From: Verrucomicrobia bacterium GWF2_51_19 | Lineage (GTDB): Bacteria > Verrucomicrobiota > Verrucomicrobiia > Opitutales > UBA12508 | Assembly: GCA_001831095.1 (NCBI GenBank) | Contig: MIDP01000005.1 | Location: 30,514-94,513 of the forward strand | Reading direction: 5' to 3' | DNA: 64,000 nucleotides | Part shown: positions 1 to 64,000 of the stretch, one piece after another | Layout: each line of letters begins with the position of its first letter | Position numbering within the stretch: position 1 is the first letter of the stretch | The notes under the pieces: model-generated | Databases searched by the model: none | What the model was told of the DNA's origin: nothing | What the model saw: the letters and a program-made list of their open reading frames with translations, nothing else | Made by a program: the position numbers and the translations under genes

Positions 1-141
1 AACGCGACGTAAGGCATTGCCAATGGTATGGCCATAGCCTTTTTCGAAAGGATCGGCGATAAACGTTGCCCGTGTATCGGTGAATCCATCCACCTTCTGC
101 AACCTATTTGGAAGCTCGAATTTCCCTAATCTTTTTGTCAT
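1..141 (-). CDS. rpoA: RNA polymerase alpha subunit, first 47 codons (runs off window)
   Basis: Hand translation from ATG at 141: MTKRLGKFELPNRLQKVDGFTDTRATFIADPFEKGYGHTIGNALRRV. GHTxGNALRR is the RpoA N-domain signature. Position after rpsD matches the alpha operon. Confidence 0.85.
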   Translation of the reverse strand, partial: MTKRLGKFELPNRLQKVDGFTDTRATFIADPFEKGYGHTIGNALRRV

Positions 142-173
142 GGTTTTACTCCAAAAGTGTTTATCATTGAATC

Positions 174-788
174 TTAACGGCTGTAAAACTCAACAATTAA
201 TTGCTCGTTGATATTGATTTCCGTCACCATCTCTTCGCGAGAAGGCAGGCGGTTCACTGTTCCCTTCATACCTTCGGCATGTAGAGTGAGCCAGGCGGGC
301 ACGGTGCGGGCCTGCGATTCTTCCATACAGCGCGTAGCGAGCTGTTTGGAGGCGCTGCGATCGCGAACCTCGACAACATCACCTGGCTGACAATTGTAGC
401 TGGCAATGTCGACCTTATGTCCGTTGACACGGACGTGGCCGTGGTTCACGAATTGACGGGCGCTCGAACGCGTCTTGGACAAGCCCAAACGGTAAACAAT
501 GCTGTCCAAACGGGTCTCCAAGAGCTGCAAGAAGATCTGGCCAGTCACACCGCGTTTCGTTTTAGCGCGGTCGAAGGTCAGACGAAATTGCTTTTCGCTC
601 AAGCCAAACATATAGCGGAGCTTTTGCTTTTCATTGAGACCGATCGAATAATCGGTGACGCGGCGACGGAGACGCGGTCCATGGACTCCTGGTGGATAAG
701 CGCGGCGTTCAAAAGCCTTATTTGGCGGGAAAATAGCTTGCCCAAAACGACGATTGATACGTGTAGTAGGTCCTGTATAGCGAGACAT
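174..788 (-). CDS. rpsD: 30S ribosomal protein S4
   Basis: ORF 174..842 trimmed to M19 (MSRYTGPTTRINRRFGQ...), a typical S4 N-terminus. S4 RNA-binding domain near the C-terminus. Confidence 0.9.
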   Translation of the reverse strand: MSRYTGPTTRINRRFGQAIFPPNKAFERRAYPPGVHGPRLRRRVTDYSIGLNEKQKLRYMFGLSEKQFRLTFDRAKTKRGVTGQIFLQLLETRLDSIVYRLGLSKTRSSARQFVNHGHVRVNGHKVDIASYNCQPGDVVEVRDRSASKQLATRCMEESQARTVPAWLTLHAEGMKGTVNRLPSREEMVTEININEQLIVEFYSR

Positions 789-811
789 TTGTGTATTCCT
801 CTTTTTTAAAA

Positions 812-1345
812 TTATACGCGGCGACGTTTGCGTGGACGGCAACCGTTGTGTGGAACAGGCGTGTCATCCAGAATTTCCGTCACAATAAACCCGAGCGACT
901 GCAGGGCCCGAATAGCCGAATCACGGCCCATTCCAGGTCCTTTAATCTTCACGCTGACTTCTTTCATTCCGTGAGATATAGCCGTCCGGCCAGCATCCTG
1001 CGTCACGATTTGAGCGGCGTATGCCGTCGACTTGCGCGAGCCCTTGAAGCCACATTTACCGGCGTTGGCCCACGAAATGACGTGTCCACGCGGATCAGTA
1101 AAGGTAACCTTTGTGTTATTGAACGTCGCCAATATATGGCAGACGCCAACATGCACATTTTTACTTCCTTTTGCCCGACGAATTTTGACTTCGCCAAGAG
1201 ACTCTGACAGCAAGTCCTTTGCAGTCGGCTGGACCACTTTCTTGGTCTCACCTTCATTGTTGGACTCTACCGAAACAGTCTCCTTTTCAACAGACGCCGT
1301 AGCCTCCTTTTCTGCTGATGGAGCTATTTTTTTCTTTTTTTCCAT
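812..1345 (-). CDS. rpsK: 30S ribosomal protein S11 with ~40 aa low-complexity N-terminal extension (start uncertain)
   Basis: C-terminal 125 aa are canonical S11 (ATFNNT...GSRKST...[13 protein letters not shown]). The only ATG is at 1345, giving 177 aa. Confidence 0.85.
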
Positions 1346-1427
1346 AATATAGAAATCCTTACAGATTTTTTAATTTTCTAGACTGAGCTTAAAATGATTT
1401 ATATTTACATCATTTCTTTACCCAATT

Positions 1428-1555
1428 AAAGGCCTTTGAAAAATGATGTCAAAGCTTGGCTTTGCGCGAGCACGATCTGCCGTAGCGTACGATGGTACGT
1501 AAGGCAGTCGCGCGGAGCGAAAAACGAGCTTTCACGGCATTTTGCATAGGCCTTT
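1428..1555 (+). repeat. Type-A palindromic element, full length (128 bp)
   Basis: AAAGGCCTTTGAAAAATGATGTCAAAGCTTGGCTTTGCGCGAGCACGATCTGCCGTAGCGTACGATGGTACGTAAGGCAGTCGCGCGGAGCGAAAAACGAGCTTTCACGGCATTTTGCATAGGCCTTT. The two halves are imperfect reverse complements. The right end overlaps the rpsM stop codon. Confidence 0.9.
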
Positions 1556-1928
1556 ATTTTTTCTTCATAACACCGACGGTCTTCCTCGCGCCCTTGCGGG
1601 TACGAGCGTTGGTGCTCGTGCGTTGACCTCTAACGGGCAATCCGCGTTGATGCCGAATGCCGCGATAGCATCTAATCGCCTGCATGCGTTTGATATTACC
1701 CATCACATCGCGGCGAAGGTCACCCTCGATCTTGAATCCATTACGGGTAATCGATTCAACAATCTTGTTGAGTTCTTCTTCGCTCAACTCGTGAGCGCGC
1801 TTGTTTGGGTCTATATCGGCATCTTCCAGGAGCTCTTTGGCTCGCGTCGGACCAATACCATAGATATAGCGTAGAGAATACTCGATTTTCTTCTCTTTGG
1901 GGATATCGACTCCTAATATACGTGGCAT
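1554..1928 (-). CDS. rpsM: 30S ribosomal protein S13
   Basis: [34 protein letters not shown]... is a canonical S13 start. 124 aa. Confidence 0.95.
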
Positions 1929-1959
1929 ATCTTTAATGAATAAGTTGTGAATTAAAAAA

Positions 1960-2727
1960 CTATATTTTATACAATGTCAACACTTCCGGATCTTTTTCTG
2001 TAACGAGCACGGTGTGTTCGAAGTGAGCGCAGGGCATGCGGTCTTTTGTGACCACCGTCCAGCCGTCTTGTAAAATCTCTACAGCGTAATGGCCGAGCAT
2101 GACCATGGGCTCGAGGGCGAGCGTCATACCGGGCTTCATTTCAGGACCTTTTCCGGAAGGGCCGTAATTGGGAATTTGTGGCTCCTCGTGCATATCGCGA
2201 CCGACGCCGTGGCCAACGAAATCGCGGACAACGTTCATTCCGTTGCTCTCTACGTAGCGTTGGACGGCATTGGAAATGTCGCCGATGCGGTTACCGGGGC
2301 GCACTTGATCGATGGCAACCTCGAGCGCCTTTTGGGTGACATCGACGAGTTTTTTTACGTCATTGGAGACCTCACCAACACAGACCGTCGCGGCATTGTC
2401 TCCGACAAAACCCTTGTAGCGAAGGGCGACGTCGATGCTGACAATGTCACCTGTCTGAATCGAGCGTTGCATCGATGCGATACCGTGGACGAGCTCTTCA
2501 TTGAGCGAAATGCAGGAGTAACAGGGAAAAACGTTCTTGCCGGCGCGGTAATTGTAACTCGTACTCTCGGCCCCGTATTCCGCCATCAAACGTTTACCGA
2601 TCTGGTCGAGGTCGTAAGTCGTCATGCCAACTTTAATCGACGCGAGCATGCGATGCAAGACAGCCGCCGCAATCGTGCAGGCCTCCCGCATACATTCCAA
2701 ATCTTTACCTTTCTTTATCGGTATCAT
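1960..2727 (-). CDS. map: Methionine aminopeptidase type I
   Basis: 255 aa with peptidase M24 metal-ligand context ([25 protein letters not shown]). Sits between secY and rpsM. Confidence 0.9.
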
Positions 2728-2731
2728 TTAA

Positions 2732-2804
2732 AAGACCATTGCAAAATGTCCCACGGCGTTCTCGTCGTTCGGGCCTGGCTATAGGCCCATTTTGCAGCGG
2801 TCTT
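2732..2804 (+). repeat. Type-B element, short deletion form (73 bp)
   Basis: AAGACCATTGCAAAATG...GGCGTTCTCGTCGTTCGGGC|CTGGCTATAGGCCCATTTTGCAGCGGTCTT. The junction falls at the internal direct repeat TCGGGC. Lies 4 nt from the map ATG. Confidence 0.85.
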
Positions 2805-2827
2805 TCCTTTCGTATTTTTTAATTCGC

Positions 2828-2956
2828 AAAGACCTGTGAAAAATGGCGTCAAAGCTTGGCTTTGCGCGAGCACGAGCTGCCGTAGCGTACATACGGTATG
2901 TAAGGCAGTCGCGCGGAGCGAAAAACGAGCTTTCACGGCATTTTGCATAGGTCTTT
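2828..2956 (+). repeat. Type-A element, full length (129 bp)
   Basis: Near-identical to the 1428 copy. The right end GGTCTTTTAA abuts the secY stop codon. Confidence 0.9.
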
Positions 2957-4461
2957 TAAAAGAAGGTTCTAATAATCCACGCACCTAGTCCCAAAAGGAA
3001 CAGTGCCAGTAAGGGGTACCAGAGAATACCGAGGTTTTTGAGCTGTTCGGTGTCGATGAGCTGCTTAACCCGCAATTCGCTCCGCGCGCGCAGGCGGCCC
3101 TTCTTCAAAAAGCCGTCGTAGTGACGTTGCAGGAGGTATGTCTCGATCTGACGCATCGTGTCGAGCATGACACCGACCGTAATGAGCGTGCCCGTGCCTC
3201 CAAAAAACATCGCGATGCGGTACGGAATATTGTAGGCGAAAAAGAGCAGGTCCGGAAAGAGCGCAATCACCGTTAAAAAGATCGCACCGGCGAGCGTTAA
3301 CCGCGTCATGACAAAGTCGAGGAACTTCGCTGTAGGGAGTCCGGGACGTACGCCGGGAATGTAGCCGCCGTTCTTTTTGAGGTCATCCGCGATCTGGACC
3401 GGACGGAACATGATGGAGACCCAAAAATAGCTGAATCCGAGAATCATGCTTCCGTAAAACGTGTAATAGGTGGCTGAGCCCTGGGTCAGGATCGACGACA
3501 TGCGCTGGAAAAAGCTGAGGCCCGTCACCGCCGCGATGTAGGCAAAAATCTGTTGCGGAAACATCAGGATGGCGCTGGCAAAGATAACAGGCATGACACC
3601 CGCATAGTTGATTTTGAGCGGCAAAAACGAGGTCTGTCCGCCGTACATCTTTTGGCCAACCACGCGCTGGGCGTATTGAACGGGAATCTTGCGCTGCGCC
3701 TGCGTTACGGCGATCATCGAGCCGATGACAACCAAGAGTAAAACGAGCATCAAAAAGGCTTGCGGCAGTCCCATCGTCACGCCTCCTTCTGCACCAACGG
3801 GGGCGGAGAAGAGCTTGGCGGCGATCGTCAGGGCCTGAGGCATACCCGATAAAATACCAATCGTGATGAGCAGTGAAATGCCGTTGCCGATACCGCGCTC
3901 GGTGATCTGGTCACCCAACCACGTTAAAAGCATCGTTCCAGCCGCCAAAAAGATGGTGCCAGTCAGCACAAACCAGCCGCTGGAAATCACGACGATTCGC
4001 CCGTAAACATACTGGTCAAAGCCCATGAAGAGCTTGCCAGGGTAGTTGCAGAGAGCCGTCGTCAAGAGGGCTCCCTGAACCAAACAAATCACCAAGGTCA
4101 AGTAACGCGTGTACTGCGTGATCTTTTGACGGCCAACGTCCCCTTCTTGCTGCAATTGAGCGAGAGAAGGCATCACCGCCGCCGCCAGCTGCATGATAAT
4201 CGATGCGCTGATGTACGGCATAATGCCCAATCCAAAAATAGCCCCCTTGAGAAAGGCGCCACCCGTAAACAAGTTGTACAAGCCAACGAGGTTACCGGAA
4301 GTGGCACTTTGCGCCGCAAAAAACGTTTGCAACGGCAGAGGGTCCAATCCAGGAATCGGAATGTTCGCCCCTACCCTAGCAATGAAGAGCAAGGCAAACG
4401 TAAATAAGATACGCTGTCTCAACTCTGGGATTTTTAATGAATTGGTAAACGCTGAAATCAT
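2956..4461 (-). CDS. secY: Preprotein translocase SecY with ~45 aa C-terminal extension
   Basis: 501 aa multi-TM protein in the canonical spc-operon position. After the usual C-terminal YDGFLKKGRLRAR it continues with an extra hydrophobic segment (ILWYPLLALFLLGLGAWII). Confidence 0.9.
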   Translation of the reverse strand: MISAFTNSLKIPELRQRILFTFALLFIARVGANIPIPGLDPLPLQTFFAAQSATSGNLVGLYNLFTGGAFLKGAIFGLGIMPYISASIIMQLAAAVMPSLAQLQQEGDVGRQKITQYTRYLTLVICLVQGALLTTALCNYPGKLFMGFDQYVYGRIVVISSGWFVLTGTIFLAAGTMLLTWLGDQITERGIGNGISLLITIGILSGMPQALTIAAKLFSAPVGAEGGVTMGLPQAFLMLVLLLVVIGSMIAVTQAQRKIPVQYAQRVVGQKMYGGQTSFLPLKINYAGVMPVIFASAILMFPQQIFAYIAAVTGLSFFQRMSSILTQGSATYYTFYGSMILGFSYFWVSIMFRPVQIADDLKKNGGYIPGVRPGLPTAKFLDFVMTRLTLAGAIFLTVIALFPDLLFFAYNIPYRIAMFFGGTGTLITVGVMLDTMRQIETYLLQRHYDGFLKKGRLRARSELRVKQLIDTEQLKNLGILWYPLLALFLLGLGAWIIRTFF

Positions 4462-4465
4462 GGTG

Positions 4466-4918
4466 TTATGACTCTATTTTTTCAATAACCGACACTTGAC
4501 CGCCTGCAGCCTCGATCTTGGCCTTGGCAGAAGAGGAAAACTTGTCTGCCGTGATCGTGAGGGCCCGACTCAGTTCGCCATCTCCGAGGACCTTGATGCG
4601 GACCGCCGTTGGACGGACGAGACCTGCATGCACGAGGACATCGCGATCGATTGCCTGAATGCCTTCGATGGTGCTGAGGTCACCGACATTGACGATATCG
4701 TAGCGTTTCGTAAAGGAAAAATTGCTGAAACCGCGTTTTGGTAGTTTGCGGTAGTATGGGATACCGGAACAGACGGGAGATGGCGTGTAACCCGCTCTCG
4801 CCTTACCACCCTTGTGACCGCGACCGGAAGTTTTACCGTGTCCTGTGCCTTGCCCTCTTCCCAAACACTTCGGTTCTGGACGTGCACCCTTTGATTTAGG
4901 TATTGTATGTAATTTCAT
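4466..4918 (-). CDS. rplO: 50S ribosomal protein L15
   Basis: ORF 4466..4933 trimmed to MKLHTIPKSKGARPEPK. The upstream ATG lies inside the type-B repeat terminus. GRGxGxGxGKT motif present. Confidence 0.9.
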   Translation of the reverse strand: MKLHTIPKSKGARPEPKCLGRGQGTGHGKTSGRGHKGGKARAGYTPSPVCSGIPYYRKLPKRGFSNFSFTKRYDIVNVGDLSTIEGIQAIDRDVLVHAGLVRPTAVRIKVLGDGELSRALTITADKFSSSAKAKIEAAGGQVSVIEKIES

Positions 4919-4925
4919 GATGCCT

Positions 4926-5039
4926 AAGACCATTGCAAAATGTCCGCTGCGTTCTCGTCGTTCGGGCTAGGTCACGTACGTCAGTACGCTCCCGTTGCCC
5001 TCGCTCCTCGAGCCTTGCCGGCCATTTTTCAACGGTCTT
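4926..5039 (+). repeat. Type-B element, full length (114 bp)
   Basis: AAGACCATTGCAAAATGTCCGCTGCGTTCTCGTCGTTCGGGCTAGGTCACGTACGTCAGTACGCTCCCGTTGCCCTCGCTCCTCGAGCCTTGCCGGCCATTTTTCAACGGTCTT. Confidence 0.9.
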
Positions 5040-5100
5040 ACCTTTCTTTTAAAATCTTAATTATTAGTACTTCAAGATCTATAATCCATGTGCCCTAGCA

Positions 5101-5135
5101 TAAAGCAACGAGCTTTCACGTATCATATGTCTTTA
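5101..5135 (+). repeat. Type-A micro remnant (35 bp)
   Basis: TAAAGCAACGAGCTTTCACGTATCATATGTCTTTA retains the A right arm (AACGAGCTTTCACG) between degenerate termini. Lies 6 nt from the rpsE stop. Confidence 0.55.
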
Positions 5136-5141
5136 CATTTC

Positions 5142-5693
5142 TTAAGCGGTTAATGGATCGACATCGGTTGTCCTTTTACGACCCGCGTGGACGTCGGACA
5201 CCGAACGCAACTGCGTCAGGGCGTCGACGGCGGCGCGAACCATGGCGAGGGCATTGTTGGACCCCAAAGACTTCGAAAGGACGTCCTTGACTCCTACAGC
5301 CTCCAATACGGCGCGAACGCCACCACCAGCCAAGACACCTGTACCGGGGCTCGCCGGACGCAACAACACCTTACCACCGTCGGCCTCGCCGCGAATGGAA
5401 TGTGGAATAGTTGCGCCAGTCAAGGGGACCTGGATCATGTGTTTATGGGCGTGTTCAGTGCCTTTACGGATGGCATCAGCGACTTCTTTTGCTTTCCCGT
5501 AACCGACGCCGACATGGCCTTCTTTATCTCCGGATACCACTAATGCGGCGAAGCTGAATCGACGTCCTCCCTTGACGACCTTCGCACAACGATTGATGTG
5601 GACCACCTTATCGGTATACTTGGATACGGGTTGAGGCGCCGGTTCTCTTCTCCGACTCGCACGTGGGTTATGTTCTCTTTTTTCAGTGCTCAT
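5142..5693 (-). CDS. rpsE: 30S ribosomal protein S5
   Basis: 183 aa with S5 core ([24 protein letters not shown]...[15 protein letters not shown]). Confidence 0.95.
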
Positions 5694-5700
5694 ATTGATG

Positions 5701-5822
5701 AAAAACTGTGCAAAATGGCCTCTAGCTGTGTTCTCGTCGTTCGGGCTAGGTCACGTACGTCAGTACGCTCCCGTTGCCCTCACTCCTCGGGCCTTGCGAT
5801 AGGACCATTTTGCCCAGTTCTT
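5701..5822 (+). repeat. Type-B element, full length with degenerate termini
   Basis: AAAAACTGTGCAAAATGGCCTCTAGCTGTGTTCTCGTCGTTCGGGCTAGGTCACGTACGTCAGTACGCTCCCGTTGCCCTCACTCCTCGGGCCTTGCGATAGGACCATTTTGCCCAGTTCTT. Lies 7 nt from the rpsE ATG. Confidence 0.85.
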
Positions 5823-5865
5823 AGTTGTTGATTGTTACAAATTGAATAAAATAATAAAAATCCAT

Positions 5866-5925
5866 CAAGCAAGCTTGAGAAATCGTGTCAAAACTTGGCT
5901 TTGCGCGATTTCACAGGCTTGCTTA
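5866..5925 (+). repeat. Type-A short, degenerate (variant termini AAGCAAGC)
   Basis: CAAGCAAGCTTGAGAAATCGTGTCAAAACTTGGCTTTGCGCGATTTCACAGGCTTGCTTAA. Keeps the A left arm fused to the right arm. The right end overlaps the rplR stop. Confidence 0.6.
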
Positions 5926-6288
5926 AAAGAGGAGGCCGGCTTCACGGACCGTATCAGCAAATGCCTTGACGGTTCCGTGATAACGACGTCCACCGCGATC
6001 AAAGACGATGGTTTGAACACCTGCAGTTTTGGCCTTTTCTCCAAAGAGTTTGGCAAATGCGACGACGCCATCCATGTTTGGCTTGAGGTTCTGCGAGCGC
6101 AGGTCCTTGGCCAAGCTAGAGAGGGCGAAGAGGGTCTTGCCTTCGGTGTCATCGACGCATTGAGCATACATGTGTTTATTACTCAAGCGTAAAGACAACC
6201 GTGGCCGCTCAGCTGTTCCGGCAACTTTTTTCCGAATACGCCAGCAGCGCTTTTGTAAAAGAGTTTTTTTCAGTTCTACTTTGTTCAT
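5923..6288 (-). CDS. rplR: 50S ribosomal protein L18
   Basis: 121 aa. RPRLSLRLSNKHMYAQ...FDRGGRRYHGTVKAFADTVREAGLLF is canonical L18. Confidence 0.95.
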   Translation of the reverse strand: MNKVELKKTLLQKRCWRIRKKVAGTAERPRLSLRLSNKHMYAQCVDDTEGKTLFALSSLAKDLRSQNLKPNMDGVVAFAKLFGEKAKTAGVQTIVFDRGGRRYHGTVKAFADTVREAGLLF

Positions 6289-6378
6289 ATCAGAAAGAAT
6301 TTTGTTAATTTAAAAATAATCAACAAGAAATAATTTTTAGAAAACTACTTTTACTAAAAAACATTACTCATTGATGAT

Positions 6379-6507
6379 AAAGAACGATGATAAATGCTGT
6401 CAAAGCTTGGCTTTGCGCGAGCACGATTCGGCCGTAGCGTACGATGGTACGTAAGGCAGTCGCGCGGAGCGAAAAACGAGCTTTCACTGCATTTTGCATA
6501 GGTCTTT
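6379..6507 (+). repeat. Type-A element, full length (129 bp)
   Basis: TAAAGAACGATGATAAATGCTGTCAAAGCTTGGCTTTGCGCGAGCACGATTCGGCCGTAGCGTACGATGGTACG...GCATTTTGCATAGGTCTTTA. The terminal TTA is the rplF stop codon. Confidence 0.9.
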
Positions 6508-7042
6508 AAGCGGTTTTCTTGCCTTCCTTACGCCTTACGTATTGCCCGACGATGCGGACGCCCTTGCCTTTGTAAGGTTCGACGGGGTAGAAATGTTTGA
6601 TGTCTGCAGCGACCTGGCCCACGAGGTGTTTGTCGACGCCCTCGATTTTGAGCTTGGTGTTTTCAACGATCGTGACCTTGATGCCCTCTGGAATCTCGTA
6701 TTTGATCGGGTGGGAATAGCCCAACGCGAGGTCGATCATCTTGCCGTTGAGAATGGCTTTGAAACCAACACCAACGATTTCGAGATCTTTGGAATAAAGG
6801 ACCTGCACGCCCTTGACCATGTTGGCCAAGATAGCGCGCGCGGTTCCTCGCATCGCATGAGCCAAGCGGCTGTTGTTCGCCGAATCGACGAGCAATTCGC
6901 CCTCTTTCAAAGTAATCGTGACGGCCTTGTCAAAGGTCTTTGATACTTTGCCCTTGGGTCCTTCGATCAGGACGGTCTGGCCGCTGATGTTAGCCTTGAC
7001 TGCTGACGGAATTTGTACGGGAAGCTTTCCTATTCTACTCAT
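6506..7042 (-). CDS. rplF: 50S ribosomal protein L6
   Basis: 178 aa. MSRIGKLPVQIPSAVKANISGQTV... is a canonical L6 start. Confidence 0.95.
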   Translation of the reverse strand: MSRIGKLPVQIPSAVKANISGQTVLIEGPKGKVSKTFDKAVTITLKEGELLVDSANNSRLAHAMRGTARAILANMVKGVQVLYSKDLEIVGVGFKAILNGKMIDLALGYSHPIKYEIPEGIKVTIVENTKLKIEGVDKHLVGQVAADIKHFYPVEPYKGKGVRIVGQYVRRKEGKKTA

Positions 7043-7054
7043 TTTTTTATCCTT

Positions 7055-7441
7055 TTACCAAACTTTGCACAATAGTTCGCCCCCGACCTTTTTCAGCCGA
7101 GCCTCTTTATCTGTCAGAATGCCGCGGGAGGTACTCAAGATACCAATGCCCAAGCTATCCAACGTGTAAGGGACCTCTTTGTACGAGTAGTAACGGCGGC
7201 AACCGGGCTTGCTGTGACGCTGTATGCCCTGAATTGCCGGCTGTCCGCTCAAATACTTGAGCGTTACCAGAATCGCCTTGTGTCCCTGTCGTGTTGTTTC
7301 CGAAAAATCTGCAATATAGCCTTCTTTTTTCAAAATAGAAACAATACTTTCATTCATACGTGACCCACCCAAAATGCAGTCCGCCTTTTTCACAGAGCTT
7401 GCATTTCGAATTATAGTTAGGGTATCGCCTATGCTGTCCAT
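7055..7441 (-). CDS. rpsH: 30S ribosomal protein S8
   Basis: 128 aa. IGDTLTIIRNA...ILKKEGYI...TSRGILTDKEARLKKVGGELLCKVW. Confidence 0.95.
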   Translation of the reverse strand: MDSIGDTLTIIRNASSVKKADCILGGSRMNESIVSILKKEGYIADFSETTRQGHKAILVTLKYLSGQPAIQGIQRHSKPGCRRYYSYKEVPYTLDSLGIGILSTSRGILTDKEARLKKVGGELLCKVW

Positions 7442-7450
7442 AATTTTCCT

Positions 7451-7527
7451 AAGACTGTTGCAAAAGGGCCTCTAGTTGCAGTTCCCCTACTCGGGTCTTG
7501 CTGTAAGAGCCATTTTTCAACGGTCTT
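7451..7527 (+). repeat. Type-B element, short form (77 bp)
   Basis: AAGACTGTTGCAAAAGGGCCTCTAG...CTACTCGGGTCTTGCTGTAAGAGCCATTTTTCAACGGTCTT. Lies 9 nt from the rpsH ATG. Confidence 0.8.
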
Positions 7528-7552
7528 TTCATTTCGTAAGTTGTTAATTCAC

Positions 7553-7744
7553 AAAGACCTGTGAAAAATGCTGTCAAAATTTGGCTTTGCGCGAGCACGA
7601 TCTGCCGTAGCGGCAGGGCTGGCCCTGCACCCTTGGGATACTGCGTATCCACTTTTAAAAGTGGATGCGTGAGCATCCTAGGGGGTACGGGGGCCGCTGC
7701 CCCCGGCGAAAAACGAGCTTTAACGGCATTTTGCATAGGTCTTT
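7553..7744 (+). repeat. Type-A-long element (192 bp): A element with a 94-bp multi-hairpin module replacing the right half of its central stem
   Basis: The termini and outer arms are identical to type A. The interior differs (see 7613..7706). Confidence 0.9.
7613..7706 (+). repeat. 94-bp nested multi-hairpin module inside A-long
   Basis: GCAGGGCTGGCCCTGCACCCTTGGGATACTGCGTATCCACTTTTAAAAGTGGATGCGTGAGCATCCTAGGGGGTACGGGGGCCGCTGCCCCCGG. It contains consecutive short stems: CAGGGC/GCCCTG, GGATAC/GTATCC, CCACTTTT/AAAAGTGG, GGATGC/GCATCC and GGGGGC/GCCCCC. Confidence 0.85.
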
Positions 7745-7751
7745 CCTTTTT

Positions 7752-8057
7752 TTACCAAGAAGACTTCGTTATACCCGGCAATAGACCGGCTGAAGCCATT
7801 TCTCGGAATTGAATACGTGATACACCGAATTTACGCATACTGGCACGGGCACGACCTGTTATTGCACAACGGTTTCGTACACGTACGCGAGAAGAATTGC
7901 GCGGTAAAAGCGTCAGTGCGCGTTGCGCGATGAAAAAGTCCTCATCTGAAACATTGGGGTTTGAGAGCGTCTTCTTCAACTCGGCGCGACGGGCCGCATA
8001 CTTCTCTACCAAACGCATGCGCTTCTTATTTCTTTCGATACTTGATTTCTTAGCCAT
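7752..8057 (-). CDS. rpsN: 30S ribosomal protein S14 (long, non-zinc form)
   Basis: 101 aa. [28 protein letters not shown]...[25 protein letters not shown]. Confidence 0.95.
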
Positions 8058-8063
8058 GATATT

Positions 8064-8179
8064 TAGACTGTGGCAAAACGGCCAACGGCGTTCTCCTTAC
8101 TCGGGCTAGGTCACATACCTGAATACGCTTCCCGTCACCCTCGCTCGCCTGGCATTTCCGTTCCTTTCGCTACGGTCTT
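8064..8179 (+). repeat. Type-B element, full length, degenerate
   Basis: TAGACTGTGGCAAAACGGCCAACGGCGTTCTCCTTACTCGGGCTAGGTCACATACCTGAATACGCTTCCCGTCACCCTCGCTCGCCTGGC...CTACGGTCTT. The central stem is eroded. Lies 6 nt from the rpsN ATG. Confidence 0.75.
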
Positions 8180-8203
8180 TCCTTTCAAAAATTGTTAATT
8201 CAC

Positions 8204-8332
8204 AAAGACCTGTGAAAAATGGCGTCAAAGCTTGGCTTTGCGCGAGCACGATCTGCCGTAGCGTACATGCGGTACGTAAGGCAGTCGCGCGGAGCGAAAA
8301 ACGAACTTTCACGGCATTTTGCATAGGTCTTT
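8204..8332 (+). repeat. Type-A element, full length (129 bp)
   Basis: AAAGACCTGTGAAAAATGGCGTCAAAGCTTGGCTTTGCGCGAGCACGATCTGCCGTAGCGTACATGCGGTACGTAAGGCAGTCGCGCGGAGCGAAAAACGAACTTTCACGGCATTTTGCATAGGTCTTT. Abuts the rplE stop. Confidence 0.9.
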
Positions 8333-8875
8333 TTAGTTTTTGCGGAAGGGCATTCCCATGAGTTCCAACAGCGCAAAGCCATCTTCGTTGGTCTTTGCCG
8401 TTGTGACAATCGTGATGTCCATTCCAATGTTTTTGCGGTTTCCATCGACCTGAATTTCTGGAAAAATGCTGTGATCCGAAATGCCGATGCTGTAATTGCC
8501 GTGGCCATCCAGCTTGGAAGACACGCCGCGAAAGTCGCGAATGGCTGGCAATGCGACCGCGAGGAGCCTCAACAGGAAGTTGTACATAGCATTGCCGCGC
8601 AACGTCACTTTGACGCCGTTTGGCATACCTTGTCTCAACTTAAAGTTGGAAATGCTCTTGCTGGCCTTGGTAATAATCGGCTTTTGACCCGTAATGGCCG
8701 TAAGTTCTTTTTCGATTTCGGCAATGCGATTTTTCTCATCGGACGCCGCGATACCGGTGTTGAGGACGATCTTTTCAATCGCCGGGACTTCGTGGATATT
8801 GCTGTAGCCACGCGTCTTTCTCAATTCTGGCACGACGACCTCTAAATAATGTTTTTTGAGCTCAGGCAATTTCAT
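8333..8875 (-). CDS. rplE: 50S ribosomal protein L5
   Basis: 180 aa. L5 N- and C-domain motifs (VPAIEKIVLNTG..., GNYSIGISDHSIFPEI). Confidence 0.95.
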   Translation of the reverse strand: MKLPELKKHYLEVVVPELRKTRGYSNIHEVPAIEKIVLNTGIAASDEKNRIAEIEKELTAITGQKPIITKASKSISNFKLRQGMPNGVKVTLRGNAMYNFLLRLLAVALPAIRDFRGVSSKLDGHGNYSIGISDHSIFPEIQVDGNRKNIGMDITIVTTAKTNEDGFALLELMGMPFRKN

Positions 8876-9129
8876 GACTTCGCCTTTCTAGCCTTGCGAG
8901 CTTCGAATGTCTCGGCGCGCATGACGTTGGAATAATGGATAGAGCCCTCGCGCGTTTCCATGCCTCCTTCGGGATTCTTTTCGGACTTGCGAACACATTT
9001 TTTGACCATGGCCACACCTTCGACAACCACGCGATTCTTCTTGGAGAGCAACTCCAACACCTTTCCGCGCTTGCCCTTGTGTGAACCAGCGATCACGACA
9101 ACTTCGTCACCTCTTTTTAAAGATTTCAT
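8872..9129 (-). CDS. rplX: 50S ribosomal protein L24
   Basis: 85 aa. [21 protein letters not shown] is the KOW motif. 4-nt overlap with rplE. Confidence 0.9.
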
Positions 9130-9491
9130 ATGACCTCCGGAGCGAGTGAAACGATTTTCATAAAATTCTTGTCGCGCAATTCACGGGCGACAGGACCGAA
9201 TATACGAGTACCTTTGGGTTCTTGACCCGTGCCCAAAAGAACACAGGCATTGGTGTCAAACCGCAGATAACTGCCATCTTTACGACGAATGGGGTACTTG
9301 GTCCGCACAATGACGGCACGGACGACCGTTCCCTTCTTGACAGACGCATCGGGCGTGCTCTCTTGAACGGAACCGACGATGATGTCACCGACGAAGGCCG
9401 TACGCTTGCGTTGGCCGATACGACGAATCATCAGGAGGCTCTTAGCTCCAGTGTTGTCGGCGATTAATAATACGCTTTCTTGCTGTAACAT
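9126..9491 (-). CDS. rplN: 50S ribosomal protein L14
   Basis: 121 aa. [17 protein letters not shown]...[23 protein letters not shown]. Confidence 0.95.
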
Positions 9492-9497
9492 GTTCTC

Positions 9498-9620
9498 AAA
9501 CCGTTTTAAAATGTCCTCTAGCGGCGTTCTCGTCGTTCGGGCTAGGTCAACGTACCGTCAGTACGCTCCTGTCGCCCTCGCTCCTCGGGCCTGGCTATAG
9601 AACCATTTTTCAACGGTCTT
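9498..9620 (+). repeat. Type-B element, full length (123 bp)
   Basis: AAACCGTTTTAAAATGTCCTCTAGCGGCGTTCTCGTCGTTCGGGCTAGGTCAACGTACCGTCAGTACGCTCCTGTCGCCCTCGCTCCTCGGGCCTGGCTATAGAACCATTTTTCAACGGTCTT. Lies 6 nt from the rplN ATG. Confidence 0.9.
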
Positions 9621-9653
9621 ACCTTTCTTGTTAAATATGAATCATTGATACAT

Positions 9654-9700
9654 AAAGACCTTGGCAAAACGAGCTTTCAGGTCATTTTGCATAGGTCGTT
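9654..9700 (+). repeat. Type-A micro form (47 bp)
   Basis: AAAGACCTTGGCAAAACGAGCTTTCAGGTCATTTTGCATAGGTCGTT. Termini plus right arm only. Lies 2 nt from the rpsQ stop. Confidence 0.7.
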
Positions 9701-9702
9701 CT

Positions 9703-9963
9703 TTATATTTCCTGTGCGGCTTCCACCACTTTCGTCACACGCCAGCGCTTCATTTTACTGAGCGGACGCATTTCCATGATTTCTACCTTGTCGCCGACTT
9801 TGCACTCGTTGTTTTCATCGTGCACGTGGACAACGGTCTTGCGCTTGATCTCCTTCTGGTACAAGGGATGCGGGATCTTGTAGTCGTAGACCACCTTGAT
9901 CGTCTTATCCCCGGAACGGCTCGAAACGAGACCCACGAGTGTTTTTCGTTGCTTTCTTTCCAT
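9703..9963 (-). CDS. rpsQ: 30S ribosomal protein S17
   Basis: 86 aa. GLVSSRSGDKTIKVVYDYKIPHPLYQKEIKRKTVVHVHDENN. Confidence 0.95.
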   Translation of the reverse strand: MERKQRKTLVGLVSSRSGDKTIKVVYDYKIPHPLYQKEIKRKTVVHVHDENNECKVGDKVEIMEMRPLSKMKRWRVTKVVEAAQEI

Positions 9964-10178
9964 TATGATACGCTCCCTTCAGTGACATGGGCGCGTTTTT
10001 TCTGTAACAGAATGGTTTCCATCCGCGCGATGTCACGACGTTGCTCTCGGATCGAGGAAGACTTTTCAATGGTCGCCGCACCCTTTTTCAGTTGAATACT
10101 CAAAAGGGCAGAACGAGTGTCTGAGAGTTTCTTCTCTATCTCCTGGAGAGACATTTCTCGAATTTCTTTTGCTGTCAT
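9963..10178 (-). CDS. rpmC: 50S ribosomal protein L29
   Basis: 71 aa. MTAKEIREMSLQEIEKKLSDTRSALLSIQLKK. Confidence 0.9.
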   Translation of the reverse strand: MTAKEIREMSLQEIEKKLSDTRSALLSIQLKKGAATIEKSSSIREQRRDIARMETILLQKKRAHVTEGSVS

Positions 10179-10187
10179 TGTAAACTC

Positions 10188-10616
10188 CTAATATTGTTCT
10201 TGTTCTTCTCGTGAAACAAACCGGCAACGGAACGGCAGTTTTCTGTCCGCTAAACGCATCGCTTCGCGCACAGTGCCACTGGGTGCACCCGAGACTTCGA
10301 AGAGAATGTTGCCTGGACGAACCGATACAGCCCAAAACTCGACGGGTCCTTTTCCTTTACCCATACGCGTTTCAGCGGGCTTTTTCGTGACAGGCTTTTG
10401 AGGAAATACGCGCATCCAGACCCTTCCCTTACGTTTTAAGTGACGGGTAATTGCAACACGGGCCGCCTCTAATTGCGACGCCGTCATGCTAGCACGTTCC
10501 AATGCCTGAATAGCAAAATCACCGAAAGCCAAAGTGTTGCCGCTCGTTGCATTACCGCGGTTGCGACCCTTATGGACTTTTCTGTATTTTGTTTTTGCTG
10601 GAAGTATATTGGCCAT
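10188..10616 (-). CDS. rplP: 50S ribosomal protein L16
   Basis: 142 aa. PAKTKYRKVHKGRNRGNA...RMGKGKGPVEFWAVSVRPGNILFE. Confidence 0.95.
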   Translation of the reverse strand: MANILPAKTKYRKVHKGRNRGNATSGNTLAFGDFAIQALERASMTASQLEAARVAITRHLKRKGRVWMRVFPQKPVTKKPAETRMGKGKGPVEFWAVSVRPGNILFEVSGAPSGTVREAMRLADRKLPFRCRFVSREEQEQY

Positions 10617-10629
10617 TTTTTAGATCCTT

Positions 10630-11265
10630 TTAAAATTGTACATCTTCTGGCTTTTTACAGAGCCAGCATTTAACTCCAATCACACCGTAAACGGTCCGCG
10701 CTTCCGCAAAGCCATAATCGATGTTTTCGCGCAAGGTGTGGAGCGGCACGCGGCCCGAACGTTGCTTTTCTGTACGGGCAATTTCGGCGCCACCAAGGCG
10801 GCCGGAACACTGCAAGCGAATGCCCTCGGCACCCAAGCTCATCGAAGACTGTACGGCCTTCTTCATGGCTCTACGAAACGAGATACGGCGTTCGAGCTGC
10901 AGGGCAATACTCTCGGCTACCAATTGAGCAACCAAGTCGGGCTTTTTGACCTCTTGAATGTCGATCAGAACATCGCGGTTAATCAGCTTTTGGACTTCGT
11001 CCTTCAGCTTATCTAACTCTTGACCCTTTCTGCCGATGACCACTCCTGGACGCGCCGTAAACACTGTCACGCGGACACGGTTGCCAGCACGCTCGATGTT
11101 TACTTGTGGAACAGACGCATAACGGAGCTTTTCAGCCAAGAATCGGCGAATCAACGCATCCTCGGCGACCCATTGAGCGTATTCCTTCTTCTGCGCATAC
11201 CAGCGAGACTTCCAATTGCGGCGTACGGCCAAACGAAAACCTATTGGATTGACTTTTTGTCCCAT
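10630..11265 (-). CDS. rpsC: 30S ribosomal protein S3
   Basis: 211 aa. MGQKVNPIGFRLAVRRNWKSRWYA... plus KH domain. Confidence 0.95.
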   Translation of the reverse strand: MGQKVNPIGFRLAVRRNWKSRWYAQKKEYAQWVAEDALIRRFLAEKLRYASVPQVNIERAGNRVRVTVFTARPGVVIGRKGQELDKLKDEVQKLINRDVLIDIQEVKKPDLVAQLVAESIALQLERRISFRRAMKKAVQSSMSLGAEGIRLQCSGRLGGAEIARTEKQRSGRVPLHTLRENIDYGFAEARTVYGVIGVKCWLCKKPEDVQF

Positions 11266-11277
11266 AATTTTTCCTGC

Positions 11278-11607
11278 CTAATTTGAGAGTACGATTCGGA
11301 TATGACTCGTCCGCTTTCTGTACGGATGAGCAGAACCACGTGATGCGGGACGAAACCGACGAAACATAGGCCCTTCTTCAACGAAGGCTTTTACGATCGT
11401 CAACTCTTCGGCCGACAAGTTTGCGTTATTTTCCGCATTGGCCATGGCACTTTTGAGTGTTTTCATAATCAAACGGGCCGACTTGCGCGGAATAAATCGT
11501 AAGACATCGAGTGCTGCTTGCGCCTTTTTACCTTGAATCTGTCGAGTCACTTCTCGGACCTTCTTTGGCGACATGTGCACATATTTGGTTAAAGCTTGTA
11601 CTTCCAT
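11278..11607 (-). CDS. rplV: 50S ribosomal protein L22
   Basis: 109 aa. VHMSPKKVREVTRQIQGK...SRGSAHPYRKRTSHIRIVL. Confidence 0.95.
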   Translation of the reverse strand: MEVQALTKYVHMSPKKVREVTRQIQGKKAQAALDVLRFIPRKSARLIMKTLKSAMANAENNANLSAEELTIVKAFVEEGPMFRRFRPASRGSAHPYRKRTSHIRIVLSN

Positions 11608-11615
11608 AAAAATCC

Positions 11616-11885
11616 TTACTTTTGTGTATGAGGGTTATGCACTTTGAAGTTACGCGTCAATGCAAATTCACCTAATTTGTGTCCAACCATGTTTTCTGTA
11701 ACATAGACGGGAAGGTGTGCCTTGCCATTATGCACCAGAAAATTCAGGCCAACAAACTCCGGTGTAATCGTCGAACGACGTGACCATGTCTTGATTGGCT
11801 TGTGCGAGCCCTCTTTTTGAGCCGCTTCAACCTTTTCCATCAGTTTTGGATCTACGAAAAATCCTTTTTTCAGTGAGCGTGCCAT
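11616..11885 (-). CDS. rpsS: 30S ribosomal protein S19
   Basis: 89 aa. [19 protein letters not shown]...[25 protein letters not shown]. Confidence 0.95.
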
Positions 11886-11888
11886 AGT

Positions 11889-12725
11889 TTACCTCCTTAC
11901 CTTTCTTCCATTGCGACGTACGAGAATCATCGAGTTAGACGGCTTTGAACGCGTACGCGTCGGCAAGCCCTTAGCGAGTTGGCCCCATGGGGATACGGGG
12001 TGCGCACCGCCATTGGTACGACCGCCCTGAGGGTGATCGACTGGGTTCATTGCGATACCGCGAACGCGTGGACGACGGCCCAACCAACGATTGCGGCCAG
12101 CCTTGCCCAAGCTTTGGCTGGAGTGTTCGGAATTCCCGACCTCCCCTACCGTCGCGCGGCAATTGGCGTTCAGCAAGCGAATTTCTCCGCTCGGCATCTT
12201 GACCGTTGCCATCTTACCTTCGACGGCCACCAAAATCGCCGCCGTACCTGCCCCTCTCGCAATCTGAGCGCCGCGGCCGGCATTCATCTCAATAGCGTGA
12301 ATGTCCGTGGCTGGCGGAATCAGTTTTAAGGGCAACGCGATACCTGGTGTGTAATCCTCAACGGGATTGTTGGTGCTGATCACCGTGTCGCCAACATTGA
12401 GTCCGCGTGGCGCCAAAATGTAGCGTTTTTCACCGTCGACGTAGACGAGCAGGGCCAAGTTAGCCGAGCGATTGGGATCGTACTCAATCGCCGTGACCTT
12501 TGCAGGCAGCTCATACTTGTCGCGGCGAAAATCGATCTCGCGATAGAGACGTTTGTGGCCTCCTCCGCGACGACGCGAAGTGATGCGACCATAACAGTTG
12601 CGTCCCTTGCTCCGATGCACCGACTTTACGAGCCTCGACTCAGGTTCTTTTTTGGACACCTCACTTTTATTCAGCTGCAGAAAGCGCTGAGACGGTGTCT
12701 TGGGATTGTATTGTTTTATTGCCAT
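11889..12725 (-). CDS. rplB: 50S ribosomal protein L2
   Basis: ORF 11889..12845 trimmed to M41 (MAIKQYNPKTPSQRF...), the canonical L2 start. The upstream 40 codons are read-through of a type-C repeat. Confidence 0.93.
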   Translation of the reverse strand: MAIKQYNPKTPSQRFLQLNKSEVSKKEPESRLVKSVHRSKGRNCYGRITSRRRGGGHKRLYREIDFRRDKYELPAKVTAIEYDPNRSANLALLVYVDGEKRYILAPRGLNVGDTVISTNNPVEDYTPGIALPLKLIPPATDIHAIEMNAGRGAQIARGAGTAAILVAVEGKMATVKMPSGEIRLLNANCRATVGEVGNSEHSSQSLGKAGRNRWLGRRPRVRGIAMNPVDHPQGGRTNGGAHPVSPWGQLAKGLPTRTRSKPSNSMILVRRNGRKVRR

Positions 12726-12738
12726 AACTGTGTGCAAT

Positions 12739-12861
12739 CCTGAATCAAAATAGCGCCAAAATGTGTTTTTCGCTCCGCCGCCTGGCTCACGTACTTCTAT
12801 GTACGCTACGCCAGGTCGTGCTCGCGCAAAGCCCCATTTTTGCATCTATTTTGTCTTCAGG
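12739..12861 (-). repeat. Type-C element (123 bp)
   Basis: CCTGAATCAAAATAGCGCCAAAATGTGTTTTTCGCTCCGCCGCCTGGCTCACGTACTTCTATGTACGCTACGCCAGGTCGTGCTCGCGCAAAGCCCCATTTTTGCATCTATTTTGTCTTCAGG. The core is A-like, but the stem is CTGGC/GCCAG instead of CTGCC/GGCAG. Confidence 0.85.
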
Positions 12862-12896
12862 ATAGCGTTCTATTTTTCACTTTTCGGCTGTTTTTA

Positions 12897-12949
12897 AAAC
12901 CATTGTAAAATGACTGCGACATTCTCGCTGTTCATTTTTTAACGATCTT
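12897..12949 (+). repeat. Type-B mini derivative (53 bp)
   Basis: AAACCATTGTAAAATGACTGCGACATTCTCGCTGTTCATTTTTTAACGATCTT. Termini plus a stub of the left arm. Confidence 0.6.
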
Positions 12950-12973
12950 TTTTTGTGTAAGTTATTAGTTTAT

Positions 12974-13097
12974 AAAGAACTATGGAAAATGCGCCTATAG
13001 CCAGGCCCGAGGAGTAAGGGCGACAGGAGCGTACGTTGGTACGTGACTTAGCCCGAACGACGAGAACGCCGCTAGAGGACATTTTACATAGTTCTTT
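12974..13097 (-). repeat. Type-B element, full length, inverted orientation
   Basis: AAAGAACTATGGAAAATGCGCCTATAGCCAGGCCCGAGGAGTAAGGGCGACAGGAGCGTACGTTGGTACGTGACTTAGCCCGAACGACGAGAACGCCGCTAGAGGACATTTTACATAGTTCTTT. The terminal TTA is the rplW stop. Confidence 0.9.
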
Positions 13098-13386
13098 ATA
13101 CGATTTCGATTTTGTCTCCGGACTTAAGCGTAACAATCGCGAACTTGCGGTTCACGCGTCTATCAAGCTTTCCACGGGCTGTACGACTGCGTTTGCGTTT
13201 TCCTGCTCTATTGAGAATGTTAACCCCCTCAACGGTGACATTGAATTTCTTTGCCACCGCATGGCTCACTTCCAAACGGTTCGCTGAAGGGTAGACTTCA
13301 AACACGTATTGATTGGAATTGGCAGACAAGAGGCCCGCTTTTTCCGTCACACGCGTTGCTTTTAAAACTTTTTCCAGTGCTAACAT
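13096..13386 (-). CDS. rplW: 50S ribosomal protein L23
   Basis: ORF 13096..13476 trimmed to M31 (MLALEKVLKATRVTEKA...), which has AGGAG 7 nt upstream and does not overlap rplD. 96 aa. Confidence 0.9.
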   Translation of the reverse strand: MLALEKVLKATRVTEKAGLLSANSNQYVFEVYPSANRLEVSHAVAKKFNVTVEGVNILNRAGKRKRSRTARGKLDRRVNRKFAIVTLKSGDKIEIV

Positions 13387-13397
13387 ATCGGTTTCTC

Positions 13398-14021
13398 CTA
13401 CAATTGGGCACGAGTTAAGACGCGTTCGAGTGCATTTTCGCTCATGATGATCGCGTCGTAGCGGATGAGATCCCACGGGTTCAACGAATCGGCATCGATC
13501 ATGTAGAGACGCTCGATGTTGCGGCCCGCCAATACAACCGTGTCGTCAAACTGTTGATCGACGAGTAAGACCTTTCCCTTGTCAGCAAGACGGCCCAAAA
13601 TGTCATTGAACAGACGTGTCTTGCCCTCGGAAATGGCAAATTTTTCGATCAGCGCCAGCTCATTCGCCTGACAGCACTCAAAGAGCGCGCGGCGTAGGGC
13701 GAGTGTCTTGACCTTGCGGTTCATTTTTTGCGTGTAGTCGCGTGGCTTAGGACCAAACACGATACCTCCTCCGCGCCAAAGGGGGCTGCGCTTTTCACCG
13801 TGACGTGCACGGCCCGTGCCCTTTTGACGCCATGGCTTAACACCTGAACCTTTGACGTCTCCGCGATCTTTTGTGCAGGCATTGCCCTGACGCAGATTGC
13901 TCTGGTAGGCGAGAATGACATCCCTCAAGGCCTGGACACCCTTGTCGTCTGTGTAGACGGGAATCCGTACCTCTTTTTCCTGACTCTGTTTAGCGTCCGA
14001 TGTAAATATTTTTAATTTCAT
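13398..14021 (-). CDS. rplD: 50S ribosomal protein L4
   Basis: 207 aa. KPWRQKGTGRARHGEKRSPLWRGGGIVFGPKPRDY. Confidence 0.95.
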   Translation of the reverse strand: MKLKIFTSDAKQSQEKEVRIPVYTDDKGVQALRDVILAYQSNLRQGNACTKDRGDVKGSGVKPWRQKGTGRARHGEKRSPLWRGGGIVFGPKPRDYTQKMNRKVKTLALRRALFECCQANELALIEKFAISEGKTRLFNDILGRLADKGKVLLVDQQFDDTVVLAGRNIERLYMIDADSLNPWDLIRYDAIIMSENALERVLTRAQL

Positions 14022-14037
14022 AGTCTCGGTCTTTCCT

Positions 14038-14688
14038 TTATGCGGTTACCTTCGCCTTTTTTGCATTGCGAACCATGACCAAGCTGCCCTTGTTGCCCGG
14101 AATGCTGCCCTCGACGAGAATAATGTGCTTGTCTTCAAGCACCTTGACTACAGGCAGGTTCTGAACGGTCACCTGGTTCGTTCCCATGTGACCAGGCATC
14201 GGACGATTCTTGATGACGTGACCGGGCCATTGACGGCAACCGAACGATCCACCGCGACGGTGAAACATCGATCCGTGAGAGGCGGGTCCTCCAGAAAAGT
14301 TATGACGTTTCACAACACCTTGGAAGCCACGACCTTTCGTCGCACCAACGACGTCAACCAGCTGACCTTCGGCAAACGACGCAACTGTCAGCTTGTCACC
14401 CAGCTTGTAAGCCGAGGTGTCTTCAACCTGAAATTCCATCAATTCGGCATAGGCCGGGACGTTCGCCTTTTTCAAGTGACCCAGCTCGCCCTTCGACAGC
14501 CGGCTCTCTTTTTGTTCGCGATAGCCCACTTGGACGGCATTGTAGCCCTCCTTTTCTTTCGTCTTTATCTGAGTCACACACGACGGCGTCAACTCAATAA
14601 CCGTAACCGGAACCAGACGATTGGCCTTGTCGTAGACCTGCGTCATTCCGATCTTCTTTCCCAGCAGTCCTAGTTGTTTTTCTTTCAT
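14038..14688 (-). CDS. rplC: 50S ribosomal protein L3
   Basis: 216 aa. LGKKIGMTQVYD...GATKGRGFQGVVKRHNFSGGPASHGS. Confidence 0.95.
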   Translation of the reverse strand: MKEKQLGLLGKKIGMTQVYDKANRLVPVTVIELTPSCVTQIKTKEKEGYNAVQVGYREQKESRLSKGELGHLKKANVPAYAELMEFQVEDTSAYKLGDKLTVASFAEGQLVDVVGATKGRGFQGVVKRHNFSGGPASHGSMFHRRGGSFGCRQWPGHVIKNRPMPGHMGTNQVTVQNLPVVKVLEDKHIILVEGSIPGNKGSLVMVRNAKKAKVTA

Positions 14689-14712
14689 AATCTAAGCGGC
14701 AGATGCCGAACG

Positions 14713-14744
14713 TTGCGCAAAGGCCTATAGCGGCGTTTTCGCGG
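14713..14744 (+). repeat. Possible type-B left-arm remnant
   Basis: TTGCGCAAAGGCCTATAGCGGCGTTTTCGCGG resembles TTGCAAAATGGCCTCTAGCGGCGTTCTCGTCG. No right half is present. Confidence 0.4.
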
Positions 14745-14844
14745 CATTCAGCGTTCTATGTTGTTTTTCTGCATTAGCTGCTGCGCGCAACGCGCAGCGA
14801 ATGTAAAAAGTGGTTTAAAGGGGCACACTTGCATGGCCCCGTTC

Positions 14845-14919
14845 AAAGACCTATCAAAAATGTCGTCAAAGCTTGGCTTTGCGCGAAACGAGCTTTCACG
14901 GTATTTTTCATAGGTCTTT
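14845..14919 (+). repeat. Type-A short form (75 bp, central hairpin deleted)
   Basis: AAAGACCTATCAAAAATGTCGTCAAAGCTTGGCTTTGCGCGA|AACGAGCTTTCACGGTATTTTTCATAGGTCTTTT. Abuts the rpsJ stop. Confidence 0.85.
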
Positions 14920-15233
14920 TATGTATTAATGGTAATATCGATCCCAGCCGGAAGGTTCAACTTCTTGAGCTCGTCGACGGTTTGTGATGTAGGCTCCTGG
15001 ATAATGAGAAACCGGGAGTGTGTACGGAGCTCGAACTGTTCCATGGACTTCTTATTGACGTGCGGGGAACGGTTGACAGTGAATTTCTCGATATCTACAG
15101 GCAAAGGGATGGGACCGGAGACGCGGGCGCCAGAGCGTTTAGCGGTCTCGACGATCTCTTTAGCGGACTGATCGACGACGCGGTAGTCATAGCCCTTGAG
15201 TTTGATACGAATCTTTGGAGTGGTAGTAGCCAT
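14919..15233 (-). CDS. rpsJ: 30S ribosomal protein S10
   Basis: 104 aa. [39 protein letters not shown]. Confidence 0.95.
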
Positions 15234-15251
15234 ATGGATCTTTCTTTAAAA

Positions 15252-17396
15252 TTAGGTACGAGCGGGTGCCCTGGATGATGTTTCGACGATCTTTTGGGCG
15301 ATGCTAGATGGGACGTCACTGAAGCATTCTGGCTCCATGACGTAGGAAGCGCGGCCCTTGCTGAGCGAGCGGACGTCGGTGGCGTATCCGAACATGTTTT
15401 CGAGGGGGACGTGCGCGGTGATATTGACGATCGGGCCCTTGGTTTCCATGCCTTGAATCTGGCCGCGGCGGCGGTTGAGGTCGCCCATGACGTCGCCCTG
15501 GTACATCTCTGGCGTCGCAACCTCCACTTTCATGATAGGTTCGAGCAAGAGTGGTGAGGCTTTCTTCATGGCGTCCTTAAATGCAAAGATACCTGCCATC
15601 TTAAATGCCATTTCAGACGAGTCAACTTCGTGGAAACTGCCGTCGACGATACGCGCGATAAAGTCAACCACGGGGTATCCGGCGACGGTACCGTTGCGGG
15701 CGCCCTCAGTGATACCTTCTTCGATCGGCTTGATGTATTCGCGTGGGACGACACCGCCAACGATCTCGTTGACAATTTCGATGCCCTTGCCTTTTTCGTT
15801 CGGCTCGAGCTTGATAATCGCGTGACCGTACTGACCGCGACCACCGGACTGGCGGATAAACTTGCCTTCGCCGTCGGCGGGCTGGCGGATCGTCTCGCGG
15901 TAAGCGATTTGCGGACGTCCGGCATCGGCCTCGACTTTAAATTCGCGGAACAAACGGTCGCGAATGATTTCGAGGTGCAATTCACCCATACCGGCGATGA
16001 TCGTCTGCCCGGTGTCCTGATTCGACGTTACGCAGAAAGTGGGATCTTCTTCGGCCAAGCGCTGCAAGGCCAGGGAGAGTTTTTCCTGATCGGCCTTGGT
16101 CTTGGGCTCGATCGACATGCTGATAACGGGCTCTGGGAACGTCGGTGGCTCCAGGCGAAAATCGAGTTCGCGAGCACATAAAGTGTCGCCCGTAATGACG
16201 TTTCTAGCACCGATGATCGCGCAGATGTCGCCAGAATAGGCCACATCAATATCAATGCGGTCGTTGGCCTTCATGAGCATGAGGCGGCTGATTCGCTCGG
16301 TCTTGCGCGTGCGTGGGTTGTAGAGGACATCACCCTTTCTCAACGTGCCGGCGTACATTCTAAAGAAAATGAGCTTTCCGACAAATGGGTCCGTGGCCAA
16401 CTTGAAGGCCAAGCCGCACGGGAGGGCACTGTCGTCGGGAGAAACGCCGACGATTTCACCGTCATCCTTGTGGGCCGGCATGGGAGGCAGGTCGAGCGGC
16501 GATGGCAAATAGTTGACAACGCTGTCTAGCAACATTTGCACGCCCTTGTTTTTAAACGCGCTACCGGGAATGACGCCCAAAAACTGCATTGAGAGGGTCG
16601 CTTTACGAATCGCGTGACGCAATTCCTCAATCGTGACGGACACGCCGTCCAAAAACTTTTCAGCCAAGTTGTCGTCGAAGTCGGCAAGTGCCTCTATGAG
16701 AGAATTGCGGTATTCTTTGGTCTGGGCAGCATATTCCGCTGGAATGGCTACTTCGTGGAAGTCCATACCCTTCGGATCGGTTTCGTCGTATATGTAGGCG
16801 ACTTCTTTAACGAGGTCGACGAGGCCCTTAAATTTATCTTCCGCTCCGATGTTGAGGTAGAGCGGGTGAGCATTGCCACCGAGCTTATGGCGGATATCGT
16901 GGACGGCGCCCAAAAAGTCAGCCCCGGTGCGGTCCATCTTGTTGACGAACGCCAACCTCGGCACGTGGTACTTGTCCATCTGGCGCCAAACGGTCTCTGA
17001 TTGCGGTTGAACACCGGCAACGGCGCAAAATACGCCTACGGCGCCATCGAGGACGCGCAGAGAACGCTCCACTTCAGCTGTAAAATCGACGTGACCAGGA
17101 GTGTCGATGATGTTGACGCGTTGCTCGATACCCTTAAACGGGCCCTCTTTTGTCGTCCAACTGCATGAAATCGCCGCTGACGTAATGGTGATGCCGCGCT
17201 CGCGCTCCTGCTCCATCCAGTCGGTCACTGTAGCTCCGTCGTGGACTTCGCCCATCTTGTGAACGACACCCGTGTAAAATAAGATACGCTCGGTGGTCGT
17301 TGTTTTACCGGCGTCGATGTGCGCCGCGATACCGATGTTACGCGTATACTCGAGGGGATTTTTGCGATCCTTGGAATTTTTCGTCGATAGGGCCAT
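15252..17396 (-). CDS. fusA: Elongation factor G
   Basis: 714 aa. [20 protein letters not shown] (G1), DTPGHVDF (G3), NKMD (G4). Confidence 0.95.
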
Positions 17397-17399
17397 AAT

Positions 17400-17873
17400 T
17401 TACCACCTCAAATGCGCAAACGCGCGGTTCGCTTGAGCCATACGGTGCATTTCATCCTTCTTGCGAACGACGTTACCCGTGTTATTGTAGGCATCCACGA
17501 TCTCCTGAGCCAATGCCTCGCTCATGGGAACACCTTTGCGCGAATCCGCTGCACCGATCATCCAACGAAATGCCAAGCTGATCTGACGCTCGTAAGCAAT
17601 TTCCATCGGCACCTGATAAGTCGCACCACCGACGCGGCGGCTCTTGACTTCCAATTTCGGCCGGACGTTTTCGAGTGCACCCAATAAGAGATCGACGAGG
17701 TCGCCCTTCCCGATCTGCTCGCTCACGCGCTCAATGGCGGTGTAAACAATATTTTGCGAGATCGTCTTCTTGCCATCTTTCATGACAACATTGATCAACT
17801 GCCCCACAAGCTTACTTCCATAACGTGGATCGGCGGCAATTTCGCGTTTTTCGGCTCTTCTACGACGTGACAT
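17400..17873 (-). CDS. rpsG: 30S ribosomal protein S7
   Basis: 157 aa. MSRRRRAEKREIAADPRYGS...RKKDEMHRMAQANRAFAHLRW. Confidence 0.95.
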   Translation of the reverse strand: MSRRRRAEKREIAADPRYGSKLVGQLINVVMKDGKKTISQNIVYTAIERVSEQIGKGDLVDLLLGALENVRPKLEVKSRRVGGATYQVPMEIAYERQISLAFRWMIGAADSRKGVPMSEALAQEIVDAYNNTGNVVRKKDEMHRMAQANRAFAHLRW

Positions 17874-17882
17874 AATAATTCC

Positions 17883-18263
17883 TTACTTCTTTGCTTTCGG
17901 CATTTTGACGCCATATTTGGAACGACTGCGACGGCGCTTTTCGACGCCCTGTGAGTCCAACGTTCCGCGGACAATGTGATAACGCACACCGGGAAGGTCT
18001 TTGACGCGACCACCACGGACGAGGACCACACTGTGCTCTTGCAAGTTGTGGCCTTCATCGGGGATGTAGGCAATGACTTCGTAACCGGTTGTCAAACGGA
18101 CCTTAGCTACCTTGCGGATAGCGGAGTTTGGTTTCTTGGGGGTACGCGTGGTCACTTGGACGCACACGCCGCGACGGAAAGGACACGACTTCAAAGCCGG
18201 TGATTTCGACTTTGTGACGACCTTCTTTCTTGGATTTTTTACTAATTGATTGATTGTTGGCAT
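17883..18263 (-). CDS. rpsL: 30S ribosomal protein S12
   Basis: 126 aa. [14 protein letters not shown]...[18 protein letters not shown]...[13 protein letters not shown]. Confidence 0.95.
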
Positions 18264-18378
18264 TGTGATGTTTTTCTAGAAAATGATCTTAAAGTGGCTG
18301 AAAGGTAGGGCATCTCTTCTATTTTGCAAGAAAAAAATGCACTGTATTGCGAAATAGGGAAATACGCAGTATTTTTTA

Positions 18379-18400
18379 AAGACCATTTTGCAGCGGCCTT
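18379..18400 (+). repeat. Type-B micro form (the two termini fused, 22 bp)
   Basis: AAGACCATTTTGCAGCGGCCTT is the left AAGACC joined directly to the right terminus ATTTTGCAGCGGTCTT. Confidence 0.55.
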
Positions 18401-18424
18401 TATTTTTTTATGGTATTTATTCGT

Positions 18425-18552
18425 AAAGACCTATGATAAATGTCGTAAAAGTTTGGCTTTGCGCGAGCACGATCTGCCGTAGCGTACGATGGTACGTGAG
18501 GCAGTCGCGCGGAGCGAAAAACAAGCTTTCACGGCATTTTGCATAGGTCTTT
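18425..18552 (+). repeat. Type-A element, full length (128 bp)
   Basis: TAAAGACCTATGATAAATGTCGTAAAAGTTTGGCTTTGCGCGAGCACGATCTGCCGTAGCGTACGATGGTACGTGAGGCAGTCGCGCGGAGCGAAAAACAAGCTTTCACGGCATTTTGCATAGGTCTTTA. Confidence 0.9.
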
Positions 18553-18583
18553 AAAGTTTTTCCCGCAACTGGACACCCATTAA

Positions 18584-21500
18584 TTACTCCTGTTGTCCCT
18601 CCACGGTTACTGGAGCTGGCTCAGCGATTTCGGTAAAGCCACCCTTGCCGTCGGAGAAGTTGAGCTTCACGTGGCGATAGGTCGACAATCCGGTACCGGC
18701 GGGAATGAGGCGGCCCATGATGACGTTTTCCTTAAAGCCCGTGAGTTTATCGACTTTGCCGAGCGTAGCGGCCTCAGTGAGGACACGGGTAGTCTCTTGG
18801 AAGGAGGCAGCCGAGATAAAGCTTTCCGTTTCCAGAGAAGCTTTGGTGATGCCCAATAGTATAGGTTCACCTTCAGCGGCCTTACCACCTGCCTCGACGA
18901 TACGCTGATTTTCTTCAATAAAGGCGTTGCGATCGATCTGTTCGCCCCAGAAGAAGTCGGTATCACCGGGGTCGGTGACGCGGACCTTGCGCAGCATGCG
19001 GGAGACGATGACCTCGATATGTTTGTCGTTGATGACGACGCCTTGGAGGCGGTAAACCTTTTGAATTTCCGATATCAGGTATTCCTGGACGGCATTGGGG
19101 CCGAGAATATCGAGAATTTCGTGTGGGTCAGCGGCTCCTTCGGTGAGGTTTTGTCCTTTGACGACGAAGTCTCCGGGGTGGACAATGATATGTTTGCCGT
19201 GCGGAATGAGGTGTTCTTCGTGGTCGCCGGTTTCGGAATCGGTGACGACGAGGCGTTTTTTGCCGCGGATGGAGCCAGTCAGAGAGACGATACCGTCAAT
19301 ACGGGCCATTTCAGCGGAATCCTTGGGGCGGCGGGCCTCAAAGAGTTCTGCAACGCGTGGCAGACCGCCGGTGATGTCCTGTGTCTTGGAGGCCGAACGC
19401 GGTGTTTTTGCCAACAGACCGCCGGCAAAGACCTCGTCCTTCTCGTTGACGACCACCTGGGCGCCTGTCGGAATCGAGTAGGTTGCTAGGACCTTACCTG
19501 GCTCCTCGGACTTCTTCCCGGCAAGGATTTCGATCATCGGGTTGAGGTCTTCCTTGTGCTCGACGACAACCGTTGCAATACGACCCGTGGAGTCGTCCAT
19601 CTCGCGCTTGACGGTGACACCCGCTATCATATCTTGGAAGCGAATCACACCTGTTTTTTCAGACAGAATCGGGATATTGTGGGGATCCCACATGGCGAGC
19701 AGTTCACTTTTTTTGATAGTGTCGCCATCTTCAACGGTCAACACGGACCCTGCGACGACTTTAAAGGACTCCAATTCGCGATCTTCGCTGTCCACGACAA
19801 AGACAACACCGGTCTTATTGAGAACGATATTGGCACCGTCGGCCGTCTTGACGAGGCGGAGGCCCTTAAAATGAACCTTGCCGGAGTGGCGGACGCGGAA
19901 TTCGGGTGATTTCAGGACCTGGCTGGCGACACCACCGACGTGGAACGTACGCATAGTCAGCTGCGTTCCAGGCTCACCGATGGACTGTGCTGCAATGATA
20001 CCAATCGAGGTACCGCGCTGAACAATCTTGTTGGTCGACGGGTCCATTCCGTAGGCTTTGGCGGAAATCTGGCTGCGCCGCATGTGGGTCAACGGAGACA
20101 TAATGCGCACGCGCTCGATGCCCAGGGCCTCGATTTTTTCAGCCATCTCAGGCGAAATCATCTCACCGGCCGACACGAGCACCTCTTCCGGGTTCAACGG
20201 ATTCCGGACATTTTCGCTGGAACAACGACCGATAATGCGTTCGGAGAGGCGAACGATTTCCTCATCACCCTCGTAAATGGACTGCTTCCAAACGCCGTCG
20301 CGGTTGCCATCGTCTTCGTCAGCGATGATCGAGTCCATTGCGACGTCGCACAATTTGCGCGTGAGGTAACCAGCGTCCGCCGTCTTGAGGGCGGTGTCGG
20401 CGAGACCTTTACGCGTTCCGTGCGTCGAAATGAAGTACTCTAAGACGGACAGACCTTCGCGGAAGGACGACAGAATCGGACGCTCGATGATTTCACCCGA
20501 CGGCGTCGACATCAGACCGCGCGCTCCGCAGAGCTGACGGACCTGTTGACGGTTACCGCGCGCACCCGAGTCCATCATGAGAAAGACAGAGTTGGCATTT
20601 TCAGAGCCGTTGTTTCCCTCGAGCCCCTTAAAGGCTGCCTTCGCGATTTCGTCGGTGGCACTCGTCCAAATATCGACGATCTTGTTGTAGCGCTCCCCGT
20701 GAGTGATAACACCTTTTTTGTACTGGTTCTCAATCTCTTCGAGCTTCTTGCGCGCACGGGCGACGATTTCAGGTTTCTCTGACGGAATGACCATGTCGCC
20801 GATCGAAATAGAGATACCGGCCGTCATGGCGCATTCGAAGCCCTTGGCCTTCAAACGGTCGAGTGTCTTGACGGCCTCCTCGCGGCTGACGACTTTGTAC
20901 ATCTGTAAAATCATCTCGCCGAGCTTGCTCTTCGCAACAGGCACGTTGACAAAGCCCACTTCTTTGGGCCAAAGGTTGTTGAAAATGACTCGGCCAACGG
21001 TCGTCCGAATGACCTTCTTCTTGCCGTTTCCAAAAACCGTCTCGCGACCGAAATCCGGGTTAACAAAGTCAATGACGTCGTGTTTTTTGAGGACTTGTTC
21101 GGCATCGGCGAAGAGCACTTCTTGAACAGAAGCCAAGAGCGGCACCCTTTTCGGCGTCGTCTTGGGCTCGAGTGTCAAATAATAGATGCCCAACACAATG
21201 TCCTGTGACGGCGTCAACACCGGTTTTCCACTCGATGGCGAAAAGATGTTGTTGGACGACATCATGAGCAACTTGCACTCCAAGATGGCCTCAGCCGACA
21301 GCGGCACGTGAACGGCCATTTGGTCACCGTCAAAGTCAGCGTTGAAGGCACCGCAAACCAATGGGTGCAGACGAATCGCGTCACCCTCGATTAGGACAGG
21401 CTCAAAGGCCTGAATCGAGAGACGGTGCAAGGTCGGCGCACGGTTCAACATTACCGGGTGTCCCTTGGTCACCTCTTCCAAAATGTCCCAAACTTCGGGC

Positions 21501-22720
21501 GAGCGGTTTTCAATCATCTTGCGCGCACCGCGGACGGTGTGGACAAAACCCAGCTGCTTCAGGCGACGGATGATGAACGGCTCGAACAGCACGAGCGCCA
21601 TCTTCTTCGGCAATCCGCACTGATGGAGCTCCAATTCAGGCCCAATGACGATGACGGAACGGCCGCTGTAGTCGACGCGTTTGCCTAAGAGATTTTGACG
21701 GAAACGGCCCTGCTTGCCCTTGAGCATGTCGCTCAGAGACTTCAGCGGACGGTTGCCGGCTCCCGTAACGGCGCGTCCATGACGTCCGTTGTCGAAGAGC
21801 GCGTCGACCGCCTCTTGCAACATTCGCTTTTCGTTGTGAATGATAACATCCGGCGTCTTGAGCTGTAAGAGGTTCTTGAGGCGGTTGTTGCGATTGATGA
21901 CGCGGCGGTAGAGGTCATTGAGGTCGCTGGTTGCGAAACGTCCACCCTCGAGCGGAACGAGAGGACGCAAGTCTGGCGGAATGATTGGTATCGCTTCCAG
22001 AACCATCCACTCTGGACGCGTATTTGAGTGTAAAAAGCCGCTGAAAATCTTGATGCGTTTTGCCAGTTTCTTCTTAATTTGCTTGGAGCGCGTCACGTGC
22101 ATCTGCTCTTGCAGGTCGGCAACGATCGCCGATAAGTCGATCTTGGCCAATATCTTGCGGAGAGCCTCGGCACCCATTTTTGCCTCAAAAGCATCCTCTC
22201 CGTACTCGTCTTGAGCCTGCATGAACGCTTGCTCCGTGAGCAACTGCTTCTCTTCTAACGGCGTCTTTCCTTGGTCTATGACGAGGTAATTTTCGTAATA
22301 GATGACCTTTTCGAGATCTTTGGCCGTCATGTCGAGGAGCAGGCCAAGGCGACTCGGCATGCTCTTGAGGAACCAAATGTGCGAAACTGGAACGGCGAGG
22401 TCGATGTGGCCCATGTTTTCGCGACGCACGCGGGAAACGGTCACCTCGACGCCGCAACGATCGCAGACAACGCCCTTGTACTTGATTCGCTTGTACTTGC
22501 CACAAGCGCACTCGTAGTCGCGAACTGGGCCAAAAATGCGTTGGCAGAAAAGACCCCCTGGCTCCGGCTTGAAGGTACGGTAATTGATCGTCTCGGGGTT
22601 TTTGACTTCACCCTTTGACCAGGAACGAACTACGTCTGAAGACGCTATCGCAATGCCGACGCTGTCAAAAGTCTCTTGGCTTTCAAACCCGAGAATGTTT
22701 CTGATTTCTTCTGTACTCAT
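18584..22720 (-). CDS. rpoC: RNA polymerase beta' subunit
   Basis: ORF 18584..22759 trimmed to M14 ([12 protein letters not shown]...), which has AAAGAGGAG upstream. The longer start lies in a degenerate repeat. NADFDGD catalytic motif and zinc-binding CxCGK...CxxC present. Confidence 0.95.
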
Positions 22721-22733
22721 TGTGCTCCTCTTT

Positions 22734-22803
22734 AGAGACCATTGATAAATGCCCGCCAACTTCTCCTCTTATTTGTCTTGGCTGCTCATCCATCAACAGT
22801 CTC
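22734..22803 (+). repeat. Type-B short form, degenerate (70 bp)
   Basis: The termini AGAGACCATTGATAAATG and CATCCATCAACAGTCTC match as inverted repeats at 13 of 17 positions. Lies 13 nt from the rpoC ATG. Confidence 0.55.
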
Positions 22804-22836
22804 ACTATTTAATAAATGTGTAAATTATTGACGTAT

Positions 22837-22964
22837 AAAGACCAATGAAAAATGCCGTCAAAGCTTGGCTTTGCGCGAGCACGATCTGCCGTAGCGTACG
22901 ATGGTACGTAAGGCAGTCGCGCGGAGCGAAAAACGAGCTTTCACTGCATTTTGCATAGGTCTTT
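22837..22964 (+). repeat. Type-A element, full length (128 bp)
   Basis: TAAAGACCAATGAAAAATGCCGTCAAAGCTTGGCTTTGCGCGAGCACGATCTGCCGTAGCGTACGATGGTACGTAAGGCAGTCGCGCGGAGCGAAAAACGAGCTTTCACTGCATTTTGCATAGGTCTTTA. The terminal TTA is the rpoB stop codon. Confidence 0.9.
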
Positions 22965-25900
22965 ATTTTTGCGCGAAATTCAATGTTTCCTCTGTGCCCA
23001 AACGGACATCCAGACACAAGCTCTGCATTTCCTTCATCAGAACGTTGAAGGACTGCGGTGTGCCCGCCGACAGTGAATTGTCGCCCTTGACGAGTGATTC
23101 GTACATCTTGGTACGGCCCTGTATGTCGTCCGACTTGACCGTTAGGAGTTCTTGAAGAGTATAGGCGGCTCCATAAGCTTCGAGTGCCCACACTTCCATT
23201 TCTCCGAAACGCTGACCGCCGTACTGCGCTTTACCACCCAAGGGTTGTTGGGTGATCAAGCTGTACGGGCCGACAGCACGGGCGTGGATCTTGTTGGCTA
23301 CGAGGTGGTTAAGCTTCATCATATAGATGTAACCCACCATGACCTCTTGATCCATTGCGTTGCCAGTGCGGCCGTCGTAGAGGACAGTCTTGCCGCTCTC
23401 TGGCAGGCTCGCCTTTTTCAGGTATTGACGGATTTCGTTTTCGCTGATGCCGTCAAAAATCGGTGTAGCGACCTTGATGCCTAGCTTTTTACAGGCCCAA
23501 CCCAGGTGTGTTTCCAAAACCTGGCCAACGTTCATGCGGCTCGGAACGCCCAATGGGTTCAAAACAACGTCTACAGGCGTGCCATCCGGGAGGAAGGGCA
23601 TGTCTTGCATCGGAACGATTTTTGAGATAACACCCTTGTTTCCGTGGCGGCCCGCCATCTTGTCGCCAACTTGAATCTTGCGCTTGATCGCGATGTAGAC
23701 CTTGACGTTCTTCATCACGCCCTGTTCGTCCCCTTCTCCGGTCTGGACGATGCGCAATTGAGCCTCGTAATCCGCCTCAATCTCTTCAAAGCGCTTCATG
23801 TAGCTCTGAAGGATTTCCATAATCTTGACGCGGACAGGCGAATGCTCCATGTCGATCGCCGCCGGAACAGAAGCCATGCGACGCAACAGGGTCTTTGTGA
23901 TCTTCCGATTGGCCGGAATGATGACCTCACCCGTCTCCTTGTTGACGACGTCTAACGGAATCTTTTCACCCAACAGAATATTGGAGAGGGACTCCGTCAG
24001 TTCTTCGCGCAACTTGTCGCTGTGCGAGCGGAACTCTTCGTTGATCTTCTTGATCTGACGGCGACGATCAGCGGGCTCGACTCCTGCCGACTCTTTATCG
24101 GCGCGGCTCGAGACCTTGACGTCCATAACGATGCCGTAGCAGCCAGAAGGAACGATGAGTGACGTGTCTTTGACGTCAGCAGCCTTTTCACCGAAGATCG
24201 CTCTGAGGAGTTTCTCTTCTGGGGCCAGTTCCGTCTCGCTCTTTGGCGTGATTTTACCGACCAAGATATCGCCTGGCTTGACCTCTGCACCCAACTTGAT
24301 AACGCCGTTGCGGTCCAAGTTTTTGAGCGCCTCTTCGCCGACATTGGGGATGTCACGGGTGATTTCTTCCGCGCCCAATTTGGTGTCGCGGGCCGTCACC
24401 TCAAATTCTTCAATGTGGACCGAGGTGAAAACGTCCTCTTTAATGAGCCGTTCGCTCAGCAAAATGGCGTCTTCGAAGTTGTAACCGTTCCATGGCATAA
24501 ACGCCACGAGGACGTTGCGACCCAGCGCCAATTCCCCGTTTTCACTGCTGGCGCCGTCTGCGAGCGTGTCGCCCTTCTTGATGGCTTGCCCCTTTTGGAC
24601 GATCGGGTGCTGATTGAAGCAGGTGGCCGCATTGGAACGCATGAACTTGCGCAACTCGTACAGATAGACGCCTTTTTTGTCGTCCGTCTTTGGATTGCTA
24701 TCAAAGCGCTGCGGCATTTTGCCATCCTTCGTGATGACGATGCGATTCGCGTCGACCGAAGCAACAACGCCATCGGCATCGGCAACGATCGTGTTTTTCG
24801 AGTCGCGGGCAACGATGTACTCAAGTCCTGTACCGACAAAGGGCGCCTCTACTTTGAGAAGCGGCACGCCTTGACGTTGCATGTTCGATCCCATGAGGGC
24901 GCGGCTGGCGTCGTCGTGCTCAAGGAACGGAATCAGGCCTGCGGCGACCGATACCAACTGTTTTGGCGAAACGTCGATCAGCGTCACTTCACTCGGCTCA
25001 ACTTCGGCGACGTCCTCGCGGCCACGACGCACGGTAACGGGCCCTACGAGCTCGTTGTTCTTGCGAAGGGCTGAATTGGCCTGCGCGATGACATGACCCT
25101 CTTCTGCGTCAGCGCCCAAGTAAACAATTTCATCGGTGACCTTGCCTTCTTTAACGACACGGTACGGCGTCTCGATGAAGCCAAACTCGTTGACGCGGGC
25201 CAAGGTCGAAAGGGAGTTGATGAGACCGATGTTCGGACCTTCAGGCGTCTCAATCGGACAAATGCGTCCATAATGAGAGGGGTGAACGTCGCGGACTTCA
25301 AAGCCGGCGCGGTCACGATTCAAGCCACCCGGTCCGAGCGCGGACAGACGGCGCTTGTGCGTCACTTCTGCGAGCGGATTGATCTGGTCCATGAACTGCG
25401 ACAGCTGACTGCGGGCAAAGAAATCCCGAATCGATGTGCTCAAGGCCTTGGGGTTGACCAACTTTTGCGGCGCAATCATGTCTACGCTCTGATCGTAGAG
25501 CGTCATGCGTTCGCGGACCAAACGCTCGGTTCGAGCTAAGCCCAAACGGCATTGATTGGCCAACAATTCGCCGACCGTACGGACGCGACGGCTGCCTAAA
25601 TGGTCAATGTCGTCGATAAAGCCTTCGCCGCGGCGCAGAGAACCTAAGTAGCGGACCGCGTCAATGACGTCTTCCGCGTCCAACAAACGATGCTCGATGT
25701 CTACCGTCCGCTTCAGGCGCTGATTGAGCTTGTAACGACCGACACGGCCCAAGTCGTAGCGCTTGGGATCCGCAAAGAGACGGCGCAATAGCGATTTCGC
25801 GTTGGAAACAGTCGGTGGCTCTCCGGGACGCAAACGTTTGTAAACCTCTCGAAGCGCCTCTTCTTCGTTGCGCGTCGGGTCCTTTTTCAAACTGCGAATG

Positions 25901-26745
25901 ATGGCACCGTCGTCCTGAGACGCGTCTAAAATCTTGATCTTGTCGATGTTGCACTTCTCGAACGAGCGCAATAACGTGCCCGTTAAAGGATCAAAGGAAC
26001 GCGCCAAGACCTTGCCCTGACTGGCATCGATGATGTCTTCAGCCAACACGAGGTGCGAGAGCTCTTTTTTCACCAAGAGACTCTTCACTTTTGTGCTCTT
26101 GATCTCGTAAAATAACTTTAAAATATCTTCATCGGCACCATAACCAAGCGCACGCAAGAACGTGGTAATTAAAAACTTGCGACGGCGACGGCGACGATCT
26201 AGGTAAACGTAAAGCAGGTCGTTTTGGTCAAATTGGACCTCCACCCACGTTCCGCGGTCTGGAATGATGCGAAACGCGTATAGCATCTTTCCACTCGCGT
26301 GCGGCATCTCCTCAAAACAAATGCCTGGAGAGCGGTGTAATTGGCTGACGACCACACGCTCGGCTCCATTGACGATAAATGAACCCTTTTCGGTCATCAG
26401 GGGCAACTCGCCCATGTAAATTTCTTCCTCCTGGATCCCCTCGCCTTCTTTTAAACGAAGCGTCACGTACAATGAGGCGGCGTAGGTCACGCCCTCCCTC
26501 AAACACGCGACTTCGCTGAGCTTTAACTCGCCCATTCGGTACGACATGTACTCCAAAGAGCAATGATTATCGTAGCTCTCTATCGGGAAAACCTCTCGGA
26601 ATACGGCCTCTAGACCTATCGCAGCCCGCTTTTCTGGACTCGCGTCTTTTTGTAAAAAGTCCCGAAAGGAGTCTATTTGCGTTTCAATTAAGTTTGGAGG
26701 TGTTATGGCCTCCTTGATTTTTCCACAATGAATGCGCTCTGACAT
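22963..26745 (-). CDS. rpoB: RNA polymerase beta subunit
   Basis: 1260 aa with conserved beta blocks (GPGGLNRDRAGFEVRDVHPSHYGRICPIETPEGPNIGLI, GRHGNKGV, GGQRFGEMEVWALEAYGAA). Confidence 0.95.
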   Translation of the reverse strand: MSERIHCGKIKEAITPPNLIETQIDSFRDFLQKDASPEKRAAIGLEAVFREVFPIESYDNHCSLEYMSYRMGELKLSEVACLREGVTYAASLYVTLRLKEGEGIQEEEIYMGELPLMTEKGSFIVNGAERVVVSQLHRSPGICFEEMPHASGKMLYAFRIIPDRGTWVEVQFDQNDLLYVYLDRRRRRRKFLITTFLRALGYGADEDILKLFYEIKSTKVKSLLVKKELSHLVLAEDIIDASQGKVLARSFDPLTGTLLRSFEKCNIDKIKILDASQDDGAIIRSLKKDPTRNEEEALREVYKRLRPGEPPTVSNAKSLLRRLFADPKRYDLGRVGRYKLNQRLKRTVDIEHRLLDAEDVIDAVRYLGSLRRGEGFIDDIDHLGSRRVRTVGELLANQCRLGLARTERLVRERMTLYDQSVDMIAPQKLVNPKALSTSIRDFFARSQLSQFMDQINPLAEVTHKRRLSALGPGGLNRDRAGFEVRDVHPSHYGRICPIETPEGPNIGLINSLSTLARVNEFGFIETPYRVVKEGKVTDEIVYLGADAEEGHVIAQANSALRKNNELVGPVTVRRGREDVAEVEPSEVTLIDVSPKQLVSVAAGLIPFLEHDDASRALMGSNMQRQGVPLLKVEAPFVGTGLEYIVARDSKNTIVADADGVVASVDANRIVITKDGKMPQRFDSNPKTDDKKGVYLYELRKFMRSNAATCFNQHPIVQKGQAIKKGDTLADGASSENGELALGRNVLVAFMPWNGYNFEDAILLSERLIKEDVFTSVHIEEFEVTARDTKLGAEEITRDIPNVGEEALKNLDRNGVIKLGAEVKPGDILVGKITPKSETELAPEEKLLRAIFGEKAADVKDTSLIVPSGCYGIVMDVKVSSRADKESAGVEPADRRRQIKKINEEFRSHSDKLREELTESLSNILLGEKIPLDVVNKETGEVIIPANRKITKTLLRRMASVPAAIDMEHSPVRVKIMEILQSYMKRFEEIEADYEAQLRIVQTGEGDEQGVMKNVKVYIAIKRKIQVGDKMAGRHGNKGVISKIVPMQDMPFLPDGTPVDVVLNPLGVPSRMNVGQVLETHLGWACKKLGIKVATPIFDGISENEIRQYLKKASLPESGKTVLYDGRTGNAMDQEVMVGYIYMMKLNHLVANKIHARAVGPYSLITQQPLGGKAQYGGQRFGEMEVWALEAYGAAYTLQELLTVKSDDIQGRTKMYESLVKGDNSLSAGTPQSFNVLMKEMQSLCLDVRLGTEETLNFAQK

Positions 26746-26827
26746 AGTGTAAAAGGATTGTTTTTAGATACACAGAATACCGATCGATGGAGACCGCTTT
26801 TCAGCGACATTTTCCATCGAACGGTAC

Positions 26828-26949
26828 AAGATCAATGCAAAATGGTCTATAGCGGCGTTCTCGTCGCTCTGGCTAAGTCACGTACCAACGTACGCTCCTG
26901 TCGCCCTCGCTCCTGCGGCCTTGCTCTAGATCCATTTTGCATCGATCTT
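26828..26949 (+). repeat. Type-B element, full length (122 bp)
   Basis: AAGATCAATGCAAAATGGTCTATAGCGGCGTTCTCGTCGCTCTGGCTAAGTCACGTACCAACGTACGCTCCTGTCGCCCTCGCTCCTGCGGCCTTGCTCTAGATCCATTTTGCATCGATCTT. Confidence 0.9.
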
Positions 26950-26971
26950 GGTACGCGTTTAGAAAACTGTA

Positions 26972-26991
26972 GAAGTCAATTATTTGACTTC
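26972..26991 (-). terminator. Hairpin between rplL and rpoB (candidate attenuator or terminator)
   Basis: GAAGTCAA-TTAT-TTGACTTC, an 8-bp perfect stem. On the transcribed strand it is followed by TACAGTTTTC. Its right arm repeats the rplL 3' end. Confidence 0.35.
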
Positions 26992-27026
26992 GAATAAAAG
27001 CTCAATTTCTAGAGTTAAACATCCGT

Positions 27027-27148
27027 AAGACCGCAGTAAAATGACTCTATAGCAAAGCCCGAGAAGTGAGGGCGACAGGAGCCTACTGACGTAGGTGACT
27101 TAGCCCGAACGACGAGAACGCCGCTATTGATCATTTTGCAAAGGTCTT
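27027..27148 (-). repeat. Type-B element, full length, inverted orientation
   Basis: AAGACCGCAGTAAAATGACTCTATAGCAAAGCCCGAGAAGTGAGGGCGACAGGAGCCTACTGACGTAGGTGACTTAGCCCGAACGACGAGAACGCCGCTATTGATCATTTTGCAAAGGTCTT. The central stem is CCTAC/GTAGG. Confidence 0.9.
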
Positions 27149-27159
27149 ATGTGTGTTTG

Positions 27160-27540
27160 TTATTTGACTTCGACTTTGGCACCAGCAGCCTCAAGCTTCT
27201 TTTTGATGTCTTGGGCTTCGTCCTTATTGACACCTTCTTTGATTGGCTTGGGTGCGCCTTCAACGACATCTTTGGCTTCTTTCAAACCGAGGCCCGTGAT
27301 GGCACGAACTTCTTTGATGACGTTGATCTTGTTGTCACCCGCGGCAGCGAGAATGACGGTAAATTCCGTCTGTTCTTCAACGGCAGCGGCAGCAGCGGCA
27401 ACGGGTGCAGCGGCCATAGCGGCGACGGGCGCAGCGGCGCTGACACCCCATTTGGCTTCTAGATCTTTGACCAAGCCCGCGATTTCCAACACGGATTGGC
27501 TACTCAACCACTCGATAACTTGTTCTTTTGTGATACTCAT
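27160..27540 (-). CDS. rplL: 50S ribosomal protein L7/L12
   Basis: 126 aa. Alanine-rich hinge and C-terminal KVIKEVR-like domain ([29 protein letters not shown]...[12 protein letters not shown]). Confidence 0.95.
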
Positions 27541-27657
27541 TTTTGTTATTTCCTTGAATAGTTAGCGTCCTTGCGGACATTTAAGGGAATACCCCTAACG
27601 AATTCTTCAGAAAACCTCGGAAACGGGGCCTCACCCCACTCCAAGATCATCTAAATT

Positions 27658-28164
27658 TTAAACTTCTGCATGCGCGTTCAAGACATTCAAGAGTCCCTGT
27701 GGAACACCTTGAAGGACGTACAGGACCTTCTGCGCGGGCGTATTGAGAAGACCCAAGAGCTGTGCGCGCAGCACTTCGAGCGATGGCAGCTTGGACAGCG
27801 CTTCGACATCTCCAGCGGAGAGTAGACGCTTTTCCAAGATTGCACCGCGCATCTCGAGCTTCTTTTTGTCCTTTGCAAACTGCATCAGCACTTTGGCGAC
27901 ACCTGAAGGGTTCGATCCACCCACGACAACCGCATTCTGCCCTTGAAGCAGGTTGCTCATGTCGGGGAAAGAGCGTTCCTTGGCCACCACATTGAAAATG
28001 CTGTTCTTGACGACGTGGTAGGTCGCCGATTCTGCCCGAAGCGCTTTCCTCAATTCGGCGACATCGGCTACCGTCATGCCTTTAAAATCGGCCAATATGA
28101 CGTAATTCGATGCATCCAAATAGGACGCGACTTCTTGCACTAAAAATTGCTTATCTTGTCTCAT
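27658..28164 (-). CDS. rplJ: 50S ribosomal protein L10
   Basis: 168 aa, in position between rplA and rplL. L10-like N-domain (VILADFKGMTVADVAELRKALR). Confidence 0.9.
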   Translation of the reverse strand: MRQDKQFLVQEVASYLDASNYVILADFKGMTVADVAELRKALRAESATYHVVKNSIFNVVAKERSFPDMSNLLQGQNAVVVGGSNPSGVAKVLMQFAKDKKKLEMRGAILEKRLLSAGDVEALSKLPSLEVLRAQLLGLLNTPAQKVLYVLQGVPQGLLNVLNAHAEV

Positions 28165-28179
28165 AAAACATTCTTTCCT

Positions 28180-28244
28180 AAGACCATTGTTCCCAACGTT
28201 TCATATCGCTCTTCGGGCCTTGTCTTCAAGTTTTCAATAGTCTT
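28180..28244 (+). repeat. Type-B short form (65 bp), degenerate
   Basis: AAGACCATTGTTCCCAACGTTTCATATCGCTCTTCGGGCCTTGTCTTCAAGTTTTCAATAGTCTT. Confidence 0.65.
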
Positions 28245-28273
28245 TGCCTTTTTAGTAAAAATATAAGTCCCTA

Positions 28274-28465
28274 TTAGACCTGTGAAAAATGGCGTCAAAG
28301 CTTGGCTTTGCGCGAGCATGACCTGCCGCAGCGGCAGGGCTGGCCCTGCACCCTTGGATACTTCGTATCCACTTTTAAAAGTGGATGCATGAGCCCTCCT
28401 AGTGGGTACGGTGGCCGTTGCCCCCGGCGCGAAACGAGCTTTCACGGCATTTTGCATAGGTCTAA
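28274..28465 (+). repeat. Type-A-long element (192 bp), second copy
   Basis: TTAGACCTGTGAAAAATGGCGTCAAAGCTTGGCTTTGCGCGAGCATGACCTGCCGCAGCG[module]CGCGAAACGAGCTTTCACGGCATTTTGCATAGGTCTAA. The CTA in the right terminus is the rplA TAG stop. Confidence 0.9.
28334..28427 (+). repeat. 94-bp multi-hairpin module, second copy (diverged)
   Basis: GCAGGGCTGGCCCTGCACCCTTGGATACTTCGTATCCACTTTTAAAAGTGGATGCATGAGCCCTCCTAGTGGGTACGGTGGCCGTTGCCCCCGG. It has the same length and stem order as 7613..7706, and the GGATAC/GTATCC loop changes from TGC to TTC. Confidence 0.85.
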
Positions 28466-29157
28466 TAGTGGCCGAACTCCTTGCTGTCTAGTGGGATACC
28501 TGGTGACATGGTCGCCGTCAAGGTCATACTGCAAATATATTTGCCCTTGAGGGACTCCGGACGCGCCTTGCCCATGATGTCGATCGCCTGTTTGGCGTTT
28601 TCCATCAAGGCTTCTGGCGTGAACGAACGCTTGCCGATAATGACCGACACGTTGCCCGTCTTGTCCATCTTGAACTCGACGCGGCCAGCCTTTACAGCAT
28701 GAACACCTGCGGCGATGTCATCGGTAACCGTTCCAGACTTCGGATTTGGCATCAAGCCACGCGGACCTAGGACTCGGGCGACGTTGCGGACCTCTTTCAT
28801 GGCCGTTGTCGTCGACAGAGCGACGTCAAAATCCATCCAGCCCTCTTGGACTTTTTGGATCATGTCGGCGAGGCCAGCAAAGTCGGCACCCGCTTTGATC
28901 GCCGCCTCGGGATCTTCCGTGAACACGAGGACTCGAATTTTCTTACCACTTCCATGTGGCAAGCTGACGGTACCGCGCACCATGTGCGTGCTCTGCTTGG
29001 GATCGACTCCCAAATGGGCCGAAATCTCGACCGTTTCATCAAATTTTGCTTTGGGAAACTCATTCAAGAGTGCAACGGCCTCAGTCAATGAATAGGCCTT
29101 GTCGCTCTCGACGTGCTTGATGGCTTCCCTATAACGTTTACTTGGTTTTTGTGCCAT
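28462..29157 (-). CDS. rplA: 50S ribosomal protein L1
   Basis: 231 aa. KRYREAIKHVESDKAYSL...FDETVEISAHLGVDPKQ...VRGTVSLPHG. Confidence 0.95.
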   Translation of the reverse strand: MAQKPSKRYREAIKHVESDKAYSLTEAVALLNEFPKAKFDETVEISAHLGVDPKQSTHMVRGTVSLPHGSGKKIRVLVFTEDPEAAIKAGADFAGLADMIQKVQEGWMDFDVALSTTTAMKEVRNVARVLGPRGLMPNPKSGTVTDDIAAGVHAVKAGRVEFKMDKTGNVSVIIGKRSFTPEALMENAKQAIDIMGKARPESLKGKYICSMTLTATMSPGIPLDSKEFGHY

Positions 29158-29169
29158 AGTTTGACTCCT

Positions 29170-29595
29170 TTAATCGACCACCTCTATGCCCATACTACGA
29201 GCGGTTCCTTCAACCATGCGAGCTGCCTGATTTTCGTCCTCAGCGTTGAGGTCTTTTATCTTCAGCTTGACGATTTCCTTGATCTGCTTGCGCGTTACCT
29301 TGCCGACTTTATCGCGGTTTGGAACGCCCGAGCCCTTGGGAATGCCGGCTGCCTTTTTCAAGAGGATTGCGGCCGGTGGTGATTTCAGAATGAAACTGAA
29401 GGAACGGTCTGCAAAAACGTCGATGACGACCGGCAGGATGAGTCCAGCCTGGTCCTTCGTACGCGCATTGAATTCCTTACAGAAACCCATGATGTTGACT
29501 CCATGCGCACCGAGTGCCGGGCCCACGGGGGGCGCCGGATTCGCTGCACCTGCAGGCAACTGTAAACGAATCTGTCCTATTTTCTTTTTTGCCAT
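29170..29595 (-). CDS. rplK: 50S ribosomal protein L11
   Basis: 141 aa. [36 protein letters not shown]. Confidence 0.95.
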
Positions 29596-29609
29596 GATTT
29601 TTTTGACGG

Positions 29610-30188
29610 TTAGCTGTTCACGCGTTCTATTTGCCAGAACTCCAGCTCGACTGGCGTAAAACGTCCAAACATCGAAACCGAGACCTTGAGTTTTCCTTTA
29701 TCGAGGTCGATGCTTTCGATGTTGCCAGTCAAGTTGAGGAAGGGTCCGTCGATAATTTTAACGACTTCACCAACCTCATACTGAACCTTGGGAACCTCTT
29801 TACCTTCGGATCCTTTGACCTGGTTCAATATGCGATCCATTTCCTCCGGTTTTAAGGGAGCCGGGGAATCGCCGCCCACAAATCCTATAATGCCCTGGGT
29901 GTTGCGAATAAACGCCCAGACTTCTTGTAAAAGTTTACTTTCGTCGTCGTACAAGCGCGTCTCTATAAAGAGGTAGCCCGGGTAAAACTTGCGGATCTTG
30001 GCGCTCTTGCGGCCATTTTTGACCTCGGTAACCGTCTCTGACGGCATGAGGACGCCGCGAACGAAGTCTCCCATCTTTTCTATCCCTATAAATTTCTCCA
30101 AATACCGCTTCGCCTTACCCTCTTGATTGGATAAGGTTTGCACGGCATACCACCGAAATTCACTGATACCTTTGTTTGCTGACATCAA
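29610..30188 (-). CDS. nusG: Transcription termination/antitermination factor NusG
   Basis: 192 aa. [19 protein letters not shown] (NGN domain) and C-terminal KOW ([22 protein letters not shown]). Confidence 0.9.
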
Positions 30189-30207
30189 AGTATTTCTCCT
30201 CTAAAAA

Positions 30208-30426
30208 TTAACCCGCCAAAGAGTGACGCACCCAAGAACAAACCAAATCGACGACCTGAAACAGAGAAAAGTCGACGATACTGATAAACGCTCCCAGGAT
30301 GATAATACCGATAATCACGACGATCGTCGAATCTTTGAGCTCTGCCTGTGTCGGCCAGGATGCTTTTTTCAATTCCCCGAGGGTTTCTCCCCAGAATATG
30401 CGTATCGATTTAAATGGATTCTTCAT
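30208..30426 (-). CDS. secE: Preprotein translocase SecE
   Basis: 72 aa from ATG 30426 (the ORF track starts 2 codons earlier at a TTG inside the repeat). GELKKASWPT...single TM. Position upstream of nusG. Confidence 0.85.
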   Translation of the reverse strand: MKNPFKSIRIFWGETLGELKKASWPTQAELKDSTIVVIIGIIILGAFISIVDFSLFQVVDLVCSWVRHSLAG

Positions 30427-30430
30427 GAGC

Positions 30431-30675
30431 AAACCTCTTCAAAAGGACCTCTAGCAGCGTTCTCCCTGCAGGCAAATTTGGCAATAAGTTCGTTATCCTT
30501 CGTGATTCGCCTATGTCACGCATTTCAATGCGCTCCAGTCGGCTCACACTCGGAAGCCTGCTTCTTGCCCCATTTGCCTGCAGGTTCGTCGTTCGGGCTA
30601 GGTCACGTACGTCAGAGTACGCTCCCGTCGCCCTCGCTCCTCGGGACCTTGCTATAGGCCATTTTGAAGAGGTTT
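30431..30675 (+). repeat. Type-B element interrupted by a nested 120-bp element
   Basis: AAACCTCTTCAAAAGGACCTCTAGCAGCGTTCTCC[insert]TTCGTCGTTCGGGCTAGGTCACGTACGTCAGAGTACGCTCCCGTCGCCCTCGCTCCTCGGGACCTTGCTATAGGCCATTTTGAAGAGGTTT. Confidence 0.85.
30465..30584 (+). mobile_element. Nested type-D MITE-like insert (120 bp), single copy in window
   Basis: Perfect 13-bp inverted termini CCTGCAGGCAAAT...ATTTGCCTGCAGG, extendable to ~24 bp imperfect. It splits the left arm of a type-B element. Confidence 0.75.
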
Positions 30676-30794
30676 GCGACTTTGATCATCAACTAGCGGT
30701 AAATTTTTAATTAACACTAACATGAATCCTTGATTATTACACCTATCGGCTTTTTATATAAGTCTTTATTGTGGATTAAGTTAGATTATGTAAT

Positions 30795-30870
<76 letters not shown>

Positions 30871-30929
30871 ATCATGCGTGGAGGAAGGAGCCTATCGACA
30901 CCCACCTTTTAAATTTCAAGTGAAGCCAG

Positions 30930-30974
30930 AAAAGCCAGCTGGCTTTTACACAAGGAAGAAAGTCAGCTGGCTTT
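30930..30974 (-). terminator. Twin palindromes downstream of tuf (candidate terminator)
   Basis: AAAAGCCAGCTGGCTTTT (30930-30947, perfect 18-nt palindrome with flanking A/T runs) and AAAGTCAGCTGGCTTT (30959-30974). Confidence 0.55.
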
Positions 30975-30989
30975 AAAAGTCAAGTATTT

Positions 30990-32183
30990 TTACTTGATAA
31001 TTTCAGAAATACGTCCGGCTCCGATGGTACGGCCACCCTCGCGGATAGCAAAACGTTGACCGGCTTCCATGGCAATCGGCTTCTGGAGGTCGAGTTCAAT
31101 ACCCAAGTTGTCGCCGGGCATGACCATTTCAACGTTCTCTGGGAGAATACAAATACCTGTTACGTCGGCTGTACCGAAGAAGAATTGCGGACGGTAGCCC
31201 TTGAAGAACGGCGTATGACGGCCGCCTTCATCCTTGGTCAATACGTAAATCTCGGCCTTGGCCTTGGTGTGAGGGGTGATGCTATTGGGCTTGGCCAACA
31301 CTTGTCCGCGCTGGACATCTTCTTTTTCAATACCGCGGAGGAGAATACCGACGTTGTCACCGGCACGGCCTTCGTCGAGGTTCTTGCGGAACATCTCGAC
31401 ACCCGTACAGATGGTCTTGCGGGTATCTTCCAATCCGACGATGGCAACTTCTTCGCCAACCTTGACCTTTCCGCGCTCGATACGGCCCGTAACGACGGTG
31501 CCACGGCCGGTGATCGAAAATACGTCTTCAACAGACATCAAGAAAGGCTTGTCGACTTCGCGTTGTGGCTCTGGAATGTCCTTATCAACGGCGGCGAGTA
31601 GGTCACCGATCGACTTAACACCCAGCTCCTTACCTTCGAGGGCGCCCAAAGCGGAACCCCGAATGATGGAAATATTGTCGCCGTCGAACTCGTACTTAGT
31701 CAGGAGGTCGCGGATTTCCATCTCAACCAGCTCCAAGAGCTCGGCGTCGTCGAGGAGGTCAACTTTGTTCAAGAAAACAACGATGTTGGGAACGCCGACC
31801 TGACGGGCCAACAAGATGTGTTCGCGCGTCTGAGGCATGGGTCCATCCGCCGCACTAACGACGAGAATGGCGCCGTCCATCTGAGCGGCTCCCGTGATCA
31901 TGTTTTTAACGAAGTCAGCGTGACCAGGGCAGTCTACGTGCGCGTAGTGACGCTTATCCGACTCGTACTCGACGTGCGAAACGGCGATAGTTACGATCTT
32001 GGACGCGTCGCGAACAGTACCACCCTTGGCGATATCTGCGTAAGACTTAATCTTCGCCAAGCCCTTTTGAGCTTGAACGTGCAGAATAGCAGCCGTTAAG
32101 GTGGTCTTTCCGTGGTCGACGTGACCGATTGTGCCGACGTTAACGTGCGGCTTTGTCCTTTGGAAGGTTTCTTTATTTGCCAT
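30990..32183 (-). CDS. tuf: Elongation factor Tu
   Basis: ORF 30990..32252 trimmed to [29 protein letters not shown]. The upstream extension overlaps tRNA-Thr. DCPGH and NKVD motifs present. Confidence 0.95.
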
Positions 32184-32207
32184 GTTATTTTCGTGTTGAA
32201 ATCTAAA

Positions 32208-32283
32208 TGGAGCCCCCGAGCGGATTTGAACCGCCGACCTCGCCCTTACCAAGGGCGTGCTCTGCCAACTGAGCTACAAGGGC
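32208..32283 (-). tRNA. tRNA-Thr (anticodon GGT)
   Basis: Reverse complement: GCCCTTGTAGCTCAGTTGGCAGAGCACGCCCTTGGTAAGGGCGAGGTCGGCGGTTCAAATCCGCTCGGGGGCTCCA. Anticodon loop CTGGTAA, T-loop TTCAAAT. Canonical position upstream of tuf. Confidence 0.92.
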
Positions 32284-32431
32284 AAGAATCGGCCACTCTT
32301 GACGTTATCAACTCGACAAGAGCCGCCATTTGCAAAAAAAAGCATTCCACGGAGGCGTCCTATTTTTTGCAGGAGTTTTGAAATTTGCAGACATTTCTCT
32401 CCACAGTCAACTTATTTTTTAAAAAGATTTT

Positions 32432-32460
32432 AAAGACCTATGAAAAATGCGCCGCCTCAC
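32432..32460 (+). repeat. Solo terminus of A/C-type element
   Basis: AAAGACCTATGAAAAATGCGCCGCCTCAC with no matching right end nearby. Confidence 0.5.
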
Positions 32461-32517
32461 TATTTAATGCTGGACGAGAGCAATCGACTCCCTTAAATAT
32501 GACAACGAGGGATTTCT

Positions 32518-34938
32518 ATGCAATCAACACTACTATCGTCGGAAAGCAAATATTTTTGGGGTCTATTTTACCTCTGTTTAGGCGGGCTGATGGGGGCGGC
32601 GTTGTGGAACTTTGATCTATTACAGACCTTGTTTGCGACGACAGCCAAGCATCCAAGCAACATTACTGGGCTCTTGGGAAGCTACGCGGCGTTTTGGAGC
32701 TTTCGTTTCTTTGGATGTGCTGCGTGGATGTTGCCGACCTACATGATCTTTGCATCCTATGCCCTACTCTTCCGAAAGAGCCACACCCTGCGCTTTTGGC
32801 GATACGCGGCCATGTTTGTGACCGTCATCAGCTTGGCGGCGTTGGGCAACCTTTGGCAAAGCTTGTTTTTGAGCGAAAAAGCCAAGGTGTTCCTTTACAG
32901 CAGCGCTTATTCTCAGGGCCTGGGCGGCATCTTGGGCGACATTGCCCTCTATCGCGTCATTGCAAACATTGGCCTGCTCGGCACCTGCGTCCTCTACACT
33001 GTATCTTTTTGCGTATCCCTCGTGGTCTCACTCTCACCGGAAGCCACACCGCAAGCGGCCTTTGCGCGTTTTCTGAAAATGGCAAAAGTCTTTTTAACGC
33101 GAGCCACACGCGTCGCTGGAGCCTTTGGCCGACTTTCGCAGAGAGCGCTATCGGTTTTTTGGCAACAGACACAGGATAAACTCGCCCAAATTCGCGCCAC
33201 GAAACAGTCGGCGCTTCCACCTATAGAAGCTAAACAGCCGATAGAAGCTAAACAGCCGGTGTCTCTCGCGGAAAAGCCCGACAGCGACTATGCGCCACCG
33301 GATTTTCAACGAGCCGCCTCGGAGCTTTCCAAAGCCGTCTCAGAGCACTCAACGCCACTCAAAATGCTTGAAAAGCCGGTTGAGCATGTGCGCATCGAGC
33401 CTCAATCGCTCAAAATTGTCGCCGAAGAGGTCCTGGAAAAGGGCCTGGTGAATCGCCCGCAACGAGGCAATTACCAATTTCCGCCGCTCGACATCCTTAA
33501 GACGGCCCCAGAGTCCTCCAAGCCCAACACCGAAGAGCACGCGCAGACGGCACAGGCGCTCATCGACAAGCTTGAAGAGTTTGGCGTCAGCGTCTTTTTA
33601 AATGAAATCCACACGGGTCCGGTCATCACGCGCTACGAAGTGACGCCGGCAAAGGGTGTCCGCGTTGAAAAGATTGTCAACCTCGATAAAAACATCGCCC
33701 TCGGCCTCAAAGCGCTCTCGGTTCGCATATTGGCGCCGGTTCCAGGCAAGGGCTGCGTCGGCATCGAGTTGCCAAACAAGCGCCCACAGGCCGTCTGCTT
33801 GCGCGACATTTTGGAATCGAAGGCGTGGGCCGAGTCTCAGGCAGAAATTCCCATTGTTTTAGGAAAAGAAGTGACTGGAAAACCCATCGTCGCCGACCTC
33901 ACGCGCATGCCACACCTCCTCATCGCCGGCTCCACGGGCTCCGGCAAGACGGTCTGCATCAACACGATCATCGCCTCTCTGCTCTACCACTCGAGCCCAG
34001 AAGACCTCCGCTTTATCATGGTCGACCCGAAAATCGTCGAAATGAAGGTTTTCAACGACCTCCCACACATGCTCGTCCCCGTCGTCACGGATCCCAAAAA
34101 AGTACCAGGCGCGCTCAAATGGCTGATCTCGGAGATGGAACACCGCTATCAGATCTTTGCCCAAGTCGGCGCACGCAACATCGCCAGTTTCAATGCAAAG
34201 CTCAGCGAAAAGAGCAGCACGGCTGAAAAGATCGACCTCTCCCCCGAGGAACGCACGGCCCTCCGCGAGTTCGACACCGAAAAGGTCTCCGTTCCGCGCG
34301 AAAAGCTGCCTTACATCGTCTGCGTCATCGACGAGCTGGCTGACCTCATGATGGTTGCCCCGGCGGACGTCGAGTCGTCGATCACCCGACTCGCACAGCT
34401 GGCGCGAGCGGCCGGCATTCACCTCATCATCGCGACGCAACGGCCCTCCGTCAACGTCATTACTGGTGTAATCAAGGCAAACCTGCCAAGCCGTATCGCC
34501 TTTAAAGTCGCATCAAAAGTCGACAGCCGAACCATTCTCGACGGCATGGGCGCTGAAAACCTCATCGGCCGCGGTGACATGCTCTTCGTTCCACCAGGAG
34601 CCTCAGACCTCATTCGCGCGCAGGGAGCCTTTGTCTCCGATGAAGAAATCACAGCTATCGTCGAGGCCCTCAAGGTCAACGGCGCTCCACAATTTGTCGC
34701 AGAAATCCAAGATCACATCGAGTCTGAGTCTGGTGAAGACGGCCCCACTCTCGATGGTGAATGGGACGACAACCTCATTCCACAGGCACTCGCAGTCCTC
34801 AGATCCACCGACAAGCCCTCGACTTCTCTGCTACAGCGCCGCCTCAAGATCGGTTACAACCGCGCCGCCCGTATCATGGAAACCCTCCAGGCTGAGGGGC
34901 TGGTTAGCAATATCTCTGAACCTGCCAACCTACAGTAA
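32518..34938 (+). CDS. ftsK: DNA translocase FtsK/SpoIIIE
   Basis: 806 aa with N-terminal TM helices, Walker A LLIAGSTGSGKTV, Walker B YIVCVIDELADL, and C-terminal gamma winged helix (TSLLQRRLKIGYNRAARIMETLQAEGLV). Confidence 0.93.
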   Translation: MQSTLLSSESKYFWGLFYLCLGGLMGAALWNFDLLQTLFATTAKHPSNITGLLGSYAAFWSFRFFGCAAWMLPTYMIFASYALLFRKSHTLRFWRYAAMFVTVISLAALGNLWQSLFLSEKAKVFLYSSAYSQGLGGILGDIALYRVIANIGLLGTCVLYTVSFCVSLVVSLSPEATPQAAFARFLKMAKVFLTRATRVAGAFGRLSQRALSVFWQQTQDKLAQIRATKQSALPPIEAKQPIEAKQPVSLAEKPDSDYAPPDFQRAASELSKAVSEHSTPLKMLEKPVEHVRIEPQSLKIVAEEVLEKGLVNRPQRGNYQFPPLDILKTAPESSKPNTEEHAQTAQALIDKLEEFGVSVFLNEIHTGPVITRYEVTPAKGVRVEKIVNLDKNIALGLKALSVRILAPVPGKGCVGIELPNKRPQAVCLRDILESKAWAESQAEIPIVLGKEVTGKPIVADLTRMPHLLIAGSTGSGKTVCINTIIASLLYHSSPEDLRFIMVDPKIVEMKVFNDLPHMLVPVVTDPKKVPGALKWLISEMEHRYQIFAQVGARNIASFNAKLSEKSSTAEKIDLSPEERTALREFDTEKVSVPREKLPYIVCVIDELADLMMVAPADVESSITRLAQLARAAGIHLIIATQRPSVNVITGVIKANLPSRIAFKVASKVDSRTILDGMGAENLIGRGDMLFVPPGASDLIRAQGAFVSDEEITAIVEALKVNGAPQFVAEIQDHIESESGEDGPTLDGEWDDNLIPQALAVLRSTDKPSTSLLQRRLKIGYNRAARIMETLQAEGLVSNISEPANLQ
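33223..33258 (+). repeat. 18-bp tandem duplication inside the ftsK linker
   Basis: ATAGAAGCTAAACAGCCG x2, encoding PIEAKQ PIEAKQ. Confidence 0.8.
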
Positions 34939-35062
34939 AGACGGATCAAAATAGCGCAAAAATGCGTTTCGCGCTCCGCCGACTGGCTTACGTACCATCG
35001 TACGCTACGCCAGATCGTACTCGCGCAAAGCCACATTTTTGCATCTATTTTGATCCGTCTTT
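34937..35062 (-). repeat. Type-C element (126 bp)
   Basis: AAAGACGGATCAAAATAGCGCAAAAATGCGTTTCGCGCTCCGCCGACTGGCTTACGTACCATCGTACGCTACGCCAGATCGTACTCGCGCAAAGCCACATTTTTGCATCTATTTTGATCCGTCTTT. Its left terminus overlaps the ftsK TAA. Confidence 0.9.
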
Positions 35063-35085
35063 ACACTTTACGATTTGTCTAATGC

Positions 35086-35160
35086 AAGACCGATGCAAAA
35101 TGGCTCTAGAGCAAGGCCCGAGGAGCGAGGGCGACAGGAGCGTACGTTGGTACGTGACTT
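35086..35160 (-). repeat. Type-B element, truncated (one terminus plus half of core)
   Basis: AAGACCGATGCAAAATGGCTCTAGAGCAAGGCCCGAGGAGCGAGGGCGACAGGAGCGTACGTTGGTACGTGACTT, after which the similarity ends. Confidence 0.8.
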
Positions 35161-35195
35161 GAAGCGGCCTTAGCCGTTGTAAGTCGTTAATAAAC

Positions 35196-35250
35196 AAAGA
35201 CCGATTAAAAATGGCAAAGGCAGGTGGCCTACTCTTTTGCCTCTGTCTTT
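35196..35250 (+). repeat. Mini element with family termini (55 bp)
   Basis: AAAGACCGATTAAAAATGGCAAAGGCAGGTGGCCTACTCTTTTGCCTCTGTCTTT. Confidence 0.5.
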
Positions 35251-35252
35251 TT

Positions 35253-35381
35253 AAGGCCGATGTAAAAATGGATGCAAAAATGTGGCTTTGCGCGAGTACG
35301 ATCTGGCGTAGCGTACATAGAGGTACGTGAGCCAGTCGGCGGAGCGCGAAACGCATTTTGGCGCCATTTTACATCGGCCTT
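35253..35381 (+). repeat. Type-C element with variant outer termini (129 bp)
   Basis: AAGGCCGATGTAAAAATGGATGCAAAAATGTGGCTTTGCGCGAGTACGATCTGGCGTAGCGTACATAGAGGTACGTGAGCCAGTCGGCGGAGCGCGAAACGCATTTTGGCGCCATTTTACATCGGCCTT. Abuts the glgA stop. Confidence 0.85.
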
Positions 35382-36857
35382 TTACAGCGGTCTTTTAGCT
35401 GATATAGCCCAGTTGTAAATGTCGTTGTAATGCAGGGCTGATGTTTTCCAAGAAAAGTCTTTTTCCATGCACGTCTTGCGCATTTTCAAAAAGTGCTGTG
35501 GGCGGTCATAATAGGTAGAACAGGCCCAGCCTATTGAATAATAAAGACCATGACAACTGGCCTCTTCGAAGCGAAACCCGGTTCCAGAGCCGTCTGATTC
35601 GTTGTATTGATCAATGGTGTTGACTAGTCCGCCAGTCGAACGAGCCACAGGAACCGTTCCGTAGCGCATCGAATACATCTGATTGAGACCACAGGGCTCA
35701 AAGCGACTGGGCATCACAAAGAAATCAGAACCCGCCTCCATGAGGTGCGACAGGGCCTTATCGTAACCGATATAGACACCCACTTTGCCCGGATAGCGAT
35801 TGCAGAGGTCGGAGAGGTACCACTCGATGTGGTGTTCGCCAGAACCGAGCACGAGAACCTGAATCTTCATTTCAGACAACAGCCCCGGAATGATGTCGGC
35901 CAACAAGTCGATACCCTTTTGCCAATAGAGACGTGCAATGGCACAGAAAATGGGGATATGGGGGTCGACTTCGAGCCCAAAACGCCGCTGTAGGGCCTCT
36001 TTGCAGGCCGCTTTTCCAGAAAAGTCTCGAGTTGAGTAGTTGGCGGGGAGGTAGGGATCCGTCTCCGGATTCCAGCCCTGGGTGTCGATGCCGTTGAGCA
36101 CGCCAATGAGGTCGGCGCCACGAAAGTTTAGGACGGGATCTAGACCGCAACCGAACTCGGCTGTTCGAATTTCCTGAGCGTATTGTGGGCTGACGGTCGT
36201 GATTTTGTTGGCGTGATAGAGGCCTCCCTTGAGAAAATTCACGCATCCAAGGGACTCGAGGCTGTCGCTTCGGAACTCCGTTTGATGCAGTCCAGCGAAG
36301 TCCAAAATGCCCTTTTCGAAGATGCCCTGATGCTGTAAGTTGTGAATAGTGACAACGCTAGCGGTATTCTTTAAGGCCGTTTCGCGCTCGGTCGTGTTTA
36401 AGAAAACAGGAACTAGGCCGGTTGTCCAGTCGTGACAATGCATGATGTCCGGGTACCACTTAATGAAATGGCAGAGGTCGAGGGCCGCCCGACTCAAAAA
36501 GGCAAAGCGCTCATTGTTGTCGCCATGACTTCCCCATGGACCCGTATAGATCTCGTGACGCTGAAAGTACTTGTTGTATTCTAGGCAATAGATTTTGACA
36601 TTCTCGCTGCCAGGATAGCCGGTTTCCCAAACACGGCAAAAGGCTTCACCAGCCAAATTGACAATCATAGGGCCCTCTTTGGCTACCCAATCCTCATCCG
36701 GCGACATAAATCCGTAAAGGGGCATCACAACCCTCACATCTAACCCGTTTTGCCCCAGCGCCTTAGTGAGCGAACCAACCGCATCGCCCAATCCCCCAAC
36801 AGACGCAAAAGGAGCCAATTCCGGCGTCACCATCAAGACCTTTAATGTGCTTGTCAT
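35382..36857 (-). CDS. glgA: Glycogen synthase (ADP-glucose type)
   Basis: ORF 35382..36929 trimmed to M25 (MTSTLKVLMVTPELAPFASVGGLGDAVGSL...), the typical GlgA N-terminus. 491 aa. The last codons KRPL-stop are encoded by a repeat-terminus-like AAAGACCGCTGTAA. Confidence 0.88.
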   Translation of the reverse strand: MTSTLKVLMVTPELAPFASVGGLGDAVGSLTKALGQNGLDVRVVMPLYGFMSPDEDWVAKEGPMIVNLAGEAFCRVWETGYPGSENVKIYCLEYNKYFQRHEIYTGPWGSHGDNNERFAFLSRAALDLCHFIKWYPDIMHCHDWTTGLVPVFLNTTERETALKNTASVVTIHNLQHQGIFEKGILDFAGLHQTEFRSDSLESLGCVNFLKGGLYHANKITTVSPQYAQEIRTAEFGCGLDPVLNFRGADLIGVLNGIDTQGWNPETDPYLPANYSTRDFSGKAACKEALQRRFGLEVDPHIPIFCAIARLYWQKGIDLLADIIPGLLSEMKIQVLVLGSGEHHIEWYLSDLCNRYPGKVGVYIGYDKALSHLMEAGSDFFVMPSRFEPCGLNQMYSMRYGTVPVARSTGGLVNTIDQYNESDGSGTGFRFEEASCHGLYYSIGWACSTYYDRPQHFLKMRKTCMEKDFSWKTSALHYNDIYNWAISAKRPL

Positions 36858-36919
36858 CGACTCTAAAAAAAGAGTTTTTTCAAAAAGGTCAAAGTGATTC
36901 ACGCTTTTTCGTGTACCAA

Positions 36920-36935
36920 CCTCAATCATTAGCGA
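36920..36935 (-). promoter_or_regulatory. 16-nt motif TCGCTAATGATTGAGG 62 nt upstream of glgA, right half of a TTAGCGA-N-TCGCTAA palindrome
   Basis: It matches 38108..38123 upstream of glmS exactly, in the same orientation and at a similar distance relative to each ATG. It is followed after 17-18 nt by TGAAT in both cases. Confidence 0.45.
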
Positions 36936-37241
36936 AAAACAAGTCCTATCGATTGCGTTCCATCGCTAATTGAGTCCTGCATGGTCATGAGTGTTTTAAG
37001 TTAAATTTCACCCAATGGTGGAATCGACTTTCTGAATTTTTAACCGGTCCGCGGTGAGTGCCCCTAAAGAAGTACTAACTCACTTCAACTCTGCGTGTGA
37101 CAACACGCTCTGGATGTGCCGTTAGAGAGCTCGGCTGGTCTTGGGAGCTGTTTGTGGCGCACTCATTCTACATCCGAGAGCGAATTTTGCTGATTCGATG
37201 GCCTCTGCGAGACGCCATCGACTGTACGCCTCACAATGCGT

Positions 37242-44697: not shown

Positions 44698-47055
44698 ATG
44701 AATAATATCAACGGGAATTTAGGCCGACCGCCAAACCAGCCAAACCAAATTGATAGGCAAAACTTAAGGCAAACTGTTGATCAATTTATGATTGATCTGT
44801 CTGTTAAAGTGCAGCGCGACATTCAAAGTCGAAAAGCAATGTCCGTCGAAGGGCTCGACGTCGAAAGTTCACGCGAAACCCACAGACAACTTGTGGACAT
44901 TCTCGCTCAAAAATCGGTTGGCCAACTAAACGACTTTATTCGCGAACACCCAATTGCCATTTTAAACAAGACAGAAAACGACTTCTTTCTGGATCCGTTT
45001 GTCGTCATCGACGAATACATCCCAAACATTCATATAGATGATAGCCCATTGTGCGTCGCCGTTCAAAATGGTGATTGGAACTCGATCCTCTACCTGTTAA
45101 TCAAACATGTCGACATCAATGCCTGTGGGCGATTCGGAACCCCCTTACGTTACGCAGCTGCAGTTGGCAATGTCGAGATTATGAAGCTTTTAATCAAGGA
45201 AGGAGCCGATGTCAATTTCTTGCCTGAGTTTGTAAATGGAGAACACACGCCTCTTTTTGCTGCAGTTGTAAATAAGAAATACGACACGTTAGAGTATTTG
45301 TTGTCACTTCCAATCATAGATATGGATGGTCCACACGGTATTGTCGATATACCGCAAGAAGACGGCAGTAGTGTTTCACTGGATTCGCCATTAGTCGCCT
45401 CTGTTTTATTGCGCGACGAAAAGGCTTTTGAGCGGCTATTGCGGGCTGGATTCAATGTTAACAAAATCGACGAACAGTTAGATAATAGCCCCATGGAATT
45501 GATAGTAGACTTAAAGTTAAAAACATTTTTGGCTTATGTCTTCAATGTCGCTAAGCCCCAAACCAAGATAGAGGATGCTATAATTGCGTGGCAGGCAATC
45601 CATCGGTCAGAAACAGGCTACAATAAAGGCACTATGGGCGATGAATCCGACTATATATCTTTAATCCAATACCTTTGGACTGGAAATTTTTCTTATCATG
45701 AATCTTCATATAAATTTGCAGAACTGTCAGAGAAAGATTCCTTTTTGTTTCTAGGAGACCGCATCTCAATCGGAGAAAACGGCAATCGCTATTACAATAA
45801 GTATTTCGCAAACATTGATACCTGGGAAATTATCGCAAATACTGTCGGCTTGGGAAATGAAAGAGTCATTCAAGAACCTATATGGATAAAAAATTACCAC
45901 CCAGAGAAAGATATTAATGAACAAGCATTTTGGCTTAAAACAGCCTACGATTGGAAGCGAAAAAAACATGAACTCCCACGTTTTCTCTTCTCTCTTTTAG
46001 AGACCAATGAACGTCAAGAACACGATGTCTTTTCTGTCGCATCTTTTTTTGATCAACTAGACGCCTTGCTGTTTTCTTTTCGCACTTATTTTGGAGTGGA
46101 AAAATTCTTTTCACTCTCCTCTCAAAATGCTTTTGATCAACTACTTTTGCGTCATTTATCATCATTAACGCTAGACAAAACTCCACTAATAGAAAAGGCC
46201 ATGCTAGGAGGCCATGAACCACTCGCGATGCTGTGCGCGAAAGCTACAGTGACTGGCAATACGAAATTATCTTCTGGGCAAACATATATCGAATATGCGG
46301 CCTCTCAAGGCTTATTTTATCTCGTAGAATACTTTTTAGATAAAGGAACTTCTGTTTCTCAAGCCAGCGACATGCTTATTGGCTCGGATTGGGGTGCTCC
46401 CAATTTTCTGATTGGGTTGATTGAAGCTAAGACACATCCATTTACTCCAGACTCAGTTTTGCAACAGAGACTGAGTGAGCGTACGCGATTTCTGTATGAG
46501 TTTGAAACCTTTTTAACAGAGGTCAAAGACAGTAATGATTCCGCCATTCTTGAACAATGTCAGGCATTTCTCAATCAATCAAAGGACTATTTTTCGACAC
46601 GCATAAAGCCCAATAAAGACTTAGATTCAGCAACAAAAACGCCCTGTGAAATCATGATTCAACAAAAACGAGATGAAATTACAGACCGTGGAGATAAACT
46701 GTTGGTTGCGATTCTCTCCAATAACATCAATGATTTTAAAGAAATCCTTTCTTCATTCACGCGCAGTATCTACCACTATAAGACATTCAAAAAGTTAAAT
46801 CATGTTAAAAAAATAGTTGATGTCGATCAGGACAGTATAGATGAATTTTACAAAACCCTCGAAATGCATTACGGTATTCGTCCAATCGAGCAAGAAGAAA
46901 TCGGCAACAGCTTGAACTCTCTTCTGGATTCAAAAATCGAGCTCGACGACGAAAATTTTGAAAAGATTAAAGAGCTCTACCATAGAGCAAAAATGTCAAA
47001 ATGTGTTGACCGCGAAAAAAAAGATCTAAATCTTAAAAAAATTAAGAAAATTTGA
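44698..47055 (+). CDS. Ankyrin-repeat protein, ~785 aa, A+T-rich gene
   Basis: ORF 44647..47055 (TTG) trimmed to the first ATG, MNNINGNLGRPPNQ. ANK repeats are visible (SPLCVAVQNGDWNSILYLLIKHVDINA, GTPLRYAAAVGNVEIMKLLIKEGADVN, HTPLFAAVVNKKYDTLEYLL). The rest has no family I recognise. Confidence 0.75.
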   Translation: MNNINGNLGRPPNQPNQIDRQNLRQTVDQFMIDLSVKVQRDIQSRKAMSVEGLDVESSRETHRQLVDILAQKSVGQLNDFIREHPIAILNKTENDFFLDPFVVIDEYIPNIHIDDSPLCVAVQNGDWNSILYLLIKHVDINACGRFGTPLRYAAAVGNVEIMKLLIKEGADVNFLPEFVNGEHTPLFAAVVNKKYDTLEYLLSLPIIDMDGPHGIVDIPQEDGSSVSLDSPLVASVLLRDEKAFERLLRAGFNVNKIDEQLDNSPMELIVDLKLKTFLAYVFNVAKPQTKIEDAIIAWQAIHRSETGYNKGTMGDESDYISLIQYLWTGNFSYHESSYKFAELSEKDSFLFLGDRISIGENGNRYYNKYFANIDTWEIIANTVGLGNERVIQEPIWIKNYHPEKDINEQAFWLKTAYDWKRKKHELPRFLFSLLETNERQEHDVFSVASFFDQLDALLFSFRTYFGVEKFFSLSSQNAFDQLLLRHLSSLTLDKTPLIEKAMLGGHEPLAMLCAKATVTGNTKLSSGQTYIEYAASQGLFYLVEYFLDKGTSVSQASDMLIGSDWGAPNFLIGLIEAKTHPFTPDSVLQQRLSERTRFLYEFETFLTEVKDSNDSAILEQCQAFLNQSKDYFSTRIKPNKDLDSATKTPCEIMIQQKRDEITDRGDKLLVAILSNNINDFKEILSSFTRSIYHYKTFKKLNHVKKIVDVDQDSIDEFYKTLEMHYGIRPIEQEEIGNSLNSLLDSKIELDDENFEKIKELYHRAKMSKCVDREKKDLNLKKIKKI

Positions 47056-47061
47056 TAAACG

Positions 47062-48354
47062 ATGGCATGTAAAAAGACAGCAATCTTGGGCAACGGTTGC
47101 ACGGGCAAGGCAGTCGCGACGTGGCTCTCCGAAAGAGGAAGCGATTTTGATGTTTTCGACGAAAATGGCCGCAACGATTTTGCCGAAGTCGCCAAAGATT
47201 TCGACACCGTTGTCTGCAGTCCAGGATTTCGCAAAACACACCCATGGCGATCGGCTGCCGAGGCGGCTGGCTGTCGGTGTTTGGGGGAATTGGAGCTTGC
47301 CAGGCCACATTGGAAGGGCAAAGTCATTGCAGTCACCGGCACAAACGGCAAGACATCGCTGGTCGAGTTTTTGGCCTTTGCATTGAAGCGGGCTGGCATC
47401 GACGCGCACGCCGTGGGCAATAACGGCATCCCCTTTATCGGCATTTGCGAGACGGGTACAGCCAACTCCATCGCCGTCTGCGAGGTCAGCTCGTTTCAGT
47501 CCGAGAGCATGACCGCATTCCCAATCGACATCCTCTTGTGGACGAATTTTGCCGAAGACCACATCAAGTACCACGGAAGCCTCGAGGCGTACCTTGAGGC
47601 CAAACGCCGCCTCGTTGACTTTGCCAAAGTCGTTTTTATAGGCGATGACATAACTCGCGAGTCCTTGTATATTCATGAATTGCAAAATGTAAGACATGGG
47701 CAAAATGGCTCTATAGCAAGGCCCGAGGAGCGAGGGCGACAGGAGCCTACTGACGTAGGTGACTTAGCCCGAACGACGAGAACGCAGCTAGAGAACATTT
47801 TGACCATGTCTTATCCTAAGGATTTTTGGACAGATTTCCGCAAAGAAACCTTCGACCTGGCTTGGAACGCTTGGCAGGAGTTGGGCCTGCCATTGGCAAC
47901 TCTGATGGAGGCGGGTGAGGCTTTCACTTTTCCGCCTTTCCGACTCGAGGAGCACAACGTTCATGGCGTACGTATTTTCAACGACTCCAAGGCCACCAAC
48001 TTCGACGCCCTTATAGCTGCCCTGCGCAACCTCGACGGCAGTTATTGGATCGGCGGCGGTTACGACAAGGGTGAAGATTTGGCCAATATCGCCCCGTTAC
48101 TGAATCAAAAAGTGAAAAAGGCCTACTTGGTCGGCGACACCGCTGAAAAAATTGCGGCCGTCCTCGACGTTCCCAGCGTCGTTTTGAGCAGGCTGGAGAT
48201 CGCCATCGAAGCCGCTCTGGCAGACGCAAAGCCAGGTGAAACCATCCTTTTTAGCCCCGGTTACCCAAGCTTTGACCAATTCCAAAATTTCGAAGAACGC
48301 GGAAGATTTTTCAATAAATGTTTGAATAGTTGCCGTTTTGTGCTTAATAAATAG
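47062..48354 (+). CDS. murD: UDP-N-acetylmuramoylalanine--D-glutamate ligase carrying an in-frame repeat insertion
   Basis: 430 aa. VIAVTGTNGKTS P-loop and NDSKATN motif. Residues ~208-250 ([43 protein letters not shown]) are encoded by a type-B element. Confidence 0.88.
   Translation: MACKKTAILGNGCTGKAVATWLSERGSDFDVFDENGRNDFAEVAKDFDTVVCSPGFRKTHPWRSAAEAAGCRCLGELELARPHWKGKVIAVTGTNGKTSLVEFLAFALKRAGIDAHAVGNNGIPFIGICETGTANSIAVCEVSSFQSESMTAFPIDILLWTNFAEDHIKYHGSLEAYLEAKRRLVDFAKVVFIGDDITRESLYIHELQNVRHGQNGSIARPEERGRQEPTDVGDLARTTRTQLENILTMSYPKDFWTDFRKETFDLAWNAWQELGLPLATLMEAGEAFTFPPFRLEEHNVHGVRIFNDSKATNFDALIAALRNLDGSYWIGGGYDKGEDLANIAPLLNQKVKKAYLVGDTAEKIAAVLDVPSVVLSRLEIAIEAALADAKPGETILFSPGYPSFDQFQNFEERGRFFNKCLNSCRFVLNK
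47691..47812 (-). repeat. Type-B element, full length, inside the murD reading frame
   Basis: AAGACATGGGCAAAATGGCTCTATAGCAAGGCCCGAGGAGCGAGGGCGACAGGAGCCTACTGACGTAGGTGACTTAGCCCGAACGACGAGAACGCAGCTAGAGAACATTTTGACCATGTCTT. Flanked by TA on both sides. The ORF stays open through it. Confidence 0.9.
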
Positions 48355-48373
48355 TCTTTTTAAGGATATTTTT

Positions 48374-49432
48374 ATGAAACTCTCAAAAATCACACTATCA
48401 CTCCTCGCATTGAGCGTTATGCTCTTTCAATCCGGCTGCCGCACGACTCAAAACATCGCCTCGAGTCCCGCCAACCTCTCACAAAATTCGACGGTTGCCC
48501 TCCTCGAAGGTGAAGCTGAGCCCATGCAATTCACAGACATCAACGAAGGTGTCCGCGCTGAGCCCAGCCATTCGTATACCAGCACGTTGTCTCCATTGGC
48601 CAGCACTGAAAGCCAGACACACACCGTCCAAAAAGGCGATAGCCTGTGGAGCATTGCTAAAAAAAACAATGTTTCGCTCGACCAACTGCTCGCGGCCAAC
48701 AACCTCAATAAGGGTTCCACTTTGAGTGTCGGCCAGACCTTGTCGATCCCGAGTAAAACAACGTACGCCGCCTCGAACAGCAGCAGCACCACTACGGGCG
48801 AAGGCTACTCGTACAGCGTCCAAAAAGGTGACACGCTGTCGTCGATCGCCAAGGCAGCAGGCCTGTCGGTCGCAGCCATCCGCTCCGCCAACAACCTCAA
48901 TTCCAGCAACATTTTCGTCGATCAATCCCTCTTTATTCCCGGCAACGCCGACACCCTCAAGGCGAAATTGGCTAAAATGCCACACCGCTCGACGCAAAAA
49001 GCCACACCCGTCGCTCTCCAAAATGGCGAATACGTCATTCAGAGTGGCGACACGCTGTCCCTCATTGCCAAGCGGACGGGCACAACGGTCTCCCAGCTCG
49101 TCGAATGGAACTCGATCAGCAACCCGGCCCGTCTCCGCGTCGGCCAGCATTTGAAGGTTAACGCCTCATCGACGAGCAGCGCTAGCAATCTAACTGCGAG
49201 CAACAGCAGCTCGAGCAACAGCCTCTCTTCAGCAAATACAAACAGTGGCACAACCAGCTCCGTTTCCTCATCTTCCATAAACAACACGCCATCCAGCAGC
49301 GCTCCGGCCTTCGACGACGCCAATAACACCACAACGGCCTCCGCAGAAGCCGCTGCCGGTCTCGATGACGCCGCCATTGAAGAAATCTTCAATAACGCCG
49401 ACGAAATCCCAGTTGTCAGCGTCAATAAGTAA
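48374..49432 (+). CDS. LysM-repeat lipoprotein with Ser-rich tail
   Basis: ORF trimmed to MKLSKITLSLLALSVMLFQSGC (signal plus lipobox-like Cys). Three LysM repeats (HTVQKGDSLWSIAKKNNVSLDQLLAANNL, YSVQKGDTLSSIAKAAGLSVAAIRSANNL, YVIQSGDTLSLIAKRTGTTVSQLVEWNSI). Confidence 0.85.
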   Translation: MKLSKITLSLLALSVMLFQSGCRTTQNIASSPANLSQNSTVALLEGEAEPMQFTDINEGVRAEPSHSYTSTLSPLASTESQTHTVQKGDSLWSIAKKNNVSLDQLLAANNLNKGSTLSVGQTLSIPSKTTYAASNSSSTTTGEGYSYSVQKGDTLSSIAKAAGLSVAAIRSANNLNSSNIFVDQSLFIPGNADTLKAKLAKMPHRSTQKATPVALQNGEYVIQSGDTLSLIAKRTGTTVSQLVEWNSISNPARLRVGQHLKVNASSTSSASNLTASNSSSSNSLSSANTNSGTTSSVSSSSINNTPSSSAPAFDDANNTTTASAEAAAGLDDAAIEEIFNNADEIPVVSVNK

Positions 49433-49444
49433 AACAACTTGCTT

Positions 49445-49487
49445 AAAAAAAGGTCGGTATTTGCTTCATGCAATATCGACCTTTTTT
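49445..49487. terminator. Bidirectional rho-independent terminator between convergent genes
   Basis: AAAAAAAGGTCGGTATTTGCTTCATGCAATATCGACCTTTTTT. GGTCG...CGACC stem extended by TATT(T)GC/GCAATA, with an A-run on one side and a T-run on the other. Confidence 0.7.
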
Positions 49488-49495
49488 ATGAATAC

Positions 49496-49524
49496 TTTTT
49501 TGGCGCTATTTTTACAGCGGTCTT
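49496..49524 (-). repeat. Solo C/B-type terminus overlapping the 3' end of the M16 peptidase gene
   Basis: Reverse complement AAGACCGCTGTAAAAATAGCGCCAAAAA, compared with the C terminus AAGACGGATCAAAATAGCGCAAAAATG. It encodes RPL-stop. Confidence 0.6.
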
Positions 49525-52325
49525 ATAACGTACACTATTGGATTCGTTGATAGATACTTCTTGGCAACTTGCTCCACGTCGGTCTTTTGCATGTTTTGAA
49601 TATCCGCAAGCATGGTTTCAGCCCAGGTTAGGTATTCCGGATGGAGTTGGGCGTTATTCAGAACCATATTGAGCCAATACTGGTTGGTGCGCCGCATCTT
49701 TTCTACTTGATGCAAGAAAGGATTTTTTGCGCGCACGAAGGCATCATCGGAAATTCCATTTTCGACGACCTCTTTAGCGACTCCCGCCATGGCCTCTGTG
49801 AGCACATCGATCTTGTCTGGAGCCGCATCTGACATGAAAAACAGAGAGCCCCTATCTTTATAAAAACGAGAGACCTCCATTCCCGATTGAGGCGAGTAAG
49901 TGGCGCTCATTTTTTGTCGAATTTTGACGAGCAGGCAGTCTGTGAGAACCTGGCTGAGCACATTCAGTTTGCGGATATCGTCGATATTCGACATATCCGT
50001 CGTCGGCCACAGCATACCGATACGAGCACTGGGGTTCTTGTCTTCGACAGTAAAGTCCTTTGTCTGCGCTGGAGGAAAGAGCAAAACGCGTTTGGAGTCA
50101 TCGATTTCCTTAGTGTCGGCGCGCTTTGGCAGGGCGCCAAACGTTGATTTAAAAGCCTCGAGCAGGGCAACTTTGTCGAAATCGCCGACAATAGCAACCT
50201 CCATGTACTCTTTTGTCAGAGCCGTTTGGAGCCATCCTTTGACGTCGTCTGAATTCATAGCAGCAACAACCTCTTGCGGCGGCATGACGTATCGGTAGTC
50301 ATTGCAAGTCAAAAAGGGCAAAACTTGGGTCCGACGAACACCACGGAAACTTTTTCTAAACAACTCGTACTCACTGTTGAGTTCACGCCGAAACACCTCC
50401 AAGGCTTCTGATCGATACCCGGGGTCGACGACATACGCACAGAGCACCTGAAGCAAGAGACCAACGTCGGCACTCGTTGCAATACCATTTAACTCAAAGT
50501 GATCGTCATCGAAATCGAAGAATGTGCCAATTTCTCGCCCTGCAAAAAACCTTTTCAGTTCTTCACGAGACATCTGCCCAAGGCCTCCATCGATAAAAAT
50601 AGCGTCGGCAACTTGCGCGAGCGCAGGCTTGTCTTGTGGCAATGACGCCAAACCCTTTCCAAAACTGACACAGACAGACACCGTCTTATCAAAATCGGTC
50701 TTTTTGAGGTTCAGACGGACTCGGTTGTCGAGGACATAGCTGTCGACGTCAAGGGCGTCATTGTGCTGTTCTTGAATGATCGTTCCTGGCTCCGTCGACA
50801 GTGCATAGGGAAAATCCTTCAAGCCGTAATCTTTAGAAGGCTCGACAAAAGCATCCTGGTCCTGCGTATAAATTTTGAGAATGGATGCAACAGGGTTGTT
50901 GATGGTGACGTTTCCAGCGACGATCACTGTCTTGACAGGATTCAAAGCATAAGTGAGAAAATACTGATAACACACCTCGGTATCGATTTCCGCCAACACT
51001 TTCTTGAGGCACACATCGTAGGTTTCTGGAGACATAAAGACGCCATTTTTATCATAATCATCTATCAAACCATCGACTAATAATTGCGACTGTCGCTTGT
51101 CTTTGTTGGCAAGACCTTCTCGGCTGTTATTGAGAGCCGCTTGCTTTGCTAGCTCGAGTTCGCTTTCATGAAATCCGTATTGCCACACGCATTGCAGATT
51201 CGCGTTCAATGCACACAAACACTTTTTCCACTTTTGAGGCTCACATTGTGCACTAAAATTCATTTCGTCACTGTAAGCTTCGTACTTAAAAAATCCCGCT
51301 TGAAGCTGCGTAAACGGCAAATAGGGCGCCTTCAAACGTTCTTGAAAACGATACTTCAACATCGTCAAAATTAAATTCTTCAAGACACTTTCACGAAAAC
51401 GTTTCTCGGCATCCTTTTCAAAAACGTAGGGCTTGGCAAACGCTATTTGTATATCTACAGCGCTGCTTCCGGTGTCGTAAACATAGCCAATGCGCAGCTT
51501 ATTGTCCAATGAGAGCTTGCCATAATCTGGGTTGTCGGCGCACGTCCCATTGAGGTCCACAAAGAGCTCGCGTATCTGTTTTTCAACAACAAGGGTGTCC
51601 GTAAAATCGCCCACAACGGCTAAAAACATCCTTTGAGGCGTATACCACTTTTGGTAAAAGGCCCGTAGGCGCTCGTTATTGGCGGCGTTAATTTTCTCCT
51701 CTTTACCTATCGGCAGGCGTTTTGCATAGAGCGAGTCGGCCATAACCTGTTGCATCAAGCTTGTCCAAATGCGGTAATCGGCTGTATCACGCATGCGCAG
51801 TTCCGACAAGACGACGCCCTTTTCCGACTGTACGGCTTCTTCTTCGATATCAAGAGATCCCGCGTAATCACGCATCACCGTCAGGCCTGTCTTGAGCGTT
51901 TCCGGGTCGACATTGGGGAGGTCGAGCTCGTAGACAGTCGCATCAAAGCCAGTGTGCGCGTTGGTGTCGTTTCCAAAACCGATGCCCAGGCGCTGTAGGT
52001 ACTCAATCAGGCCGTTTTTAGGAAAGTTCTTTGAGCCCTTAAATGCCACGTGCTCGAGAAAGTGCGCCAAGCCCTGTTCTTCATTGGTCTCCATCAGTGA
52101 ACCCGCGTTGACGTAGAGCCGCACACTCACGCGGTCTTTCGGCTCTGCGTTTTTCATAATGGCATACTTGAACCCGTTATCGAGCTCGCCGTAAACGACA
52201 GACGGATCGGCTGGCATGGGGCTATCTTTGTGAGCAAAGGGCTTGGAATACGGCTCTGCGTGCAGTGGCAACCACGATGTCAAAAACAGCAACAAAAAAA
52301 GCGTCTTTTGCTTGAGTTTTTCCAT
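49512..52325 (-). CDS. Secreted M16 (pitrilysin/insulinase) family zinc peptidase, double-length
   Basis: 937 aa. Signal peptide MEKLKQKTLFLLLFLTSWLPLHA, HFLEHVAFKGS (HxxEH zinc motif), and two M16 halves. Confidence 0.85.
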   Translation of the reverse strand: MEKLKQKTLFLLLFLTSWLPLHAEPYSKPFAHKDSPMPADPSVVYGELDNGFKYAIMKNAEPKDRVSVRLYVNAGSLMETNEEQGLAHFLEHVAFKGSKNFPKNGLIEYLQRLGIGFGNDTNAHTGFDATVYELDLPNVDPETLKTGLTVMRDYAGSLDIEEEAVQSEKGVVLSELRMRDTADYRIWTSLMQQVMADSLYAKRLPIGKEEKINAANNERLRAFYQKWYTPQRMFLAVVGDFTDTLVVEKQIRELFVDLNGTCADNPDYGKLSLDNKLRIGYVYDTGSSAVDIQIAFAKPYVFEKDAEKRFRESVLKNLILTMLKYRFQERLKAPYLPFTQLQAGFFKYEAYSDEMNFSAQCEPQKWKKCLCALNANLQCVWQYGFHESELELAKQAALNNSREGLANKDKRQSQLLVDGLIDDYDKNGVFMSPETYDVCLKKVLAEIDTEVCYQYFLTYALNPVKTVIVAGNVTINNPVASILKIYTQDQDAFVEPSKDYGLKDFPYALSTEPGTIIQEQHNDALDVDSYVLDNRVRLNLKKTDFDKTVSVCVSFGKGLASLPQDKPALAQVADAIFIDGGLGQMSREELKRFFAGREIGTFFDFDDDHFELNGIATSADVGLLLQVLCAYVVDPGYRSEALEVFRRELNSEYELFRKSFRGVRRTQVLPFLTCNDYRYVMPPQEVVAAMNSDDVKGWLQTALTKEYMEVAIVGDFDKVALLEAFKSTFGALPKRADTKEIDDSKRVLLFPPAQTKDFTVEDKNPSARIGMLWPTTDMSNIDDIRKLNVLSQVLTDCLLVKIRQKMSATYSPQSGMEVSRFYKDRGSLFFMSDAAPDKIDVLTEAMAGVAKEVVENGISDDAFVRAKNPFLHQVEKMRRTNQYWLNMVLNNAQLHPEYLTWAETMLADIQNMQKTDVEQVAKKYLSTNPIVYVIRPL

Positions 52326-52376
52326 AATTGGGGATTGAGTTTAAGGTATATTTACGGCCCTTCAACCCTAATGTTT

Positions 52377-52451
52377 AAAGACATATGCAAAATATTCTGA
52401 AAACTCGTTTAGCGCAAAGCCAAGATTTGATGCAATTTCTCACAGGTCTTT
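52377..52451 (-). repeat. Type-A short form (75 bp), inverted orientation
   Basis: TAAAGACATATGCAAAATATTCTGAAAACTCGTTTAGCGCAAAGCCAAGATTTGATGCAATTTCTCACAGGTCTTTA. Confidence 0.8.
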
Positions 52452-52475
52452 ATGGTTTAACAACTGGCGAAAGAA

Positions 52476-52594
52476 AAGACCGTTGAAAAATGCGCCTATA
52501 GCAAGGCCCGAGGAGCGAGGGCCGCTGCGTACGCTGGTACGTGACTCAGCCCGAACGACGAGAACGCAGCTAGAGGACATTTTGCAATGGTCTT
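52476..52594 (-). repeat. Type-B element, full length, covering the 5' end of waaA
   Basis: AAGACCGTTGAAAAATGCGCCTATAGCAAGGCCCGAGGAGCGAGGGCCGCTGCGTACGCTGGTACGTGACTCAGCCCGAACGACGAGAACGCAGCTAGAGGACATTTTGCAATGGTCTT. Confidence 0.9.
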
Positions 52595-53865
52595 TTATTT
52601 TTGCCTACAGAATTCTCTTTCTCCCGCTCTTCCTCCTCGTCTTGCCGTATTACACGTACCGCATGCTCAAGCGTGGCGGCTACGGTCGACACTTTTCCCA
52701 CCGCTTTGGCCTTTTCCCGAAAATCCCCAAACATAAAAAACGCATCTGGATACAGGCTGTAAGCGTCGGGGAAGTGCGCGCCTTACAGCCGTTGATCGAG
52801 GAACTCCAGGCCCAAAATAACTTCGAAATCTTCCTAACAACCACAACCAGCACAGGTCTCCAGACCGCCGAAAAGCTCTTTGCCAACAAGATTGCTTTTA
52901 TCGGAGTCTTTCCACTCAACTTCTGGCTCTTCTCCGCCCTCGCCTGGAGACGCATACAGCCAACTTTCGCCTTTTTAACGGAATCCGAACTCTGGCCCGA
53001 ACACCTCCAACAGGCATGTAGGCACAAGGTTCCACTCTTTCTCCTCAACGGGCGCATGTCGGAAAAATCCTTTCGGCGCTATCAACAAATCCCAACCATC
53101 TGCCGCTGGCTCTTTGCAAAAATCACTCACATTCTCGCCTCCTCCGACGAGAGCCGCCAACACTTTATTCAGCTCGGCTGCCCAGCTGAAAAGATTGTAA
53201 CCGTCGGTAACCTCAAGCTCGACCTCTCTCCAAGCATCCCACCCGACTCAGCAATGATCGCCGCGCAAAAGCGTGCCCTTGGGTTTCCCGAGAACGCCAC
53301 GATTCTTTTTGGCGCATCGACTTGGCCCAGCGAAGAAACGATGTTGGCCAACGTCCTGAAAAACACCCGGCTCTACTCGCCAAATACCTACTTGATTCTC
53401 CTTCCACGACACCCGGAGCGTCGCAACGACATCTCCAACGTTCTCAAGCAGACCCACTTTTCGTTCTCCTTTCGCACCGATAATCCCTCGCAGCCCAACG
53501 ACATCTACGTCGCCGACACAATAGGCGAAATGCACAAACTGCTTCCCTTGGCCGATATCGTGTATGTTGGAAAGAGTATGGCTCCCAATAAGGGCGGCCA
53601 ATCACCCGTCGACGCCGCCCTCTTTGGCAAGCCGATTTTGTACGGCCCCTATATGGACAACTTTAAACCGCTCTGCAAAATGCTCGAAGAACAAGGCGCC
53701 GCGTTCCGCTGCAACAACGAAGAGGCCCTCGAACACTTCATAAAACACCTCTTAGAAGACACCGCTGTTCGAACTTCCATGGGTCACAAAGCAGCCCTCT
53801 GGCAACAATCCAACCAGGGCGCCACCGCCAAAACCCTCGAGGCCCTCAAAGCCCTCGGTGTGTGA
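52483..53865 (+). CDS. waaA: 3-deoxy-D-manno-octulosonic acid (Kdo) transferase; start codon uncertain and inside a repeat
   Basis: WaaA core starts about at FAYRILFLPLFLLVLPYYTYRMLKRGGYG...RIWIQAVSVGEVRALQPLIEEL. The only in-frame starts are TTG 52483 and TTG 52582, and both lie inside the type-B element. No in-frame ATG occurs before the conserved region. Confidence 0.8.
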   Translation: MKNAPIARPEERGPLRTLVRDSARTTRTQLEDILQWSFIFAYRILFLPLFLLVLPYYTYRMLKRGGYGRHFSHRFGLFPKIPKHKKRIWIQAVSVGEVRALQPLIEELQAQNNFEIFLTTTTSTGLQTAEKLFANKIAFIGVFPLNFWLFSALAWRRIQPTFAFLTESELWPEHLQQACRHKVPLFLLNGRMSEKSFRRYQQIPTICRWLFAKITHILASSDESRQHFIQLGCPAEKIVTVGNLKLDLSPSIPPDSAMIAAQKRALGFPENATILFGASTWPSEETMLANVLKNTRLYSPNTYLILLPRHPERRNDISNVLKQTHFSFSFRTDNPSQPNDIYVADTIGEMHKLLPLADIVYVGKSMAPNKGGQSPVDAALFGKPILYGPYMDNFKPLCKMLEEQGAAFRCNNEEALEHFIKHLLEDTAVRTSMGHKAALWQQSNQGATAKTLEALKALGV

Positions 53866-53941
53866 CACAAATTAAACAATGAAGTGCAACACTCGTTGTT
53901 GAATTGGATCGAGGTAAAATTGGTTCCCTGGTTAGCACGCA

Positions 53942-55459
53942 TCAATACGATTTAGCGAAGATCACTTTCCGTGATGTTTTCTTACCAGTGAAGATGCAAG
54001 CACCCTCGGTATTGTCCTGGTCGAATGGGACGCATCGGATGGTAACCTTGAGGTCGCGTTTGAGCTGTTCTTCGATGGCGGGGTCATCTTCGGCATAGAA
54101 CACTTTGGCAAAACCGCCGTGAATTTCGTCATGTTTCGGAGTAAAGAAAGCGTAAAAGCGCTCTTTGCTATCGATGTCGACGGTGTTGGCTTGCAAGAAC
54201 TGGCGAGCGCGCTGCAGCAGGTTGGCTTGTATGCCATCGAGGGTCGCTGTAATCGTTTGGACAAAGGTGTTGCGATCGACAAAGGCCTTATCCTTGGGCG
54301 AGCGATCGCGTTGACCGACGCATACAGCCTGTTTTTCGACGTCGCGAGGGCCGATTTCCAGCCGAATCGGGATGCCCTTTTTGACCCATTCCCAGCTCTT
54401 TTCGCCGCCGCGGAGGTCACGATCATCGAGTTCGACGGCGACCTGGCGGCCGAAGTAGGCCTGTTGTTCCAGATCCCGTTTGATATCCTTGCAGTAGTCA
54501 AGGACGGACTGGCGCGAGGACTCATCGCGGTAGATTGGGAGGATAACGACGTGGGCGGGCGCGAGTCGTGGGGGAAGGACGAGGCCATCGTCATCGGAAT
54601 GGAGCATGACCATACCTCCGATGAGACGTGTGGAAACGCCCCATGACGTTGTCCAGGCGTATTGGATGTCACCCTTCTCGTCCGTGAAGCGAATATTGCT
54701 GGCCTTGGCGAAGTTCTGGCCGAGGAAATGCGACGTTCCTGCCTGCAGAGCCTTACGGTCCTGCATCATGGCCTCAATGCAGTAAGTCGAATCCGCGCCT
54801 GGGAACTTTTCGCCCTCCGACTTCTTGCCCAGAATGACGGGCATAGCCAAGTAATTTTCGGCAAAATCCGCGTAAACATGGAGCATTTTAAAGGTCTCCT
54901 CACGCGCCTCTTCGGCCGTCGCGTGCACAGTATGGCCCTCTTGCCACAAGAATTCGGTTGTCCTCAAGAACAGCCGCGTGCGCATTTCCCAACGGACAAT
55001 ATTGGCCCACTGGTTGATGAGTAATGGCAGGTCGCGGTAAGACTCGACCCACTTGGCAAATGATTCGCCGATGATGGTTTCTGACGTTGGGCGAACAATC
55101 AGGGGCTCCTCAAGCGGGGAGTCGGGAACGAGCTTGCCATCGGCGTTCAAGGAGAGTCGAGAATGCGTGACGACCGCACACTCTTTGGCAAAACCCTCAA
55201 CGTGCTCCGCCTCTTTCTGAAGCAAGCTGACTGGAATAAAGAGAGGGAAATAGGCATTTTTGTGGCCCGTCGCCTTAAACATGCCGTCCAATACTCTTTG
55301 AATATTTTCCCAAATGCCGTACCCCCATGGCTTGATCACCATGCAGCCGCGCACCGCAGACAACTCTGCGAGATCCGCTGCCTTAATCACCTGTTGATAC
55401 CACTCGGGATAGTCCTCTTGCCTCGTCGGCGTGATTGCTGTTTGCGCTTTCATCTTCAT
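53942..55459 (-). CDS. proS: Prolyl-tRNA synthetase (archaeal/eukaryote-like type)
   Basis: 505 aa. YPEWYQQVIKAADLAE...VRGCMVIKPWGYGIWENIQ N-terminus, class II core, and C-terminal zinc-domain-like tail ending in Y. Confidence 0.88.
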   Translation of the reverse strand: MKMKAQTAITPTRQEDYPEWYQQVIKAADLAELSAVRGCMVIKPWGYGIWENIQRVLDGMFKATGHKNAYFPLFIPVSLLQKEAEHVEGFAKECAVVTHSRLSLNADGKLVPDSPLEEPLIVRPTSETIIGESFAKWVESYRDLPLLINQWANIVRWEMRTRLFLRTTEFLWQEGHTVHATAEEAREETFKMLHVYADFAENYLAMPVILGKKSEGEKFPGADSTYCIEAMMQDRKALQAGTSHFLGQNFAKASNIRFTDEKGDIQYAWTTSWGVSTRLIGGMVMLHSDDDGLVLPPRLAPAHVVILPIYRDESSRQSVLDYCKDIKRDLEQQAYFGRQVAVELDDRDLRGGEKSWEWVKKGIPIRLEIGPRDVEKQAVCVGQRDRSPKDKAFVDRNTFVQTITATLDGIQANLLQRARQFLQANTVDIDSKERFYAFFTPKHDEIHGGFAKVFYAEDDPAIEEQLKRDLKVTIRCVPFDQDNTEGACIFTGKKTSRKVIFAKSY

Positions 55460-55662
55460 TCTAAAAAATGCAGCGCCACTTGCGTTTTCGCAAGGAAAAA
55501 AGCGAGCGAGTCTTAGAGGCCTCCATCATTAGCCGATTTTTTCTAGCGATCTGAACGAGGCTGTTTGTGCAATGTCCCTTTTCCAATCCACGTGAATTTT
55601 GGGAGATTCGGATTGCAATGCGCCGTGGTATCGCTATCCTGTTAATGGACTAGGCCTTAGTT

Positions 55663-56985
55663 ATGGAGTACCAATATTTATCAAAGCTCATCGACAACAG
55701 CATCGAAGCTTCCACGCCGCTTGAAATCAAGGGTAGGGTGCTGCAGGTTGTTGGAACGATCATCAAGGCTTTTGTTCCCGGTGTGAAGATCGGCGAGCTG
55801 TGTTCGTTGAAAAATCCGTATGAGAAATTTGAGCTGTTGGCGGAAGTTGTTGGCTTTGAGCAACAAGCAGCACTTTTGACGCCCCTTGGAGACCTCATGG
55901 GGATTTCGTCGGCAACCGAGGTGATTCCGACAGGGAAAGTCCACACAGTGCCGGTGGGGCCAAAGCTGCTGGGCCGCGTTTTGGACGGTCTGGGACGGCC
56001 GTTGGATGAGGATGTCAAGGGTCCCCTAGAGCCGAAAGGCTACTATCCCGTTTACGCACCGCCACCCAACGCGATGAAACGGACCATTATTGCCAAACCG
56101 ATCTCGCTTGGCCTGCGCGCGCTCGACGGCCTCTTGACGTGCGGCGAAGGGCAACGTATGGGTATTTTTGCGGCGGCGGGCGGCGGTAAAAGTACGCTGA
56201 TGGCCCAGATCATTCGCAATACGAACGCGGATATCGTTGTTTTGGCACTCGTCGGCGAACGTGGCCGCGAAGTGCGCGAATTCATCGAGCACGACCTCGG
56301 TGAAGAGGGCCTCAAGCGTTCGGTGCTCGTCATTTCGACATCGGATCGGCCATCCATGGAGCGGCTCAAGGCGGCTTACGTGGCGACGGCGATAGCCGAG
56401 TATTTCCGCGATCAGGGCAGTCGTGTCCTGCTTTTGATGGACTCCGTAACGCGTTTTGGACGCGCGCAACGCGAGATCGGTCTGGCGGCGGGTGAGCCTC
56501 CGACGCGGCGTGGATTTCCGCCATCCGTTTTTTCGACTTTACCACAGTTGATGGAACGAGCAGGGCAGTCCGAAAAGGGCTCCATTACAGCTCTTTACAC
56601 GGTCCTCGTGGAGGGCGACGATATGACAGAGCCAATTGCCGACGAGACGCGCTCCATTCTCGACGGCCACATCATCCTTTCCAGAAAGCTCGCTGGCGCC
56701 AATCATTACCCGGCCATCGACGTTTTGGCTAGTATCAGCCGCGTCATGACCAACATTGTCCCGAAGGAACACAAACAGGCCGCCAGTCGCCTCCGACACC
56801 TGTTGGCCAAGTACGAAGAAGTGGAGCTACTCCTGCGCATCGGCGAGTACAAAAAGGGCTCCGACGCCGAGACCGACGAGGCCATCGAAAAACACGACGC
56901 CATTTTGAGCTTTCTCAAACAAGGTCTCGACGAGAAGTCCACCTTCGATGAGACGGTACGGGCGCTGATTGAGACGGTCTTATAA
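55663..56985 (+). CDS. FliI/SctN-family type III secretion ATPase (orphan)
   Basis: 440 aa. Walker [14 protein letters not shown], Walker [13 protein letters not shown]. The family-typical [16 protein letters not shown] and [13 protein letters not shown] are also present. Confidence 0.9.
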
Positions 56986-57255
56986 ATGAGCCAGTGTACA
57001 TTGAAGATAAAAGCAATCCCAAATGCCCGCCAGGAGGGGATTGTCGGGTGGGTGGGGGATCGACTGAAGGTTAAGGTCTCGGTGCCTCCAGAAGCCGGCC
57101 GCGCGAACAAGGCGGTGATTGCGTTGTTGGCAGAAAAGTTAAACATTCCAACTCGGTCGATTGTCCTGATTAAAGGGCTTGCGTTTGCAGAAAAGACGCT
57201 TACAATAGAGGGCCTGTCGGAGTCAGATATTCGCAAACTTCTTAAGATCGATTAA
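56986..57255 (+). CDS. DUF167 (YggU-family) protein
   Basis: 89 aa. KVKVSVPPEAGRANKAVIALLAEKLNIPTRSIVLIKG matches the APPxxGxAN core. Its ATG overlaps the ATPase stop (TAAATG). Confidence 0.8.
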   Translation: MSQCTLKIKAIPNARQEGIVGWVGDRLKVKVSVPPEAGRANKAVIALLAEKLNIPTRSIVLIKGLAFAEKTLTIEGLSESDIRKLLKID

Positions 57256-57268
57256 ACACAATTGGCTT

Positions 57269-58015
57269 ATGAAAATATTATTCTTCCTCCCCCTGCTGGC
57301 ATTTGGCGGCTTGCAAGACCTCAAATACACCGTCTACACCGAGAGTTTTCCTCCCTATAATTTTCAGGATGCCGGTGTCGTTGGCGGCATTTCGACAGAA
57401 ATGATCCGGCTGATGTTTGAAAAATTAAAGCTTCCGGCTCCCAAAATCACTCTCACCGGCTGGAGTGAAAGCTACGAAAAGACGATCCACAACCAAACAC
57501 CAGATGTCGTTATTCTCTATTCCATTCTCCGTCTGCAAGAACGCGAAAATATGTTCAAATGGGTCGGCCCGATCGCGCCCTTCACCTTCAATCTCATCGG
57601 TTTAGTAGAATCTGACAAAAAAATCAGCGAGCTCGATGACGCCAAACGCTTCACAACGGCGGTCATCAAAGACGACTTCGCAGAGCTGTTTCTTCTCAAA
57701 AATGGCTTTAAGCTCAATCAAAACCTTTACCGTATTCCAGAAAAGCACGAACAGGCCATCGAAAGGCTCTACCAAGGTAAGGTCGACTTTGTCGCCATGG
57801 CGTACTTAAACGCTGTACACATCGCTCGACGGACGGGGCACGACTCAAAACAGCTGAAGGTTTATTGGCAAAAAGACGAATTTCCTTTTACCGGCCTCTT
57901 TATGGCCTTCAGTCGCAATACGCCTGATGCAGTTATTCAAGCGTTCGCCGACGTCCTGGCCCAAATTAAGACCAGCGGCGAGTATGTGACCATCCTCAAT
58001 AAGTACTTTCCATAA
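57269..58015 (+). CDS. Periplasmic solute-binding protein, family 3-like
   Basis: 248 aa with a signal peptide. ESFPPYNFQDAGVVGGISTEMIRLMFEKL resembles amino-acid ABC transporter substrate-binding proteins. Confidence 0.6.
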   Translation: MKILFFLPLLAFGGLQDLKYTVYTESFPPYNFQDAGVVGGISTEMIRLMFEKLKLPAPKITLTGWSESYEKTIHNQTPDVVILYSILRLQERENMFKWVGPIAPFTFNLIGLVESDKKISELDDAKRFTTAVIKDDFAELFLLKNGFKLNQNLYRIPEKHEQAIERLYQGKVDFVAMAYLNAVHIARRTGHDSKQLKVYWQKDEFPFTGLFMAFSRNTPDAVIQAFADVLAQIKTSGEYVTILNKYFP

Positions 58016-58106
58016 AGATCTTCCTCTTTGAGGTTCCTCTGTTATGTCTCTTTTCCGCTCGTTTGTCAATCCATTCTGGCTGGATGAAACAGCTAAGGTT
58101 TGACGT

Positions 58107-58447
58107 TCAGGCCCATTTTGGACCAATTTGCGCCAACGACTGCATGGAATGCAACAAGACGTCCAGCGCATCATCCTCGTCGCGCACAAGAGCTTTTTCT
58201 GCATACCTGAAGGCGTTATCGGGCATACCAAAAAAGCGTAGCAATAGGGGCAGCCTTTTTTCTCTGTCCAACGCTGCTTCGACAATCCACAACGTGGGCA
58301 AGTCTGTTCTTCCAGCATGTCATCGAGCCACTCAGTCATGCGCTCGCAACAATCCTTACACAGTAACTGTTCTTCAATCCAATCCCCCTGTTCGATCCGA
58401 AAAACCAAGGTCGCCGCCTTTCCACATATATCACAACTTGCACTCAT
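58107..58447 (-). pseudogene. McsA-like zinc-finger/UVR-motif protein, apparently frameshifted at a homopolymer
   Basis: Frame a gives MSASCDICGKAAT...LCKDCC...CPRCG...GCPYCYAF (4 CxxC pairs). After the run at 58230-58235 the sensible continuation FGMPDNAFRYAEKALVRDEDDAL...stop (58107) is in another frame. The uninterrupted frame-a ORF instead runs 170 nt into the convergent solute-binding gene. Confidence 0.45.
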
Positions 58448-58507
58448 AACGTCAAACCTTATGAGCATAAACCCTGCCAAAACAATCGACCGTTGCACAA
58501 TGAGCCT

Positions 58508-59380
58508 TTAACGGTAGTGAAAGGAAAAGGACACCCGCTCGTTCTCGCCGAGAAAGGCGATCATTTCTGGAGACCATTCGCCGAAGGGGACGAGCGACAA
58601 AATGGCGTCCTTGCACAAAAAGGTGGCGCTGTCGCTGGCCGTTGTGCTCTGGATCTGGATGGAGTTGACGCCGCCCTCCTTGTTCAACACAAATTCGACG
58701 ACCACAATGCTGCCAATGTCTCGCGGCGAAAACACGTGGCGCGCGCCCAATAAGCGCCATTGGTAGGCGATCGACTCAATCATTTTCTGCGTATATATGC
58801 CAAACTCGTTTAGCTTGGCGTTGATGGCGACCTCACCGAGCTCCGACGCCGCCGTAGGGATCTTGCGCAACGGCCCCTCAACGGGTGTCCGCTGAATGCG
58901 CGGCCGCGGCTTTGGTATTGTGACCGATTCTGCGTTCTCCACGACCCTCGGCTTCTTTCCAAACAACACCAGATCCTCTCGAGGCTCACCCGCCTCCATG
59001 GCCACTCCCACGCCTTCGCCCGAAATCGCCCGCTCGTACGGCAGACCCTCAACTGACTCCCCCTGGCTCATCTCGACAACCACTCCCTCAACTGGCACCA
59101 CTAACGTCGGCCGTGCATCGCCATCCACGATCTTTTGTGTGTTGATCTCGTCCGACTCGATGTGAGGCGCATTGCTCCCCTTGCCAGGCTGCGGTTGAGC
59201 CGCCTGCTGGTCCTTGAACGAGAAAACATCCGCATTGTCCGGCACCTTCGATGCCACATTCGGGTTCACTTCCATAAAAATAGGCATGTCGTAAACCACC
59301 TTCGAGACCCGCACAACCCGCCATTCCACATTCCATAACAACAAAACCAACCCCAACTGAGCCAACACCGCACAGGTCAA
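58508..59380 (-). CDS. TonB-like protein (start uncertain)
   Basis: One TM segment (LTCAVLAQLGLVLLLW), a charged/Pro-containing linker, and a C-terminal TonB_C-like fold (IGSIVVVEFVLNKEGGVNSIQIQSTTASDSATFLCKDAILSL). ORF track start 59599 lies in A+T-rich hairpin DNA, so TTG 59380 is proposed instead. Confidence 0.5.
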   Translation of the reverse strand: MTCAVLAQLGLVLLLWNVEWRVVRVSKVVYDMPIFMEVNPNVASKVPDNADVFSFKDQQAAQPQPGKGSNAPHIESDEINTQKIVDGDARPTLVVPVEGVVVEMSQGESVEGLPYERAISGEGVGVAMEAGEPREDLVLFGKKPRVVENAESVTIPKPRPRIQRTPVEGPLRKIPTAASELGEVAINAKLNEFGIYTQKMIESIAYQWRLLGARHVFSPRDIGSIVVVEFVLNKEGGVNSIQIQSTTASDSATFLCKDAILSLVPFGEWSPEMIAFLGENERVSFSFHYR

Positions 59381-59415
59381 TCCCCCTCGCCAACAAAAGG
59401 GTGGCTGTATCGAAA

Positions 59416-59454
59416 CCGGAAACCCTTTTTTATAGAATAAAAAAGAGTTTCCGG
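59416..59454. other. Long hairpin downstream of secDF
   Basis: CCGGAAACCCTTTTTTAT-AGA-ATAAAAAAGAGTTTCCGG. 17 of 18 positions are complementary. Confidence 0.6.
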
Positions 59455-59478
59455 ACCTTCCCAAAAAACACTTTTTTA

Positions 59479-59515
59479 GCGAAATACAAAAATGTCTAAC
59501 ATTTTTGCATTTCGC
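59479..59515. repeat. Hairpin built on the CAAAAATG/CATTTTTG repeat-terminus core
   Basis: GCGAAATACAAAAATG-TCTAA-CATTTTTGCATTTCGC. 15 of 16 positions are complementary. Confidence 0.6.
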
Positions 59516-59580
59516 ATAAAATTTTTTGAAGGGGATCCGGGGCAAATTTTTTTTTAAAAAAGGTTCACCCGGGCTATCAT

Positions 59581-62064
59581 CTAATTCCCGGCGTCCCATT
59601 CATATTTGGGTTTAACGTGGTGATTTTCGATATGGCGGCGGTCGCCTTTATGGTACCAGAAGAAGACGGGGCTGGCAACGAAGATGGAGGAGAAGGTACC
59701 CGTGAGAATGCCCAGGGTGAAGACGAGAGCAAAGTCGTTGATGACTCCGGCGCCGAAAATATAGAGGGCGAGGGCGGCTATGAGGGTCGTCAAGCTCGTT
59801 AGCAGTGTACGGGAAAGCGTACGGTTAATGGCCAGGTGAATAACATCCTTGAGCTTCATGGAGGGGTTGAGGTCAAGTTCTTCGCGGATGCGGTCAAAGA
59901 CGACGATGGTGTCGTTGATGGAATAACCGACGATCATAAGGATGGCGGCAACCATGGGCGCGGTAAACTGTCCGCCGAGCATGACGAACAGCCCTATCGT
60001 CATAAGGACGTCGTGGACGGTGGAGACGACGGCCCCCATGCCGTACCCGAACTCAAAGCGGAAGGCCACGTAGATCAAAATCACGACGATCGAGGCCAAA
60101 ATGGCGATGAGGGCGTCCATTTTGATGCTGTCGCTGACGGATCCGCCGATGGTGGTTTGGGAAATCAACTTCATGTCGGACTTGGGGAATCCTTTTTCCA
60201 GAGCGGAAAAGACGTTATTGCCCTTGCCTTCTTCGGTCTGAATCTTGAGAATTTCGTTATCTTCGCCGATGAGCTTTTGGTAGACGGGCGAAAATTCACC
60301 GAGAGCGTGCTCTTTAGCGAAGTCTTGAAGGGCGCGGATGGTCGGCTTTTCTTTGAAGCTGAGCGCTATTTCATCGCCTCCAACGAAGTCGATGCCGTAA
60401 ATGCGGTCACCCTTCTGGAAGACGACGACAACGCCAATCAACACAATCAGCCAGGACCCGATAAATGCCGGCTTGCTGTACTTCATAAAATTAAAGTGGG
60501 TCTCGCGCAAGTAGGTGTGAGTGAAGGCGGTTTTAATGATGCCGGAGTACACGAGGAGTTCGAGGATGACGCGGCTGACGACGAGCGAGCAGAACAGCGT
60601 TGCGACGATACCAATCGAGAGGATAATACCAAAGCCCTTGATGGGGCCAGTGCCCAGCCAAATGAGGATGCCGGCCGTGAGCAAGGTGGTCAAGTTGGCG
60701 TCCAAGATCGTCGCAAAGGCTTTTTCGTAACCGGCAGACAGGGCCGCTTTCATTCCTTTTCCGATGCGGATTTCTTCGCGCATGCGCTCGTAGATGAGGA
60801 TGTTGGCGTCGACGCCCATGCCGATAGTCAAGACGAGGGCCGCCACGCCAGGAAGCGTCATGGTTGCGCCCAGGCTGCTGAGCACGCCGAGGACGATGAG
60901 CACGTTAAAGAGGACCGTAAAGACGGCAACCACACCGGGAAGCATATAGTAGAGGATCATGAACACGATGACGAGCCCGGCACCGAGTATGGAAGCGTTA
61001 ATGGAGCTCGTACGGGCGTCCTGAGCTAGCGACGGGCCGACTTCATACATCTCAGCGAGCGTCAACTCGAACTCAAGCGGGTTATTGAGCACGTTGGCCA
61101 ACTCCAGGGCAGTGCGCTGCGTGAAGTCGCCTGAAATGCTCGCCCGGCCATTGGGAATCTCCGTCTGGATATTTGGAGCCGAGTACAGCTTGCCATCGAG
61201 CACGATGCCCAATTGGCGGCCAATGTTGTCTTTTGTGACCTGGGCAAAGCGCTGTGTTCCGGTGTCGGTCATGATCAGGCTGATCTCGTAACCGCCGTAA
61301 GGGTTCATGGAGACAAAGGCATTTTTGACATCCTTACCAGTCATTTCGGGAATACGTTTGACGTAGACTGGAATCTCCTGCTTTTCTCCGCGGCTGCTCT
61401 CACGCTCCATCATGAGCTTTTCATAACCGACGGGGACCTGGCTTTCTCTCGGGGCAACGAGGCGAAACTCCAATTTGGCTGGCTTTTTGAGCACGTTGAC
61501 GACCTCAGGATTGTCGCGCGTCGATATGCCTGGCAGCTGGATTTCAACCTGGTTGTTCCCTTTGGCCCGGATAATGGGTTCCGCGACGCCGAGGCCGTCA
61601 ATGCGGCGGCTCATGATGTCGATAGCCTTGTTGAGCTGGGCAACCTTTTCAAACTCGTGCTTGCCTTCGAGGGCAGACGGATCGATTTGCAGTGTAAACG
61701 CAACACCGCCCTTCAGGTCAAGGCCCTGTTTCAGTCTCGCCTGGGACTGGCGTAAAAGCTCGTTGAGCAAGATGTCGTTACGGCGCTTTTGGTTTTTGAT
61801 GTCCGCCAGCTTGATGTCTGGAAAGTAGACAGAAAAGTCCGTCGTTTCGCCCATCTGCTTGAGGGCCAAAAAGAGAGTGCTCGCCTTGCCTGCCTTGACA
61901 AGTGTCGTGGCCTCATCGAGGTGCTTGGCAAAGGCTTCCTTCTGGGCCGTCGCGCGATTCGCCATAAAAACGTCAAAGGGAGTGTCCTTAAACGGTATCA
62001 GACTGACAATCGCCCACACAAACACGGCTATTGATATTGCCGACTTCCAGAAGTATTTGCCCAT
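59581..62064 (-). CDS. secDF: Fused protein-export membrane protein SecD-SecF
   Basis: 827 aa. SecD periplasmic domain plus 6 TM, followed by a SecF half (GIDFVGG..., second 6-TM block). Confidence 0.9.
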   Translation of the reverse strand: MGKYFWKSAISIAVFVWAIVSLIPFKDTPFDVFMANRATAQKEAFAKHLDEATTLVKAGKASTLFLALKQMGETTDFSVYFPDIKLADIKNQKRRNDILLNELLRQSQARLKQGLDLKGGVAFTLQIDPSALEGKHEFEKVAQLNKAIDIMSRRIDGLGVAEPIIRAKGNNQVEIQLPGISTRDNPEVVNVLKKPAKLEFRLVAPRESQVPVGYEKLMMERESSRGEKQEIPVYVKRIPEMTGKDVKNAFVSMNPYGGYEISLIMTDTGTQRFAQVTKDNIGRQLGIVLDGKLYSAPNIQTEIPNGRASISGDFTQRTALELANVLNNPLEFELTLAEMYEVGPSLAQDARTSSINASILGAGLVIVFMILYYMLPGVVAVFTVLFNVLIVLGVLSSLGATMTLPGVAALVLTIGMGVDANILIYERMREEIRIGKGMKAALSAGYEKAFATILDANLTTLLTAGILIWLGTGPIKGFGIILSIGIVATLFCSLVVSRVILELLVYSGIIKTAFTHTYLRETHFNFMKYSKPAFIGSWLIVLIGVVVVFQKGDRIYGIDFVGGDEIALSFKEKPTIRALQDFAKEHALGEFSPVYQKLIGEDNEILKIQTEEGKGNNVFSALEKGFPKSDMKLISQTTIGGSVSDSIKMDALIAILASIVVILIYVAFRFEFGYGMGAVVSTVHDVLMTIGLFVMLGGQFTAPMVAAILMIVGYSINDTIVVFDRIREELDLNPSMKLKDVIHLAINRTLSRTLLTSLTTLIAALALYIFGAGVINDFALVFTLGILTGTFSSIFVASPVFFWYHKGDRRHIENHHVKPKYEWDAGN

Positions 62065-62076
62065 GATTTGCTTGTA

Positions 62077-62406
62077 TTAAATTTTCTGCTGAATAAAGGC
62101 CTTGCTGACCTCTACCTTGACGCCTTCCCCGAGGCTGACAACGTAACGGTCATCCTTGACGCTTACAATCGAGCCATAAAAGCCAGACGCCGTCATCACT
62201 TCGTCGCCCTTCTTTATAGACTCTATCATTTTTGCATGAGCCTTCTGTCTCTTGCGCTGTGGCATTATCATCAAGAACCACATGCCTACCATCATCAGGC
62301 CCAATACTAAGAGCGAGGACATACCCCCACCCTGCTGTCCGCCAGCCGTCTCAACAACTGGCGCCGTTGCATCTGCTAAGAATAACATTGTGTACATATT
62401 GGCCAA
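62077..62406 (-). CDS. yajC: Preprotein translocase subunit YajC
   Basis: 109 aa. LVLGLMMVGMWFLMIMPQRKRQKAHAKMIESIKKGDEVMTASGFYGSIVSV is the canonical YajC core. Confidence 0.88.
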   Translation of the reverse strand: MANMYTMLFLADATAPVVETAGGQQGGGMSSLLVLGLMMVGMWFLMIMPQRKRQKAHAKMIESIKKGDEVMTASGFYGSIVSVKDDRYVVSLGEGVKVEVSKAFIQQKI

Positions 62407-62685
62407 CCATCAAAACACCTTTTCCCACGAATTCAAGCATAAACTTCTAGTCGAACGCTACCACAATCCTGGTGTCCCAGCCTTCACCGTGGATGCCTCT
62501 AGTGGGCGAAATTCGATTTCCACTCTAGGGTGCCTCTTCGTGTAGTTCCACATGCAACCATCTTGCAGCCCCAGTGGCCATTTTCAGCTGGTGAACTTTC
62601 CATCGTTCGCTAAATTAATTGTAGTTTAAGGCGATTGCTAAAAAACGGTTGCATTTGCGCGGCAAAGCGGTTACTGTTGAGGGGC

Positions 62686-63630
62686 ATGGATGACTGGCAA
62701 ACGTTACCGAGGGTGTTAGCTGCGATAGGCGTGGTACTGGTTCTCTGTGTTTACATGGCTCTGATCGAACGCAAGCTGGCGGCGAAAGTGCAGGGACGGC
62801 GCGACAGCAATACCGTCAGCGTTGCATTTTTTGATGGTCTGCCGTTTTCGGGCCTCTTGAAGCATTGGGGCATTTTTCAACCCATTGCTGACATCCTCAA
62901 ACTCTTCGTCAAAGAACAGGCGACGTCGTGGAGGCAGAAGGTGCTCGTCTTGGCCTACTTCGCGACTGCCCTGTTTCCCTTCTTCGTTATGCCTGTTGGA
63001 ATGCAGAAAGGCGCCACACAGCCATTGATTTTGTCGAGTGTGCAAGGCAGCCTGCTCTTTGTCTTGATCGTGCGTCTGTGGGGTCACGGAATCTCGACCC
63101 AGATTCAAGGCGGCCGTTGGCGACTTTTACGGGGAATTTCGACCGAATTGCTCTTGTTTTTTGTCATACTATCGGTGAGCCTGCGCGCGCACGTCTCCTC
63201 CCTCCCATTGACCTTTGAAGGCATTGTCTTGGCGCAAAAGAAATATTGGTTTGTGTTTTCACAGCCCATCGGGGCCCTCTTGTGCTTTGTGGGTCTCTGC
63301 TTGAATGATTGCGAATGTCCGTATAGCGGGGTCGCCCATGGCCTTCTGAAGCTGGGACAAAAGCTGCACACGCTCTTGGGAGCCCTCCTATTTTCGCTCT
63401 TCTTTTTGGGCGGTTGGCACTTCTTTCCTGGCTTGCCTTTGATGGGCACTGGGGTGATCTTTTCGATCGCGTGTTTAGGTCTGAAAATGGCGGGGGTGAT
63501 TTTCCTCCTATTCTGGGTTCGCTGGACCTTACCACACATGCGCGAAGACCGTGTATTGGCTGCCCTCTGGCGACTCTGGATTCCGTTGGCGATTCTTTCT
63601 TTAATAGTTAACAGTGCATGGCAAAATTAG
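62686..63630 (+). CDS. nuoH: NADH-quinone oxidoreductase subunit H-like (divergent)
   Basis: ORF 62635..63630 trimmed to the ATG with GAGGGG upstream (MDDWQTLPRVL...). LIERKLAAKVQGR...FQPIADILKLFVKE matches the NuoH N-terminal pattern, but the usual GPN is replaced and there is an insertion. 8 TM-like segments. Confidence 0.7.
   Translation: MDDWQTLPRVLAAIGVVLVLCVYMALIERKLAAKVQGRRDSNTVSVAFFDGLPFSGLLKHWGIFQPIADILKLFVKEQATSWRQKVLVLAYFATALFPFFVMPVGMQKGATQPLILSSVQGSLLFVLIVRLWGHGISTQIQGGRWRLLRGISTELLLFFVILSVSLRAHVSSLPLTFEGIVLAQKKYWFVFSQPIGALLCFVGLCLNDCECPYSGVAHGLLKLGQKLHTLLGALLFSLFFLGGWHFFPGLPLMGTGVIFSIACLGLKMAGVIFLLFWVRWTLPHMREDRVLAALWRLWIPLAILSLIVNSAWQN

Positions 63631-64000: not shown

What the first reader, a model, noticed from the sequence alone, without database searches (positions are those of the whole stretch)
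52476..52594. The waaA 5' end and its only possible start codons lie inside a type-B element
The Kdo-transferase reading frame is open from 52483, but the conserved WaaA sequence begins around residue 38 (FAYRILFLPLF...). There is no in-frame ATG. The only candidate starts are TTG 52483 and TTG 52582, both within the repeat, and the latter lies in its right terminus ATTTTGCAATGGTCTT. The element therefore supplies the initiation codon and either a 5' UTR hairpin or a ~35 aa N-terminal extension. Upstream lie a type-A short copy and a spacer, the same A-spacer-B order relative to transcription that is seen in the ribosomal operons.
Basis: seen in the sequence. Interest (0 to 1): 0.6.

Follow-up and report, generated by a model that had tools for sequence, protein, structure and literature searches.

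The report
Mobile repeat replaced waaA's start codon
A 217-bp mobile hairpin repeat appears to have landed just after the start codon of a lipopolysaccharide gene (waaA) in an uncultured Verrucomicrobium, so the gene must now start from a TTG inside the repeat or an ATT at its edge; the same repeat family sits in a fixed orientation at gene starts and stops across this genome.

Summary
Window 52476-52594 is a full-length copy of a roughly 122-bp hairpin repeat ("B"; 51 unique full copies in about 400 kb of this organism). The waaA frame has no ATG or GTG before its conserved N-terminus. The only canonical starts there are TTG 52483 and TTG 52582, both in the repeat's terminal inverted repeats.

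New here: B is the distal part of a 217-bp composite (A-short 52378-52450, 25-nt tail, B) flanked by a TTA direct repeat. Deleting the composite plus one TTA joins ATG 52371 to the gene as ATG TTT ATT TTT GCC TAC AGA = MFIFAYRILF. This matches homologue N-termini such as MFIFLYR. So waaA was probably decapitated after codon 2. Its native ATG now lies 220 nt upstream, out of frame.

Four assemblies are identical over this stretch, so a sequencing error is unlikely. Public annotations use three different starts, including ATT 52597 just outside the repeat, so "only possible starts" is too strong. I favour TTG 52582 (GAGG 5 nt upstream). A 37-aa extension from TTG 52483 is the main rival, because B is read in that same frame in murD, asd, sucA and other genes. 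No experiment exists.

The family resembles known miniature inverted-repeat elements (MITEs). What is unusual is its polarity at gene boundaries.

The parts
52371..52373 (+). Stranded ancestral ATG of waaA (inferred). It now opens a 9-codon ORF ending at TGA 52398-52400.
   Evidence: Removing 52378-52597 gives ATG TTT ATT TTT GCC TAC AGA = MFIFAYR. This matches homologues MFIFL|YR (P0090) and MFIWL|YR (P0072).
52375..52377 (.). Left copy of the TTA direct repeat (putative target-site duplication).
   Evidence: Flanks read ...atgtTTA|AAGAC ... GGTCTT|TTAttttt. Other composites are flanked by TTAA and TCCT.
52378..52450 (-). A-short copy (73 nt), inverted relative to waaA transcription.
   Evidence: nhmmer hits 52379-52410 and 52412-52450 on the minus strand. 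81% complementary to the A-short copy at 14845-14919 (I18).
52451..52475 (+). 25-nt AT-rich tail/spacer tatggtttaacaactggcgaaagaa, ending in a weak SD-like GAAAGAA.
   Evidence: Similar to spacers in other composites, e.g. tgtgaattaacaacttacgaaatgaa and tgtgtattaacagcttacgaaagga.
52476..52594 (+). Type-B hairpin element (119 nt; a 3-nt deletion relative to the 122-nt consensus).
   Evidence: nhmmer 116.9 bits over model positions 2-123. Fold -49.3 kcal/mol, z -4.96. Aligned with 46 other copies, with a covarying terminal stem.
52483..52485 (+). TTG in the left inverted repeat. First canonical in-frame start; would add a 37-aa extension.
   Evidence: Anti-SD pairing of the 20 nt upstream is -4.0 kcal/mol.
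52573..52576 (+). SD-like GAGG inside B, 5 nt upstream of TTG 52582. Part of the element consensus GCTAGAGGAC.
   Evidence: Anti-SD pairing -5.8 kcal/mol, which ranks just outside the best 12 (20%) of 59 ORF starts in the window. Consensus shown.
52582..52584 (+). TTG in the right inverted repeat. Favoured present-day start (MQWSFIFA|YR).
   Evidence: In frame. Gives 8 residues before YR, within the homologue range of 4-16 for most. TTTTG is the majority state of this position in the family.
52595..52597 (.). Right copy of the TTA direct repeat.
52597..52599 (+). ATT. Native Ile codon 3 in the reconstruction; used as the start codon in GenBank OHE74447.1.
   Evidence: P0001 begins MFAYRILF. 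No SD-like motif upstream (-2.7 kcal/mol).
52582..53865 (+). waaA (Kdo transferase) from the favoured start to the stop codon.
   Evidence: NCBIfam WaaA models E 6e-86. PF04413 homologues. 49 invariant columns retained.
52663..52665 (+). First in-frame ATG (residue 61), a conserved internal Met. Start used by JGI/ENA gene calls.
   Evidence: P0122 is 400 aa. M61 is nearly invariant, and Y42, R43, P55, Y57 and R60 would be lost.

Best explanation
A 217-bp composite of hairpin repeats (A-short, a 25-nt AT-rich tail, and B) inserted into waaA immediately after its second codon. It duplicated TTA on insertion.

The native ATG (52371) was left 220 nt upstream. It is shifted by +1 and blocked by TGA 52398. 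The rest of the gene (from ATT 52597 on) kept its frame and its conserved residues.

Full-length WaaA can therefore only be made from a start supplied by the insertion. The most likely start is TTG 52582 in B's right inverted repeat. It sits 5 nt after the element's own GAGG and gives MQWSFIFAYR..., three residues longer than the inferred ancestral MFIFAYR....

Shown:
- the repeat, its boundaries and the direct repeat
- the lack of any other canonical start
- the identity of four assemblies
- the fit of the reconstructed N-terminus to homologues

Inferred:
- the insertion history
- which codon is actually used
- how the ribosome reaches a start that lies in a stable stem
For: - **The element is real and complete**.
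- **Composite structure and TTA flanks**. Other composites are flanked by TTAA and TCCT, while their individual halves are not. With strict boundaries, 5 of 11 composites have direct repeats of 3 nt or more, against 13% for random flank pairings.
- **The excision product fits homologues.** It reads ATG TTT ATT TTT GCC TAC AGA. In 62 of 94 homologues M lies 4 residues before YR; in 5 it lies 5 residues before, including MFIFL|YR and MFIWL|YR.
- **No canonical in-frame start lies between 52372 and the conserved region except the two TTGs**.
- **Four assemblies are 100% identical over 52300-52700**.
- **The upstream motif is comparatively good.** GAGG gives -5.8 kcal/mol with the anti-SD, in a genome where only 20% of ORF starts reach -6.
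- **The insertion looks fixed.** The predicted empty site was not found in 241 million metagenome records.
- **The gene looks intact.** The ORF and all family-invariant residues are retained.
Against: - The coincidence of an in-frame ATG within the homologue-compatible range left of the insertion has a chance of roughly 0.15 (about 0.03 for that exact position).
- Boundaries of AT-rich direct repeats are ambiguous.
- TTG 52582, its GAGG, TTG 52483 and ATT 52597 all lie in a long stem in the predicted fold. Initiation there should be inefficient unless the hairpin is opened or processed.
- SD use is weak in this genome.
- No verified TTG start exists in the window.
- B is read through in the same frame in other genes, which favours the upstream TTG.
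- No transcript or protein data exist.
Confidence: 0.5

Rival explanations
1. Translation starts at TTG 52483 in B's left inverted repeat and reads through the whole element. WaaA then carries a 37-aa element-encoded N-terminal extension ([37 protein letters not shown]).
For: - The frame is open through B and in phase with waaA.
- The same B frame (IARPEERG...ARTTRT) runs continuously into murD, asd, an alpha/beta hydrolase, sucA and a ketohexokinase. In asd and the hydrolase the Pfam domain starts 1-3 residues after B. All four 5'-end cases have an in-frame ATG upstream of or inside B.
- A purine-rich GAAAGAA lies 7 nt upstream of TTG 52483.
- B's 3-nt deletion keeps the frame.
Against: - The B frame is open in 54% of unrelated copies, so openness is weak evidence.
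- TTG 52483 is also in the stem.
- From general knowledge of N-tail translocation and the positive-inside rule (not tested here): a 37-aa tail with 7 basic and 5 acidic residues, placed in front of the N-terminal membrane anchor of WaaA, should hinder an N-out topology.
- Only 4 of 94 homologues have a comparably long N-terminus, and those look like over-extended gene calls.
Confidence: 0.25
2. The start is the non-canonical ATT 52597 (as in GenBank OHE74447.1). The element is purely a structured 5' leader.
For: - ATT lies 2 nt after B's end, inside the 0-12 nt interval where 33 of the 35 ATG starts found downstream of a B right end begin.
- The hydrolase in L065 also has ATT at that position.
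- PGAP chose it.
Against: - From general knowledge: ATT is a very rare start.
- There is no SD-like motif (-2.7 kcal/mol).
- MFA|YR would leave 3 residues before YR, shorter than any of 94 homologues.
- In the reconstruction it is simply Ile codon 3.
- The predicted stem extends over it.
Confidence: 0.1
3. The insertion inactivated or truncated waaA. Either no protein is made, or a 400-aa product starts at ATG 52663 without the N-terminal hydrophobic segment (JGI/ENA gene call).
For: - ATG 52663 is the only in-frame ATG near the 5' end, and Prodigal-type callers pick it.
- All upstream candidates are buried in structure.
Against: - M61 is a conserved internal residue. Y42, R43, F46, P55, Y57 and R60 (invariant or nearly so) would be lost, yet they are intact.
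- The 427-codon frame has no lesions.
- The insertion is identical in four assemblies.
- No second WaaA from this organism appeared among the best 120 hits.
Confidence: 0.08
4. No decapitation occurred. The composite inserted upstream of an original start at or near 52594-52599, as it does at most genes, and that start later mutated. ATG 52371 and the TTA repeat are coincidences.
For: - Most B copies lie upstream of the start codon, not inside genes.
- M-I-F-A|YR, with M at 52594-96, would fit the majority pattern M-I-W-x|YR.
Against: - It needs one or two substitutions destroying the start of a normally essential gene.
- It also needs a chance TTA repeat and a chance in-frame ATG at the far junction.
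- An original ATG at 52597 would give an N-terminus shorter than any homologue.
Confidence: 0.1

Closest known systems
Rickettsia palindromic elements (RPEs)
   Same: Short hairpin-forming repeats that are found in frame inside protein-coding genes and are thought to be translated as part of the host protein (review PMC10969869). Here B sits in frame in murD and at the 5' ends of asd, sucA, a hydrolase and a ketohexokinase, always in one reading frame.
   Different: - There is no detectable sequence relationship. Rfam has no match, and the host is a Verrucomicrobium.
- Most B copies are intergenic and polar with respect to gene starts.
- At waaA the insertion is not in frame with the native ATG, so a new start is needed.
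Correia elements (CREE/NEMIS) of Neisseria
   Same: MITEs of roughly 100-150 bp with terminal inverted repeats. They lie mostly immediately upstream of genes and are co-transcribed. They fold into hairpins cleaved by RNase III at the inverted repeats, and they can alter expression of the downstream gene (PMC10969869). Single A copies here are flanked by TA, as I recall for Correia elements.
   Different: - No sigma-70-like promoter was found in or around the waaA copy.
- The termini have a different sequence.
- Here two different hairpin units plus a tail form a polar composite.
- Supply of a start codon to a decapitated gene is not among the effects listed in that review.
ERIC/IRU elements of enterobacteria
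   Same: Transcribed intergenic hairpin repeats within operons whose orientation affects mRNA fate (PMC10969869).
   Different: This family is unrelated in sequence and far denser (about 30 copies in 64 kb). Its ends coincide with stop codons, or lie 0-12 nt from start codons.
Split ribosome-binding sites bridged by a hairpin (phage T4 genes 38 and 25; from memory, not checked here)
   Same: An SD-like motif (GAAAGGA) lies immediately 5' of the B hairpin and the ATG lies 0-12 nt 3' of it. The motif is enriched at gene-adjacent copies (12/26 against 2/25).
   Different: The hairpin here is a 120-nt mobile element. Function is untested. At waaA the motif is degenerate (GAAAGAA) and no ATG follows.

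Membership tests
Bacterial MITE (miniature inverted-repeat transposable element) | Short (about 50-500 bp) and without a transposase gene | tested here: met
   B is 119-124 nt and A is about 126 nt. Six-frame translations show only short element-internal frames.
Bacterial MITE (miniature inverted-repeat transposable element) | Terminal inverted repeats | tested here: met
   AAGACCGTTGAAAAATG pairs with CATTTTGCAATGGTCTT. The pairing is kept by compensatory changes across 47 copies.
Bacterial MITE (miniature inverted-repeat transposable element) | Many dispersed copies in one genome | tested here: met
   38 terminal-motif matches in 64 kb against 0.37 expected. 51 full B and 28 full A unique copies in about 400 kb.
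Bacterial MITE (miniature inverted-repeat transposable element) | Target-site duplication | tested here: inconclusive
   TTA at waaA; TTAA and TCCT at other composites; TA at single A copies; TATA and GGTAC at single B copies. Boundaries in AT-rich flanks are ambiguous and several copies show none.
Bacterial MITE (miniature inverted-repeat transposable element) | Cognate autonomous element with the same termini | tested here: inconclusive
   None found between inverted-repeat pairs 350-3500 nt apart in the sampled DNA; those intervals hold ordinary genes. The whole genome was not available.
Bacterial MITE (miniature inverted-repeat transposable element) | Evidence of mobility (presence/absence polymorphism) | tested here: inconclusive
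   The predicted empty site is absent from metagenome contigs. Four assemblies carry the insertion. The two JGI data sets are 99.7-100% identical.
RPE-like translated repeats | Element lies in frame within conserved protein-coding genes without breaking the ORF | tested here: met
   murD 47690-47812; asd, hydrolase, sucA and ketohexokinase loci.
RPE-like translated repeats | Element-encoded peptide present in the mature protein | not testable with these tools
   Needs proteomics.
REP/REPIN (RAYT-mobilised palindromes) | GTAG or CGTC tetranucleotide tag at the repeat end (title of PMC3733652) | tested here: not met
   The termini are AAGACC/GGTCTT. GTAGG occurs only in the central hairpin of one subfamily.
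Known RNA families (Rfam 15) | Match to a curated covariance model | tested here: not met
   Only two tRNAs in the window at gathering score. Nothing at E up to 5 in 52300-52700.
WaaA / KdtA Kdo transferase (PF04413, PRK05749) | Full-length match to family models and retention of family-invariant residues | tested here: met
   NF004388 E 5.6e-86 over residues 42-457, though at 288.7 bits it is below the equivalog cut-off of 438. Homologues carry PF04413. 49 invariant columns are all present.

The most novel reading that the evidence does not exclude
The A-tail-B composite is not just junk tolerated between genes. It is a polar intercistronic cassette that has colonised stop-start junctions genome-wide, including most junctions of the ribosomal-protein operon.
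- Its A end regenerates the upstream TAA stop.
- Its tail carries an SD.
- The B hairpin bridges that SD to a start codon 0-12 nt beyond it, or is processed there.
- B's open frame and the TTG codons in its inverted repeats let genes survive hits inside their first codons (waaA, asd, hydrolase, sucA).

On this reading the element is built to be translation-neutral, and waaA is the extreme case in which an essential gene now depends on an element-borne start.
Probability: 0.2. Interest if true: 0.8.

Novelty: new variant of a known kind. Interest (0 to 1): 0.55.

Why it matters
- **Annotation.** Three public records give three different WaaA proteins (460, 422 and 400 aa). None recognises that the native start was cut off. 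Genomes rich in such repeats will be systematically mis-annotated at gene starts.
- **Biology.** A gene that is normally essential for lipopolysaccharide synthesis appears to depend on a start codon carried by a mobile repeat. That is a concrete example of a repeat rescuing the damage it causes.
- **The family.** It fills about 5% of the window. It sits in most intergenic gaps of the ribosomal-protein operon. It faces gene starts with one end and gene stops with the other. It is read in frame inside several housekeeping genes. This mixes features of Correia-type and RPE-type elements in a phylum where I found nothing comparable described.
- **An open question it makes testable.** How do ribosomes start 0-12 nt after a -40 to -50 kcal/mol hairpin on highly expressed messages?

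Tried and rejected
- **Sequencing error hiding an ATG.** Dropping one T from TCTTTTATT would put ATG 52587 in frame as MVFIFAYR. Rejected: four assemblies are identical.
- **B as a translated leader ORF coupled to the downstream gene.** Rejected: a start codon plus an open frame occurs in only 7/26 gene-adjacent copies against 15/25 others.
- **Avoidance of one phase between B's end and the downstream ATG.** This was an artefact of boundary calls. The recomputed phases are 15/13/7.
- **Open B frame enriched where B is in phase with a long downstream ORF.** 10/14 against 20/37, p 0.21, so it is not usable as evidence.
- **Promoter or terminator in 52200-52750.** None found by consensus scan.
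- **Rfam.** No family matched.
- **Relatives of waaA for an empty site or conserved upstream region.**
  - The genome contigs protein scan found nothing.
  - The nearest homologues are no more than 49% identical.
  - Gene neighbourhoods differ: dnaN-waaA and acpP-waaA.
- **B-core 19-mer in genome contigs.** Only single chance hits in unrelated GC-rich genomes, with no element by nhmmer. In hindsight this scan was poorly spent.
- **B 27-mer in viral contigs.** Nothing.
- **Autonomous transposase between inverted-repeat pairs.** None; those intervals hold PEPCK, an ABC permease, a response regulator and similar genes.
- **A +1 ribosomal slip at AUG UUU AAA linking ATG 52371 to the open frame.** The codon-anticodon logic does not support it. 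Not pursued.
- **TTG starts with a strong SD at rpoC and nusG as precedents.** Homology places both starts at a downstream ATG.

Full report
**Source and gene.** The window comes from the metagenome-assembled genome "Verrucomicrobia bacterium GWF2_51_19". The waaA product is 100% identical to OHE74447.1. The ORF at 52483-53865 is a Kdo transferase. NCBIfam WaaA models match with E down to 5.6e-86 from ORF residues 38-46, at profile positions 2-9. All 49 invariant columns of a 95-sequence alignment are present. The flanking genes are an M16 peptidase (49512-52325, minus strand, divergent) and proS.

**The observation.** The 119 nt at 52476-52594 are a full-length member of a repeat family.
- A profile built from nine other copies matches it over model positions 2-123 (116.9 bits).
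- Its terminal motif occurs 38 times in the window, against 0.37 expected by chance.
- It folds with paired termini (-49.3 kcal/mol, z -4.96).
- Rfam has no matching family.

The waaA frame is open from 52372, after TAA 52369-71. The in-frame start-like codons are TTG 52483, ATT 52579, TTG 52582, ATT 52597, ATT 52612, TTG 52642 and ATG 52663. Two caveats apply. ATT 52597, at the element's edge, is the start used in GenBank (P0001 begins MFAYRILF). ATG 52663 is used by JGI/ENA gene calls (400 aa). A third record uses TTG 52483 (460 aa).

**Sequencing error.** The GenBank MAG, the UBA re-assembly DPTP01000018, an ENA scaffold and JGI 3300025154 are identical at all 401 positions of 52300-52700. 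A hidden ATG created by a homopolymer miscall is therefore unlikely. One such case would be ATG 52587, which one fewer T would bring into frame.

**Where WaaA should start.** In an alignment of 94 homologues, 62 begin M-I-W-x immediately before the conserved YR. Five begin with five residues before YR, including MFIFL|YR (P0090) and MFIWL|YR (P0072). Most of the rest have 6-16 residues. In the window, F38-I39-F40-A41 precede Y42-R43. The native start is therefore expected at or just before 52594, exactly where the element ends.

**The insertion.**
- Upstream of B lie a 25-nt AT-rich tail (52451-52475) and an inverted A-short copy (52378-52450).
- The same A(inverted)-tail-B arrangement fills the gaps between genes of the ribosomal-protein operon. 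There the tails are similar to one another (tgtgaattaacaa...gaaagga), so the tail belongs to the repeat.
- Whole composites are flanked by short direct repeats: TTAA at 2732-2955 and TCCT at 7451-7743. Their separate halves are not.
- With strict boundaries, 5 of 11 composites have repeats of 3 nt or more, against 13% for random pairings of the same flanks. AT-rich boundaries make this only moderately strong.
- At waaA the composite 52378-52594 is flanked by TTA (52375-77 and 52595-97).
- Removing it with one TTA gives ...ccctaATG TTT ATT TTT GCC TAC AGA..., that is MFIFAYRILF. This is a normal N-terminus for the family.

I conclude that the composite went in after codon 2. The native ATG (52371) now sits 220 nt upstream, in the +1 phase, and runs into TGA 52398. 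The chance of an in-frame ATG anywhere in the homologue-compatible range left of the insertion is about 0.15, and about 0.03 at that exact position. Together with the TTA repeat and the lack of any start after the element, I put the decapitation at roughly 0.65-0.7. The predicted empty site was not found in 241 million metagenome records. Relatives are too distant (no more than 49% identity), and their gene order differs.

**Which codon is used now.**
- *TTG 52582* is a majority-state position of the right inverted repeat. It lies 5 nt after the element's GAGG, which pairs with the anti-SD at -5.8 kcal/mol; only 20% of ORF starts in the window reach -6. It gives eight residues before YR.
- *TTG 52483* has a purine-rich GAAAGAA 7 nt upstream (-4.0 kcal/mol). 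It would add 37 residues with 7 basic and 5 acidic. From general knowledge, that should hinder insertion of an N-out membrane anchor.
- *ATT 52597* has no SD. It would leave three residues before YR, fewer than any homologue.
- *ATG 52663* would remove six conserved residues.
- In the predicted fold of 52360-52640, the B stem is extended by pairing of the tail (GGCGAAAGAA) with UUAUUUUUGCC. All three upstream candidates therefore lie in a long helix, and some unfolding or processing is needed whichever is used.

My estimates, given a functional gene, are TTG 52582 about 0.4-0.45, TTG 52483 about 0.25-0.3, ATT 52597 about 0.1, and other outcomes the rest.

**Evidence from the rest of the family.** A 27-mer of the B core retrieved 36 further loci. 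All come from two JGI data sets of this same organism, which are 99.7-100% identical to each other. The shorter 19-mer B core run on reference genomes gave no true copy, and the 27-mer found nothing in viral contigs.
- Among 64 unique B right ends, 35 are followed within 0-21 nt (mostly 0-12) by an ATG opening an ORF of at least 60 aa.
- The association is polar. 28 of 51 full copies have a gene start beyond the right end, against 5 beyond the left. 15 of 28 A copies have a gene end abutting their right end, against 4 at the left.
- An SD-like AAGG/AGGA lies just left of B in 12 of 26 gene-adjacent copies, against 2 of 25 others (p 0.004).
- I tested whether B is a translated leader ORF coupled to the downstream gene. 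It is not. A start codon plus an open frame is rarer in gene-adjacent copies (7/26 against 15/25).

**Other genes hit like waaA.** B runs in the same reading frame (…IARPEERG…ARTTRT…) into five other genes:
- asd (L095)
- an alpha/beta hydrolase (L065)
- sucA (L088)
- a ketohexokinase (L090)
- the middle of murD (window 47690-47812)

In asd and the hydrolase the Pfam domain begins 1-3 residues after B and no ATG follows B, as at waaA. These genes do have an in-frame ATG upstream of or inside B. This shows that B can probably be translated, and it keeps the N-terminal-extension reading alive. However, that frame is open in 54% of unrelated copies, so its openness at waaA proves little.

**Structure of the family.** RNAalifold on 47 copies predicts 33 pairs, 18 of them with compensatory changes. 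Examples are columns 7/124 (GC 20, GU 13, UA 10), columns 8/123 (UA 24, AU 7, CG 6, GC 5), and the central hairpin (GC 36, CG 11). Either the hairpin, as RNA or as single-stranded DNA, is under selection, or the two arms are homogenised against each other.

**Comparison with known elements.**
- The family meets the descriptive criteria of a MITE: size, inverted repeats and copy number. Target duplication, an autonomous partner and mobility remain inconclusive.
- It resembles Correia elements in sitting just upstream of genes as transcribed hairpins.
- It resembles RPEs in lying in frame inside genes (review PMC10969869).
- It differs from both in its two-unit polar composite, in the way its ends coincide with stop codons or lie 0-12 nt from start codons, and in this case of a start codon being replaced.

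I rate it a new variant of a known kind.

**Verdict.** The finding is real and its interpretation is partly right. The stronger result is that waaA appears to have been decapitated by a composite repeat, and that the family is strikingly polar at gene boundaries. Which start codon is used remains unresolved without transcript or protein data.

Noticed in passing
window 47690-47812 (murD 47062-48354): A full B copy lies in frame inside murD and adds 41 residues ([40 protein letters not shown]) between the Mur ligase middle and C-terminal domains. It sits at a region where E. coli MurD has a different variable segment. The reading frame is the same as upstream of waaA.
   Followed up: partly
window 1554, 2956, 6506, 8333, 13096, 14919, 22963, 28462, 35382: The right end of A copies (one B copy at 13096) coincides, within -2 to +1 nt, with the stop codon of the upstream minus-strand gene. 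The flank TA plus the element's first A re-form TAA, so insertion into a TAA stop leaves the stop intact.
   Followed up: partly
L095 3385-3465; L065 9332-9454; L088 850-971; L090 3595-3706: asd, an alpha/beta hydrolase, sucA and a ketohexokinase each have a B copy fused in frame to their 5' end. In asd and the hydrolase the Pfam domain begins 1-3 residues after B and no ATG follows B, as at waaA. All four have an in-frame ATG upstream of or inside B.
   Followed up: partly
window 52372-52596: The waaA frame stays open through the entire 220-nt insertion (75 codons, starting 1 nt after the A of the stranded ATG). The first 37 of these codons contain no canonical start. Rough chance is a few percent. 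No mechanism found.
   Followed up: partly
window 52466-52475 with 52595-52605: In the predicted fold, the tail GGCGAAAGAA pairs with UUAUUUUUGCC (the first waaA codons). This extends the B stem by about 8 pairs and covers ATT 52597.
   Followed up: no
window 2727, 4918, 5693, 8057, 9491 (map, rplO, rpsE, rpsN, rplN): Highly expressed ribosomal-protein genes start 4-9 nt after a stable B hairpin. The only SD-like motif (GAAAGGA) is on the far side of the hairpin. How initiation works there is unexplained; a split SD or RNA processing are guesses.
   Followed up: partly
window 42679-42800 and 42810-44093: glgC starts at ATG 42810, 9 nt after a B copy. The longer 454-aa minus-strand ORF 42735-44099 that overlaps it has no family match and is spurious.
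   Followed up: yes
L078 743-865; L086 4589-4708: B copies sit inside the loops of terminator-like hairpins (aaaccctgct|B|agcagggttt; cccctg...|B|...caggggttctttttt).
   Followed up: no
L088, about 150 nt upstream of B 850-971: The 3' end of the gene upstream of sucA (…gatcaagcccaagccaa…aaaata) is present twice, on either side of an A fragment. A collapsed mini-element (TAAGACTATCGCAAAATAAAGTCTT) lies 2 nt before the sucA ATG.
   Followed up: no
window 52483 / 52597 / 52663: Three public records annotate three different WaaA proteins from identical DNA: 460 aa (HCJ11688.1), 422 aa with an ATT start (OHE74447.1), and 400 aa (JGI/ENA).
   Followed up: yes
47 B copies (alignment A4): Both the terminal stem and the central hairpin (CGTAC/GTACG against CCTAC/GTAGG) are kept by compensatory changes across copies. 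18 of 33 predicted pairs show double changes.
   Followed up: partly
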